This document shows, one piece after another, positions 1 through 33,450 of a DNA stretch of 33,450 bases. The notes beneath the pieces are model-generated. The model saw only the letters and a list, made by a program, of their open reading frames with translations. It had not been told where the DNA came from and did not search any database. A program made the translations under genes and the position numbers. Numbering within the stretch: the first letter of the stretch is position 1; the number at the start of each line of letters is the position of its first letter. The stretch comes from a virus: the IMG/VR virus record IMGVR_UViG_3300046747_000461. The stretch is one strand, 5' to 3'.

Positions 1-127
1 TTAGAACATGTTTTTAAAATTGCATTGCAATTGCAATTATTTCGTTTGCAATTGCAGAAATTGCACGATTTCTATGAAAACGTAGTATGAATCCTACGAA
101 AATTGCATGAAAGTTGGAATATCGCTC
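1..127. repeat. Left copy of an exact 127-bp terminal direct repeat (identical to 33324..33450)
   Basis: ttagaacatgtttttaaaattgcattgcaattgc...gaatatcgctc read base by base at both ends of the window. This implies a circular contig or a terminal redundancy. Confidence 0.95.
17..107. promoter_or_regulatory. Cluster of TTGCA-core repeats including TTGCAATTGCA palindromes (candidate protein-binding array)
   Basis: AAATTGCA at 17-24, 58-65 and 100-107. TTGCAATTGCA at 25-35 (perfect 12-bp palindrome TTGCAATTGCAA at 25-36) and at 46-56. It lies in a ~585-bp non-coding region that spans the junction. Confidence 0.45.
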
Positions 128-425
128 GGATTTTACCCGCCCAATTTTTCTTTTTTTGTGCTACGTGAAAACTATCGTTCTATTTTAGATAATTAACTTA
201 TTTTGTAAAGTTCATTCTTACAGGCATAAAAGATAGCTGCTATCACAGGAATGGAACCTCTCAGTTTTTGTTATTTCTTGCATTTTTTCCAAGCCCTACT
301 AACCTTAATATTAAGTGGACTTGCTCTGCTTCGCGCTCTGCGTTACGAGGTTAACTTCGCCAGTTAAGGATTATCTGGCCGCGCTCAGCGACACGAGGAT
401 TACCGTCACGGGGAAATAGTGGGTT

Positions 426-1124
426 ATGGAAGACAATGTAGAGAATGCAGTAATGGATACTGCGGCACCTGCAAGCGCTGAAAAGATGCTTACAGCGAGC
501 CAAGTTAATGACATCGTTAAACGGGAAAAGATTCGTGCTGCTGAAAAAGCCCGGCAGGAAGCCGAGGCTGCACATCAGGCAGAATTAGAAAGGATGCGTT
601 CCCAGCCTGGACAGCCAGGGGGAGGTTCACTTGATGTGGCTGCCATTGAGGATAGGGTGTACAACAAGTTCTTAGATGAACTTGCACACCACCGCGATGA
701 GGCAGTGAAGGCGCAGCAAGAAGCGGAGTTAAGAGGCATCGCTGAGCAATATTACCTAAAGATGGGTAAAGGTTCTCAGCTCTTTGATGACTTTAACGAA
801 GTGATGGGCGACTTCGAGCCGGATAAATTCCCAAATGCTGTCATGCTTGCCGCTGGTATGGAACATACGCCAGAGATTATGTATGAACTGGCTAAGAATC
901 CTTCAAAGCTTCAGGAAATTGATGCTTTAGCGACTAAGTCAGATAAACTGGCTAAAAGACAGCTACAAAAACTGTCTCAGTCAATAGAGTCCAATTTACA
1001 AGCCAAAGCAACTGCCGTTAATGCACCAGCTCCTTTGTCACGTCCTAAACCGTCTATGGTAGGCGCGGACAACGGTAAAATGTCGCTGAAGGACTTCAAA
1101 AACGCACCTTGGCTTAGAGGCTAG
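426..1124 (+). CDS. Head scaffolding protein (putative)
   Basis: 232 aa, helical, charged and Ala/Glu/Gln-rich. It sits immediately upstream of the capsid gene and after the portal across the junction, matching the T7 gene 8-9-10 order. Confidence 0.65.
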   Translation: MEDNVENAVMDTAAPASAEKMLTASQVNDIVKREKIRAAEKARQEAEAAHQAELERMRSQPGQPGGGSLDVAAIEDRVYNKFLDELAHHRDEAVKAQQEAELRGIAEQYYLKMGKGSQLFDDFNEVMGDFEPDKFPNAVMLAAGMEHTPEIMYELAKNPSKLQEIDALATKSDKLAKRQLQKLSQSIESNLQAKATAVNAPAPLSRPKPSMVGADNGKMSLKDFKNAPWLRG

Positions 1125-1188
1125 GCGCAAAGTTCCAAGCTATCGTTTCCTCGCCAGGATTAATTCTTAGCGAAAGGAATCACTAGCT

Positions 1189-2436
1189 ATGGCCGTTCCA
1201 GCAAATATTCTACAGCAAGTGCAGACATATCAAATGTCATCACTCGCTTTCTTACAAAACTTAAATTGTTTTGTATCTACAGCAAATACTAAATTTAAAA
1301 ACTTTGAACAACTTATCGGAAACTTAGGTGACACGGTAACATTCGATTTACCTCCAAGAATGACGACCGTTGGTTCTCTAGTTGCAGCTTTCCAACCCGC
1401 AGACCAAAGAGTTCAAGCTCTGAGCTGTCAAAATGCTGTTTCAACTTCTTATGCTTTCACCTCTCAGCAATTCATCTTCAACGTTGAAGATTATATGCAA
1501 CGATTTGGTAAAGCAGCCACACAAGAAATTGGTGCCAAGATTGAAGCCAACATTGCTCAAAATGCTGTAACTCACACATTTAGATTCTTTGGCGATGGCG
1601 TAAACCCAATCAACACCTATACACAATTAGCTAACGCTCTTGCATTGTTCCGTAACTTCGGTTCCGCAACAGGCAAAGCAAAAGGTTACTTAGGCGATAC
1701 GGTTGTACCTAACATCGTAGGAAGCGGCTTAAACCAGTTTGCTTTAGATCGCAATAACAGAATTGCTAATTCATGGGAATTAGGCGAATTCTCAAACTGC
1801 GATTGGTATCAATCAAACTTGTTGCCAATTCATGTATCAGGAAACGTTGGAAATGCAGCAACAGTATTGACGGTTACTGGATTCACGCAAAATGGTCCAG
1901 ACAACTCAATTGATACAATTTCGTTTGGTGGCGCTACAGCCAATGACGCTAATGCAATTCTATTGAACGATAAAATTCAATTTAGCGATGGTGTAGCAGG
2001 GCAACCCAATCTTCGTTACAGAACATTTATAGGCCATGAAGTTTCTGCTAACTCTGTGCAGGTAAGAGCATTAGCAAATGTTGGCGCTACCGCTGGCGGC
2101 GTTGTAACTATACCTATTTTCCCGTTCCTACAAGCTGCGCCAACAAATGCACAAAATTTAAATGTGCAGGTAGCTATAGGCATGCAGGCTAAAGTACTTC
2201 CAAGCCATCGCGCTGGGTTAATAACCGCTGGGGATCCCTTGTTCTTGGCGATGCCAAGACTACCAGATCAAATACCGTTCCCAACTGCCAATGAAAACGA
2301 TCCTGAAACGGGCGTTTCCTTACGTATGTACTACGGTACTTTGTTTGGTCAAAACCAAATGGGCATGATACATGATGCAATTTGGGGATCGACTTTGGTC
2401 GATGAGTACGCCTTGGCGTTAATTTTCCCATTGTAG
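1189..2436 (+). CDS. Major capsid protein (putative)
   Basis: 415 aa, RBS AAAGGAA, follows the scaffold gene and is followed by a stem-loop. Size and position are typical of an HK97-fold coat protein. Confidence 0.75.
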   Translation: MAVPANILQQVQTYQMSSLAFLQNLNCFVSTANTKFKNFEQLIGNLGDTVTFDLPPRMTTVGSLVAAFQPADQRVQALSCQNAVSTSYAFTSQQFIFNVEDYMQRFGKAATQEIGAKIEANIAQNAVTHTFRFFGDGVNPINTYTQLANALALFRNFGSATGKAKGYLGDTVVPNIVGSGLNQFALDRNNRIANSWELGEFSNCDWYQSNLLPIHVSGNVGNAATVLTVTGFTQNGPDNSIDTISFGGATANDANAILLNDKIQFSDGVAGQPNLRYRTFIGHEVSANSVQVRALANVGATAGGVVTIPIFPFLQAAPTNAQNLNVQVAIGMQAKVLPSHRAGLITAGDPLFLAMPRLPDQIPFPTANENDPETGVSLRMYYGTLFGQNQMGMIHDAIWGSTLVDEYALALIFPL

Positions 2437-2442
2437 TGAACT

Positions 2443-2468
2443 AGGGGGCCTTCGGGCTCCCTCTTTGC
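2443..2468 (+). terminator. Stem-loop/attenuator after the capsid gene
   Basis: AGGGGGCC-TTCG-GGCTCCCT (8-bp stem with one G-U pair, TTCG tetraloop) followed by CTTTGC. The U-tract is weak. Confidence 0.45.
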
Positions 2469-2492
2469 AACCTTAATGAAAGGATTAAATAT

Positions 2493-3335
2493 ATGACACT
2501 GCGATTACCCTTAGCCCCAATGAAAAACTTGGGTAACTTATTTGTAAATGGTGGCAATCTACTTTTCTTAGATACCACTCATGTTCTTGTAACTCCAGGC
2601 GCATTTCGTGATTCAACCGATGTCAATGACATTATTTTGAGGCCAACAATTACGCAAGCAAATGCAACACTGACTGGAAATCCAAACGAACTAGTTATAG
2701 ATGCGAATGCACCTAACACCACTATTAGCGTTAGAAACAATGGCGTAAATGGTTTAGACGTTGGTGTTCTCGCTGCAAATAGTTATTACAATGTGTTTGT
2801 TATTGGTAGCTCTACGGCAGGCGATGTTGGTGGGTTCGAATTTGTGCCAGTAGCATGTTTGTTATCTTTAAGCGCAACCAATCCCGCTTTACCTGTTGGT
2901 TATGATATGTTCAGACGTGTAGGAACAATTAGAACTGACGCTACGGCAGCTCCAAATACTTTAGTATTAGGATTTACACAAACAGGCGTTACACAATCAC
3001 GCACTATGTGGTACAACACAGCAATCGAGGTGAAAGCAGTCGGATTTGCTGCTGCCTTCACTGCACAGAATATTAGTGCTGCTGTTCCGGCTCTAGCAAC
3101 AGATGTAAATTTTGAAGTGCGATTGACGCCTAATGCCGCAGGTAATTTTGTTGCAATAAGACCCACTGGATCGGCTTCGGCTGTCGGTACTGCTCTAATG
3201 AGTGGTTCTGCTGCCGGTGTGTTGAAAATTGATGATATTCGTTGTCCTTGCAATGCTACACCTAGCATTGACTGGAAAACCGATGCAGCATCAAACGTAA
3301 CTTTAAATGTTATATCTTACGTAGATCAGTTATAA
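2493..3335 (+). CDS. Virion structural protein, function unknown
   Basis: 280 aa, RBS AAAGGA, located between the capsid and adaptor-like genes. Beta-rich, Thr/Asn/Ala/Val composition. Confidence 0.6.
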   Translation: MTLRLPLAPMKNLGNLFVNGGNLLFLDTTHVLVTPGAFRDSTDVNDIILRPTITQANATLTGNPNELVIDANAPNTTISVRNNGVNGLDVGVLAANSYYNVFVIGSSTAGDVGGFEFVPVACLLSLSATNPALPVGYDMFRRVGTIRTDATAAPNTLVLGFTQTGVTQSRTMWYNTAIEVKAVGFAAAFTAQNISAAVPALATDVNFEVRLTPNAAGNFVAIRPTGSASAVGTALMSGSAAGVLKIDDIRCPCNATPSIDWKTDAASNVTLNVISYVDQL

Positions 3336-3344
3336 GGGCAGTCG

Positions 3345-4391
3345 ATGACTTACCCCGTCACAAAGCTGATAAATGAGGCTTTCTATACCTCTGGTATAGT
3401 CTCGCGTCAGTTTCAGACAGTGGCGGGGGACCAATTTGAGGTTGGCCTTGATAAGCTAAACGAAATATTATCTGATACGGCGATTGAAGAGGATATGATT
3501 CCTTATTTCAATTCTTCGTATCAGTTTAATGCCGTTGCTGGACAAGAAAAGTACTTCATTCCGAATCTATCCGAGGCTGAGACTTTAACCTTCTTCATTC
3601 AGTCAATACGTTATCAAATGCGCAAGAATCCTAGAGACCAATATTTTGGAACAGGAAGAACGCAGAACGTATTGTCTTTACCGTTTAATTGGCATTGTGA
3701 AAGAACACTGGGGGGATCTAATCTATTTATTTATTTCTTTCCTGATATTAATTACCCAATGGAGTTGACGGGTTTATTTAGGTTACAAAGTGTAACTGCG
3801 TCTCAAGACTTATCCGTAAACACTACACAAGGTAATTTGGGTATACCGACAATTGTATATACCGCACCCGTACCACCACCTCCCAGAAACTTTGTTATTC
3901 AGCCTGGACAGCTTGTGATTAATGGCTTTGATTTACAAGGTGCATATGCAGATACCAACGCCTTGGTTGCTTTCATAAACACCGGTGTAATCAATCATGT
4001 AACAGCCGGCATCTTCGGATTAGAATTTATTTTAACTAATTCATTTGGTGAAAATATTGTTGTAGAAACAGCGGGCGTAAATCCAGGAATAGATAATATT
4101 ACTTTCTCAAACTTTAGTACCCGCAATGGACCTTTTAATTTAACTTTCTTCCCCTCAGGATTAGACCAGTATTATATCAACTACTTACAATACCGATTAG
4201 CTGAACGATTATGTACTGCCTATAACTTTGTTCCTCCGCAAGGGATGATTAAACAACTTTTACAATACACGCAAATGATATCTAAGCGCTCTAGCCCAAT
4301 GGACTTGACCATTAATAAAATTAGTACGATAACAAATAAGAGTTCGATTAATTACGGACAGGTGAATCTCGGTAAAGGGTGGACAGTTTAA
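3345..4391 (+). CDS. Tail tubular protein A / adaptor-like protein (putative)
   Basis: 348 aa. N-terminus LINEAFYTSGIVSRQFQTVAGDQFEVGLDKLNEIL resembles, from memory, the T7 gp11 N-terminal pattern (VNDILASIGE...ARRILNKINRQIQ). The syntenic position also matches. Confidence 0.5.
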   Translation: MTYPVTKLINEAFYTSGIVSRQFQTVAGDQFEVGLDKLNEILSDTAIEEDMIPYFNSSYQFNAVAGQEKYFIPNLSEAETLTFFIQSIRYQMRKNPRDQYFGTGRTQNVLSLPFNWHCERTLGGSNLFIYFFPDINYPMELTGLFRLQSVTASQDLSVNTTQGNLGIPTIVYTAPVPPPPRNFVIQPGQLVINGFDLQGAYADTNALVAFINTGVINHVTAGIFGLEFILTNSFGENIVVETAGVNPGIDNITFSNFSTRNGPFNLTFFPSGLDQYYINYLQYRLAERLCTAYNFVPPQGMIKQLLQYTQMISKRSSPMDLTINKISTITNKSSINYGQVNLGKGWTV

Positions 4392-4403
4392 TAACTTATA
4401 TGA

Positions 4404-6032
4404 GTGAACATGAGAAAGACCGCAGGAGAAGCAAAGCAAGAGAAAGTCAACGTAGTTGGGTCTAGCACCTTTGGTCGTTATAATAAAATATCCTCCGCCA
4501 CTACCGTCAATATGTTTATCACCGATAAATGGATATGCAATACCGCAGGCTATCAGCGTATCTTAGAATTTGTAGCAGGGGGAGAAGGAAGAGGGCTGTT
4601 CACAAGTATCCGAGGTAATTTCCTACTAGCAGTCGTTGGCCAAGGTGTCTATAGGATTGAAACAAATCTAACAATAACATTCATTGGTAACTTAGTAACT
4701 GCGGTCGGCGAAGTATTTATGGATGAGAATTTAAACTCTCAGATATGCTTGGTCGATGGACTGAATGCCTATATCTACAATCATTCTCTTCTGCCCAACA
4801 TAACAATTCAAGGTGGACTCGGAACACTGATACCAAATTACGTCGAATACCATAATACTTTCTTTCTATTTGGTAACGGCAATAGAACGCCTAACGGTTC
4901 AGCGTGGTATGCATTTTCTTTTGCTACACCCACCACTATTGCTCTCACAACTCAATTTGCATTACAAACAAAACCTGATTACGCAATAGCGATTATGAGG
5001 CTGCCCGGACAGGGAAATAATATTTTAGTTTTTGGTACCGCTGTTTGTGAAATATGGACGCAAGTCGGTGGAACACAAAACTACTTAAGAAACTCCACAA
5101 TCAACATAGACTATGGTTGCATATCCGTATCAACCATTGATGCTTCCGATAAGTATATTGCATGGCTTGGAGTAAATGAAAACAATGCTCCTGTTATATT
5201 GGTTTATACTGGTCAAACCTTCTCTCCAATATCTACAGATGGCATCGATTACAAATTAGCTAACGTCAAGTTTCCAGGTCAATCTACAGCCATGTTTTAT
5301 CGCCAAGACGGCCATCTTTTCTACCAATTAACCTTTTTTAATCCTGCTGATAATTTAACGCTAATTTACGACTTTACAACCGAAATGTTCTTTAATCTGA
5401 CAGATTTTGAATTAAACTTTCACCCAGCTAGACAGTATGCTTATTTTAACTTAAAGACTTATTTCTTGTCCCTTAATAATGCCTCACTCTATCAATCATC
5501 CACAGATTTTACGACCTATAATGAAAATCTACCCACTAATCCTAATCCAGACCCTAACCTTAATCGAACCATCCAGCGCATTAGGATTACAGATACAATC
5601 CGAGCCCTAGACTCTAGCGGCTTTAGAGCCAATACCTTTGTTTTTACGATAGAGCAGGGTAATGATCCCCTAGTCTCAGGTGTGTCGTTATTGAACAACG
5701 AGAATCTATTGATAACCGAGGACCTTTTTGCCCCTCCTCTAGACGTAATCTATACTGAATTTGATATCCCTATTGCAGATGAAACCTCAGGGTTGGGAAT
5801 TCCTCTTGGAGATTTACCGCCGCCTTATCAGCCTAGAGTAGATTTAAGTATCTCTAGGGACGGAGGCATTACTTGGAGCAATACTGTGGCAAGATATTTA
5901 AACCCAGTTGCAATTCGACAGAATATTATTAATTGGGAGAATATGGGAACTTGCAATAGCCTAACACTTAAACTTAGGTTTTGGGGATTAGATCGTTTTG
6001 TGGCATACGATGGCGTAGCGGAACTGTACTAA
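4404..6032 (+). CDS. Tail tubular protein B / nozzle-like protein (putative)
   Basis: 542 aa, follows the adaptor-like gene as in T7 gp11-gp12. The start is GTG at 4404 or ATG at 4410. Confidence 0.5.
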   Translation: MNMRKTAGEAKQEKVNVVGSSTFGRYNKISSATTVNMFITDKWICNTAGYQRILEFVAGGEGRGLFTSIRGNFLLAVVGQGVYRIETNLTITFIGNLVTAVGEVFMDENLNSQICLVDGLNAYIYNHSLLPNITIQGGLGTLIPNYVEYHNTFFLFGNGNRTPNGSAWYAFSFATPTTIALTTQFALQTKPDYAIAIMRLPGQGNNILVFGTAVCEIWTQVGGTQNYLRNSTINIDYGCISVSTIDASDKYIAWLGVNENNAPVILVYTGQTFSPISTDGIDYKLANVKFPGQSTAMFYRQDGHLFYQLTFFNPADNLTLIYDFTTEMFFNLTDFELNFHPARQYAYFNLKTYFLSLNNASLYQSSTDFTTYNENLPTNPNPDPNLNRTIQRIRITDTIRALDSSGFRANTFVFTIEQGNDPLVSGVSLLNNENLLITEDLFAPPLDVIYTEFDIPIADETSGLGIPLGDLPPPYQPRVDLSISRDGGITWSNTVARYLNPVAIRQNIINWENMGTCNSLTLKLRFWGLDRFVAYDGVAELY

Positions 6033-6298
6033 TGGCAACACAAGAACCAATTACTATCCCAACGTATATCAAGAATGGTAACCAGGAAAATTATAATCAA
6101 CAGCTAAATCAAACGCTGAGATTTATATTGGATACAAAAGATGGGTTTTATATGCCATCTTTATCGAATGCTGATGTAGCGGCTATGCTGGCTTTAGTGC
6201 CTGCAGTTCAACCATGTCGCTTTTGGTTTAACACGGATTTAGGAAAAATGCAGCTATTAGTTGCTGTAGGAACCGTCGAAACGGTAACTAGTGTTTAG
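6032..6298 (+). CDS. Small virion-module protein (hypothetical)
   Basis: 88 aa from ATG 6032, which overlaps the upstream TAA (TAATG coupling). The longer ORF-track start at 5981 lies inside the previous gene. Confidence 0.55.
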   Translation: MATQEPITIPTYIKNGNQENYNQQLNQTLRFILDTKDGFYMPSLSNADVAAMLALVPAVQPCRFWFNTDLGKMQLLVAVGTVETVTSV

Positions 6299-6310
6299 GG
6301 AGATTTATTT

Positions 6311-7171
6311 ATGTTTGGTAGCTTAGGAAGAATGCTGGGGGTTTCCAGGCCTAAAAGAAGCAGCAATCCATATAACGCAGCTATGCCTTATTTAGAGCAA
6401 GTTCCTCAAGTTGCCAGCCAACACCTTGCGCCTTATGCAAATGAGCCGCAACAGTACACCCCTGGGTACATGAATGATTTATATCAAAACATGTACAACG
6501 AGTATTTACCCTATCAACGTGCTCCTGAAAATTTCTATTACAATGAGTTTCCGAAAGAATATAACCAAATGGGTTCAAATCCTCAAGCATTTTTAGACAA
6601 GATGCAACGCGGATATACACCTTCTGAAGGCTATCAATACAAACAAAGAAAAATGTTAGACGCTATGCGTAATTCTGCTGCCTCCGGTGGTTTTGCTGGA
6701 ACCAGGACAGACCAAGAAGCTCAAGCTAATACTGTTCGTGGCTTACTAGGAGAGGACCAGCAACAATACTTACAAAACCTATTTGGATTACAAGGAGCAG
6801 GCCTTGGCGGTCTCGAACGTATGATCTCCGGTAGAGAACGAGGAAGAGTTAGAGAAGACGAACTCAGGCAAAGAGAAAGAGAAGGTAGAACTCTTGCGCT
6901 TCGCGAACGAGCCCTAGGAGAACAACAAAGAGAGTCTGAAAGAGCTAATAGGGCATTTCAAGCAGCCGAAGGTATGGCAGGCGTTGGCACTGCAAATCTT
7001 GGACAATTGGGTAACTTTAGTGCTATGGCTCGCCGGCAGCGCAATTTAGATACCGATACCAGAAATCAAAATGTTCGAAATATATTAGGAACTTTATTAG
7101 GAAGCGCAATTGGTGGTGGCGGCGGTATGGGCGGAGGCGGTGGCCTTCCTAGTGGCGGCCTTGGATTCTAG
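6311..7171 (+). CDS. Internal virion/ejection protein candidate with low-complexity segments
   Basis: 286 aa, RBS GGGAGA. It has a Tyr/Gln/Asn-rich N-terminal part, an Arg/Glu-rich coil and a poly-Gly C-terminus (GGGGGMGGGGGLPSGGLGF). The position is equivalent to T7 gp13-16. Confidence 0.5.
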   Translation: MFGSLGRMLGVSRPKRSSNPYNAAMPYLEQVPQVASQHLAPYANEPQQYTPGYMNDLYQNMYNEYLPYQRAPENFYYNEFPKEYNQMGSNPQAFLDKMQRGYTPSEGYQYKQRKMLDAMRNSAASGGFAGTRTDQEAQANTVRGLLGEDQQQYLQNLFGLQGAGLGGLERMISGRERGRVREDELRQREREGRTLALRERALGEQQRESERANRAFQAAEGMAGVGTANLGQLGNFSAMARRQRNLDTDTRNQNVRNILGTLLGSAIGGGGGMGGGGGLPSGGLGF

Positions 7172-7182
7172 GAGTAAATAAT

Positions 7183-8283
7183 ATGCCAATAAGCTTACAA
7201 ACTATTGACCCCACACGGATCCCGCTTCAAGAAACCGGAAAAGATGCATTCGGTGATATCCTGCGCGGCTATAAGATGTCAAAAGTGCCTGGAGCTTTAG
7301 AACGAAAGAAACAACAAGAGCTGTTTAAGAATAGATTGTTAGGGGAAGAATCTAAGCTTGCTGGACCGCTGGCGCAGGCTAAATTAAATTATATGCAGAG
7401 ACACGGAGTACCGCATGAGCAATTATTATCTAATTTTATTCATGGTTCTGATACTCAAGAATCAAAAGACTTTGCTAGATTTCTTGCGCAAGGGAAAGTT
7501 AACCCTTCGGAAATAACTGCCGCAGAATATTTAAAAGGAGCTGGTACACCAGAATCAAAACAATTGGCTGAACAGATGTTTTTAAATAAAAACACAAAAT
7601 TGGGGAAAGGAGCTAATCAGCCACAGATTTTAAAGTTAATGGAAAAAAGAAATGAATTAGCTTTGGAAAAGGGAGAAAACGATCCTGAGGTTCAGGCAAT
7701 AGATGATGTTATTAGCAAACAAAGAGGTACTGCAGCAACCGGAACGACAAGAACAAGATTGCAGCAAGCCGATCTAGCAAACATTCAGAGAAAATATTTA
7801 TCTTCAAATGAGCAGCCATATTACGGTGAAGGGAGCATAAGAAATGTTAGAAGGGATATTAACAGATATAAAGTTACGAAAGATCCAGATGAAAAAAAAC
7901 GATTATTTGAAAAACTTACAAAATCTGGAGCAGCCGTAAAAATATTGCCTGAATACGCAGTGACGCAATTATTAGGGATGGGAAGTGGTAAACCGTCAGA
8001 AGCTGCCATAATGAGACAGGAAAAGGCATTGTCTATGGGGTGGCCTGAGACATTGCAATTTGAAATGAATAATGTACCGTCTGAAATAATTGAAGGAATA
8101 AACAAAAGACATAATCAATATCAGTCCGATTTAACAAATCTGGCCACTAAAAAAGTAGAGAAGGGTTTCCGAGAATATGGTTTGTCAAATGAAGATAAAG
8201 AAATGATAGAAATAAAAAATAAAAACACAGGCGAAACAAAAATGGTTACAAAAGAAGAAGCACAAAAGCTTGGAGCTATATAA
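7183..8283 (+). CDS. Internal virion/ejection protein candidate
   Basis: 366 aa, RBS AGGAG, Lys/Glu-rich and helical. Assigned by synteny. Confidence 0.5.
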   Translation: MPISLQTIDPTRIPLQETGKDAFGDILRGYKMSKVPGALERKKQQELFKNRLLGEESKLAGPLAQAKLNYMQRHGVPHEQLLSNFIHGSDTQESKDFARFLAQGKVNPSEITAAEYLKGAGTPESKQLAEQMFLNKNTKLGKGANQPQILKLMEKRNELALEKGENDPEVQAIDDVISKQRGTAATGTTRTRLQQADLANIQRKYLSSNEQPYYGEGSIRNVRRDINRYKVTKDPDEKKRLFEKLTKSGAAVKILPEYAVTQLLGMGSGKPSEAAIMRQEKALSMGWPETLQFEMNNVPSEIIEGINKRHNQYQSDLTNLATKKVEKGFREYGLSNEDKEMIEIKNKNTGETKMVTKEEAQKLGAI

Positions 8284-9633
8284 ATGAGTGACTGGGAAGT
8301 AGTTAAAAGGCCGCAAAAAGAAAATGTATGGGAGGTGGCCAGCCAACCTGACTCCTCTACAACTGGTGAAATTTCAAATAATTTTGATTATTCTCGCGGT
8401 CAAAATGAAGCGATGAACCCATTCGCCGCTGCTTTAGCTAAGCATACCGTTAAGCATCCCATGTTATCTAAAGGAATTAGAGGGTTAGCTGAATATGCAG
8501 CCCCAGTTAATGAGTTTATCGAAAGTGCTTTACTACCTGATATCTCTCGTGGATTTTTACAGGGCATAGGAAACACCGGAATATCTATAGCCAATATGCC
8601 TGCCTCTCTAATTGATAAGTTAACGGGCTTAAATACAAAGACTCCTCATTTAGATTTAAGCGCTTATTCTTCTGGAAGACCCGGGGCAGAATATGCGGCT
8701 GATGTAGGTGAATTTGGAGGAAAATTAATTCCTGGGATGGGTTTAGTTGGTGCTTTAAATAAATTAGGAAGGCCTGGTGGATATGCTGGAATAGGATCGG
8801 ATATATTGAAAGGGGCCGGAGCTGGATATGCATTGGGAGAGGATGAAGAAGGAAATCGTGGGCTAGCGTCTGCTTTTGGAGGAATTTTAGGTGGGATTCA
8901 AGGCGTATCTAGCAAGGCCATCGCCAATCGTTTTTCTAAAGATAGATCTAATATTAAAACAAAATATAATAAAACATACGAAAATATTCTAAGCCAGGGA
9001 GAAAAGGCTGGAGTTAAAAGAGTTCCAGTTCCAGAAGAGCATAATTTGGGATATATTTTGAGAGGCGCAGATAGAAAAATGACTATTCCAATAGAAAAAT
9101 ATTTTCAACATCCAACATTAAGGAATGCTCAATCTGCCCAAAGCGCGGCAGGAAAAATTGCTTCAAAAATAGAGCGATCCGCTAGAAATAGGCCTGAAGG
9201 TTTCTTGGATGTTGAATCAAAGGCAATTGATGCTTCGAAAGATCTCCAAAGAAAAATTAGGTCTGGAATAGTTGATCAATTAGATAAAAGCAGTAAACCA
9301 GCCTTAGGAAAAAAATATTTAAAGACCACAGAAGGTTATGGTCGCGATGTTGTGCCATACGATAATTCCGCTGCCTATGATTATTCTGATGCACTTAAAA
9401 TTTTTAAAAAAAGCAAACATGGCAAACTTGGTCCTGCTGAAAAAAAACTTGTAGATTCATTGAGGGGTGATGTAGAGTTTCAGGCAGCATATGGTAACTT
9501 ATACCCAGAATTAGGAATAAACAAATTTACTCGAAATCTTACATTACCACGGGCGGTTGGCCTAGGAATTACAGGAGGTGCTGGATATGCTGGAAGACAC
9601 GAATTAAAGGATTTTCTAAAGAGGAATTTTTAA
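8284..9633 (+). CDS. Internal virion/ejection protein candidate
   Basis: 449 aa, translationally coupled (TAAATG), with Gly-rich segments. It is the last + strand gene before antisense island 1. Confidence 0.5.
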   Translation: MSDWEVVKRPQKENVWEVASQPDSSTTGEISNNFDYSRGQNEAMNPFAAALAKHTVKHPMLSKGIRGLAEYAAPVNEFIESALLPDISRGFLQGIGNTGISIANMPASLIDKLTGLNTKTPHLDLSAYSSGRPGAEYAADVGEFGGKLIPGMGLVGALNKLGRPGGYAGIGSDILKGAGAGYALGEDEEGNRGLASAFGGILGGIQGVSSKAIANRFSKDRSNIKTKYNKTYENILSQGEKAGVKRVPVPEEHNLGYILRGADRKMTIPIEKYFQHPTLRNAQSAQSAAGKIASKIERSARNRPEGFLDVESKAIDASKDLQRKIRSGIVDQLDKSSKPALGKKYLKTTEGYGRDVVPYDNSAAYDYSDALKIFKKSKHGKLGPAEKKLVDSLRGDVEFQAAYGNLYPELGINKFTRNLTLPRAVGLGITGGAGYAGRHELKDFLKRNF

Positions 9634-9764
9634 TCAAGGTCATCTAATATAATATCTTCATACGATGCCCTATCATCAATACTATTATCCCAAATATCTT
9701 GTATTATACAACCTATAATCCACCCGATGAATGCGCAAACTATAACTATTATAATATCAAACAT
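9630..9764 (-). CDS. 44-aa membrane mini-protein (TM helix plus acidic tail)
   Basis: Below the ORF-track size cutoff. MFDIIIVIVCAFIGWIIGCIIQDIWDNSIDDRASYEDIILDDLD. RBS GGAGGAG. It shares an identical 19-nt 5' region with the next gene upstream. Confidence 0.55.
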   Translation of the reverse strand: MFDIIIVIVCAFIGWIIGCIIQDIWDNSIDDRASYEDIILDDLD

Positions 9765-9780
9765 ATCTATCTCCTCCTAC
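9762..9780 (-). repeat. 19-nt repeated translation-initiation region (copy 1; copy 2 at 10032..10050)
   Basis: catatctatctcctcctac is identical at both sites. On the minus strand it reads GTAGGAGGAGATAGATATG. Confidence 0.9.
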
Positions 9781-9788
9781 ATTTGTTG

Positions 9789-10034
9789 TTAGAAGTGCCA
9801 ACCAAACTTTTTTAATATAAAAGGCAAGAATATTGCCGCTACTAAAATCAATCCTAATTCTGTTCCTAAGAAAATCTTTAACTCTTTTTCTAGTACGTAT
9901 AAATCGGATTGTGTTACTACACCATCAAAAGATGCATTCAACGATTTTACTGCCGTAGATGCTTGAGATTCAGTATACCCATTCTCTAAATATTCTTTAT
10001 AAACCTTTAATGTATCTATGTGTGCTTGTGCCAT
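9789..10034 (-). CDS. Tail-anchored small membrane protein, DUF1640-like family paralog A
   Basis: 81 aa. N-terminus IDTLKVYKEYLENGYTESQA. C-terminal TM helix LGLILVAAIFLPFIL. RBS GGAGGAG. Confidence 0.75.
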   Translation of the reverse strand: MAQAHIDTLKVYKEYLENGYTESQASTAVKSLNASFDGVVTQSDLYVLEKELKIFLGTELGLILVAAIFLPFILKKFGWHF

Positions 10035-10046
10035 ATCTATCTCCTC

Positions 10047-10346
10047 CTACCTCTTGATAAAATTATGAAAGTCATTATCCAATTTATCAACGCGTGCCTC
10101 TAATGATGACATTTTTATTTTCACTTCTGTTACATCAATAGATAAATCCCACACTTTATATAAGGTAAAACTTCCAATCGATACAATTATAAAACCAAAT
10201 ATAGTTATTAATCTATTACTAGCAAAATCTTTCAATATCCTATTGAAGGAATTATCAAAAGATTTAACCTGAGCATGTGCTTGCTCATGACTAAATCCGC
10301 CCTCTATTAGGTTCTCATATACCTGTAGAGTGTCTAACTGCGCCAT
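10047..10346 (-). CDS. Small membrane protein, DUF1640-like family paralog B
   Basis: 99 aa. LDTLQVYENLIEGGFSHEQA. Central TM helix LITIFGFIIVSIGSFTLY followed by a coiled-coil tail. RBS AGGAG. Confidence 0.75.
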   Translation of the reverse strand: MAQLDTLQVYENLIEGGFSHEQAHAQVKSFDNSFNRILKDFASNRLITIFGFIIVSIGSFTLYKVWDLSIDVTEVKIKMSSLEARVDKLDNDFHNFIKR

Positions 10347-10358
10347 ACCTATTTACTC

Positions 10359-10583
10359 CTATTTTTTATCTATTGTATGAAATTTCTCGTGTAGTTCATT
10401 AAACTTTTCGTTTACCCATTCTCTTAATTCAAGTATGGATATTTTTAAATCAGCTTTAGTTGCTGAGTCATATATTTCAGAATTTGATGCTCTGTAAAAC
10501 AGCTTTATTTCTTCAATGGCTTGTTCTTCGCTGCGCCCTTTGCCTCGCAAAGCCATATATTTGTCTATTTCTGTCGTACTCAT
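10359..10583 (-). CDS. Soluble divergent member of the same family (paralog C)
   Basis: 74 aa from ATG 10583, preceded by AGGAGG. The ORF-track start at 10598 lies inside that RBS. IDKYMALRGKGRSEEQA aligns with the family motif. No TM helix. Confidence 0.65.
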   Translation of the reverse strand: MSTTEIDKYMALRGKGRSEEQAIEEIKLFYRASNSEIYDSATKADLKISILELREWVNEKFNELHEKFHTIDKK

Positions 10584-10607
10584 AAATCCTCCTATCATAT
10601 TAATGTC

Positions 10608-10637
10608 ACAATATCACACAAACAAGACCTATGTCAA
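10608..10637 (-). promoter_or_regulatory. Sigma70-like promoter for antisense island 1
   Basis: On the minus strand: TTGACA (10637..10632), a 16-nt spacer, then TGtGATATT (extended -10, 10615..10610). Alternative -10 TATTGT with an 18-nt spacer. Confidence 0.5.
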
Positions 10638-10711
10638 CCCCTTTAATTCGTCAAAATATGCATTTGCACCTATACTGTTCTTGATATTTAGCCTGTTGAA
10701 AAGGATTTCAC

Positions 10712-12835
10712 ATGCCATTAGATCCGCGTTATATCACTACCAATACCCTAGAGCCAGTCTTTCTAGATAAGAAAACCGCGGCCCCGTTAGCGGGGGGTAT
10801 AGTTACCTTTTTTAAAGATAACAACAGAGTATTCCCTAAATTAGTTTATGAACTAACCGGCGCTCCTCCTTACTCGGGTCCGGCTCCTAATTTTACTCCA
10901 TTGCCAAATCCAATTATTTTGAGCTCTAAGGGGACCATTCAAGATGCAGCGGGCAATAACGTGGCCCTTTATTATTTCCCTTATGACGCAAATGGAGACC
11001 AGGAACTTTATTACGTTACTGTGACTGATCAGTTTGGCGTAGAGCAATTTACGCGTGAGGCATGGCCATTTATAGCTAATCCAGCATCCTCGGTCTCTGG
11101 TCAAGCCTCCATAAACAATGAACTTACAAACCCTCAGTTTTCGCAAGTTTTGTTTGATGATACCACTGGATTGGTTCTGGCTATCCCCGGAGCTATTAAT
11201 GTAACATTCGAGATTGCGCCAGGGTGGTCAATTAATGTAGTAACCTCGGGAGCGGCAACAGTAAATATCGCTAGGAATCCTATTGCCGGAGTAACTGCAT
11301 ATCCACATAATCCGCCCTATACATTGACGGTCACTCCTGGGGCCAATATTGTTAGTTTATCGTTATTCCAACGGCTATTAGGAAACCCAGATATATGGAG
11401 CCCGGCGGTAGGCGCCACTAATGGATGGATAGCGGGAACTATTTTATTGGCGCCCAATAGCAACCTAACAATGTCTTACAGAACTTCTGCTGGGGTTCCA
11501 ATTTCTCAAGATATTTTGGTAGCCAATAATCTAACAGCTAGTTATGCAGAGTTTTCTAATACTATACAATTGGCGCCTGCGGCTAATCCAAACCTTCCTC
11601 CCAGCGGATACGTGGATATAGTATTAACACTTCCGACAAATATTCCAACCACATTTAGCAATATTCAGGTTGTTGGTCTTGAAAGAAATATTTCAAATAT
11701 CGTTTACGATGAAACAACTATTAATCGCCAAATGGATCAGATGTTCAATTATTATTTTCCATTTCTTAAACAAAAACCAATACCTTCGTATCTCATTGGT
11801 TGGGATTTCAATTTAAATCCAGCTCAGGCCTTAGGTGAAACTGTGGCCGCCAGTGCCGCAGGCGCTAACACCTCGCGTTATGTTTGGGATCAAACAATTG
11901 TTTTCCAAAGCGCAAATCTTGGCCCAGCAATTTCTCGTGCACCTAGTGGCTCCATAAGAATAACTGCTACTAATACTACGCAATTTGCATTAATTCAATA
12001 TCTTGGACAAAATGATGCTAGAAAAATATTAGCAGAACGATTTGCTATGAATATAGCCGCTAAAACAAGTGTATTAGCCGGAGTTTTATCAACAGTCGAA
12101 GTATATTATACGACCGGTGCAGTTCTTCCCAGTTGTGGTGCAAATAACAGTATAGTAGCTACCCTGGATGCTACCGGTAAGCCTGCCACATTTAATTTAG
12201 CAAGCGGTCAGCCATGGAGCATAGTACCCAGAAGCGGTTTTGGGGACGCAAGGTTTACTGTCCTTCCTGCCGCAGCTCAACACCATAATGATTATAATCT
12301 TAATGCTTGGAATGCCACTCAACTCCCTGACATATCTAACGCAACATATTTAGCTGTGATTGTTGGATTTGCTCAATTACCTGCCGGAGAAACAATCGAT
12401 ATTGATTCTATTTCTCTCATGCAAGGTGATATAGCAACAAGACCGGCTCCCACAAATGGGGGAGAAACATTAAGAAGATGTCAAAGATTTTACGAAAAAT
12501 CATTTAACCAAGGAATTGTTCCGGCATCCAACGCTGGATTGAACAGCGGTGCTTATAATTTCCCCTCTACTATTGCGGGCGTTGTATTTACCATTAGTGG
12601 ATTTATACCTTTCAAGGTAACAAAGTTTGATGCAACTCCATCAATTGTAACATTTACACCCGTGGGAGCAGGGTTTCAAATGTATAACGTCACCATTGCG
12701 CTTGCAATGACAAATACACTATTCGACAGAGTAGGGGACAACGGATTTACTGTTCACTACAACGGGAGCGCAGGTACTAATTTCGGAAACATCATGGCTA
12801 TTAATTGGACAGCGGATGATCGCTTAGGAAGATAA
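10712..12835 (+). CDS. Tail fibre / receptor-binding protein 1
   Basis: 707 aa, Asn/Thr/Ala/Gly-rich and beta-rich. The C-terminal ~140 aa (ETLRRCQRFYEKSFNQG...PSIVTFTP...YNVT) is homologous by eye to the C-terminus of the 13689..15065 product. Internal repeated units are visible. Confidence 0.7.
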   Translation: MPLDPRYITTNTLEPVFLDKKTAAPLAGGIVTFFKDNNRVFPKLVYELTGAPPYSGPAPNFTPLPNPIILSSKGTIQDAAGNNVALYYFPYDANGDQELYYVTVTDQFGVEQFTREAWPFIANPASSVSGQASINNELTNPQFSQVLFDDTTGLVLAIPGAINVTFEIAPGWSINVVTSGAATVNIARNPIAGVTAYPHNPPYTLTVTPGANIVSLSLFQRLLGNPDIWSPAVGATNGWIAGTILLAPNSNLTMSYRTSAGVPISQDILVANNLTASYAEFSNTIQLAPAANPNLPPSGYVDIVLTLPTNIPTTFSNIQVVGLERNISNIVYDETTINRQMDQMFNYYFPFLKQKPIPSYLIGWDFNLNPAQALGETVAASAAGANTSRYVWDQTIVFQSANLGPAISRAPSGSIRITATNTTQFALIQYLGQNDARKILAERFAMNIAAKTSVLAGVLSTVEVYYTTGAVLPSCGANNSIVATLDATGKPATFNLASGQPWSIVPRSGFGDARFTVLPAAAQHHNDYNLNAWNATQLPDISNATYLAVIVGFAQLPAGETIDIDSISLMQGDIATRPAPTNGGETLRRCQRFYEKSFNQGIVPASNAGLNSGAYNFPSTIAGVVFTISGFIPFKVTKFDATPSIVTFTPVGAGFQMYNVTIALAMTNTLFDRVGDNGFTVHYNGSAGTNFGNIMAINWTADDRLGR

Positions 12836-12845
12836 AGGAGTTTCT

Positions 12846-13232
12846 ATGACCACTAATTTTAATGTAGACGTCACCAAAAGAGGAGTTAATGGTTTTGGTC
12901 TACAGTTTTGCGATACGGTTTTTTCTGCAACACTCGGAGTGGGAGCTGATACTGCGCTTGCGGTTCCACTAACAGCGGCGATGGGTGCACCTACTGCAAC
13001 TTCATTTAATAAATTTATGGCTATAATGTCTGTTGATGGCACCGGTAACGTTTATGTTGCTTTAAATGCTGTCGCCACTGTTCCTGCCGGTGCTGCTTTT
13101 GCTGCAACCACCGCCGAACTTATACCTAGAAATAGCTACTTTGCAAAAATGGTAAAAGCAGGAGACGTTATTCATTTCGTTTCTCCCGCGGCATCTTCTG
13201 TCACTGTTGCATTCTACGCAATACAGGAATAA
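12846..13232 (+). CDS. Small fibre-locus protein (hypothetical; accessory or chaperone-like)
   Basis: 128 aa, RBS AAGGAG, Ala/Thr/Val-rich and beta-rich. Lies between two fibre genes. Confidence 0.55.
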   Translation: MTTNFNVDVTKRGVNGFGLQFCDTVFSATLGVGADTALAVPLTAAMGAPTATSFNKFMAIMSVDGTGNVYVALNAVATVPAGAAFAATTAELIPRNSYFAKMVKAGDVIHFVSPAASSVTVAFYAIQE

Positions 13233-13235
13233 ACC

Positions 13236-13676
13236 ATGCCAACAAAATTTAGTCAATTTACCTTTGGTGGCCCTGCTGGGGCTGGCGACATCCTTGTTGG
13301 TTTAAGACATGGAACCAACACGCAATTTAATGCTGCTTCTTTACCTGCATTTCCTTACCAAACTCTTTTAGTTGGGCAGCCTTTAATTCCAAATACAGGG
13401 TATTTTCTAGCGAATGGTGTTCCTGCTACTTATACACTTCCTGCTGTATGTCCTGCTGGGTCAACAATTATACTTATTAACATAGGCCCATCAACAGTCA
13501 CAATAGCGCAAAATGCAGGACAACAAATTATATTTGGAAACTTAATAACAACCTTAGGTGTTGCAGGCTCCATTCAATCTGTTACATCTGGAGATGCAGT
13601 AACGCTGGTTTGCTATAACACCAATTTTGGTTTTGTAGTTTCTGGCGGCGCGCAGGGTATATGGAATATTGTTTAA
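13236..13676 (+). CDS. Short tail-fibre-like protein
   Basis: 146 aa. The N-terminus MPTKFSQFTFGGPAGAGDILVGLRHGTNTQF resembles the common tail-fibre N-terminal anchor pattern (recognised from memory). Confidence 0.5.
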   Translation: MPTKFSQFTFGGPAGAGDILVGLRHGTNTQFNAASLPAFPYQTLLVGQPLIPNTGYFLANGVPATYTLPAVCPAGSTIILINIGPSTVTIAQNAGQQIIFGNLITTLGVAGSIQSVTSGDAVTLVCYNTNFGFVVSGGAQGIWNIV

Positions 13677-13688
13677 TGGGAGTTTATT

Positions 13689-15065
13689 ATGGCCGTTGTT
13701 AATGCACTTAATCTACATTTCTTCCCAAATCAACTTATCTATTCGACTGGTGCTAATTCATTAGGCGGTATCAATACCATCAATAATGGCGTACTTATTA
13801 CTAGCCCTGCCGGTGTTCCAAGTATTAGCACTGTAATTCCATTGGCAACGCAGGCGAATATTACACAAGTTGGGGTATTAACCGCAGGAACCTGGAATGC
13901 TAATATTGTTCCTCCTGCCTTTGGTGGAACGGGTGCCAATAACGGCGTAAACGTACTAAGTTTAGCTGGTAACTTATCTACTGCGGGCATATTTCCTGCC
14001 AATTTTAATTTTACCGCTGCCACGGATGTTATTTTTCCGATTGCTGGAACGCTTGCCACTATCCCAGGATTTGCACCAGGCGGTAATCTTATTGTTAATG
14101 GTGACTTTCAGGTATGGCAAAGAGGGGCGGGTGGTGCCGCTGTTATTGCCGTTGGCGCAGCCTTGAATGCCTATACTGCTGATCGATGGCAGCTAGCTAC
14201 AAATGCTAATCAAGCAAGTACCGCTACTCAAGCTCCGGGCCCAACTTCGGGATCCTTTTTAGCTAAAATTCAAAGAAACGCCGGTCAAACCGGGGTGGTT
14301 GGAAACATTGTTTTTGCATCATCACTTACTCGGGATATGTGTGTAGGTGCCGCCGGAAACCCTCTTACTATTAGCTTTAAGGCCTCAGCAGGCGCTGATT
14401 TTTCCGGTTTAGCTTCGCAGATTCTGGTTAGGGTAATAACAGGGACTCAAGCCAATGATATTTCTGTTTTGAGCGGCTTCACTGCACAAACAAACGTGAT
14501 AAACCAGCTCGTGACAATAACGCCAGCATTAGCCTCTTATTCACTTTCTTGCCCTGCGATTCCGGCTAATATTACTGCATTAGCTGTCACATTTGGCTGG
14601 TTGCCAGTTGGAGTAGCGGCTGCGGATGATAGCTTTTCAATAACTGATGTTCAACTTGAGATAAGTACATTTGCAACACCTTTTCAAAGATTTTCATTTT
14701 TTGATACATGGACAAAGTGCCAACGTTTTTATCAAAAGACATTTAATTATGGAACCGCACCAGTTCAAAATGTTGGGATAAATACTGGAGAAATACAAGG
14801 TCCAATACATTCGCCAGGTGCTACAAATAATTATATGGGCTTTAATATGTTTCCTCAAATGCGTATAAACCCAGCCATTGTCACTTTTAGTCCGGGTGCG
14901 GCATCCGCTGAAGTTTTCAATGTAACCGGTGCTGTCGCACACACATTAACTAGCGTTTCAAATGTTACGCCGCATTCGATTAGAATAAATAGTCAAGGGA
15001 ATGCTGCAGGTACTGTGGTTCAAGTTCAAGGACTTCATTTGACATTATCAGCGGACGTTACTTAA
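13689..15065 (+). CDS. Tail fibre / receptor-binding protein 2
   Basis: 458 aa. Contains GTWNANIVPPAFGGTGANNG (a common fibre motif), NGDFQVWQRG...YTADRWQL, and a C-terminal CQRFYQKTFNYG...PAIVTFSP...FNVT domain paralogous to RBP1. Confidence 0.7.
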   Translation: MAVVNALNLHFFPNQLIYSTGANSLGGINTINNGVLITSPAGVPSISTVIPLATQANITQVGVLTAGTWNANIVPPAFGGTGANNGVNVLSLAGNLSTAGIFPANFNFTAATDVIFPIAGTLATIPGFAPGGNLIVNGDFQVWQRGAGGAAVIAVGAALNAYTADRWQLATNANQASTATQAPGPTSGSFLAKIQRNAGQTGVVGNIVFASSLTRDMCVGAAGNPLTISFKASAGADFSGLASQILVRVITGTQANDISVLSGFTAQTNVINQLVTITPALASYSLSCPAIPANITALAVTFGWLPVGVAAADDSFSITDVQLEISTFATPFQRFSFFDTWTKCQRFYQKTFNYGTAPVQNVGINTGEIQGPIHSPGATNNYMGFNMFPQMRINPAIVTFSPGAASAEVFNVTGAVAHTLTSVSNVTPHSIRINSQGNAAGTVVQVQGLHLTLSADVT

Positions 15066-15778
15066 TGCAGTATCCCGATGATAAAGATTTATTTAACTTA
15101 GACATCGGCAATTTAGATATTGGCCAAGGACAGCAAGAGGAGCCGGATCAAGAAGAGGATGGGAACTATGACTCCTCTCAACTGTTGGACGCCATGATAC
15201 AGTCTTTCATGCAACAAAGAAACCCAGAACAGCAACAAAACAATTATTTTTCACAACTTCTTAGACAGCAATCCCCAGAGCAAGAAGGTGAATATACACC
15301 TCAATTAGGACAGGGATTGGGAGGTGGTGGCGGCGGTTTAATGAACGTATTACGTCAAAGAGAATCCGGGGGTAATTATGGCATTCAAAATACCTTAGGT
15401 TATGCCGGAGCTTATCAGTTTGGCGCTAAAGCATTAGAAGATACAGGACTCCTCAGACCAGGCGCAGGACGTCTCGGAAACAAAGGTTTGAATAATGAAA
15501 ATAACTGGACAATTCCTGGTGGCAAGCGAGCGTTTCTCGCTAGCCCAGAACTTCAAGACATGGCCATGCAACGCTTAATGGAGCGCAATAAAGACACAAT
15601 GACACGCATGGGACTTATTAACGAAGCCACACCGCCAGGTGTTATAAATGGATTGTTAGCGGCCGCACATATTGCAGGTCCCGGTGGCGCTAAAAAACTG
15701 ATGCAAGGGAGAAATCCCAGAGATGCCTATGGCACTGGAGCCGCTGAATATTTTCGTTTAGGAATGCAATCCGAGTAG
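15065..15778 (+). CDS. Virion-associated peptidoglycan hydrolase (lytic transglycosylase-like) candidate
   Basis: 237 aa. A Gln-rich and poly-Gly N-terminal part is followed by RESGGNYGIQNTLGYAGAYQFG, a motif I associate with lysozyme/transglycosylase domains of phage tail and ejection proteins. Confidence 0.55.
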   Translation: MQYPDDKDLFNLDIGNLDIGQGQQEEPDQEEDGNYDSSQLLDAMIQSFMQQRNPEQQQNNYFSQLLRQQSPEQEGEYTPQLGQGLGGGGGGLMNVLRQRESGGNYGIQNTLGYAGAYQFGAKALEDTGLLRPGAGRLGNKGLNNENNWTIPGGKRAFLASPELQDMAMQRLMERNKDTMTRMGLINEATPPGVINGLLAAAHIAGPGGAKKLMQGRNPRDAYGTGAAEYFRLGMQSE

Positions 15779-15788
15779 GAGAATTGAA

Positions 15789-15941
15789 ATGCCATTAAAA
15801 TCGAAAGCACAACAACGTTATTTATTCGCAAAACATCCTGAGATAGCTAAAGAGTTTGCAGATAAAACGAAAAATATTAAAAGTCTACCAGAGCACGTAA
15901 AGAAAAAAGGTAAAGCTAAAGCAAAGAAAAAAAGTAAGTGA
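15789..15941 (+). CDS. 50-aa Lys-rich protein (KSKAQQRYLFA motif)
   Basis: Below the ORF-track cutoff. MPLKSKAQQRYLFAKHPEIAKEF...KKKGKAKAKKKSK. The KSKAQ-R motif recurs in small phage proteins (from memory). Confidence 0.45.
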   Translation: MPLKSKAQQRYLFAKHPEIAKEFADKTKNIKSLPEHVKKKGKAKAKKKSK

Positions 15942-15943
15942 AA

Positions 15944-16243
15944 TTATTTTTTATTTGCTCTTAGAATATCTATCAAATCCTCTTTAATCTCTTTCATTAC
16001 ATTTGAACAAATTGCTATATCTTTAGAAATACAATGAAGCTGATAAAAAATGAAAAGATATTCTGCAATTATTAAAACGAATATAATACATATTTTTTTG
16101 TTCACAGACATTTCTTTTTTGAATGCTTTTGTTTTAGTTATAAAAGAATTAGCTATCTTATAAGTTTTATTTGCTGCATCTTCTTTTCTATACCCTTGTT
16201 TAACAAATTCTGTATATGTTTTTAATGTATCAATATGCATCAT
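15944..16243 (-). CDS. Small membrane protein, DUF1640-like family paralog D
   Basis: 99 aa. IDTLKTYTEFVKQGYRKEDA. Central TM helix ICIIFVLIIAEYLFIFY followed by a helical tail. Very AT-rich. Confidence 0.7.
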   Translation of the reverse strand: MMHIDTLKTYTEFVKQGYRKEDAANKTYKIANSFITKTKAFKKEMSVNKKICIIFVLIIAEYLFIFYQLHCISKDIAICSNVMKEIKEDLIDILRANKK

Positions 16244-16264
16244 GTGACCCTAAAACTACTGTTT

Positions 16265-16597
16265 TTATTTTGCAAAAAACAATGTTATTAATCGAATGTA
16301 GTGGTCTACTACAGGTATTAGCAGTATTGCGCCAACACCAAAGACTGCCCATCGTAACCCTTTAAATTCTTGTTTAAGAATTGTAAATTCTTGTCTTATT
16401 ACGTTCATTTCTTGATGGAAATATTCTTTTGTAACTAAGGTATCAATCGTGGCTTTGAAGCTGTCTTTTGTTACTAGATTATCTATGGTTAAATTATGAG
16501 ATCTGGCAGCACTTTCGGCTAGAAAAATCGCTTGGTCTTCAGTATATCCGCTGGATAAGGCATGTTTGTATTCATATAGTGTATCAACATAACTCAT
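16265..16597 (-). CDS. Tail-anchored membrane protein, DUF1640-like family paralog E
   Basis: 110 aa. VDTLYEYKHALSSGYTEDQA, a coiled-coil middle, and a C-terminal TM helix WAVFGVGAILLIPVV. RBS AGGAGA. This is the closest match to my recollection of the DUF1640 architecture. Confidence 0.75.
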   Translation of the reverse strand: MSYVDTLYEYKHALSSGYTEDQAIFLAESAARSHNLTIDNLVTKDSFKATIDTLVTKEYFHQEMNVIRQEFTILKQEFKGLRWAVFGVGAILLIPVVDHYIRLITLFFAK

Positions 16598-16725
16598 AGT
16601 TATCTCCTATAAATTAGTAGCTTACCTTAGTTTATCTCATTAACGCAACTGAGTATCTTGCAAAAACCACCATTATTGCCATACTAATTAAAAGGATTTT
16701 TAGCCCCACTTTCAGGAGATTCTAT

Positions 16726-17730
16726 ATGCCAATTCTTCAGGCAACCGACTCAGTTACCGGCCTAGTAGGCGTTTTCCCAAATCTTGTATTTATTAATACC
16801 AATGATACTCCAGCTACCGTCTTAAACGTCGGATATCTTAATACCGCCGTCCAAGAGAATCTATTACAAGTCAATAATGGCGATATGGCCTTAATTGCTA
16901 CTGTTACTGCCGGTGTTATTTCTGTCAATTGGCTACAAGTAAAAGTTACGGGTACGCCTGGTAATTTTAACTATAGTTTAGGTGCTCCAACTCTTCTTGC
17001 TGCTTTGGCTTTAGGTAATTTCCAAGCAGGTGAAGATGGAGTCGCAGGTGGTTATATTTCATATCCATTAGCTCCTGCATCAGGATTTCTTGAACTGTTT
17101 GCCACTGCCAATACTGGCGCATTTAATGCCCTTATTACAAATGCGGCATTAGGACAAACAACTACTTTTACTATTCCTGATCCGGTCGCTGCCACTGCTA
17201 ACTTTTTACTAGATGCTGGTCCTGGAAACTTAGTGACTGATTACCAACAAATGTTACCCATTACTGAATTCCAATTAGCTGCGGGCGGTGGCGTTTGGGT
17301 CCTTACGAGAGTTGCTCAAGGAAATTGGGATTGGTTACATACGGCAGCCGCTGATACTTCAGTCATAGGTTTTGATATCACAGAACAATTACGTATTGCT
17401 GCTGGCAGGGGATTTGAATTAACAAGCTTTGACGTTGTTTATTCTATTACTACTCTCGCTTTAGTTGCGCACACTGTTACTTTGGCTGATGTTGTATATG
17501 CTAATAACGTTGCAGTTGCCGCAGTAAACAGAGCTATTACTGGCGTATTAGCGACAGCAACTCAAGCCAACCCATACCTTACCAATGTTACTGTAGATGT
17601 GCCTGCATTCAGCAATCCTGCCGCTGGAACTTCAGTTAAGCAAGTGTTAGAGTTGACAGTAAACGCTGGCTTAACGAGCGTTTATGAATTTAGAGGAATT
17701 AATCTTCGGTTTACCAAGTCAATCAAATAA
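16726..17730 (+). CDS. Tail-fibre-locus structural protein (possible third receptor-binding protein)
   Basis: 334 aa, RBS AGGAGA, Ala/Thr/Val/Asn/Gly-rich and beta-rich. Follows antisense island 2. Confidence 0.45.
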   Translation: MPILQATDSVTGLVGVFPNLVFINTNDTPATVLNVGYLNTAVQENLLQVNNGDMALIATVTAGVISVNWLQVKVTGTPGNFNYSLGAPTLLAALALGNFQAGEDGVAGGYISYPLAPASGFLELFATANTGAFNALITNAALGQTTTFTIPDPVAATANFLLDAGPGNLVTDYQQMLPITEFQLAAGGGVWVLTRVAQGNWDWLHTAAADTSVIGFDITEQLRIAAGRGFELTSFDVVYSITTLALVAHTVTLADVVYANNVAVAAVNRAITGVLATATQANPYLTNVTVDVPAFSNPAAGTSVKQVLELTVNAGLTSVYEFRGINLRFTKSIK

Positions 17731-17738
17731 TCGGGGTA

Positions 17739-17912
17739 ATGACTATGTTAAAGGCAGAACTTAAGGCAAGGATTGAATTTCTTTCACAATCTTTAGCTCA
17801 ATCTCAGGCTAACCATAATGCGATTGTTGGTAGACTAGAAGAAGCGAAATTTCTTCTTGATACTTTAGAAAAAAAAGAAAAAGAAGTAGCGGAAGTAGTT
17901 GACCACACTTAA
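17739..17912 (+). CDS. 57-aa coiled-coil protein (hypothetical)
   Basis: Below the ORF-track cutoff. MTMLKAELKARIEFLSQSLAQSQANHNAIVGRLEEAKFLLDTLEKKEKEVAEVVDHT. Overlaps the RusA start. Confidence 0.4.
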   Translation: MTMLKAELKARIEFLSQSLAQSQANHNAIVGRLEEAKFLLDTLEKKEKEVAEVVDHT

Positions 17913-18258
17913 ATTCAAAGTACCTTGGCCTCCTTCATCTAACATATATTGGCGTCACTACAAGGGTAGAACGCTGATATCGAGGGAAGCTAAGGCCTAT
18001 CGAAATACAATCCTACAATTATCCCATTCCATCAAGCCTAAAACGCCGTTTATTGGGCGGGTTGGCATAACCATAGATGTTTACCCTCCAGACAAAAGAA
18101 AACGCGATATAGACAATCTATTGAAGATTTTGATTGATTCCTTGCAAGCGGCAGGGTACTACTATAATGATTGTCAGATAGACAAAATTGTCATCGAACG
18201 GAAACCATTGATAATCAAAGGGGGAGAGCTCTTTCTAGAGCTAACAGAACTTGGTTAG
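17899..18258 (+). CDS. rusA: RusA-family Holliday junction resolvase
   Basis: 119 aa, TTG start. PPSSNIYWRH..GR...S.EAKAYR, DIDNLLKILIDSLQAAGYYYNDCQI matches the RusA catalytic-Asp region as I recall it. Confidence 0.8.
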   Translation: MTTLKFKVPWPPSSNIYWRHYKGRTLISREAKAYRNTILQLSHSIKPKTPFIGRVGITIDVYPPDKRKRDIDNLLKILIDSLQAAGYYYNDCQIDKIVIERKPLIIKGGELFLELTELG

Positions 18259-18266
18259 GGGAGGCT

Positions 18267-18749
18267 ATGATAGATCACACCCAATTAAGAGAGTTAGTTA
18301 TAATGCCTGCTTTGAAGGGCGTTAACCTCTATTCCCCAGAAGCAGAAGAAGTCCTAATAGCAATTGCTGCCCAAGAGGGCAATGACGGATATTATTTAAA
18401 ACAAACCATCGATAATGACTCAGCTTTAGGCATATTCCAAATGCGGCCTGAGACACATGAATATCTTTGGGATACGGTCTTCTTAGCCGACCATCATTTG
18501 GGCTTTAAAGCTATTACTAGCCTCAATTATACACTTCGTCCATCAGCGGAAGTTATGGTCTATAATTTGAGATATGCAGCCGTTATGGCACGTATTTTTT
18601 GGTTGCGCATTAAGGAGCCATTCCCAGCCATAGATGACTTGGAGGGTATCTGGAACCTTTATAAGCGCCATTGGACCACTTTGTCAGGGAAAGCCACTAA
18701 ACAGGAGTTTATGGCGAATTACAAACGTTATGTAAAGGGAGATATTTAG
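18267..18749 (+). CDS. Endolysin candidate (SLT-like lytic transglycosylase)
   Basis: 160 aa from ATG 18267, preceded by GGGGAGG. The ORF-track start at 18171 overlaps rusA. AAQEGNDGYY...ALGIFQM resembles the SLT E...GxxQ motif. Confidence 0.5.
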   Translation: MIDHTQLRELVIMPALKGVNLYSPEAEEVLIAIAAQEGNDGYYLKQTIDNDSALGIFQMRPETHEYLWDTVFLADHHLGFKAITSLNYTLRPSAEVMVYNLRYAAVMARIFWLRIKEPFPAIDDLEGIWNLYKRHWTTLSGKATKQEFMANYKRYVKGDI

Positions 18750-18750
18750 C

Positions 18751-18936
18751 ATGTACGGTTCACACAATTCATCAAAAGGTAGCTCTAAGAAAGTATCTGG
18801 AAAGAGCCATGGAATTGAAATGCATGAGGGTCATAAACACCATTCCGGTTCAAGAATGAGTAGATCTTTTACTCGCGTAGAACACGATCCTCTTCATTCT
18901 CATCATAAAGGCAAGCCCTCTGGTTGCATGGAATAA
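18751..18936 (+). CDS. His-rich 61-aa protein
   Basis: RBS GGGAGA. 10 His in 61 aa (HEGHKHH, HDPLHSHH). Shares GKSHG with the next ORF. Confidence 0.55.
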   Translation: MYGSHNSSKGSSKKVSGKSHGIEMHEGHKHHSGSRMSRSFTRVEHDPLHSHHKGKPSGCME

Positions 18937-18948
18937 GGAGCTTAAATC

Positions 18949-19125
18949 ATGTCTATGTATAAAAAACCTGGACACCAAGGCTATGAGGTTTATCACCCAG
19001 GCCCAGGCATTCCTACCATGGGATCTCCACAGCCAATGCACGATACCAATATGCGCATAGAATTACATATTGGGCATATGACTAAAGAAAAGACAGGCGG
19101 TAAGTCTCACGGAAAGAGATCTTAA
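18949..19125 (+). CDS. His/Pro/Gly-rich 58-aa protein
   Basis: Below the ORF-track cutoff. RBS AAGGAG 8 nt upstream. MSMYKKPGHQGYEVYHPGPG...TGGKSHGKRS. Confidence 0.5.
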   Translation: MSMYKKPGHQGYEVYHPGPGIPTMGSPQPMHDTNMRIELHIGHMTKEKTGGKSHGKRS

Positions 19126-19127
19126 TT

Positions 19128-19310
19128 ATGTCAATCATGAGCAAGTTATTGTGGGGGATGAAGTCTCCCTCCTTGATTCTGGTTCTGGGTCTTTGTGTTT
19201 TGATAGTCACGCTGAAAGTCATGGGACTAATAGGCGTGGCTCCAAAATCAATTGAACTGGCAGACGATATTATCAAGCCTGAAGCAGAGGAAAGAACTAC
19301 CCGAGAATAG
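19128..19310 (+). CDS. Small membrane protein (holin or spanin candidate)
   Basis: 60 aa, one TM helix (PSLILVLGLCVLIVTL) and a charged C-terminus. Last gene of the lysis cassette. Confidence 0.5.
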   Translation: MSIMSKLLWGMKSPSLILVLGLCVLIVTLKVMGLIGVAPKSIELADDIIKPEAEERTTRE

Positions 19311-19323
19311 GGTTAGTTTTTTT
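19297..19323 (+). terminator. Weak intrinsic terminator at the end of the late operon
   Basis: CTACCC-GAGAATA-GGGTTAG (one bulged T) followed by T7. Overlaps the stop codon of 19128..19310. Confidence 0.45.
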
Positions 19324-19712
19324 CAATGATGTTTATGTAATCGTTTAAACTCGAGGTTATTGCTCGATAATAATTTTTCAAAGTCTGCATGTATCTCGCT
19401 TGTAAATAATTTCTTTTTATTAAATGCCTGCAAAGCTTCTAAGCTCGCTGGTGATAATATTCCTTCTTTTTGATATGTTTTTAGCATATTTAAGATACCA
19501 CTTAAATATTTAAATAATCCTGGGCAATCGATTTCATTTTGCTTGGCAATACAATTTTCTAGATTAAGTATTAGAGAAGCTAAAAGGTCATCGTTCATCA
19601 TGCCATGCGCTTCTTTTTCTTTTTGTATTTTTATGTCGACCTTCATTTGATCTATTAATTTTTGTTGCTTAAAGCATAAGAGCATAAGTTCTGCGTCAGT
19701 TGGAGTTTTCAT
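19323..19712 (-). CDS. Hypothetical helical protein (accessory block)
   Basis: 129-aa ORF with no clear SD. An 11-nt direct repeat ATATAAACTAT occurs twice immediately upstream of, and overlapping, the ATG. Confidence 0.5.
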   Translation of the reverse strand: MKTPTDAELMLLCFKQQKLIDQMKVDIKIQKEKEAHGMMNDDLLASLILNLENCIAKQNEIDCPGLFKYLSGILNMLKTYQKEGILSPASLEALQAFNKKKLFTSEIHADFEKLLSSNNLEFKRLHKHH

Positions 19713-19749
19713 AGTTTATATGCTATATATAGTTTATATCCTATATTTA

Positions 19750-19774
19750 GGGGCCAAAAGAGGCCCCTTTTTTT
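19750..19774 (+). terminator. Strong intrinsic terminator (hairpin plus T7 on the + strand; hairpin shared with the convergent minus-strand gene)
   Basis: GGGGCC-AAAAGA-GGCCCC followed by TTTTTTT. Located 6 nt beyond the stop of the minus-strand OMP gene. Confidence 0.7.
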
Positions 19775-19780
19775 ATGACG

Positions 19781-20326
19781 TCACTCAAAGTAGTAGTATA
19801 ATCCAAGATTGTACATAAGAGCACAGCCCTGACGTATAGAATCTCTTCTAAACTTATTGTGCCAGACAGTTGAAGCTCTTACACCAAGCGTTGGAACCGG
19901 TCTAAACTCTATTCCGCCCATCACTCTGGGTAATACCTTTTGCACTTCTACAATAAACCCATTCTCAATAGTAGAAGTCATATGGCTTGCACCAATTCCG
20001 CCAATGAGGTTGACACTATCGATAATGGGACAAATGCCTAACAAGGAAGCGTGAAGGCCCTTAGAATCGATTCTATAACTGCCTCTTTGCTTTTTGTTGG
20101 TAAGATGTGCACCTATTTCTATTCCAACATTTTCGCCAACTAATACGCCAGTAGAAAACGTGAAGTGTGGTTGATGTCTTTTAGTGCCTAAATTTGCATT
20201 GGTTTTATGATCGTTAAATTTAAGGCTCTTTAAACCAGACTCTATTCCCATAAAGGGTTTTGGTTCTAGGCTTGCTATTTCCATAGTAGCAAAAGCCAAA
20301 GAAAATAAAATGATCTGCTTTAACAT
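19781..20326 (-). CDS. Outer-membrane beta-barrel protein (OmpX/Ail/Lom-like accessory gene)
   Basis: 181 aa. N-terminal signal-like MLKQIILFSLAFATMEIASL, alternating amphipathic beta-strand pattern, aromatic C-terminus LGLYYYFE. RBS GGAG. Confidence 0.65.
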   Translation of the reverse strand: MLKQIILFSLAFATMEIASLEPKPFMGIESGLKSLKFNDHKTNANLGTKRHQPHFTFSTGVLVGENVGIEIGAHLTNKKQRGSYRIDSKGLHASLLGICPIIDSVNLIGGIGASHMTSTIENGFIVEVQKVLPRVMGGIEFRPVPTLGVRASTVWHNKFRRDSIRQGCALMYNLGLYYYFE

Positions 20327-20394
20327 TTGAAATGCTCCAATTAGTTTCGTTATTCTAAGATTAGCCCATCTCTAATATTTATCAAGATATGGTT

Positions 20395-21096
20395 TTAGGT
20401 CAAACCTTCTTTTCTAGGGGTTCCACGAGGTGAATTGACAGGCGTAGGACCTGGTGTTGGCTCACCTACTTTTACATAATCTGAGGAATCGTCTGAACCG
20501 CTTTTTGGAGAAGAAGCAGCGGAAGCAGCGGAACCAGAATCGGAAAGTATTAATCCTAATGAGTCTTTATCATGCGATGGGGGTATCAATCCGCTAGGCG
20601 CATTTTCATTCATAGAAGAAGAATGGGCCGAAAGACTGCTTGTAGCTTCGAGTAATCTTTGTTTTAAATCTTCTACCTGAAATTGTAGTTGCAGGTTTTC
20701 TTGGGATAATTTTTCCTCCATGTCTTGTGAGCTTTGTTGTTGTTTTTGATTTTCTAATACTAGAGATAATTTGTTTTCAATGTTTTCTTTTGTCTCTGCC
20801 ATCTTAGCCATTTGAGCTACCCTATCTTCTTCTAATTTTTTTTGGTTTTGAAGCAAGATTGCATTTTGTTGTTGCAGGGCGACTATAGAATCTTTAAGCG
20901 CTTTGGTATCAGGACTAGGTTGCGTGATTGTTTTATAAACGGTGACAGTTTGTATTTGTGGCGCAGGAGGTGATGGAACGGGAGCAAGGGCAGGTGCAAG
21001 GTAGGCAACTGTCGATACCGGAGCTTGTAGTGCAGCCTTTTGTTGCGCTTCATATGCAAGTCCATCACTAATAGACTTAGCTTTGTATCTCCACAT
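20395..21096 (-). CDS. Coiled-coil protein with Pro-rich N-terminal region and Ser/Pro-rich disordered C-terminus
   Basis: 233 aa, RBS GGAGG. Contains APALAPVPSPPAPQ, a Gln/Glu/Leu heptad-like core, and SDSGSAASAASSPKSGSDDSSD...SPRGTPRK. Confidence 0.65.
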   Translation of the reverse strand: MWRYKAKSISDGLAYEAQQKAALQAPVSTVAYLAPALAPVPSPPAPQIQTVTVYKTITQPSPDTKALKDSIVALQQQNAILLQNQKKLEEDRVAQMAKMAETKENIENKLSLVLENQKQQQSSQDMEEKLSQENLQLQFQVEDLKQRLLEATSSLSAHSSSMNENAPSGLIPPSHDKDSLGLILSDSGSAASAASSPKSGSDDSSDYVKVGEPTPGPTPVNSPRGTPRKEGLT

Positions 21097-21245
21097 ATGC
21101 CGCCTCCAGCAGAAAGAAGTTATACGGGGACCCGACCATGGAAACCAAACAAGATCCCCGTTTAACCTATTGACAAGACAGGAACAAGAGAACTTTACAG
21201 TTAAGTTCTACTTTCAGGCTAGTAGCAGGTCTACTGCCTGTCAAG

Positions 21246-21983
21246 CTATTCCTTTTCTTGGGTGAATAGCTGATTTATTTCTAAATCATCTACCGCTCGT
21301 TTCTTGTCTATTTTCCTTTGTAGCATTCTCATCGCAATTGAGAAGTCAGAAAAGGTCATTGACTCAATCGACTCTATTTTGAAATGCTGACAGATATTTA
21401 TCTCTTCGGAATCAGCTTCTTTCATTTTATCCTTGATCATAACCAGGTCTTCTTCAGAAATTAAGGGCTCTACCTTGACAGCATCCTTGATGGTTTCGAT
21501 TTCACTTTCATCTAAGAAGCCTAATCCTGAGATGGACAAGGTGACGCGTCTCTTAGCTTTTGTTTCAGCTTTCATAAAAGCATTTGCTAAAGCATCTCCT
21601 TTCAATCCTGTTAAGTTAATTGCACCAAGAGATTCATCTGTTCTGCCTTCTTGGTCTCTTGCACTTGCAACTACAATATAAACATCACCAACCGTTTCTC
21701 TTGATTTTATCTCGATGCTAATGTTGTTGTTTTTCCTTAACTGTTCCGCTGCATCTTTCTTGGCATACAGAACTTCTTTACCGTTTAACCTGATGTACTC
21801 AAAAGGCTTGGTGAAAGGATTCAGACCAATGCTTTCACAAACCTTGTGGTAATACATCACTTTATCTTTAGATGACAGTCTCGATAAGTCGCCATGCAGT
21901 ACAACATCTTCTAATGATTTGTATGCTTCCATATCAAACGGAATGTTGGAGACATTGGTTCTTGAAATTATTTGTGTGCTCAT
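21246..21983 (-). CDS. recT: RecT/Redbeta-superfamily single-strand annealing protein
   Basis: 245 aa. CESIGLNPFTKPFEYIRLNGKEVLYAKKDA...MKAETKAKRRVTLSISGLG matches the conserved SSAP core as I recall it. Translationally coupled to the exonuclease gene. Confidence 0.75.
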   Translation of the reverse strand: MSTQIISRTNVSNIPFDMEAYKSLEDVVLHGDLSRLSSKDKVMYYHKVCESIGLNPFTKPFEYIRLNGKEVLYAKKDAAEQLRKNNNISIEIKSRETVGDVYIVVASARDQEGRTDESLGAINLTGLKGDALANAFMKAETKAKRRVTLSISGLGFLDESEIETIKDAVKVEPLISEEDLVMIKDKMKEADSEEINICQHFKIESIESMTFSDFSIAMRMLQRKIDKKRAVDDLEINQLFTQEKE

Positions 21984-22825
21984 TAAAATATCTCCTTTCT
22001 AACTGCCCAGGACGGAATTGTTGCTAATTGGAACTTCTCGTCATAACCTGGCCAGTGATTTGCTTTTAAACATTCTGAATAAGTGGCCGCGCCATCCTGA
22101 TATTCTTTTCTGCCCTGGTCTAAGGATGCTTGGTCCAAAGTAAAGCAAGCGGTCAAGTAGGGGGCTTTCTTCTCAACGACAAAGAAGGCAAAGAATCGCT
22201 GATGGTTATCACCTGGCTCATTGAATTGCCTTAAAGCATCAATCTGGAGAGCTGCTTGTCTGTGATAGCCATAGGCGTACATGGTTCTCTGGAACCCTGG
22301 AATGGAGTCCGTAGTCTTTACATCGATGATTAATTTGTCGTTGTAAATATCAGGGCGAGCTCTCAACCGAGTGTTGTAGATCCCAGCATCCCAATAAATA
22401 GAACGCTCAGCCTTTCCATCCTTGATGTGCTGCCATACTTGGTGAGTTCTGGCAGCTTCTGCCATTTCTTTGATGGTTTGCCATTCGCTGGCCCTAATAA
22501 CATATCGTCCGCCTGCGGCTTTATCTGCCTCGGCATATTTCTGTTTTCCAATAGTTGTTGTTAGGTTGACTTCTTCCGTCATAGGAAAGAAGTTCTGGTC
22601 AAACTTTTCAGGCTCTAATAGCAACATATGAAAAGCGCTACCAAGCTTAAACTTATCATTTTTCTTTCTGGCATCTCCGAGCTTAGCAATTGGATTAGCT
22701 ACGTTGTATTCGTGCCAATAACGTTTTGGACAATCTAAAATCAGGTTTATTCCGCTGCTACTGATACCTTCTTCATCATGATAGGTTTCGATATCAACGT
22801 TTTCATATATGCCTGTTGGTCTCAT
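21983..22825 (-). CDS. PD-(D/E)XK exonuclease (RecE/DUF3799-like), partner of the SSAP
   Basis: 280 aa from ATG 22825, with GAGGA 7 nt upstream. GSAFHMLLLEPEKF and RPDIYNDKLIIDVKTT (D...D-x-K). Confidence 0.7.
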   Translation of the reverse strand: MRPTGIYENVDIETYHDEEGISSSGINLILDCPKRYWHEYNVANPIAKLGDARKKNDKFKLGSAFHMLLLEPEKFDQNFFPMTEEVNLTTTIGKQKYAEADKAAGGRYVIRASEWQTIKEMAEAARTHQVWQHIKDGKAERSIYWDAGIYNTRLRARPDIYNDKLIIDVKTTDSIPGFQRTMYAYGYHRQAALQIDALRQFNEPGDNHQRFFAFFVVEKKAPYLTACFTLDQASLDQGRKEYQDGAATYSECLKANHWPGYDEKFQLATIPSWAVRKEIF

Positions 22826-22898
22826 GTTGCATCCTCTTCTTAAATGTGATAACATGCGCACAGTATGTACCGATTATGTCACGATGTCAAGGGGTCTT

Positions 22899-23075
22899 AT
22901 GAGAAAATTTAATGAACCAGTCGTCAAGTTAGACGAGGATATACACATCAAGTGTAGTGAATGGTTGAAAAGAAGCGTAAGAAGGTTAGCAAATAAAAAG
23001 GGGTTAACCGAAACCGCTCTAGTTAGAATGGTTCTGACAGAACTCGTGGAGAAAGAATCGAAAAAAGAAGACTAG
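22899..23075 (+). CDS. Ribbon-helix-helix (CopG/Arc-like) regulator candidate
   Basis: 58 aa from ATG 22899, preceded by AAGGGG. VKLDEDIHIKCSEWLKRSVRRLANKKGLTETALVRMVLTELV fits the strand-helix-helix pattern. Alternative start at 22884. Confidence 0.5.
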   Translation: MRKFNEPVVKLDEDIHIKCSEWLKRSVRRLANKKGLTETALVRMVLTELVEKESKKED

Positions 23076-23090
23076 GGCCTCTTGTAGGCC
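23076..23090. terminator. Hairpin between convergent genes (possible bidirectional terminator)
   Basis: GGCCT-CTTGT-AGGCC. On the minus strand it is followed by CTAGTCTTCTTTTTT. The + strand tail is A-rich. Confidence 0.3.
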
Positions 23091-23172
23091 ATAAAAAATG
23101 AGTGTTATAGTGTCGCCGTCTCGAGTTATCAACAGAAACCGGGGATAAAAAATACTTCGCTCGCCCGTACTA

Positions 23173-23397
23173 TCAGTTAGATAACTTTATATTATTTTGC
23201 TCAACTTCACCAAGACATCCTCGCAATACATAGATTCTGTGGTCATAAAACTGCGCTGTTTTCTTGGTGAGGTCCGGATCTACAATCCCCATTAGATAAG
23301 CATCGGCACTTACAAGCTCATAAGCTAAAAGAAGACGCTTAATACATTCGTAACAGAGACACTCTTTTTGTAAAGAAACCCTCTCAAAGGCATTCAC
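23173..23397 (-). CDS. Hypothetical early protein
   Basis: 74 aa. Start overlaps the stop of the upstream gene (coupled). Confidence 0.55.
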   Translation of the reverse strand: MNAFERVSLQKECLCYECIKRLLLAYELVSADAYLMGIVDPDLTKKTAQFYDHRIYVLRGCLGEVEQNNIKLSN

Positions 23398-23576
23398 CGG
23401 CTAACTACCCACATAATCGCTGGAATGAAGAGAAGAGCAGTGCACGTTATAACAACCGTTGCCATCACAATGAATCCTTTGTGGATCTCATCTCGGATGG
23501 CTCTTAGGTTTGTGTTATGCGTGGTATACATGCCCACCATATTATATTCATGAACTTTTTGAACTTCCTGTTCCAT
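23394..23576 (-). CDS. Small early membrane protein
   Basis: 60 aa, RBS GGGAGA, TM helix FIVMATVVITCTALLFIPAIMWVV. First gene of the leftward early operon. Confidence 0.6.
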   Translation of the reverse strand: MEQEVQKVHEYNMVGMYTTHNTNLRAIRDEIHKGFIVMATVVITCTALLFIPAIMWVVSR

Positions 23577-23607
23577 CTATTTTCTCCCTATTTTATCTCA
23601 ATGACTT

Positions 23608-23820
23608 CGATATCTTATTTACACGATATCTAGACGATATCTATAGGACTACTCTTCGACATGTCGACGAACGCTCTAAGATAACTCTACGAATCCTCTA
23701 TGATAATTCGACGATATCTCGACGATATCGCGATATCCTTTTTGATGATACTATGCGGCAATGAAAGAAGTAAATGAGCCCAATAACGTAGATATCCTGT
23801 TAGCCAAGATTGAGGATATC
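23608..23820. promoter_or_regulatory. Operator/iteron array: eight GATATC-core sites plus a central 12-bp palindrome in the divergent early control region
   Basis: GATATC at 23609, 23625, 23636, 23713, 23724, 23732, 23791 and 23815 (first base of each). Extended GACGATATC at four of them, one inverted. TCGACATGTCGA palindrome at 23656..23667. Confidence 0.7.
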
Positions 23821-24003
23821 GTCGTAAAAGTTGAGAAATTAAAGGAAATAAAACATTCAAAAGCAATAAAACCAAAAAAGATTGAAAGAGGTCCTTTGTT
23901 TGCTAGAGTACTAATAGATCTCCATGTTAAGCTATTATCTCATCTTGAAAAAGATAACATAAGTTATGTATCTTGGCTTGAGGAACAGATAAACAAACTT
24001 TAA
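23761..24003 (+). CDS. First rightward early gene; possible RHH/Cro-like regulator
   Basis: 80 aa. The C-terminal half PLFARVLIDLHVKLLSHLEKDNISYVSWLEEQI has a strand-helix-helix-like pattern. The last two GATATC sites lie in its 5' end. Confidence 0.5.
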   Translation: MKEVNEPNNVDILLAKIEDIVVKVEKLKEIKHSKAIKPKKIERGPLFARVLIDLHVKLLSHLEKDNISYVSWLEEQINKL

Positions 24004-24012
24004 GGATTAAAA

Positions 24013-24312
24013 ATGGAAAATGACGCACTAAAAACAGATAACCGCAAGGACGTTGAACATAAAAAATTTCCATGCGCTTTTTTTCAAGATAGTAATCTTT
24101 CTCCAGATGCTATCGCGCTTGGATCCTATATTCATAGTTTTAATGATGACTTTCACATTAACTCCCTCACTATAGCAAGACGCTTCCAATGGAGCGCACA
24201 AGATTGGAACATGGCATGTATACCTCTTATTGATGAGGGTTATATGAAGTTGTTTTGGGATAACGAAAAGAAAGAGTCATATTATAATTTTTCCATAACA
24301 AAAGATTTTTAA
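24013..24312 (+). CDS. Winged-helix-like DNA-binding protein (hypothetical)
   Basis: 99 aa, RBS AAGGA. LSPDAIALGSYIHSF...LTIARRFQWSAQDWNMACIPLIDEGYM resembles replisome-organiser/DnaD-type N-terminal wHTH domains. Confidence 0.45.
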   Translation: MENDALKTDNRKDVEHKKFPCAFFQDSNLSPDAIALGSYIHSFNDDFHINSLTIARRFQWSAQDWNMACIPLIDEGYMKLFWDNEKKESYYNFSITKDF

Positions 24313-24447
24313 TAATATAAAAATCAACCAGTAGTATATAAAAAATAATTGCACCACTACATGTTGTGGTTTCTTTTGTTTGCTGTACAAATTTTAACCA
24401 CTTTCAGACCAACAACTAAGTGGACGTTCACCTTTTTTTATTTTATA

Positions 24448-24480
24448 AATAAAAACCCCGCTCGTTTTAAGGGAGCGGGG
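24448..24480 (-). terminator. Intrinsic terminator oriented for the minus strand
   Basis: Minus strand: CCCCGCTC-CCTTAAAAC-GAGCGGGG followed by TTTTTATTTAT. The + strand tail (TAGTGTTTGG) is poor. Confidence 0.7.
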
Positions 24481-24560
24481 TAGTGTTTGGTCTTTACAGA
24501 CCGACAATTTTAACAAACAACTGTTACGACACAGTTATGACTCATAATGACTACTAAGAC
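24448..24560 (-). ncRNA. Predicted ~110-nt small RNA (candidate antisense regulator of the downstream initiator leader)
   Basis: Bounded by a minus-strand promoter (TTGACA-17 nt-CATAAT) and a minus-strand intrinsic terminator. Internal hairpins AACTGT/ACAGTT and GGTC/GACC. Only an 11-codon ORF without an RBS. Confidence 0.5.
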
Positions 24561-24566
24561 GCCGCC

Positions 24567-24595
24567 ATTATGAGTCTTCTAGGGATAACTGTCAA
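24567..24595 (-). promoter_or_regulatory. Near-consensus sigma70 promoter on the minus strand
   Basis: Minus strand: TTGACA (24595..24590), 17-nt spacer GTTATCCCTAGAAGACT, CATAAT (24572..24567). Confidence 0.6.
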
Positions 24596-24622
24596 GTAGC
24601 AGCAATCTTTAGGAGGCGAGAA

Positions 24623-25489
24623 ATGTCAGCTCAGTTGAAACCACGAGAAATCAGCACAGAAGAATTATTCACACAATTAGAAAAAAACAATTACAGAATA
24701 AATCCGGCATTCGTTGATATAACCGGTAGCCGATCATTTGGTTATTTACTCACCCAACTAGTTTTCCTTGATAGGCATTGGGGTAATGAAACATTCTACG
24801 TAAAAGATTCTGACTTAATGGAGAGGCATCGGTTTACTGAATGGGAGCTTTGCAATGGAAGAAGGGTGCTAATAAAACTCGGGGTCATTTCTACCCAAAA
24901 AAGAAGCGATGGGCAGCTCTCTTACAAAATAAATAAATCTAAAATTGTTCAGCTATCTCAGGAATCAGGCTGGGGATATCTTGTTGAACAAAGTGATATT
25001 TCTGGGGGTCCTGCCGAGGATTCCTCGGGAGGCCTGCCGAGGAATCCTCGACAGCTATATAAGGAAACAAACAATAAAATAAAAACAATAAAACTAAACA
25101 ATAATATTAGGGAAAAAATTTCTGTGGATAACTCAATTAAGCAAGTTGGTGAACTGTTTGATTTTGAAAAAGAGCAGGAGAAAAGGGCAATCAGCTACGA
25201 GCAAAATTTTGTTCTTTGCAAATTGCTATCCGACAAGGTTGAGAAGGATGTGGCCACAAGAATCGTTAGAGAATTTTCCATAGGAGAGATAAACGCAATC
25301 ATAGAAGGGCTGCAAAGAGAAATTGTAAGGGGAACATTGCGTAAAAATAATGCAGCATATCTGGTTGGTTCATTCAACATGCTCCGAAAAGCAAAATTAG
25401 CTGCCAAGGAAGCCATTAATCTCATTGGAAACAACCAAACCAGAGGCAGCAATGTAAAACCTCCAGAATCGAAACCATTTGCGTTTTAG
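24623..25489 (+). CDS. Putative replication initiator / replisome organiser (wHTH N-terminal domain)
   Basis: 288 aa, RBS AGGAGG. The N-terminal FGYLLTQLVFLDRHW...FTEWELCNGRRVLIKLGVIS is wHTH-like and paralogous in pattern to the 24013..24312 product. Preceded by a structured repeat-rich gap. Confidence 0.45.
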   Translation: MSAQLKPREISTEELFTQLEKNNYRINPAFVDITGSRSFGYLLTQLVFLDRHWGNETFYVKDSDLMERHRFTEWELCNGRRVLIKLGVISTQKRSDGQLSYKINKSKIVQLSQESGWGYLVEQSDISGGPAEDSSGGLPRNPRQLYKETNNKIKTIKLNNNIREKISVDNSIKQVGELFDFEKEQEKRAISYEQNFVLCKLLSDKVEKDVATRIVREFSIGEINAIIEGLQREIVRGTLRKNNAAYLVGSFNMLRKAKLAAKEAINLIGNNQTRGSNVKPPESKPFAF

Positions 25490-25580
25490 ACGTAAGCAAT
25501 CACTTACACGAGGAGGTGGCAATTGTTCATTGTAAGCGGGAGAGGGTGAACTAAGCTTAAATCATAGTTCTTGAATTTCT

Positions 25581-25859
25581 ATGACCCCTCTAAAAATATT
25601 CTTGACTTTGAGTAAAATCTCAAGGTACATTTGTGCCGTGAGTAAAAACTTAACCAAACTTCTGAAGAAACGCTACCGGATTGTTCTGGATGTCTCCCAT
25701 GACACCAAGACCCAGTTTCAAGCCGTTGCTGCACTTGAAGATAAGAAGATGACTGACATACTTCACAAATTTATAAAATCTTATGTGAATGCAAGAAAAG
25801 AAAAACTAGCCAGGTTAGCTTTCAAGCACAAACATAAGGGAGAGAGGGGTGAAAGATAA
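25581..25859 (+). CDS. Ribbon-helix-helix (ParG/CopG-like) protein; start uncertain
   Basis: KRYRIVLDVSHDTKTQFQAVAALEDKKMTDILHKFIKSYV fits the RHH pattern. No SD precedes ATG 25581. In-frame GTG at 25638 is an alternative start if the internal promoter is real. Confidence 0.5.
   Translation: MTPLKIFLTLSKISRYICAVSKNLTKLLKKRYRIVLDVSHDTKTQFQAVAALEDKKMTDILHKFIKSYVNARKEKLARLAFKHKHKGERGER
25602..25631 (+). promoter_or_regulatory. Candidate promoter with overlapping inverted-repeat operator
   Basis: TTGACT (25602..25607), 18-nt spacer, TACATT (25626..25631). The spacer contains TTGAG-TAAAAT-CTCAA (25608..25623). TGAGTAAAA recurs at 25639. Confidence 0.35.
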
Positions 25860-26187
25860 AACACGCAAAGATTGTTCGTGCGAAACAATATTTACTATCG
25901 TAAGAGCCTTGTATAGGGAATTCACTAAGCAGGCACAAACGTTTGATATAACATACTCAAACCTGCTCCATATCCTGAATGCTTTCAACTGCCAAATACT
26001 ACATCCAGTTTATGAACACAGACTAAAAGACGGAGAGCATCCTAAAATAGTAAAACGCCATATTGAAATATTTACTAACACTCTTAACGAAAACTTAAAC
26101 ACAATGATTGATATGATGCTTGCTGGGAACAAAGAAATAGCAATGACGATACAATATGATGATACAGACCCAAAGGGGGCGGCTTGA
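25849..26187 (+). CDS. Hypothetical early protein
   Basis: 112 aa, GTG start overlapping the previous gene's end. Confidence 0.5.
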   Translation: MKDKTRKDCSCETIFTIVRALYREFTKQAQTFDITYSNLLHILNAFNCQILHPVYEHRLKDGEHPKIVKRHIEIFTNTLNENLNTMIDMMLAGNKEIAMTIQYDDTDPKGAA

Positions 26188-26223
26188 AAAAGCAAAGCGA
26201 AAAATTAACAGAGGTGATCTACA

Positions 26224-26538
26224 ATGGAAAGTACTAATGAACAACCAATATTGTCAAAAAAACAAAAGGCTGAAATACTTACAGTATTAAGTTCACAATT
26301 ATTAGAAATGTTACCGGGAGACAATGTATATTCAGAATCTTGCAAAGAGGTTCTTATAGGATTTTGTGTTGTCTTCCTTGGTTCTTTCATTATTACGCAA
26401 GTTGAAAATGAACAAAAATCTATGGGTGCTGCCATAAACGAAATAGAGCATTTTAGTGTAAATCTTAAGCATAGATTCATTAATATGTTGTATAGATCAC
26501 TAGAAAAGGTTACAGAGCCGGAGGATTCAAATGAATAA
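26224..26538 (+). CDS. Hypothetical early protein with one hydrophobic helix
   Basis: 104 aa, RBS GAGGTG, LIGFCVVFLGSFIITQV. Its last codons plus 3' flank form copy 1 of a 25-bp direct repeat. Confidence 0.55.
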   Translation: MESTNEQPILSKKQKAEILTVLSSQLLEMLPGDNVYSESCKEVLIGFCVVFLGSFIITQVENEQKSMGAAINEIEHFSVNLKHRFINMLYRSLEKVTEPEDSNE

Positions 26539-26551
26539 AACTTCTGAGTAC
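26527..26551. repeat. 25-bp perfect direct repeat, copy 1
   Basis: tcaaatgaataaaacttctgagtac, identical to 26966..26990. Confidence 0.9.
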
Positions 26552-26557
26552 GTTTAA

Positions 26558-26977
26558 ATGAACTTAACACCACAACACGTTGCCATGGCTAAAGCAAAAA
26601 ATAAAATATATCGCCTGTATGACGGAGATTGTCTTCATCTGGAAATCACACCAGCTTCTGGGAAATTATGGAGATATAAATATAAATTTAATGGTAAGGA
26701 CCAAAAATTATCTCTCGGTTGTTATCCAGAAATAGGATTATATGAAGCCAGAGAGCGTCGAGACCGTTTGAAGAAATTAGTTAAGAGTGGTATAAATCCA
26801 AGCATCGAGAGAAAAAAAGATAAACTAAATATAAAAAAATCAACCGAAAAGGATACGTTACTTATAACCATTTTAAAAGAATTAAAAAAAATATATCCAA
26901 TAGTTCAAGATGTTGATAAAAGGTTATTTAACATAGAAAAAATAATTTTAGATATAAAGATGGGATCAAATGAATAA
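26558..26977 (+). pseudogene. Truncated P4-type tyrosine integrase: arm-type DNA-binding domain only
   Basis: 139-aa ORF. The N-terminal ~85 aa (KIYRLYDGDCLHLEITPASGKLWRYKYKFNGKDQKLSLGCYPEIGLYEARERRDRLKKLVKSGINP) matches the DUF4102/arm-binding domain pattern of P4-like integrases. No catalytic domain, an AT-rich low-complexity tail and no SD. Confidence 0.7.
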
Positions 26978-26990
26978 AACTTCTGAGTAC
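26966..26990. repeat. 25-bp perfect direct repeat, copy 2
   Basis: Identical to 26527..26551. Both copies supply the terminal SNE-stop codons of the ORF ending in them. Confidence 0.9.
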
Positions 26991-27025
26991 ATTCATTATC
27001 AGAAACGTTATATTTAAGGAAATTT

Positions 27026-27280
27026 ATGGCTATTAATGACTTTGCTGATTTACCAGAAACTGAAAAACTACAAGAAATTTATCTTCTGGCTCAAACGTAT
27101 ATTATTAATAAATTAAACGATCTCTTTGAGCATGAACCTCCAGGCCGTGCATTTAGAACCTACGTCGAGGATATTCTCGATAAATTAATGTATATCTGTG
27201 ACTTTCTCGGGCAAGATATAAACCATGTGATAATGGTTGAAGAAATCCTAGACTATCTAGAGGAGGAAGACGAAAAATGA
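27026..27280 (+). CDS. Small highly acidic protein
   Basis: 84 aa, RBS AAGGAA, many Asp/Glu (ends YLEEEDEK). Confidence 0.6.
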   Translation: MAINDFADLPETEKLQEIYLLAQTYIINKLNDLFEHEPPGRAFRTYVEDILDKLMYICDFLGQDINHVIMVEEILDYLEEEDEK

Positions 27281-27576
27281 GTTTTACTAGTTTGACCCCG
27301 GAACAACAAAAACAAATCGCCCAATGTCTAGGAGACCTCGGAAAGGTAATGGAGAGCTATTACCTGAATGGCCTCTCCTCCCCTAACCAGATTGCCTTTG
27401 TATCCCAACAGTTTCTGTCCCAGATTATTATTACCTTAGCTACCAAGGTGTGCGCCAAGGACAAAGCCAAAGATTTTATAAAAGATTACCTAGAGAACCT
27501 TCAAATGAGTTTGTTCTTGGATTACGAGCAGATAACGGGTATAGATCTGCATGATCGCTTGATCATAGTTGACTAA
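27277..27576 (+). CDS. Hypothetical early protein
   Basis: 99 aa, ATGA-coupled start. Confidence 0.55.
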   Translation: MSFTSLTPEQQKQIAQCLGDLGKVMESYYLNGLSSPNQIAFVSQQFLSQIIITLATKVCAKDKAKDFIKDYLENLQMSLFLDYEQITGIDLHDRLIIVD

Positions 27577-27622
27577 CTGTTATTTGTCTACATAAAGTTA
27601 AATAAATAATTGGGAGTTAGTT

Positions 27623-27898
27623 ATGGATAATGTTTGCATTGCTTGTCACGGTGCCAAGAAGGTGCGCAATATTGGAAACATGGTTGATATCGATTGCGTC
27701 TACTGCGAAGGCAAAGGCTACACAGACGAAGAAGACATCCTGGATTTAGAAAATGAACCCCTACCAAAACAGATCGAGGAGATAGATGATGATCCCCTCC
27801 CCTTGCCTGCTCAACCAAAACCAGAACCCCAACTAGCCGTTAAACTTAAAAAAGGATTTTTAAGTAAAAATGAAAAAGGAAAAGGAAAGTCAAAGTAA
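27623..27898 (+). CDS. DnaJ-type zinc-finger mini-protein with acidic/Pro-rich tail
   Basis: 91 aa, RBS GGGAG. CIACHGAK and CVYCEGKG (CxxCxGxG-type pair). Confidence 0.6.
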   Translation: MDNVCIACHGAKKVRNIGNMVDIDCVYCEGKGYTDEEDILDLENEPLPKQIEEIDDDPLPLPAQPKPEPQLAVKLKKGFLSKNEKGKGKSK

Positions 27899-28304
27899 GA
27901 ATCCAGTAGGAAGGCCCACCAGCTATTCTATTGAGCTTGGACAAAGAATCTGCCATGAAATTTCGACTACCGCAGATGCTCTATCTATTATTTGTGCGAG
28001 ACATGCTGACTTTCCAGTGCGCTCAACAGTTTATGAATGGAAAAAGAATTTTCCAGAATTCTCAGACATGTACGATAATGCTAAACGGCACCAGTCAGAT
28101 ATTTTAGCCGAAGAAATATTAGAAATTTGCGACACACCAATGGAAACTGCAGAGCAAATTCAACAAGCACGATTGCGTATTGATACGCGCAAATGGATAG
28201 CTTGTAAACTACTTCCAAGGACATATGGAGACAAAGCACAACATGATGTTAATGTTATAAGTCATGAACAGGCATTGCAATTTCTAGCAGATAATGACAC
28301 CTAA
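27870..28304 (+). CDS. terS: Terminase small subunit
   Basis: 144 aa. GRPTSYSIELGQRICHEIS...STVYEWKKNFPEFSDMYDNAKRHQSDILAEEILEICD...RLRIDTRKWIACKLLPRTYGDK matches the common HTH-type TerS family pattern. Confidence 0.8.
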   Translation: MKKEKESQSKNPVGRPTSYSIELGQRICHEISTTADALSIICARHADFPVRSTVYEWKKNFPEFSDMYDNAKRHQSDILAEEILEICDTPMETAEQIQQARLRIDTRKWIACKLLPRTYGDKAQHDVNVISHEQALQFLADNDT

Positions 28305-29853
28305 AGAAATAGCAGCTAGAAAAAAATTAAAATCTGATTTTGAATATTACGCTTCCAAGTGTCTAAAGATAAGAACAAAGACAGGCGAAGTGAAACCATT
28401 TGTTTTAAACAAAGCTCAACGTTTTATTCATGAAAAATTAGAAGAACAAAAAGCATTAAACGGAAAGGTAAGAGCGCTGATTTTGAAAGGGCGTCAGCAA
28501 GGATGCTCATCTTACGTGGGTGGAAGGTTTTATCACCAAACCACACACAACAGAGGGACCCAATGCTTCATCCTAACCCATGCCCTAGATGCCACCAACA
28601 ACCTATTTAAGATGGCGCAGCGCTTTTATACCAATACACCAAAACTGGTACAGCCAGAAGTCTCCTCCAACAACTCTAAAGAACTTATCTTTGGAGGCTT
28701 AGACTCAGGCTACAAGATAGGAACCGCAGAAACCAAATCCGTGGGGCGCTCAAGTACAATACAACTGTTCCATGGAAGTGAACTAGCTTTCTGGTCTAAT
28801 GCCTCAGAGCACGCCAAAGGTATCCTCCAAGCCGTCCCCGATGTCAAAGGAACAGAAATTATCCTAGAATCCACCGCCAATGGAGTAGGAAACTATTTCC
28901 ACCAAATGTGGCAAAAGGCAGAATCCAATCAATCTGACTTCATGGCTGTATTCGTCCCCTGGTTCTGGCAAGAAGAATATACCCGAACCATCCCAGAAGG
29001 GTTCCAGTTGTCACACGTGGAACATCATTTAAAAGAAATCTACGGCCTAACAGACGGCCAATTGGCCTGGCGCCGATACAAGATAGTGGACCTCTCTGTA
29101 AACGGCCAGGATGGTGAAAAATCCTTCATGCAGGAATACCCCTGCAATGCCAATGAGGCATTTCAGCTAACTGGCGAAAACACATTCATAGACTCTGCTA
29201 TAGTTATGAGAGCGAGAAAAGGAGTCGCGGAACGTTATGGACCTCTACTTATCGGTGTTGATCCTGCTCGTTTTGGGGACGATAGGACCTCTATTATATT
29301 TAGGCAAGGACGAGTAGCTTTCGGGCTACAAAGCTTTACTAAAAAGGACACTATGGAAGTGACAGGGATTGTGCACTCTCTAATTGAGCAGCATCGGCCA
29401 GAAAAGGTATTCGTGGATATCGGAGGCTTAGGTGCTGGTGTGGTCGATAGGCTAAATGAACTTGGCCATCGAGACATTGTCGTTGCGGTAAATGCAGGCG
29501 CTAAACCCCTAGATGAAAAGCGTTATAGCAACAAGCGGGCCGAGATGTGGGACCTTTGCGCTAAATGGCTACAAGATATCCCCATTCAAATCCCAGATAC
29601 AGATACCCTGCATGCCGACCTTTGCGGCATTCGCTATAGCTTCGATTCTAATTCTAGATTAGTCATGGAAAAAAAAGAAGACATGAAGAAGCGCGGTGTG
29701 CGCTCTCCAGATGAATCGGATTCCTTGTGTTTAACATTTGCACTTCCTCCCTCTGCTTACAAAAAAGAAGAAAAAGAAACCAAGGAAGTTATTAAGGGAC
29801 TCGCACAAAGCTTTAACCAGAAAATGCTAGCAATGCAAAAATCAAGGAAATGA
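28294..29853 (+). CDS. terL: Terminase large subunit
   Basis: 519 aa. Walker-A-like LILKGRQQGCSS, a C-terminal nuclease-like region, and flanked by terS and the portal gene. Confidence 0.88.
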   Translation: MTPKEIAARKKLKSDFEYYASKCLKIRTKTGEVKPFVLNKAQRFIHEKLEEQKALNGKVRALILKGRQQGCSSYVGGRFYHQTTHNRGTQCFILTHALDATNNLFKMAQRFYTNTPKLVQPEVSSNNSKELIFGGLDSGYKIGTAETKSVGRSSTIQLFHGSELAFWSNASEHAKGILQAVPDVKGTEIILESTANGVGNYFHQMWQKAESNQSDFMAVFVPWFWQEEYTRTIPEGFQLSHVEHHLKEIYGLTDGQLAWRRYKIVDLSVNGQDGEKSFMQEYPCNANEAFQLTGENTFIDSAIVMRARKGVAERYGPLLIGVDPARFGDDRTSIIFRQGRVAFGLQSFTKKDTMEVTGIVHSLIEQHRPEKVFVDIGGLGAGVVDRLNELGHRDIVVAVNAGAKPLDEKRYSNKRAEMWDLCAKWLQDIPIQIPDTDTLHADLCGIRYSFDSNSRLVMEKKEDMKKRGVRSPDESDSLCLTFALPPSAYKKEEKETKEVIKGLAQSFNQKMLAMQKSRK

Positions 29854-29854
29854 T

Positions 29855-31969
29855 ATGCCAATTGCAAAGAAATATGCTACACGATTAGATGAGATTAAAG
29901 ACAACATTCGAGCCTCACATAATTATTTCGAAAATAACTTTAATCGTTATCATGAGTTTCTGAAGTTTGTATTCAAAACATCGCTTGGCGCAGACGATGA
30001 AACAAAATTAAATATCTTACAAAAACCCATCGTTGAATTTAACATCCTAGAAGCTATGATATCTCGACTTCGGGGCGAGTTCATTAAACAAGAGCCTATG
30101 ATTACCGCAAGGGCCGCAGAAGGAATACGAGTTGAAGACCTTACTGACGATTTCCTAGATACCCTGGAGGTCATAGAGGGACACTTACGGGAAATCTTCT
30201 TCGATGCTTCTAACGATGCCTTAGCTTATAACGTTTATTCAGACTTACTGGCCGGCGGGTTCTCAGTCGTCCATGTGTTTACAGACTATATAAACTCCAT
30301 GTCTTTTGAGCAGAACATCCGGGTAGAGCGCGTATTCGACCCTACTCTTACCGGCTTTGACCCTCTTGCCAGAGACTCTCATAAAGGCGACGGAAGCTAC
30401 TGTTTCCAGCTTTATCCTAAAACGCGCGAAGAGTTTGAGAAGGAGTTTGGCGATGACTCTACTCGCAACATGCGATTCGTCCGCAATAGCCAAATGGGTA
30501 ATTTCAATTGGAGCTATATCTCTCAAGACCAGGAAATTGTTTTATTAGCGGAATACTTTGCTAAAAGGAAAAAGAAAGAGCGCATTGTTAAGCTCTCCAA
30601 TGGCCATACCATTATAAAGAAACACTATGAAGAATTCATGGAAATGTGGAAAGAAGAAGGTTTCATAGAGCAAGCACCGATTGTTATTTCAGAAAGAGAA
30701 ACCGTTATCGAAGTTATAGAGCGATATTTGGTTTGTGAAGACAAGGTACTTACACGAGAGGTAACCTCTTATCGCTATTTACCGCTTGTATTCGTTGATG
30801 GAAATAGTGTTGTCATCAGACAAAGCGAGAATGGTGCCTCAGAACAAATGACGCGACCTTTTGTTTATCATGCCAAAGGTATACAACAATTAAAGAACTT
30901 TTCAGGTCAAACCGTCGCCGCTGAAATCGAGAATATGGTTCAGCATAAGTTTATTGTATCTGTAGAATCAATCCCAGAAGGTTATGAGGATGCGTACAAA
31001 AACGTACAACAAGCATCGACATTGGCTTACAACGCTTTCTATAAAGATAATCCAGATGTTCCCTTACAACCGCCAAGAGAAGTACAAAGGACCCCTACCC
31101 CGCCTATTGTTGAAAACACCTTCATGGGAACCGATAGAGTCACCCAAACAATACTAGGCAGCTATGATGGCATCCTTGGAATCAGTGATAAACAAATATC
31201 AGGGGTCGCGATTCAACAAGGTGCTATGCAGTCTAACGCAGCTGCTATCCCCTATTTAAAGGGGTATATAAAGGGGTTGAACCGCATAGCGCAGATCATT
31301 ATAGACTTAATTCCAAAATATTATGTAACCCCAAGAAGCCTTCCAGTAATGAAGTCGGATGGAAAACGCTCCTATCAGATAATCAATCACCCAACAGATC
31401 CCACGAGCTTGGATTTAAGTTACAATCCTGATAGCTTACAGATCAAGGTAGAGGCTGGTGTAAGCTCTGGCGTTCAGAAACAAGTGGCCCTAGACCAAAT
31501 TATACGTATGATGCAATCAAGCGAAATATTTGCTCAGTTCATTAATACCCAAGGCCTGGAGATAATCCTCGATAACCTAGATATCCGTGGCATTGAGAGT
31601 ATGAAAGCCCAAGCCGTCAAATTTATGAAGCAACAACAAGAGGCACAGGCCAAGGCTGCTGAGCAAGGGGACCCCATGCAAAAGATGGCCGAAGAGCAAA
31701 TGAAGACTTTACAGGAAATTGAGATGGCTAAAGTAGAGCAGGCGGCTAGCAAGGCAGAGGGCGACCACGCTATTCAAGCTGCTAAGGTTGCTAATGAGAA
31801 ACAGCTTACAGATATTAAGTACATGGAAACCATGGCTAAGATTCAGGATATGGCTAGCAAGCAAGACATTGAAGAAGCTAAGCTTGATAGCGAGAATGCT
31901 AGAACAGCAGTCGAAGCTGCGTTAAACGTTGCTAAACATCATATAGAGCAAGCGAGACCATTTGAATGA
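29855..31969 (+). CDS. Portal protein
   Basis: 704 aa, immediately after terL. Long helical Ala/Gln/Glu/Lys-rich C-terminal extension. Confidence 0.82.
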   Translation: MPIAKKYATRLDEIKDNIRASHNYFENNFNRYHEFLKFVFKTSLGADDETKLNILQKPIVEFNILEAMISRLRGEFIKQEPMITARAAEGIRVEDLTDDFLDTLEVIEGHLREIFFDASNDALAYNVYSDLLAGGFSVVHVFTDYINSMSFEQNIRVERVFDPTLTGFDPLARDSHKGDGSYCFQLYPKTREEFEKEFGDDSTRNMRFVRNSQMGNFNWSYISQDQEIVLLAEYFAKRKKKERIVKLSNGHTIIKKHYEEFMEMWKEEGFIEQAPIVISERETVIEVIERYLVCEDKVLTREVTSYRYLPLVFVDGNSVVIRQSENGASEQMTRPFVYHAKGIQQLKNFSGQTVAAEIENMVQHKFIVSVESIPEGYEDAYKNVQQASTLAYNAFYKDNPDVPLQPPREVQRTPTPPIVENTFMGTDRVTQTILGSYDGILGISDKQISGVAIQQGAMQSNAAAIPYLKGYIKGLNRIAQIIIDLIPKYYVTPRSLPVMKSDGKRSYQIINHPTDPTSLDLSYNPDSLQIKVEAGVSSGVQKQVALDQIIRMMQSSEIFAQFINTQGLEIILDNLDIRGIESMKAQAVKFMKQQQEAQAKAAEQGDPMQKMAEEQMKTLQEIEMAKVEQAASKAEGDHAIQAAKVANEKQLTDIKYMETMAKIQDMASKQDIEEAKLDSENARTAVEAALNVAKHHIEQARPFE

Positions 31970-32184
31970 GCTTTGATGAAACAAAAATTAAAATGAATAT
32001 ATTCTCAATAGGATTAGGAAATGAGAAGTTTTATTGCAATTTAAGAAGTGGTGAATTCCAAAAGGAATTTGAATTTAAAAATGATTCTTGTTTTATTGAT
32101 TTTCTTTTAACAGTCGAAAGAAAAATCCGAGAGCTCAAGGAGGAGCACGAAAATGGCGAAACTAACGACGAAACAACGCAATAA
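31966..32184 (+). CDS. Hypothetical protein
   Basis: 72 aa, ATGA-coupled to the portal gene. Confidence 0.5.
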   Translation: MSFDETKIKMNIFSIGLGNEKFYCNLRSGEFQKEFEFKNDSCFIDFLLTVERKIRELKEEHENGETNDETTQ

Positions 32185-32407
32185 ATTGCCTAAGTCTGAA
32201 TTTGGAATGCCTGGTGAAAGAAAGTACCCCATAAATAATCCGGCTCATGCAAAAAACGCGAAAAGTAGAGCCTCCCAGATGGAGAAGGCAGGAAAGCTAT
32301 CTGAAAGTGCTAAGGCTAAGATAGATGCTAAGGCCAATAAGATGCTTCATGCTAAGAAAAAGAAAGTAGCTAAGCCTAAGTCTAAGGGTAAGACTGTTAC
32401 TGGTTAG
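32153..32407 (+). CDS. Small Lys-rich head-module protein (LP.SEF...RKYPI...H..NA motif)
   Basis: 84 aa, RBS AGGAGG. This motif occurs in a widespread small phage protein family found near head genes (from memory). Confidence 0.55.
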   Translation: MAKLTTKQRNKLPKSEFGMPGERKYPINNPAHAKNAKSRASQMEKAGKLSESAKAKIDAKANKMLHAKKKKVAKPKSKGKTVTG

Positions 32408-32408
32408 A

Positions 32409-32484
32409 TGGCTCCCCGAGACGGGCTCGAACCGCCGACCCAGTGATTAACAGTCACTTATTCTTCCAACTGAACTATCGGGGA
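32409..32484 (-). tRNA. tRNA-Asn (anticodon GUU) with encoded CCA
   Basis: Reverse complement TCCCCGA-TA-GTTC-AGTTGGAA-GAAT-A-AGTGA-CTGTTAA-TCACT-GGGTC-GGCGG-TTCGAGC-CCGTC-TCGGGGA-G-CCA. 76 nt with a 7-bp acceptor stem, anticodon loop CT-GTT-AA and a TTCGAGC T-loop. Confidence 0.92.
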
Positions 32485-32493
32485 TCTATTTTT

Positions 32494-32826
32494 TCAATAA
32501 CCTTCTGTTTGTTTATTTTTTAAGCTATCTACATTCGCTTCTAAAGTCTGGATTAACTTATCATATCTTCTAGCATCAATATAATGTTGAATCGTTGGAA
32601 TAATTGTAGTGGTAAAAATAGCTCCTCCTATAATAATCACAACCATAAATCTTGCATTAATTTGAGCCATCATTTTATCTTGCATTAACTGCATTTCTGG
32701 CCTTAATACTATTTCTTTATCTAATTCTGCAGCCAGTGCCAGTGATTCAGCTTGCAGGGTTGCCTGTTGCTCTGTAAAACCCGCTGCTAGATATTTTTTG
32801 TATTCAATTAATGTATCAATTCTCAT
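32494..32826 (-). CDS. Small membrane protein, DUF1640-like family paralog F
   Basis: 110 aa. IDTLIEYKKYLAAGFTEQQA. TM helix FMVVIIIGGAIFTTTIIP followed by a coiled-coil tail. RBS AGGAG. Its stop is 9 nt upstream of the tRNA 5' end on the same strand. Confidence 0.75.
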   Translation of the reverse strand: MRIDTLIEYKKYLAAGFTEQQATLQAESLALAAELDKEIVLRPEMQLMQDKMMAQINARFMVVIIIGGAIFTTTIIPTIQHYIDARRYDKLIQTLEANVDSLKNKQTEGY

Positions 32827-32853
32827 GTATTTACTCCTATCTATCCTGAGAAC

Positions 32854-32912
32854 ATTTTACCACTTTTCTTAAATTGGTAACAAATTGGTAGATGTGTTGA
32901 TATACAACCAAT
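32854..32912 (-). promoter_or_regulatory. Promoter of paralog F with repeated AAATTGGTA operator-like sites
   Basis: Minus strand: TTGTTA (32883..32878), 18-nt spacer, TAAAAT (32859..32854). + strand: AAATTGGTA at 32871..32879 and 32882..32890 (11-bp phasing), with an inverted ACCAAT at 32907..32912. Confidence 0.45.
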
Positions 32913-32951
32913 CACTAGTTTATAAATGAACTTGTGTTTAATTATAGGTCT

Positions 32952-33131
32952 TTATTTTAAATTAGTTACCCATTCCTCAATCTCTTTCCTTTTGTACATC
33001 GGACGTTTCCCATTTAATATTGCTGCCTTAGGAAAATCAGGCAACTTATTTATTTCATAGAATTTAGTAGGTCCAACACCTAAAATTTCCTGTACTTGTT
33101 TTGGATAAATTAATAGCGATTCATCACTCAT
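32952..33131 (-). CDS. AlpA/excisionase-like HTH protein
   Basis: 59 aa from ATG 33131, preceded by GGGAG. LIYPKQVQEILGVGPTKFYEINKLPDFPKAAILNGKRPMYKRKEIEEWV matches the AlpA/Xis MerR-like HTH pattern. Confidence 0.7.
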   Translation of the reverse strand: MSDESLLIYPKQVQEILGVGPTKFYEINKLPDFPKAAILNGKRPMYKRKEIEEWVTNLK

Positions 33132-33323
33132 GTTCACTCCCGAGGAGTTAGCTCGATATAACATCCATATACCGAGCCAATCTCTTTTAACATTGCTTCT
33201 CTCTAATTAGAACAGTTCTCAACCATTCACGATGTATTTTAAACAAAATTATAAAGAAGTAAACAATAGAAATAAGATGGAATACACAACTTGAACTATT
33301 GCCCCTATCCATCGCCTGTGCCT

Positions 33324-33450
33324 TTAGAACATGTTTTTAAAATTGCATTGCAATTGCAATTATTTCGTTTGCAATTGCAGAAATTGCACGATTTCTATGA
33401 AAACGTAGTATGAATCCTACGAAAATTGCATGAAAGTTGGAATATCGCTC
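33324..33450. repeat. Right copy of the exact 127-bp terminal direct repeat
   Basis: Identical to 1..127. The unique genome length is therefore 33,323 bp. Confidence 0.95.

Follow-up and report, generated by a model that had tools for sequence, protein, structure and literature searches.

An antisense cassette lying between the last ejection-protein position and a tail-fibre gene of an uncultured P22-like phage very probably codes for three very small proteins of the DUF1640/CCDC90-like (MCUR1/CCDC90B) family, accompanied by an unrelated 44-aa membrane peptide. This phage is the source of the 33-kb window, i.e., the whole stretch of 33,450 nucleotides that was analysed. The most likely role of these proteins, put forward tentatively and by analogy, would be exclusion at the inner membrane, that is, interference with the DNA entry of competing or secondary phages or with another step at the envelope. 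The features of the window on which the analysis is based are as follows (HMM, family profile; TM, transmembrane helix):

8284-9633, plus strand: 449-aa gene, positional counterpart of the last ejection protein (P22 gp16), placed by synteny with P22 and 23 related loci
9630-9764, minus strand: D, 44 aa, membrane peptide (TM at the N-terminus, acidic tail), outside the family (HMM E = 1.6)
9789-10034, minus strand: C, 81 aa, tail-anchored member (foreign-only HMM E = 1e-28)
10047-10346, minus strand: B, 99 aa, "B-type" member (foreign-only HMM E = 2e-15)
10359-10583, minus strand: A, 74 aa, soluble, divergent family member (foreign-only HMM E = 3.9e-5, 214 ORFs)
10637-10610, minus strand: candidate sigma-70-type promoter, TTGACA-16 nt-TG-n-GATATT (consensus match only)
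10712-12835, plus strand: 707-aa tail-fibre gene in the P22 tailspike position, divergent from the cassette promoter (PHROG 4492, E = 2e-9, residues 539-702)
15944-16243, minus strand: E, 99 aa, B-type (central TM and C-terminal helix), second gene of island 2 (HMM E = 1e-10)
16265-16597, minus strand: F, 110 aa, tail-anchored, first gene of island 2 (HMM E = 3e-15)
18171-19310: candidate lysis module after the fibre genes, a phrog_3108 protein (18171-18749) followed by a 60-aa TM protein (19128-19310)
32494-32826, minus strand: G, 110 aa, central TM and C-terminal helix, island 3 (HMM E = 6e-16)

The cassette (island 1; 9630-10598, minus strand) consists of the four closely spaced ORFs A, B, C and D, separated by gaps of 12, 12 and 24 nt and all present where an earlier note on this DNA had placed an antisense four-gene cassette with a TTGACA promoter. 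The promoter matches the consensus at 10/12 positions and carries an extended -10 element, a score that was equalled in 1 of 300 shuffles of the 130 nt upstream. For A, a start at the ATG at 10583 is supported by an AGGAGG Shine-Dalgarno site, which the ATG at 10598 further upstream lacks. TAGGAG(G) Shine-Dalgarno sites also precede B, C and D, and the 16-nt ribosome-binding region of D is identical to that of C. The stop codon of D overlaps the convergent end of the 449-aa gene by 4 nt. The distribution of hydrophobic segments (none in A, a central TM in B, a C-terminal TM in C and an N-terminal TM in D) agrees with the previous description of one soluble protein, two single-TM proteins and a TM peptide. 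When the DNA of the cassette and flanking regions was compared with 50,697 phage records, no match was obtained.

The family identity and membrane anchoring of the proteins could be demonstrated. An HMM constructed from 143 relatives, none of them from the window itself, was run against the 214 window ORFs that are 35 aa or longer and picked exactly six of them (C, G, B, F, E and A; next best, E = 0.47), in line with the six diverged paralogs of two membrane topologies recognised earlier. When B, C, E, F and G were compared two by two with BLASTP, the scores were 22-36 bits, with seven of the ten pairs at 33-36, and no significant nucleotide similarity was detected among the paralogs, so their earlier description as strongly diverged is correct. 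Family genes occur in six to eight diverged copies per phage genome. D, tried as a further member, was ruled out by its E-value.

The family is already catalogued as Pfam PF07798 and phrog_17872, and its phage entries are annotated DUF1640 in UniProt. The suspected resemblance to DUF1640/CCDC90-like proteins was borne out: PF07798 was matched by 66 of 149 relatives (E <= 0.01; best 3.9e-9), no other Pfam family was matched by more than two of them, and CCDC90B (6h9m) was the top PDB match both of the family profile (E = 0.015) and by fold. Matched directly to Pfam, B scored 18.8 bits (E = 1.5e-3, profile positions 2-39) and C 14.8 bits (E = 0.027, within positions 1-39), both below the gathering score of 33.5, and A, E, F and G gave no direct CCDC90-like match; the transitive profile link from the window proteins through the foreign relatives to PF07798 holds. 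The family comprises 318 cluster representatives, and among the best 150 listed nearly all are 64-156 aa long. Searches of NCBIfam and PADLOC gave no meaningful match, and a tblastn search with two members against the same 50,697 phage records gave none at all. With a canonical DUF1640-like member as the query, these records yielded only phages of the Liberibacter SC1/SC2 type, at weak E-values; in phage SC1 the DUF1640 gene lies directly after the primase gene, a location uninformative on function. As had been stated earlier, no bacterial or phage function has been assigned to the DUF1640/CCDC90-like family in the literature searched.

Proteins of the family share a common plan, in which an N-terminal head of two helices is followed by a beta-layer neck (ATKxD), a short stalk of coiled-coil type and a single TM helix. 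The head is its most conserved part, and the stalk and TM vary, the length of the stalk shifting by repeat insertion (e.g., 116 vs 134 aa). The beta-layer neck of DUF1640 proteins, located where the stalk begins, has the motif [aliphatic]-A-T-K-[polar]-[DE] (PMC4786415). The strict motif was present in 79 of 143 relatives, at a median position of 37, against 0.47 expected from shuffles; in the window, neck motifs of this kind occur in A, C and F and are absent from B, E and G, as is typical of the B-type subfamily. Tail anchors are found in C, F and 125 of 148 relatives, and central TMs in B, E and G; A has no TM.

Protein C contains the head (HIDTLKVYKEYLENGYTESQA), the neck (VVTQSD), a short stalk and the C-terminal TM. 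Its AF2 model (pLDDT 92) has helices at 8-17, 22-35 and 42-76, and a Foldseek comparison of this model with 350,542 PDB chains ranked CCDC90B (6h9m_A) first with a probability of 0.82, an E-value of 0.27 and a TM-score of 0.40, values obtained with a monomer model of an expected trimer. The top viral Foldseek match of C was a 76-aa "DUF1640 domain-containing protein" (probability 0.97). B combines the head with a DFASN motif, a central TM (approximately residues 46-68) and a 30-aa C-terminal helix on the far side of the membrane; it aligns with the conserved B-type subfamily, and its AF2 model (pLDDT 78.5) has helices at 6-15, 20-43 and 45-98. Both single-chain models contain a long helix after the neck. 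The weakest member is A, which retains the second head helix (GRSEEQA), the neck (SATKAD) and a helix of coiled-coil type; its alignment to the family profile by hhalign had a probability of 88% and covered the second head helix and the ATKxD neck. No relatives of A beyond this phage were found by a word-based search, and a homologue search returned the query only. D is likewise an orphan, a search of 5.8 billion proteins having returned only the query itself.

The three remaining paralogs lie in two further islands. F carries two neck motifs (LVTKDS and LVTKEY), and E aligns with the B-type subfamily. G has the portal module on one side and the scaffold/capsid genes on the other, a location across the circular junction that was confirmed by a related contig (L026). 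Islands 1 and 2 are each directly upstream of a fibre gene or fibre-associated gene. G is preceded by a marginal promoter match (32883-32854), no convincing sigma-70 promoter was found for island 2, and no conserved upstream sigma-70 promoter was found for the family genes of other lineages.

Judged from substitution ratios, the family genes are demonstrably under purifying selection: dN/dS was 0.07, 0.07 and 0.08 in three pairs; for B against the 106-aa allele the value was 0.07. Values near 0.07 mark them as real genes and uphold the earlier argument for maintained function. The cassette genes are at the same time clearly accessory and variable. Three haplotypes with three to five family genes were found (A-B-C-D, A-B'-C'-D and A-B-103-B'-C'), and in the wider group a family member lay near the structural genes in one of 74 loci, at the same junction; other relatives have an antisense EndoVII/HNH-like gene between the ejection and fibre genes. 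The family also occurs at the ejection/fibre junction in three independent lineages (L069, L104 and L111), one of which (L104) has an array of four genes including a soluble 60-aa member similar to A. Elsewhere in related phages, members occur in early operons, in some relatives adjoining RecE/RecT-like genes, as well as upstream of TerS and in the interval from TerL to portal, so the earlier view that the family belongs beside fibre genes is not supported. In three relatives (L008, L009 and L012) a tandem, co-directional pair lies just upstream of TerS, and in another (L112) a member lies two genes past an endolysin homologue. The genes are moron-like; their antisense islands lie where modules of a P22-like genome meet and are reshuffled by recombination.

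The position of the cassette is demonstrably equivalent to that of P22 sieA. In the P22 annotation, sieA is antisense, has its own promoter and directly follows gene 16, before gene 9; SieA is found in 22 of 66 P22-like phages, always in the same slot. The gene next to the cassette in the window had no match in a family search, and its 449-aa product is 22% identical to the 411-aa allele of an otherwise 99.9% identical phage. The last two ejection-position genes are hypervariable, with 22% and 34% identity between near-identical phages, and ejection-position genes are also hypervariable across P22-like phages. On the other side, the gene at the fibre position is 501-743 aa long in the 23 relatives mapped, most of which have about 690-745 aa there. 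D tracks the ejection-position allele, occurring always with the 449-aa and never with the 411-aa form, and is missing from one haplotype. Co-variation of the family genes themselves with this allele, hinted at by one contig (L003), was rejected: B'/C' occur with the 449-aa allele in L113/L114 and hence accompany either form, 449 aa or 411 aa.

Superinfection exclusion gains a better analogue from these data, because P22 sieA holds the same antisense slot. By homology with CCDC90B, the proteins would probably form trimeric stalks anchored in the inner membrane of the host, the conserved head facing the cytoplasm; the topology suggested by charge bias was ambiguous. B-type members would probably have a further short helix in the periplasm, and the soluble A could join or cap trimers. 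Such assemblies would act at the inner membrane on infection itself, not by masking an outer-membrane receptor. Several observations count against exclusion: similarity to SieA is absent in both sequence and architecture; six to eight copies per genome are unusual for an exclusion function; a convincing sigma-70 promoter is present at island 1 only; the alleles of the family genes do not follow the ejection-position allele; and since members also occupy early-operon, TerL/portal, TerS and endolysin sites, the sieA-like slot is not specific to the family. A bolder and rather improbable extension of inner-membrane exclusion is that the six to eight mini-DUF1640 proteins (tail-anchored, bitopic and soluble), recombining rapidly and co-assembling as mixed trimers, would constitute a combinatorial exclusion or anti-entry system directed against the hypervariable P22-like ejection conduit.

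No integrase was found in the window and no contig was longer than the phage genome, so expression from a prophage cannot be assumed, a further point against exclusion. As to the host, strong Shine-Dalgarno sites and an OMP beta-barrel gene suggest a non-Bacteroidetes Gram-negative bacterium. A genome scan gave one 2-kb contig from a "Bacteroidetes" MAG, which carries the upstream sequence of the phage group and is probably a mis-binned phage fragment.

A possible but doubtful alternative to exclusion is a host-takeover or tethering scaffold, in which the cytoplasmic head would bind a host or phage factor and hold it at the inner membrane; the effects could include sequestration, anti-defence activity or the organisation of replication or assembly, and expression would be early and not from a prophage. 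In mitochondria, MCUR1/CCDC90B proteins scaffold partners. The MCUR1 head is in direct contact with MCU (PMC6801532), and this contact favours tethering, as do the conservation of the head relative to the stalk (lengthened by repeat insertion) and TM, the members found in early operons beside RecE/RecT-like genes and upstream of TerS, the gene just past the primase in Liberibacter SC1 and the lack of any sign of lysogeny. Tethering does not explain the need for up to eight diverged copies or why antisense members recur between the ejection and fibre genes; moreover, the bound partner is hypothetical, and known defence systems were unmatched.

Lysis control, in which holin/antiholin-like or spanin-like proteins would time or execute envelope disruption, appears unlikely. 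The proteins are small and single-TM, and their pairing of soluble and membrane forms recalls holin/antiholin pairs. In profile comparisons B had a weak match to the Rz-like spanin phrog_739 (E = 0.002, covering the TM and C-terminal helix), and G matched a holin PHROG at E = 0.11. In lambdoid phages the lysis genes lie just upstream of TerS, the location of the tandem pairs described above, and the member near an endolysin homologue points in the same direction. However, all six members in the window are antisense to the late operon, the DUF1640 head, neck and stalk are not features of holins or spanins, and the absence of the family from 73 of 74 related structural loci marks it as accessory, whereas lysis genes are essential. 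The alternative of holin/antiholin timing raised in the earlier note is also made less likely by the separate putative lysis module at 18171-19310, whose phrog_3108 protein looks SLT-like.

Very little now speaks for receptor-masking factors matched to the adjacent fibres, as had been proposed by analogy with T5 Llp, a lipoprotein that is secreted and binds to the receptor in the outer membrane. The proposal draws on the location of islands 1 and 2 immediately upstream of fibre-related genes and on the lipobox-like IIGC of D. This lipobox is atypical, and D lacks a basic n-region and is not present in every haplotype. No signal peptide or lipobox was found in A, B, C, E, F or G, whose N-termini are conserved and hydrophilic, so the outer membrane should be unreachable for these proteins by known routes, and the Llp analogy is not supported for A-C. 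Matching to the fibres is likewise not supported by the haplotypes, as all three share one fibre gene layout: the fibre side of L003, which carries a different cassette, is 99.9% identical to that of the window (BLASTN, one contig compared), and in the third haplotype (L113) the genes on the fibre side are arranged as in the window. Many members, moreover, are far from fibre genes.

Equally improbable are membrane-anchored regulators, e.g., of the anti-sigma kind. The B-type arrangement of a cytoplasmic helical domain, a TM and a periplasmic tail resembles that of single-pass anti-sigma factors, and in two relatives (L001 and L103) genes for Sigma70_r4 proteins lie close to those for the terminase; against this, no sigma-like genes were recorded in the window, Pfam anti-sigma domains were unmatched, and DUF1640 homology predicts a trimeric stalk instead. 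Finally, functionless chance ORFs or decaying duplicates, suggested by the shortness of the genes and by the orphan status of A and D outside this phage, have a negligible probability, being effectively refuted for B, C, E, F and G by the dN/dS of about 0.07, the strong Shine-Dalgarno sites, the 318 family representatives in public data and the confident AF2 model of C.

DUF1640/CCDC90-like proteins extend from bacteria to human mitochondria, and in this phage they are pared down to 70-110 aa and present in many copies, under strong purifying selection and yet located in recombination hot spots of a small genome, including the sieA slot. They offer a compact, genetically tractable setting for the head-neck-stalk-anchor module, within the limit that phage and host are uncultured, and they raise the concrete hypothesis of an inner-membrane block to phage DNA entry. 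If exclusion by mixed trimers were true, it would be the first function for prokaryotic MCUR1/CCDC90B members and a new mechanism of superinfection exclusion.

Compared with known systems, the cassette proteins resemble T5 Llp and phi80 Cor as small proteins encoded beside a receptor-binding gene; unlike T5 Llp, A-C lack both a signal peptide and a lipobox, and they show no co-variation with the fibre gene. A single TM with a coiled-coil helix is shared with Rz-type i-spanins and class III holins, but the phage proteins have a cytoplasmic DUF1640 head before the TM and no partner o-spanin. With P22 SieA they share the slot and the antisense orientation with its own promoter, convergent on the last ejection gene and before the tailspike or fibre gene, as well as an inner-membrane location (probable for the cassette proteins), the absence of a signal peptide, a sporadic distribution among relatives and the neighbourhood of hypervariable ejection genes. 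SieA, however, has three TMs and the motif FxRYPxEAxxFNK, whereas the cassette proteins have at most one TM each and lack the motif, BLASTP of the cassette family against SieA gave nothing better than E = 0.47 (seven-sequence database), and the phage family is multi-copy and present also at other genome positions. Relative to the DUF1640/CCDC90 family, the phage proteins are about half size (70-135 aa vs a 175-position domain), the B-type has DFASN in place of the neck and a central TM followed by a far-side helix, one member (A) has no TM, and six to eight diverged copies are carried per 33-kb phage; nevertheless, the head with D-T-x(9-10)-G-[FY]-x-x-x-Q-A, the neck, the coiled-coil stalk and the C-terminal TM follow one another in the same order as in that family.

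The cassette between the last ejection-protein position (the 449-aa gene, 8284-9633, plus strand) and the 707-aa tail-fibre gene (10712-12835, plus strand) had been read in the earlier note as holding three of six diverged paralogs, which are distributed over three minus-strand islands:

10637-10610, minus strand, candidate promoter of island 1 (the cassette), TTGACA-16 nt-TG-GATATT, with a near-consensus extended -10
10359-10583, minus strand, gene A (island 1)
10047-10346, minus strand, gene B (island 1)
9789-10034, minus strand, gene C (island 1)
9630-9764, minus strand, gene D (island 1)
16265-16597, minus strand, gene F (island 2)
15944-16243, minus strand, gene E (island 2)
32494-32826, minus strand, gene G (island 3)

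The cassette comprises four minus-strand ORFs at 9630-10598, separated by gaps of 12, 12 and 24 nt, and each is provided with a TAGGAG(G) ribosome-binding site, which for A favours the start at 10583 (74 aa). When the upstream region was shuffled 300 times, the promoter score of island 1 was equalled once. Islands 2 and 3 are less convincing: the score of island 3 was equalled by 21 of 300 shuffles, and the search upstream of island 2 gave no match. The D stop and the 3′ end of the 449-aa gene form a convergent 4-nt overlap. D also carries a lipobox-like IIGC at residues 16-19, without a basic n-region, and the 16 nt of its ribosome-binding region (9765-9780) are the same as those of C (10035-10050).

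A profile built from the paralogs and a few word-search relatives and run against 1.84 billion representative proteins retrieved 318 proteins at E ≤ 1e-3, nearly all of the best 150 of which were 64-156 aa in size. An HMM of 143 relatives, from which every window-derived sequence had been taken out, was then applied to every one of the 214 window ORFs with 35 aa or more. Six of them, C, G, B, F, E and A, scored between E = 1e-28 and 4e-5, and the next window ORF followed at E = 0.47, so the claim of six paralogs is confirmed, with no further member in the window; D scored E = 1.6. Gene A encodes a divergent member (hhalign probability 88%, aligned over "G-x-[ST]-E-x-Q-A ... A-T-K-x-D-L"), and no significant nucleotide similarity was found between the paralogs.

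The resemblance to the DUF1640/CCDC90-like family (PF07798), proposed in the earlier note, was also borne out: PF07798 was matched by 66 of 149 family members (best E = 3.9e-9), no other Pfam family was matched by more than two of them, and human CCDC90B (6h9m, E = 0.015) was the best PDB match of the family profile, aligned over the head signature. Direct matches of B (E = 1.5e-3) and C (E = 0.027), each confined to the first 39 positions of the profile, were sub-threshold. In the AlphaFold2 model of C (pLDDT 92), a pair of short helices makes up the head and is joined by a six-residue linker to a single long helix, which continues into the membrane anchor; Foldseek placed 6h9m_A first in the PDB, with probability 0.82 but E = 0.27, and in the viral library a 76-aa "DUF1640 domain-containing protein" of an uncultured phage (probability 0.97). 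The hallmark of DUF1640 is the beta-layer [aliphatic]-A-T-K-[polar]-[DE], with which the stalk begins (Hartmann et al., PMC4786415), and the same plan of head, beta-layer neck, stalk and TM anchor has been reported for MCUR1 (PMC6801532). The strict form of this neck motif was present in 79 of the 143 relatives, where shuffling predicts 0.47, and its median position was 37; in the window, A carries SATKAD, C carries VVTQSD and F has two copies. On transitive homology and the neck motif, the window proteins are assigned to the DUF1640/CCDC90-like superfamily, with direct scores below Pfam's own PF07798 threshold. Membership of the SieA, Llp, holin or spanin families was considered for them and rejected.

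The predicted architecture is that of head, neck, stalk and anchor, with one predicted membrane-spanning segment per membrane-anchored member, and several variants on this plan were observed. In the B-type subfamily (B, E and, roughly, G), which is conserved outside this phage, the neck is replaced by K-[DE]-F-A-S-N-K, and the TM segment is central, with a helix of 13-34 residues behind it (alignment A6; AlphaFold2 model of B, pLDDT 78.5). Soluble members without a TM segment recur, as in A and in a 60-aa protein of the array in locus L104. Stalks vary in length through inserted repeats (116 against 134 aa in one example); tandem neck-motif repeats, such as an 18-aa unit, alter the stalk between L008 (3979-4329) and L009 (4090-4494) and in the family proteins P0096, P0060 and P0130, and P0096 has about nine 11-residue ATKxD-type repeats. 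Among the profile hits P0100, P0151 and P0074, tandem heads occur without a TM segment, two in proteins of 67-79 aa and seven "G-Y-T-x-E-Q-A-L" repeats in a 362-aa protein; the head may serve as a module in its own right.

The phage is of the P22-like type. The window encodes a P22-type portal, an Sf6-type small terminase, TerL and a major capsid protein, and a gp10-like "Phage_stabilise" protein is followed by genes of about 88-105, 286, 366 and 449 aa at the P22 ejection-protein positions and then by the 707-aa tail-fibre gene; island 3 (G and an AlpA-like gene) is flanked by the portal module on one side and by the scaffold/capsid genes on the other. An exact 127-nt direct repeat at both window ends (1-127 and 33324-33450) indicates a circularly permuted or terminally redundant assembly with a real genome of ~33.3 kb, and contig L026 spans the circular junction. 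Lysogeny is not established: an integrase is evident neither among the window ORFs nor in the Pfam annotations on record, and the contigs with these genes, at least 37 in number, never exceed the phage itself in length. In a relative (L001, 4626-5128 and 5813-7783, and L103), several sigma-70 region-4 proteins are encoded along with a DnaB-type helicase, a primase zinc-ribbon protein and a YefM/YoeB toxin-antitoxin pair, a set that hints at a plasmid-like or non-integrating lifestyle of the group.

Several neighbouring genes were recorded as well. A complete tRNA-Asn (GTT) gene (32409-32484, minus strand) follows G on the same strand after 9 nt; it could be co-transcribed with G or be an attachment-site remnant. 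Small lysine-rich proteins are encoded at 15789-15941 and 32153-32407 (both plus strand), each convergent to a paralog island, and the latter is a DUF6582 member (E = 1.9e-6) with a homologue kept after the portal gene in relatives. The 181-aa protein at 19781-20326 (minus strand), with an outer-membrane beta-barrel domain (PF13505, E = 3.9e-5, just under the cut-off), is a candidate Lom/Ail-like moron and points to a Gram-negative host. The plus-strand group at 17899-19310 looks like a candidate lysis module; it contains a RusA resolvase (17899-18258), a phrog_3108 protein (18171-18749) with an SLT-like "E...GIFQM" motif seen by eye, two His-rich ORFs of 58-61 aa and a 60-aa TM protein. TerL is 786 aa long in L001 (11105-13465), L008 (5800-8160) and L012 (3801-6161), against 519 aa in the window, and the faint Intein_splicing match recorded by Pfam suggests an intein inside it.

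The family genes are accessory and under purifying selection (dN/dS 0.07, 0.07 and 0.08 in three allele pairs, dS 0.8-2.3), with recombinational turnover of the cassette, of which contigs of this phage show three haplotypes:

A-B-C-D: window, L023-L025
A-B′ (106 aa)-C′-D: L113, L114
A-B-103 aa-B′-C′, without D: L003-L005

In L003, the sole contig compared base by base, the fibre side was 99.9% identical to the window over 8.7 kb, and the replaced ejection-position proteins were just 34% and 22% identical. As seen from the L113/L114 haplotype, B′/C′ pairs with either ejection-protein allele; only D tracks the 449-aa allele, being present solely in haplotypes with it. Among 74 loci of the wider P22-like group, for which the gp10-like gene served as anchor and flanks reached up to 10 kb, a single one (L069) carried a family member, antisense at the same ejection-protein/fibre junction. 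This junction was empty in most of 23 mapped relatives. In two of them (L038, 15610-16239; L086, 15048-15671; both minus strand) it held an antisense EndoVII/HNH-like gene, whose ~208-aa product has the motif "DHCH...G.VR.LLC..CN"; this product is probably a homing endonuclease, and the junction would accordingly be a hot spot for insertions. Two independent lineages share the arrangement: in L104, four genes form an array that converges on a homologue (427 aa) of the 449-aa gene, and in L111 a family member diverges from the fibre homologue. Other sites in closer relatives are the TerL-portal interval (antisense), a co-directional pair upstream of TerS, a place downstream of a RecT-like gene and, once, a position two genes beyond an endolysin homologue.

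The head and stalk of CCDC90B/MCUR1 face the matrix. By homology, the phage proteins would stand as trimeric stalks in the inner membrane, their heads in the cytoplasm, and their most likely role would be to interfere with infection at an inner-membrane step, for example by superinfection exclusion. This reading is put forward with low confidence, because SieA homology is absent from the family proteins, the family is not confined to the slot, its copy number is unusually high and lysogeny is unproven. One main rival, a generic host-takeover or tethering scaffold, is somewhat doubtful; the other, lysis control, is improbable, given the separate candidate lysis module at 18171-19310 and the accessory nature of the family genes. 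Receptor masking of the T5 Llp type, one of the roles proposed in the earlier note, is very improbable, since no signal peptide or lipobox was found on the family proteins and the fibre gene shows no co-variation with the cassette in the haplotypes compared.

The family itself was already known (PF07798, phrog_17872, UniProt "DUF1640" labels on phage proteins) without assigned function; phrog_17872, likewise unassigned, was matched by 79 of the 149 members. New in the present study are the small size of the proteins, their conserved bitopic and soluble forms, the presence of 6-8 copies within one 33-kb genome, the haplotype turnover and the placement equivalent to that of sieA. Through the cassette, a conserved family without known function becomes accessible to tests, with a mechanism that we infer and a phage and host that are both uncultured. 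Of 66 P22-like phages, only 22 have SieA, in every case in the same slot, beside hypervariable ejection-protein genes (PMC10883804). The sieA gene of P22 is antisense, has its own promoter and lies 22 bp past gene 16; it is followed by orf59a, mnt, arc/ant and the tailspike gene 9, and the position of the cassette is identical to that of this island.

Follow-up and report, generated by a model that had tools for sequence, protein, structure and literature searches.

A candidate antisense RNA gene opposite the leader of a lambda-O-like replication initiator in a P22-like phage

Antisense RNAs and replication initiators

Control of copy number by antisense RNA is textbook knowledge for plasmids. 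In the CopA-CopT system of R1/IncFII plasmids, which has convergent promoters, the antisense RNA pairs with the repA leader at a site 5' of the ribosome-binding site (RBS) and blocks translation indirectly, through translational coupling to the tap leader peptide. In pT181, pIP501, and pAMbeta1, pairing of the antisense RNA with the leader frees a downstream segment that forms an inhibitory helix, which in these plasmids is a transcription terminator. To our knowledge, antisense control of copy number in phages has been documented in only a few model systems. P53as, P22 sar, and P1/P7 c4 are phage antisense RNAs that restrain replication or an anti-repressor operon; P53as is reportedly a phage-encoded antisense transcript of the P1 lytic replicon, and c4 is said to be encoded by P1 and P7. 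For lambda, the role of oop and its promoter pO in replication has been disputed for decades.

The closest analogues of the locus described here appear to be the ColE2/REx-C modules by mechanism and lambda oop/pO by position. In ColE2/ColE3 RNA I and in REx-C (Pseudomonas plasmids of the pPT23A family, with RepA-PFP/RepJ), the antisense RNA gene lies inside the rep 5' UTR, with its promoter in a stem-loop that adjoins the rep RBS and an upstream stem-loop as its terminator (PMC5304414). The RNA works at the post-transcriptional level and need not cover the RBS, the module as a whole is portable and has been swapped between replicons, and RepA-PFP replicons have their origin inside the rep coding sequence (PMC5304414). 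In lambda, pO has been linked to replication control (PMC3985674).

The window, that is, the whole 33,450-nt stretch of DNA that we analyzed, comes from a P22-like phage. Its intergenic gap at 24313-24622 (310 nt) separates a 99-aa open reading frame (ORF), which ends at 24312, from a 288-aa ORF, which begins at 24623. The following features bear on the comparison.

24353..24370, plus strand: terminator-like hairpin 3' of the 99-aa gene, inside a 140-nt block kept in both alleles
24421..24449, plus strand: candidate initiator promoter, TGGACG-17-TATAAA (9/12), kept in allele L017
24448..24560, minus strand: predicted small RNA, ~105-113 nt; both ends are inferred, with +1 at G24560, 7 nt past the -10, and the 3' end in the U-tract
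24455..24481, minus strand: terminator hairpin with 8 G/C-rich pairs, a closing A-U, and a 9-nt loop (terminator scan)
24489..24502, minus strand: internal hairpin 2 of the small RNA, GGUCU-GUAA-AGACC (RNA folding)
24517..24538, minus strand: internal hairpin 1, likewise in the small RNA, with an 8-bp stem and a 6-nt loop (RNA folding)
24567..24572, minus strand: -10 hexamer CATAAT, inside one 11-bp repeat arm; the opposite strand lies inside the proposed anti-SD
24590..24595, minus strand: -35 hexamer TTGACA of the small-RNA promoter, first base 28 nt from the rep ATG
24623..25489, plus strand: 288-aa lambda-O-like replication initiator with an N-terminal winged helix (homologue PHROG matches, AF2 model)
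25004..25110, no strand assigned: probable intragenic origin, with two 23-bp iterons with internal dyads (25004-25049) and an A/T-rich stretch (25068-25110) (repeat search)

As in the ColE2/REx-C modules, a promoter, known here in silico only, lies opposite rep, in the rep leader near the RBS, and the small RNA is predicted to be non-coding, structured, and bounded by a terminator. In addition, one cassette swap, between the window allele (W) and allele L017 (n = 1), may parallel the portability of those modules, and the intragenic iterons mirror the intragenic origin of those replicons. The systems differ in that ours is a P22-like phage and theirs are plasmids, and in that a lambda-O-like winged-helix/iteron protein stands in place of the primase-type Rep of ColE2. 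No leader peptide was seen here, there is no sequence similarity, and the arrangement that we propose below, with the -10 inside the anti-SD and an SD mimic, anti-SD, and SD in series, is not drawn from those systems.

The RNA occupies the position of lambda oop, because the initiator is lambda-O-like and carries intragenic iterons. The likeness extends to a short leftward RNA, predicted in our case, from the 5' end of an O-type gene, to origin iterons ~350-430 nt into that gene, and to an intrinsic terminator; as a positive control, the identical scan recovers pO (TTGAGT-17-CATAAT) and tO from lambda. However, pO has its -35 within O and a -10 that overlaps the start codon of O, whereas the promoter here is ~55 nt further upstream. 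Furthermore, oop overlaps 52 nt of cII and down-regulates it through RNase III, whereas the RNA predicted here overlaps no upstream ORF (the gap is 136 nt) and has the initiator's own leader as its sole complementary target. Sequence similarity to the lambda locus is absent: the RNAs share a generic -10 only, and the initiators match marginally.

A preliminary description of this DNA had proposed antisense control of a replication initiator of the R1 CopA type, or else a phage immunity RNA. The first of these ideas stands, with a refinement: promoter, terminator, and recurrence support antisense control in silico, but the search for a tap-like leader peptide found none, with no SD-preceded leader ORF in 24456-24622 (just 6- and 9-codon frames without an SD), which makes R1 CopA a less close analogue. 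Nothing here points to an immunity RNA or an immunity region; P53as, P22 sar, and P1/P7 c4 have other gene contexts and targets, and they show no sequence or Rfam match. The proposed logic is identical to that of pT181, pIP501, and pAMbeta1, in that a freed downstream segment would form an inhibitory helix, except that the helix here would be anti-SD:SD.

The predicted RNA gene and its recurrence

The assignment of the 288-aa protein, which the preliminary description had called a wHTH protein and a putative replication initiator, is supported by its relatives. Among 20 homologues, 14 match phrog_9773 'replication initiation O-like' (best E = 2e-21), and the AF2 model (pLDDT 79) has winged-helix matches. 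The protein's own PHROG match is weak (phrog_678, E = 1e-3), direct hhalign comparison with lambda O is marginal (E = 0.067), and Pfam and PDB sequence searches with the family profile returned nothing useful. The iterons lie 382-427 nt into the initiator gene, as against 349-433 nt into O for those of the lambda origin, and family relatives carry two to three iterons at the equivalent position.

On the minus strand of the gap, TTGACA (24595-24590), a 17-nt spacer, and CATAAT (24572-24567) form an 11/12 promoter match, the only one of at least 11/12 on either strand of the 33-kb window. The -10 is followed directly 3' by an all-G/C discriminator, GGCGGCG at 24566-24560, read off the sequence. 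The promoter alone is not significant, because block shuffles lead one to expect 1.4 matches of at least 11/12 per window. The terminator consists of (A)CCCCGCTC, the 9-nt loop, and GAGCGGGG(T) at 24481-24455, followed by TTTTATTTAT, with a U-tract, TTTTTATTTAT, that extends to ~24445. The window as a whole has two strong intrinsic terminators, of which this is one, against an expectation of 0.23; a first terminator scan missed it because the loop limit was 8 nt. The U-tract is found on the minus strand only, the plus-strand tail of the hairpin (AGTGTTTGGTC) being poor. Promoter and terminator lie ~110 nt apart on the same strand of a non-coding gap, and we estimate the joint chance that the top promoter and a top terminator fall on one strand of one gap within ~110 nt at ~1e-5 to 1e-6.

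A transcript from 24560 to 24448 (113 nt) would be unusually stable, with an MFE of -34.2 kcal/mol (z = -4.4) that none of 200 shuffles reached. Its complementarity to the leader is perfect over the upstream portion, 24448-24560, and it leaves the RBS uncovered. At both gathering and permissive thresholds Rfam contains no matching family, the best matches being far below threshold and all driven by the terminator; this holds for its phage and plasmid antisense RNAs, among them sar, C4, CopA, and RNAI. A minus-strand small protein was considered and rejected. The gap contains only a TTG-start 40-aa frame that runs across the terminator and an 11-codon AUG frame; neither is credible, an SD is absent, and the frames are not kept in L017. 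The preliminary description had inferred from the sequence a 310-bp gap without a minus-strand protein gene, a near-consensus promoter, a strong minus-strand-only terminator ~110 nt downstream, and two further hairpins in the RNA, and each of these elements was recovered here.

An antisense effect would also depend on where the initiator mRNA begins. The plus-strand promoter at 24421-24449 is a weak candidate, from which the leader might begin at the base of the terminator hairpin; read-through out of the upstream operon is another. If the rep mRNA started downstream of 24560, the small RNA would have no target.

Thirteen metagenome contigs are identical across the gap (one of them, L007, spans just its last 113 nt), and L017 is the single variant allele. 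Relative to W, the flanks of L017 are 87-100% identical, whereas the cassette at 24484-24622 is ~59-65% identical. In this one swap, ~140 bp comprising the RNA body, promoter, and RBS have been replaced, while the -35 position, RNA length, and terminator are kept. Specifically, the L017 promoter reads TTGACA-17-AATGAT, carries the TG of an extended -10, and lies 30 nt from the ATG; the RNA predicted for this allele is 111 nt long (z = -6.5). Its terminator has a U-tract of 9 U and one stem substitution, which makes a G·U pair on the minus strand and an A·C mismatch on the plus strand. Because 13 contigs are identical and there is one variant, within-family covariation is absent and this part of the strand argument is a single G·U.

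The layout recurs among very divergent, distant homologues of the initiator, of which 11 loci were tested. This family, which is unannotated, occurs in phages and in ParA-bearing plasmid-like elements. A minus-strand promoter of at least 9/12 lies 25-46 nt before the initiator ATG in 7 of the 11 loci (binomial p ~1e-8), and one of at least 10/12 in 5 (p ~3e-9), for a 22-nt distance window that was picked after seeing the data. The distance between the ATG and the first -35 base is 28 nt in W and 27-45 nt in L017, L022, L023, L027, L011, and L014; four loci (L013, L015, L025, and L026) have no qualifying promoter. Six of the seven promoter-bearing loci have a downstream minus-strand terminator, as does L026, where a TTGACA at 26 nt is paired with a weak -10. 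The RNAs predicted to end at such terminators, in W, L017, L022, L023, L027, L026, and L014, range from ~40 to 216 nt. A tighter family alignment yielded one extra, marginal metagenome locus with weak signals only (L028) and zero loci in a genome collection. The preliminary description had let its proposal hinge on whether promoter and terminator are conserved in relatives; L017 keeps the promoter position, RNA length, and terminator, and the promoter is present in the seven loci above.

Searches for the phage itself covered phage, plasmid, IMG/VR, metagenome, and GTDB collections and did not find it. At the DNA and the protein level, phage and plasmid collections returned zero matches, and the small RNA has no DNA match to any phage record. 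An IMG/VR scan for the inverted repeat likewise gave zero hits, as did pattern scans that looked for the conserved upstream block in collections of metagenomes and GTDB genomes, and scans for close relatives with P0002 and P0005 as single proteins.

A proposed anti-SD switch in the leader

The -10 of the small-RNA promoter lies within a repeat whose two arms, together with the SD, make up the proposed switch.

24539..24549, plus strand: inverted-repeat arm 1, GACTCATAATG, under the small RNA; proposed anti-anti-SD
24565..24587, plus strand: proposed anti-SD segment, consisting of arm 2 (24566-24576) plus UCUUCUAGGGAU, outside the small RNA
24605..24625, plus strand: SD AGGAGG (24611-24616) and start codon (24623-24625) of the initiator gene; proposed anti-SD target

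The 11-bp perfect inverted repeat (24539-24549 and 24566-24576) is unique in the window. The preliminary description had placed the -10 in one of its arms and had the repeat folding in the plus-strand leader just ahead of the initiator RBS; both points hold, and the arm concerned is that at 24566-24576. We favor reading the repeat as an anti-anti-SD/anti-SD pair over a plain leader hairpin. The duplex between 24565-24587 and 24605-24625 has a predicted energy of -17.9 kcal/mol, the strongest upstream anti-SD pairing among the 38 genes of the window (-7.4 +/- 2.9 kcal/mol). Against shuffles, the segment from RNA start to SD is complementary to the SD/AUG region in W (z = -3.9), L017 (-4.1), L022 (-4.6), and L023 (-3.7). 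The same segment is complementary to the RNA-covered leader in W (z = -2.6), L017 (-3.9), and L023 (-2.0), but not significantly so in L022 (z = -0.03), where the predicted RNA start falls within arm 1. In a cross-locus matrix of these four loci, the cognate anti-SD:SD duplex is the best in each row and column.

When the RNA-covered part of the leader was blocked in the folding model, the probability that the SD-AUG region is unpaired dropped from 0.40 to 0.20 in W, and from 0.42 to 0.16, 0.41 to 0.06, and 0.50 to 0.35 in the others. In the window, the free leader already has its SD partly paired, which makes the predicted switch a matter of degree. In W, L017, L022, L023, and L011, the -10 is overlapped or flanked by the inverted repeat, whose arms vary in length and are spaced by 4, 9, 16, or 20 nt. 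L026 and L027 give a weak switch signal, and L014 gives none. For four sequence-unrelated loci, these models suggest a three-part translational switch, in which the anti-SD opposite the -10 pairs with either the RNA-covered upstream arm or the SD/AUG.

From the sequence elements and their modeled pairing, we consider it reasonably probable that the gap holds a self-contained, ~110-nt non-coding RNA gene that switches off translation of the initiator by antisense pairing with its leader. A strong sigma-70-type promoter, directed away from the initiator gene, would drive the RNA to the intrinsic terminator. In the free leader, arm 1 would pair with arm 2 and so occupy part of the anti-SD, the SD being partly paired (P(unpaired) 0.40 by the model). 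The small RNA has a single-stranded 5' tail whose sequence complements the loop of the arm 1/arm 2 hairpin, and pairing with the leader would lead to invasion of arm 1. The freed anti-SD could then form an extended helix with the SD and AUG (24605-24625), lowering P(unpaired) to 0.20 and with it translation of the initiator. If RNase III cut the duplex, it would leave an identical closed 3' fragment.

A transcription attenuator in the plus-strand leader was rejected for the window; attenuation is unlikely because the helix after arm 2 is not followed by a U-tract (UUCUAGGG). L022 shows a terminator-like arm-2 hairpin.

Alternative readings and implications

Parts of this evidence can be read in other ways. 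A pO-like promoter could serve transcriptional interference or replication-coupled control, with convergent polymerases throttling rightward transcription into the initiator gene and origin, as has been proposed for lambda pR/pO, and with the RNA as a by-product. We regard this as rather unlikely. The geometry is lambda-like, with the promoter facing away from an O-like gene whose internal origin is ~400 bp off, and promoter position is above all what the family conserves; in lambda, moreover, pO activity was reported to affect replication independently of the oop RNA level (PMC3985674). Yet interference has no need of a strong terminator, a structured RNA, or anti-SD logic, all of which recur, and it and a role for the RNA are not mutually exclusive. 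Another reading makes the inverted repeat a protein operator, for initiator autoregulation or a phage repressor, acting on one or both promoters, so that the RNA switch would be a side effect of overlap with the -10. Autoregulation by way of inverted repeats is common among iteron initiators, the -10 in W, L022, and L023 is overlapped by a perfect 11-bp repeat, and an Arc/CopG-like ORF lies nearby (22809-23075). The arms are unlike the iterons of their own locus (GACTCATAATG vs CCGAGGATTCCTCGG), in L022 and L023 as well, and Rep-iteron-type operators were rejected on this ground. The variable spacing (4, 9, 16, and 20 nt) and lengths of the arms suit a hairpin loop better than a fixed protein geometry, and complementarity to the cognate SD/AUG, though not required of an operator, is present. 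An operator is, in our judgment, improbable.

We also give little credence to a real small RNA with a different target, whether as a trans regulator of host or phage mRNAs or, like oop, as a trigger of RNase III cleavage of a long early transcript that would control the upstream 80-aa and 99-aa genes. It is true that promoter, terminator, and structure argue for an RNA and not for its target, and that lambda oop acts on the upstream gene cII. However, 136 nt separate the end of the RNA from the upstream ORF, whose mRNA would be protected by the separate hairpin at 24353-24370; the cassette co-varies with the initiator's own SD region; and L022 and L023 lack a notable upstream plus-strand gene. 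That the elements are juxtaposed by chance, or that the hairpin is the plus-strand terminator of the upstream operon, is very improbable indeed. While one 11/12 promoter per 33 kb is expected (1.4) and the hairpin folds on the plus strand too, promoter and terminator are jointly rare, the U-tract is exclusive to the minus strand, the L017 change gives G·U on that strand and A·C on the other, and the layout recurs in unrelated sequences.

Under antisense switch-off of the initiator, the reading that we prefer, RNA dosage would track genome copy number and would therefore exert negative feedback on replication. Acting in trans, the RNA could also affect an incoming genome of the same allele. More speculatively, and with far less confidence, the ~140-bp cassette may evolve fast and act as a portable determinant of specificity, defining 'replication incompatibility groups' like those of plasmids among phages and phage-plasmids that co-circulate and use this O-like family. 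If so, a resident RNA would silence an incoming initiator that carries the same cassette allele and spare one with a different allele, making replication control and superinfection exclusion a single device, with the design rule that the -10 of the RNA promoter physically is the anti-SD of the initiator gene. W and L017, as two natural alleles, lend themselves to a direct comparison of specificity. The analysis also flags a candidate regulatory RNA gene and a probable origin, both of which gene callers miss in this genome. The rule that the -10 falls within the anti-SD, with an anti-anti-SD arm under the RNA, could help to find such modules in other replicons. More generally, an oop-positioned RNA that is aimed at the initiator's own leader and recurs family-wide would provide a clean, testable case for plasmid-type feedback in phages.

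A predicted leftward RNA gene beside the initiator gene

The window is an essentially complete P22-like podophage genome of ~33.4 kb that encodes an Sf6-type small terminase, a P22-type portal, a major head protein, a PD-(D/E)XK exonuclease, and a tRNA-Asn. The phage is known solely through a series of metagenome assemblies, and annotated phage and plasmid collections gave no DNA or protein matches to it. Of the approximately 40 ORFs scanned, none was recognised as a full integrase or a CI-type repressor. A 139-aa ORF (26558-26977) consists of an integrase arm-type DNA-binding domain alone (Arm-DNA-bind_3, phrog_3423) and is absent from L017, a diverged allele of the same phage. In L006, a contig of a variant of the phage, positions 9877-12393 (window 28294-29853) encode an 838-aa large terminase with Hint_2/intein matches in place of the 519-aa protein, which looks like an intein insertion polymorphism.

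A gap of 310 nt (24313-24622) separates two plus-strand ORFs of 99 and 288 aa, the latter being the putative initiator. The gap and its surroundings contain the following features.

Features of the gap, the initiator gene, and the genome
24595-24590 and 24572-24567, minus strand: predicted small-RNA promoter, TTGACA, 17 nt, CATAAT
24539-24549 and 24566-24576: arms 1 and 2 of a perfect 11-bp inverted repeat
24481-24455, minus strand: terminator hairpin, (A)CCCCGCTC-N9-GAGCGGGG(T), then TTTTATTTAT
24421-24449, plus strand: weak candidate promoter, TGGACG-17-TATAAA, inside a conserved block (24341-24483) and kept in both alleles
24353-24370, plus strand: terminator-like hairpin inside the same block
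25004-25110: two iterons, each with dyad CCGAGGAWTCCTCGG, and an A/T-rich run
19749-19780, plus strand: second strong intrinsic terminator of the genome

When both strands of the whole window were scanned, the small-RNA promoter was the only match at 11 or more of 12 positions; shuffles yield 1.4 such matches, so it is not significant by itself. Two strong intrinsic terminators were found, that of the small RNA among them, where 0.23 are expected. By our estimate (1e-5 to 1e-6), chance would very rarely place both elements on one strand of a noncoding gap at a separation of ~110 nt. For the predicted RNA of 113 nt (G24560 to ~24448), folding gives two hairpins plus the terminator (z = -4.4). 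The inverted repeat, with the -10 element inside it, is unique within the window, no credible minus-strand ORF was found in the gap, and an Rfam search of the small-RNA region returned no family match. The gap, promoter, terminator, two further hairpins, inverted repeat, and lack of a minus-strand protein gene in the preliminary description were thus all reproduced. The minus-strand RNA gene is likely to be real.

Two observations concern promoters. The discriminator between the -10 element and the predicted start, GGCGGCG (24560-24566, minus strand), is all G/C in a genome of 40% G+C, and is not kept in relatives. All-G/C discriminators are a feature type linked to stringent (ppGpp/DksA) control. 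A similar minus-strand promoter, TTGACA-17-CATACT (22890-22862), heads the leftward exonuclease/recombinase operon.

An O-like initiator family and recurrence of the layout

The 288-aa protein has no Pfam match, a weak PHROG match of its own, and a closest relative of at most 36% identity among ~15 billion proteins. An N-terminal winged-helix domain is common to 44 distant homologues. Among the 20 best of these, 14 match phrog_9773, "replication initiation O-like" (E down to 2e-21), and 10 match phrog_270, "replication initiation protein." Two 23-bp iterons with internal dyads lie 382-427 nt into the gene, followed by the A/T-rich run, which makes this region the probable replication origin. 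The lambda ori iterons occupy a matching position, 349-433 nt into O, and relatives carry two or three iterons in the same place (three in L022, L023, L026, and L027). Direct profile comparison with lambda O gave a marginal match only. The homologues' PHROG matches, the winged helix, and the intragenic iterons bear out the earlier reading of a replication initiator, and the protein is lambda-O-like.

We compared the surroundings of distant initiator homologues at 11 loci, the window and L017 included. A minus-strand promoter matching at least 9 of 12 positions, with its -35 start 25-46 nt before the initiator ATG, was present at seven.

Distance from -35 start to initiator ATG
Window: 28 nt
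L017: 30 nt
L022: 28 nt
L023: 38 nt
L027: 45 nt
L011: 38 nt
L014: 27 nt

Against a background of 0.0015 per position and strand, this recurrence has a binomial p of ~1e-8; at a threshold of at least 10 of 12, five of the 11 loci remain (p ~3e-9). The result is robust even though the distance range was picked after seeing the data and independence cannot be claimed for the window and L017. Run on lambda as a positive control, the scan recovers pO (TTGAGT-17-CATAAT) and tO. At L026, TTGACA stands at 26 nt with a weak -10. Minus-strand intrinsic terminators lie downstream in the window, L017, L022, L023, L027, L026, and L014, so that the predicted RNAs measure about 40 to 216 nt. The full layout is missing from L015 (no gap), L025, L013 (terminator only), and L028 (weak signals). 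Loss of the promoter and terminator in relatives had been named as evidence against the RNA; because both are conserved, in L017 and in several family loci, that argument falls away.

Several loci have peculiarities of their own. L027 carries two minus-strand promoter-plus-terminator units (1005-1140 and 1345-1470) with nearly identical promoters (GTATTGACA...GTCCATGATTC) and diverged bodies; one precedes the initiator gene, and the other overlaps the 5' end of an upstream 96-aa ORF and is apparently a second antisense unit. ParA-type partition genes adjoin the initiator homologues in two loci fetched with flanks, L022 (1201-1890) and L023 (1410-2048), an arrangement pointing to plasmid-like or phage-plasmid elements. 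A phage-borne CsrA homologue is encoded in L025 (961-1209).

Within the phage itself, the gap is identical in 13 contigs, which therefore carry no information on variation. In the one diverged contig, L017, the stretch 24484-24622, which runs from just past the terminator stem up to the start codon of rep, shares only ~59-65% identity with the window, whereas both flanks are 87-100% identical. The diverged allele retains a promoter 30 nt from the ATG, TTGACA-17-AATGAT, whose -10 is extended by TG, and a predicted RNA of 111 nt that is more structured than that of the window (z = -6.5). Its terminator is the same apart from one stem substitution, which on the minus strand gives G·U but on the plus strand A·C, and its U-tract is longer. 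Next to the RNA cassette, a ~140-nt noncoding block (24341-24483; L017 2722-2860) is 87-90% identical between alleles, even though it lies between two replaced parts, the 99-aa gene and the cassette.

Leader pairing, a candidate switch, and its alternatives

The analysis establishes sequence features, along with their statistics and conservation; all else that we propose is inference. Because the SD (24611-24616) lies outside the region covered by the RNA, simple ribosome blocking is ruled out. An inverted repeat lies across the -10 in the window, L017, L022, and L023 and beside it in L011. Its arms differ between loci in both sequence and length, and its spacers measure 4, 9, 16, and 20 nt; such variation fits a hairpin better than a protein site, and the arms are unlike the local iterons. 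Of the two arms in the plus-strand leader, the RNA covers just the upstream one; the downstream arm, complementary to the -10 region, is located between the RNA start and the SD. The intermediate segment is complementary to the SD/AUG at z = -3.9 (window), -4.1 (L017), -4.6 (L022), and -3.7 (L023) against dinucleotide shuffles, and with the RNA-covered leader at z = -2.6 (window), -3.9 (L017), and -2.0 (L023). The latter complementarity is not significant in L022 (z = -0.03), where the predicted RNA start cuts into arm 1. Cognate anti-SD:SD duplexes reach -17.9, -14.9, -19.3, and -15.7 kcal/mol (window, L017, L022, and L023, respectively), and noncognate ones are weaker (-5.5 to -12.3), which is covariation at the module level. 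Among all 38 window genes, upstream anti-SD pairing is strongest for the initiator. When the RNA-covered leader is forced unpaired, predicted SD-AUG accessibility falls in all four loci; in the window, the SD is partly paired even without the RNA, and P(unpaired) is predicted to drop from 0.40 to 0.20. L026, L027, and L014 show the switch signal weakly or not at all.

The simplest reading of these sequences, and the mechanism we prefer, is a putative three-part switch. Arm 1, covered by the RNA, would act as an anti-anti-SD; arm 2 and its flank, whose opposite strand carries the RNA's -10, would form the anti-SD; and the third part would be the SD/AUG of the initiator. The RNA's single-stranded 5' tail would probably nucleate pairing on the hairpin loop, and RNA-leader pairing would free the anti-SD to close the ribosome-binding site. 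If the candidate promoter at 24421-24449 is used, the rep leader would begin at the foot of the terminator hairpin. In L022 (2400-2460), the inverted repeat at the -10 is one of several repeated TCTCTCGG/TATCTCTCAG leader motifs and is followed on the plus strand by a terminator-like GGAGCTTTTT, so that this locus might combine attenuation with SD masking.

We favor, with some reserve, antisense control of initiator expression. Its main rival is promoter interference, as has been proposed for lambda pO, which could coexist with an effect of the RNA. A protein operator at the repeat is less likely, because the arms and spacers vary between loci and the arms do not look like the iterons. A small RNA with another target is also less likely, as is chance juxtaposition in light of the joint estimate for promoter and terminator.

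By position, the closest analog is lambda oop/pO/tO, where a short leftward RNA likewise adjoins the 5' end of an O-type gene with ori inside it. Unlike oop, the window RNA does not overlap the upstream gene; it has no sequence in common with oop, and its promoter lies ~55 nt further upstream of the start codon than pO; the RNA therefore lacks the defining features of oop. ColE2 RNA I and the REx-C control modules of Pseudomonas plasmids come closest by mechanism and modularity. There, the promoter of an antisense RNA gene sits in a stem-loop adjoining the rep RBS, and the antisense gene forms a control unit that is complete in itself and can be exchanged; the rep gene downstream of it may contain the origin (PMC5304414). 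From the R1 CopA/repA comparison made earlier, antisense control of the initiator finds support in the sequence, while the R1 type itself fits less well, as no leader peptide is present. Attenuation of the pT181 type shares the logic but has a different output. By analogy, then, a P22-like phage appears to carry a plasmid-type countertranscript control module at the position of oop, and sequence comparison suggests that this module is conserved across an unannotated family of O-like initiators.

Follow-up and report, generated by a model that had tools for sequence, protein, structure and literature searches.

A phage tRNA-Asn gene that follows a moron-like gene within a variable cargo slot: the genome of an uncultured P22-like phage

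The window (the entire 33,450-nt stretch of viral DNA analyzed here) ends in an exact 127-nt repeat of its own first 127 nucleotides (33324..33450, identical to 1-127) and measures 33,323 bp once the contig ends are joined. It is a complete phage genome, captured either as a circular assembly or with terminal redundancy. An Sf6-type small terminase, a large terminase, and portal, scaffold, and major capsid proteins are encoded, together with RusA and PD-(D/E)XK nuclease genes. ARAGORN detected a single tRNA in the window, a 76-nt tRNA-Asn (anticodon GTT, i.e. GUU in the RNA) on the minus strand at 32409..32484, with an encoded CCA at 32411-32409. Upstream of it on the same strand lie ORF F (32494..32826, minus; 110 aa) and an AlpA/excisionase-type helix-turn-helix (HTH) gene (32952..33164, minus). 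On its other side, transcribed toward it, is a conserved gene of the late operon encoding a DUF6582 protein (32153..32407, plus; PF20223, phrog_16160), with its stop codon ending 1 nt short of the tRNA 3' end. Circular closure and the phage flanks place the tRNA on the phage genome rather than on a chromosomal flank.

The first-pass annotation had described a canonical 76-nt tRNA-Asn(GUU) with CCA, starting 9 nt past the F stop codon, and both the coordinates and the Rfam match (RF00005) agree with this description. ARAGORN, which it had suggested as a check, calls a tRNA-Asn, and a pseudogene-like score was not observed: Infernal returned 60.6 bits, where the gathering score is 29, with the full model (positions 1-71) covered. 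For comparison, scores were 66.7-72 bits for cellular tRNA-Asn genes, and 57.5 and 63.4 bits for two further tRNAs of a host locus. Judged by score, the gene is therefore not a pseudogene. The invariant positions are readable (U8, A14, G18, G19, A21, U33, the T-loop, and the G15-C48 pair). The 7-nt anticodon loop (CUGUUAA), the U1-A72 pair, and the discriminator G73 are the same as in cellular tRNA-Asn, and the anticodon and G73 are identity elements for asparaginyl-tRNA synthetase (AsnRS). The tRNA is predicted to be functional and to be charged and used in translation.

The tRNA belongs to a cassette that starts at 32408, directly after the DUF6582 stop codon, and runs across the circular junction to ~375; similarity to relatives returns at 376. 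At this right border, nucleotide similarity of ~70% identity resumes ~50 nt ahead of the scaffold start (376-425), corresponding to a conserved leader. The cassette holds the tRNA, F, the AlpA-like gene, and palindrome-rich non-coding DNA, has a GC content of 35% compared with about 41% elsewhere in the window, and interrupts the late operon between the DUF6582 and scaffold genes in the opposite transcription direction. A portal-based search yielded 80 related contigs of viruses, plus 17 loci in assemblies of prokaryotes. Among the 58 loci spanning both the portal and scaffold genes, the gap between them ranged from 222 to 4964 nt, with the DUF6582 gene usually next after the portal. In the nearest relative (L001), the terminase, portal, and a 72-aa ORF match those of the window at 99.5% identity. 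The similarity of L001 to the window stops exactly at the DUF6582 stop codon, after which it carries a different minus-strand ORF and no tRNA. Between the 72-aa ORF and the DUF6582 gene, L001 has an extra gene encoding a 161-aa Endonuclease VII-type protein (L001:3804-4289, plus; PF02945), which looks like a homing-endonuclease insertion.

tRNAs do occur in the same slot of six relatives, all of them more distant than L001. On the plus strand these are tRNA-His (L060), tRNA-Met together with tRNA-Pro (L084), and tRNA-Gln (L090), and on the minus strand tRNA-Lys (L081) and tRNA-Tyr (L065 and L074). The first-pass annotation considered an mRNA-tRNA co-transcript inside a head-gene cluster unusual; given six other isotypes in the slot of these six relatives, the view that a tRNA at this place is unusual for the phage group is not supported. 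The layout in L081 resembles that of the window, with a minus-strand 192-aa ORF followed after 66 nt by the tRNA-Lys; in L065 and L074, the minus-strand tRNA-Tyr has no same-strand ORF upstream. The slot is a cargo-exchange site in which the presence of a tRNA is sporadic yet recurrent, and the feature studied here is an ordinary tRNA gene of a phage, placed after a moron-like gene within this variable slot. Two further arrangements were seen among related contigs. A phage-like contig (L087:5953-6038, plus) carries an 86-nt tRNA with a four-base anticodon (taga), to which ARAGORN assigned no type. In L026 (portal 57% identical), a minus-strand stretch upstream of the terminase (2406-4150) contains an AlpA-like HTH gene (3336-3668) between a tRNA-Met and a tRNA-Tyr, all on the same strand, making it a second AlpA-type gene near phage tRNAs.

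ORF F ends in a TGA stop codon at 32496-32494 and has a Shine-Dalgarno sequence (AGGAG, 32834..32838, minus) 7 nt upstream of its ATG. It had been described as the sixth member of a family, and paralog comparison confirms six paralogs in the window, with F 39% identical to paralog E. The family appears to be a miniature DUF1640/CCDC90-like one. F comprises an N-terminal head (DTLxxYxxxLxxGfTEqQA), a short coiled coil, one transmembrane segment, and an amphipathic tail. F itself had no match in Pfam or PHROG, and its paralogs in the window match PF07798 below threshold. A family profile retrieved 819 representative proteins at E-values up to 0.001, and 32 of 70 profile-linked family members matched PF07798 (best E-value 3.3e-15). 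Against PDB sequences, a small family profile (A4) had no match; only the wider profile (A6) reached 6H9L (E-value 0.001) and 6H9M (E-value 0.034) as top matches. The family shares the head motif, coiled coil, and membrane segment with DUF1640/CCDC90-like proteins (PF07798; 6H9L, 6H9M), but F is much shorter (110 aa compared with a 175-position model) and lacks a direct Pfam match. F is recorded as encoded by 37 contigs. A word-based protein search with F returned F alone, protein-based scans for F in viral contigs and in metagenome contigs found none, and no F-like gene was found where we looked for one, beside cellular tRNA-Asn genes. F-family genes without a tRNA occupy the same slot position, divergent from the scaffold gene, in six loci (L002, L003, L011, L016, L019, and L040). 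Within the wider family, the head motif (profile positions 6-29) is matched 15 times in one 1157-aa protein (P0012) and 10 times in another of 1572 aa (P0110), and both look like the DTLxxY...EQA head repeated in tandem.

Upstream of F, we identified a sigma-70-type promoter candidate, P_F (32854..32883, minus), with a -35 element TTGTTA, an 18-nt spacer, and a TG-extended -10 element TAAAAT, supported by both consensus and lenient scans. It is overlapped by operator-like repeats (32858..32890) found by pattern search. The two exact copies of AAATTGGTA (32871-32879 and 32882-32890, 11 nt apart) are the only ones in the window, and an inverted copy with one mismatch (32858-32866) lies inside the P_F spacer. 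The hexamer match alone is at chance level, with 5 sites of this type found and 5.3 expected in the consensus scan, and it is the position of P_F and its overlap with the AAATTGGTA repeats that make it a credible predicted promoter. In these respects, the scans bear out the first-pass annotation, which had proposed the same promoter with two repeats and an inverted half-site. Of the promoter-like sites upstream of the tRNA, P_F is also the strongest. Within F, on the tRNA strand, a lenient scan gave two weak matches (TCAACA-19-TATGAT, 32590..32560; TTTAGA-19-AAAAAT, 32545..32515), and a stricter consensus scan found no promoter inside F. The F stop codon is followed by a 9-nt A-rich spacer, AAAAATAGA (32485..32493, minus), which leads up to tRNA position 1 and is the predicted RNase P 5' leader. 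It is too short for a promoter or a terminator, as the first-pass annotation had said of the promoter.

Downstream, a hairpin followed by a T-rich run (32289..32270, minus) lies ~120 nt past the tRNA 3' end, antisense within the DUF6582 gene. It is a possible end of the F-tRNA transcript, and it may also be a chance match, since it lies in conserved coding sequence. Folding of the F-tRNA-trailer RNA gave no signal (z = 0.67). The AlpA-like gene directly upstream of P_F matches PF05930 marginally (21.3 bits at a cut-off of 21), with PF12728, phrog_668, and phrog_66 in agreement; its true start is likely the ATG at 33131, behind GGGAG, and a promoter-like site precedes it (33263..33236, minus). 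Its product could regulate P_F, or the gene could feed read-through into the F-tRNA transcript. Upstream of the AlpA-like gene, in non-coding DNA rich in TTGCAATTGCA, the minus strand at 81-209 carries a promoter-like site (TTTACA-16-TAAAAT, 209..182, 10/12) and then a terminator-like hairpin (98..81), and could encode a short RNA or a leader.

The closest tRNA-Asn in the phage collection is at most 80.6% identical to that of the window. The best cellular matches are 72/76 (95%) identical and come from five gammaproteobacterial genomes besides the gammaproteobacterial MAG G002; the tally of these matches includes three genomes flagged as unpublished (G156, G310, and G322), on which no claim rests. 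All five of these cellular tRNAs show the same four differences from the phage one, all within the D arm. From cellular to phage, C11 is replaced by U together with a compensatory G24 to A, C25 by U (giving a G10-U25 wobble), and U20 by A in the D-loop. Elsewhere the tRNA is the cellular one, from the acceptor stem through the anticodon arm and variable loop to the T arm, with the 57 positions outside the D arm unchanged, and the phage D arm was found in none of 13 aligned cellular tRNA-Asn genes. The maintained D-arm pairing points to selection for function. By sequence comparison, the tRNA descends from a cellular gammaproteobacterial gene, probably acquired from a host lineage, that later changed in the D arm alone, with its structure preserved. 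Exact-pattern scans for the tRNA in viral contigs and metagenome contigs found none.

A Legionella-like or related gammaproteobacterium is the probable host. Related portals occur in an isolate of Legionella maceachernii (G001) and a Legionella MAG (G003), whose tRNA-Asn genes share 75% and 82% identity with the phage tRNA. In G002, a 326-kb scaffold carries a related portal (38% identity), and the genome has a tRNA-Asn 93% identical to the phage one and a capsid protein 50% identical to that of the window, the only such match in 401 sampled Gammaproteobacteria. Naming a host from the tRNA alone fails, as 72/76 identity is common to several unrelated sampled Gammaproteobacteria. The group consists of uncultured P22-like phages with a link to Legionella-like Gammaproteobacteria, bacteria with few known phages. 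Within it, the divergence confined to the D arm and the changing slot tRNAs can help in studies of how tRNAs are gained, kept, and lost by phages. These are the only two points that we regard as mildly notable, and neither amounts to a new principle.

Asparagine demand was compared across the genome. The first-pass annotation had judged the structural proteins to be Asn-rich by eye, and the counts agree: Asn codons make up 6.94% of late genes compared with 5.21% of early genes (chi-square p = 0.0024), and Asn content reaches 8.9% in the major capsid protein, 9.4% in a 542-aa virion protein, and 8.5% in the fibre proteins, placing capsid and tail proteins at 8-9%. Late-gene Asn enrichment was 1.35x, second after Gly, relative to a proxy host gene set of 13,378 codons drawn from loci of genomes with the nearest tRNA-Asn, which may not be those of the true host. 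One tRNA species reads Asn. A single full-length match to the phage tRNA was found in G002, and the host probably has a single tRNA-Asn gene. The modest enrichment fits the idea of compensation, short of proof.

Taken together, we lean toward reading the locus as a functional phage-borne tRNA-Asn that is co-transcribed with F, released by RNase P, and adds Asn-decoding capacity; its co-transcription, processing, timing, and benefit are inferred. As neither a promoter nor a terminator would fit into the 9-nt gap, the simplest reading is that the tRNA matures from the F transcript. Transcription would start at the operator-controlled P_F, where the AlpA-like protein encoded just upstream is a candidate repeat binder, with possible read-through from the AlpA-like gene. 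The polymerase would pass F and then, 9 nt on, the tRNA, producing one RNA. A cut by RNase P at tRNA position 1 would part the F mRNA from the tRNA, the 3' trailer would be trimmed to the encoded CCA, and the host asparaginyl-tRNA synthetase would charge the product. The extra tRNA may then raise Asn-decoding capacity for the Asn-rich virion proteins.

A bacterial counterpart exists in the secG-leuU unit of Escherichia coli, in which an RNase P cut alone separates mRNA from tRNA across a 14-nt spacer (PMC2241853). As in the window, a gene for a 110-aa membrane protein is followed by a same-strand tRNA, with a spacer of 14 nt there and 9 nt here. The secG-leuU promoter is of the sigma-70 type and lies upstream of the ORF only; in the window, P_F is the best site found, and weak matches lie in F. 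Unlike the phage unit, secG-leuU is chromosomal and essential and has a strong Rho-independent terminator directly after the tRNA. The window's unit is phage cargo with just a doubtful hairpin 120 nt downstream, and its processing is predicted. Phage tRNAs of the compensation type offer a second comparison, as they too involve a single tRNA in a small genome and an amino acid over-represented in late proteins. Unlike those, the tRNA of the window opposes the late operon, shares an operator-bearing promoter with a moron-like gene, and resembles cellular tRNA-Asn (95%) much more than it does any of the tRNA-Asn genes from the phage collection (at most 80.6%). The F-tRNA unit is head-on to the late operon, and no plus-strand terminator that would protect it was found between the DUF6582 and scaffold genes. 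Late transcription from the opposite direction should interfere, which fits poorly with a purely late role and makes expression early or in a carrier state more likely than late expression. The absence of the tRNA in L001 further indicates that it is dispensable. The locus offers a clean case of a phage tRNA that is near-identical to cellular tRNA-Asn and follows immediately after a moron-like gene, within a cargo slot of defined position.

Alternative explanations were weighed against this co-transcript reading. It is unlikely, in our assessment, that the tRNA is transcribed independently from a weak promoter in the 3' part of F, with its closeness to F reflecting compact packing. In its favor, the two lenient-scan matches within F lie on the tRNA strand, and the tRNA-Tyr genes of L065 and L074 indicate that slot tRNAs can stand alone without an upstream same-strand ORF. 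However, the internal matches have poor 19-nt spacers or poor hexamers of a kind expected in AT-rich DNA, they disappear in the stricter scan, and nothing would halt P_F transcripts ahead of the tRNA. It is very unlikely that the tRNA acts in counter-defence, as a spare tRNA-Asn sustaining translation when a tRNase of the host or of a competitor depletes the cellular one. Nucleases of the colicin E5 type act on tRNAs with GUN anticodons, the slot tRNAs of relatives include Tyr and His, and the phage D arm is altered in a way unseen in the cellular genes inspected. Phage tRNAs have indeed been proposed to serve in counter-defence, with changes predicted in the anticodon loop (PMC10264068). The anticodon stem-loop of the window's tRNA is, however, the cellular one, precisely where escape mutations are predicted, and the slot tRNAs of relatives also include Lys, Gln, Met, and Pro. 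We give the lowest probability to a neutral passenger, recently acquired with the cargo cassette and bringing no selected benefit. Consistent with such a passenger, the tRNA is missing from the 99.5%-identical L001, the slot turns over fast, and the scans of viral and metagenome contigs did not recover the tRNA again; against it, the D-arm changes keep pairing, all tertiary invariants are intact, and tRNAs recur in the slot across the phage group.

A relation to integration is highly improbable as well. The tRNA would here be either a captured host tRNA-Asn junction or a P4-type recombination site served in trans by the integrase of a resident island, assisted by the AlpA-like and arm-binding proteins. 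The presumed host lineage does have an integration hot spot at tRNA-Asn (G002 and G015). In G002, two repeats of the 3' half (45-47 nt; tRNA positions 30-76 and 32-76) lie 4.4 kb and 13.3 kb downstream of a full tRNA-Asn and match the tRNA of the window at 100% identity. In G015, a partial tRNA repeat lies beside a 404-aa open frame whose N-terminus is 32% identical to the arm-binding domain encoded in the window. The window itself has an AlpA-type gene 470 nt from the tRNA and an Arm-DNA-bind_3 ORF at 26558. Yet the 3'-half identity carries little weight, because all of the tRNA outside the D arm matches many Gammaproteobacteria. No catalytic integrase was found in Pfam and PHROG scans of the small ORFs of the cassette and early region, where the sole integrase-related ORF is 139 aa long and contains Arm-DNA-bind_3 only. 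The genome has no second copy of either tRNA 3' segment at up to 3 mismatches. An attP normally holds just the 3' part of a tRNA, but the window carries the whole tRNA, including its 5' half. P4-type elements insert at the 3' side of tRNAs, but here the 5' side is where F and the AlpA-like gene are located, and a conserved phage late gene lies 1 nt off the 3' side. No host junction was found either, and both flanks are phage DNA. The first-pass annotation had raised the option of a captured, attB-bearing host tRNA. One part of that idea stands, in that the tRNA is of a cellular gammaproteobacterial type (95%); the remainder lost ground, with no catalytic integrase among the scanned ORFs, no partial repeat, and no host junction found.

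Compared with the P4-type att sites of G002, where islands are bounded by the tRNA-Asn 3' half from anticodon loop to CCA, the phage is similar in having AlpA-type and arm-binding genes, but differs in its whole tRNA, the lack of a detected integrase or second att copy, and the placement of its accessory genes on the 5' side. In the tRNA-dependent lysogeny of mycobacteriophages, a phage integrase acts with an attP whose short core disrupts a host tRNA sharing its isotype with the one supplied by the phage (Guerrero-Bustamante and Hatfull 2024, PMC10865867). The window is alike in its complete phage tRNA and in an isotype that is an integration target in the host lineage, but that system uses a phage tyrosine integrase, and the window has neither a catalytic integrase among the scanned ORFs nor a recognizable attP. 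As a phage integrase is required, tRNA-dependent lysogeny does not apply here. We consider it quite unlikely, more generally, that the tRNA is more than a translation spare, be it as a landing or recombination site through which an integrase acting in trans serves an integrase-less phage or host islands, or as a tRNase-resistant substitute.

Several smaller observations concern integration-related genes. ORFs of ~395 aa beside cellular tRNA-Asn genes (L116-L118) were considered on account of their integrase-like size and rejected, as they show no arm-binding similarity and contain an aminotransferase-like motif. At the tRNA-Asn locus of G002 (L104; G002:C14:177000-196900), the full tRNA lies at 5255-5330 and the 3'-half copies near 9685 and 18559, bounding islets of 4.4 kb and 8.9 kb without an integrase. 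By eye, the first islet encodes an S24/LexA-like repressor and membrane proteins, and the second PadR, SDR, methyltransferase, beta-lactamase-like, and EamA-like genes. In the window, the 139-aa arm-binding ORF (within 26527-26993) matches phrog_3423 over profile positions 6-102 of 157 and is flanked by 28-nt direct repeats (26527-26554 and 26966-26993), and stand-alone arm-binding proteins of this kind may represent a phage family rather than debris.
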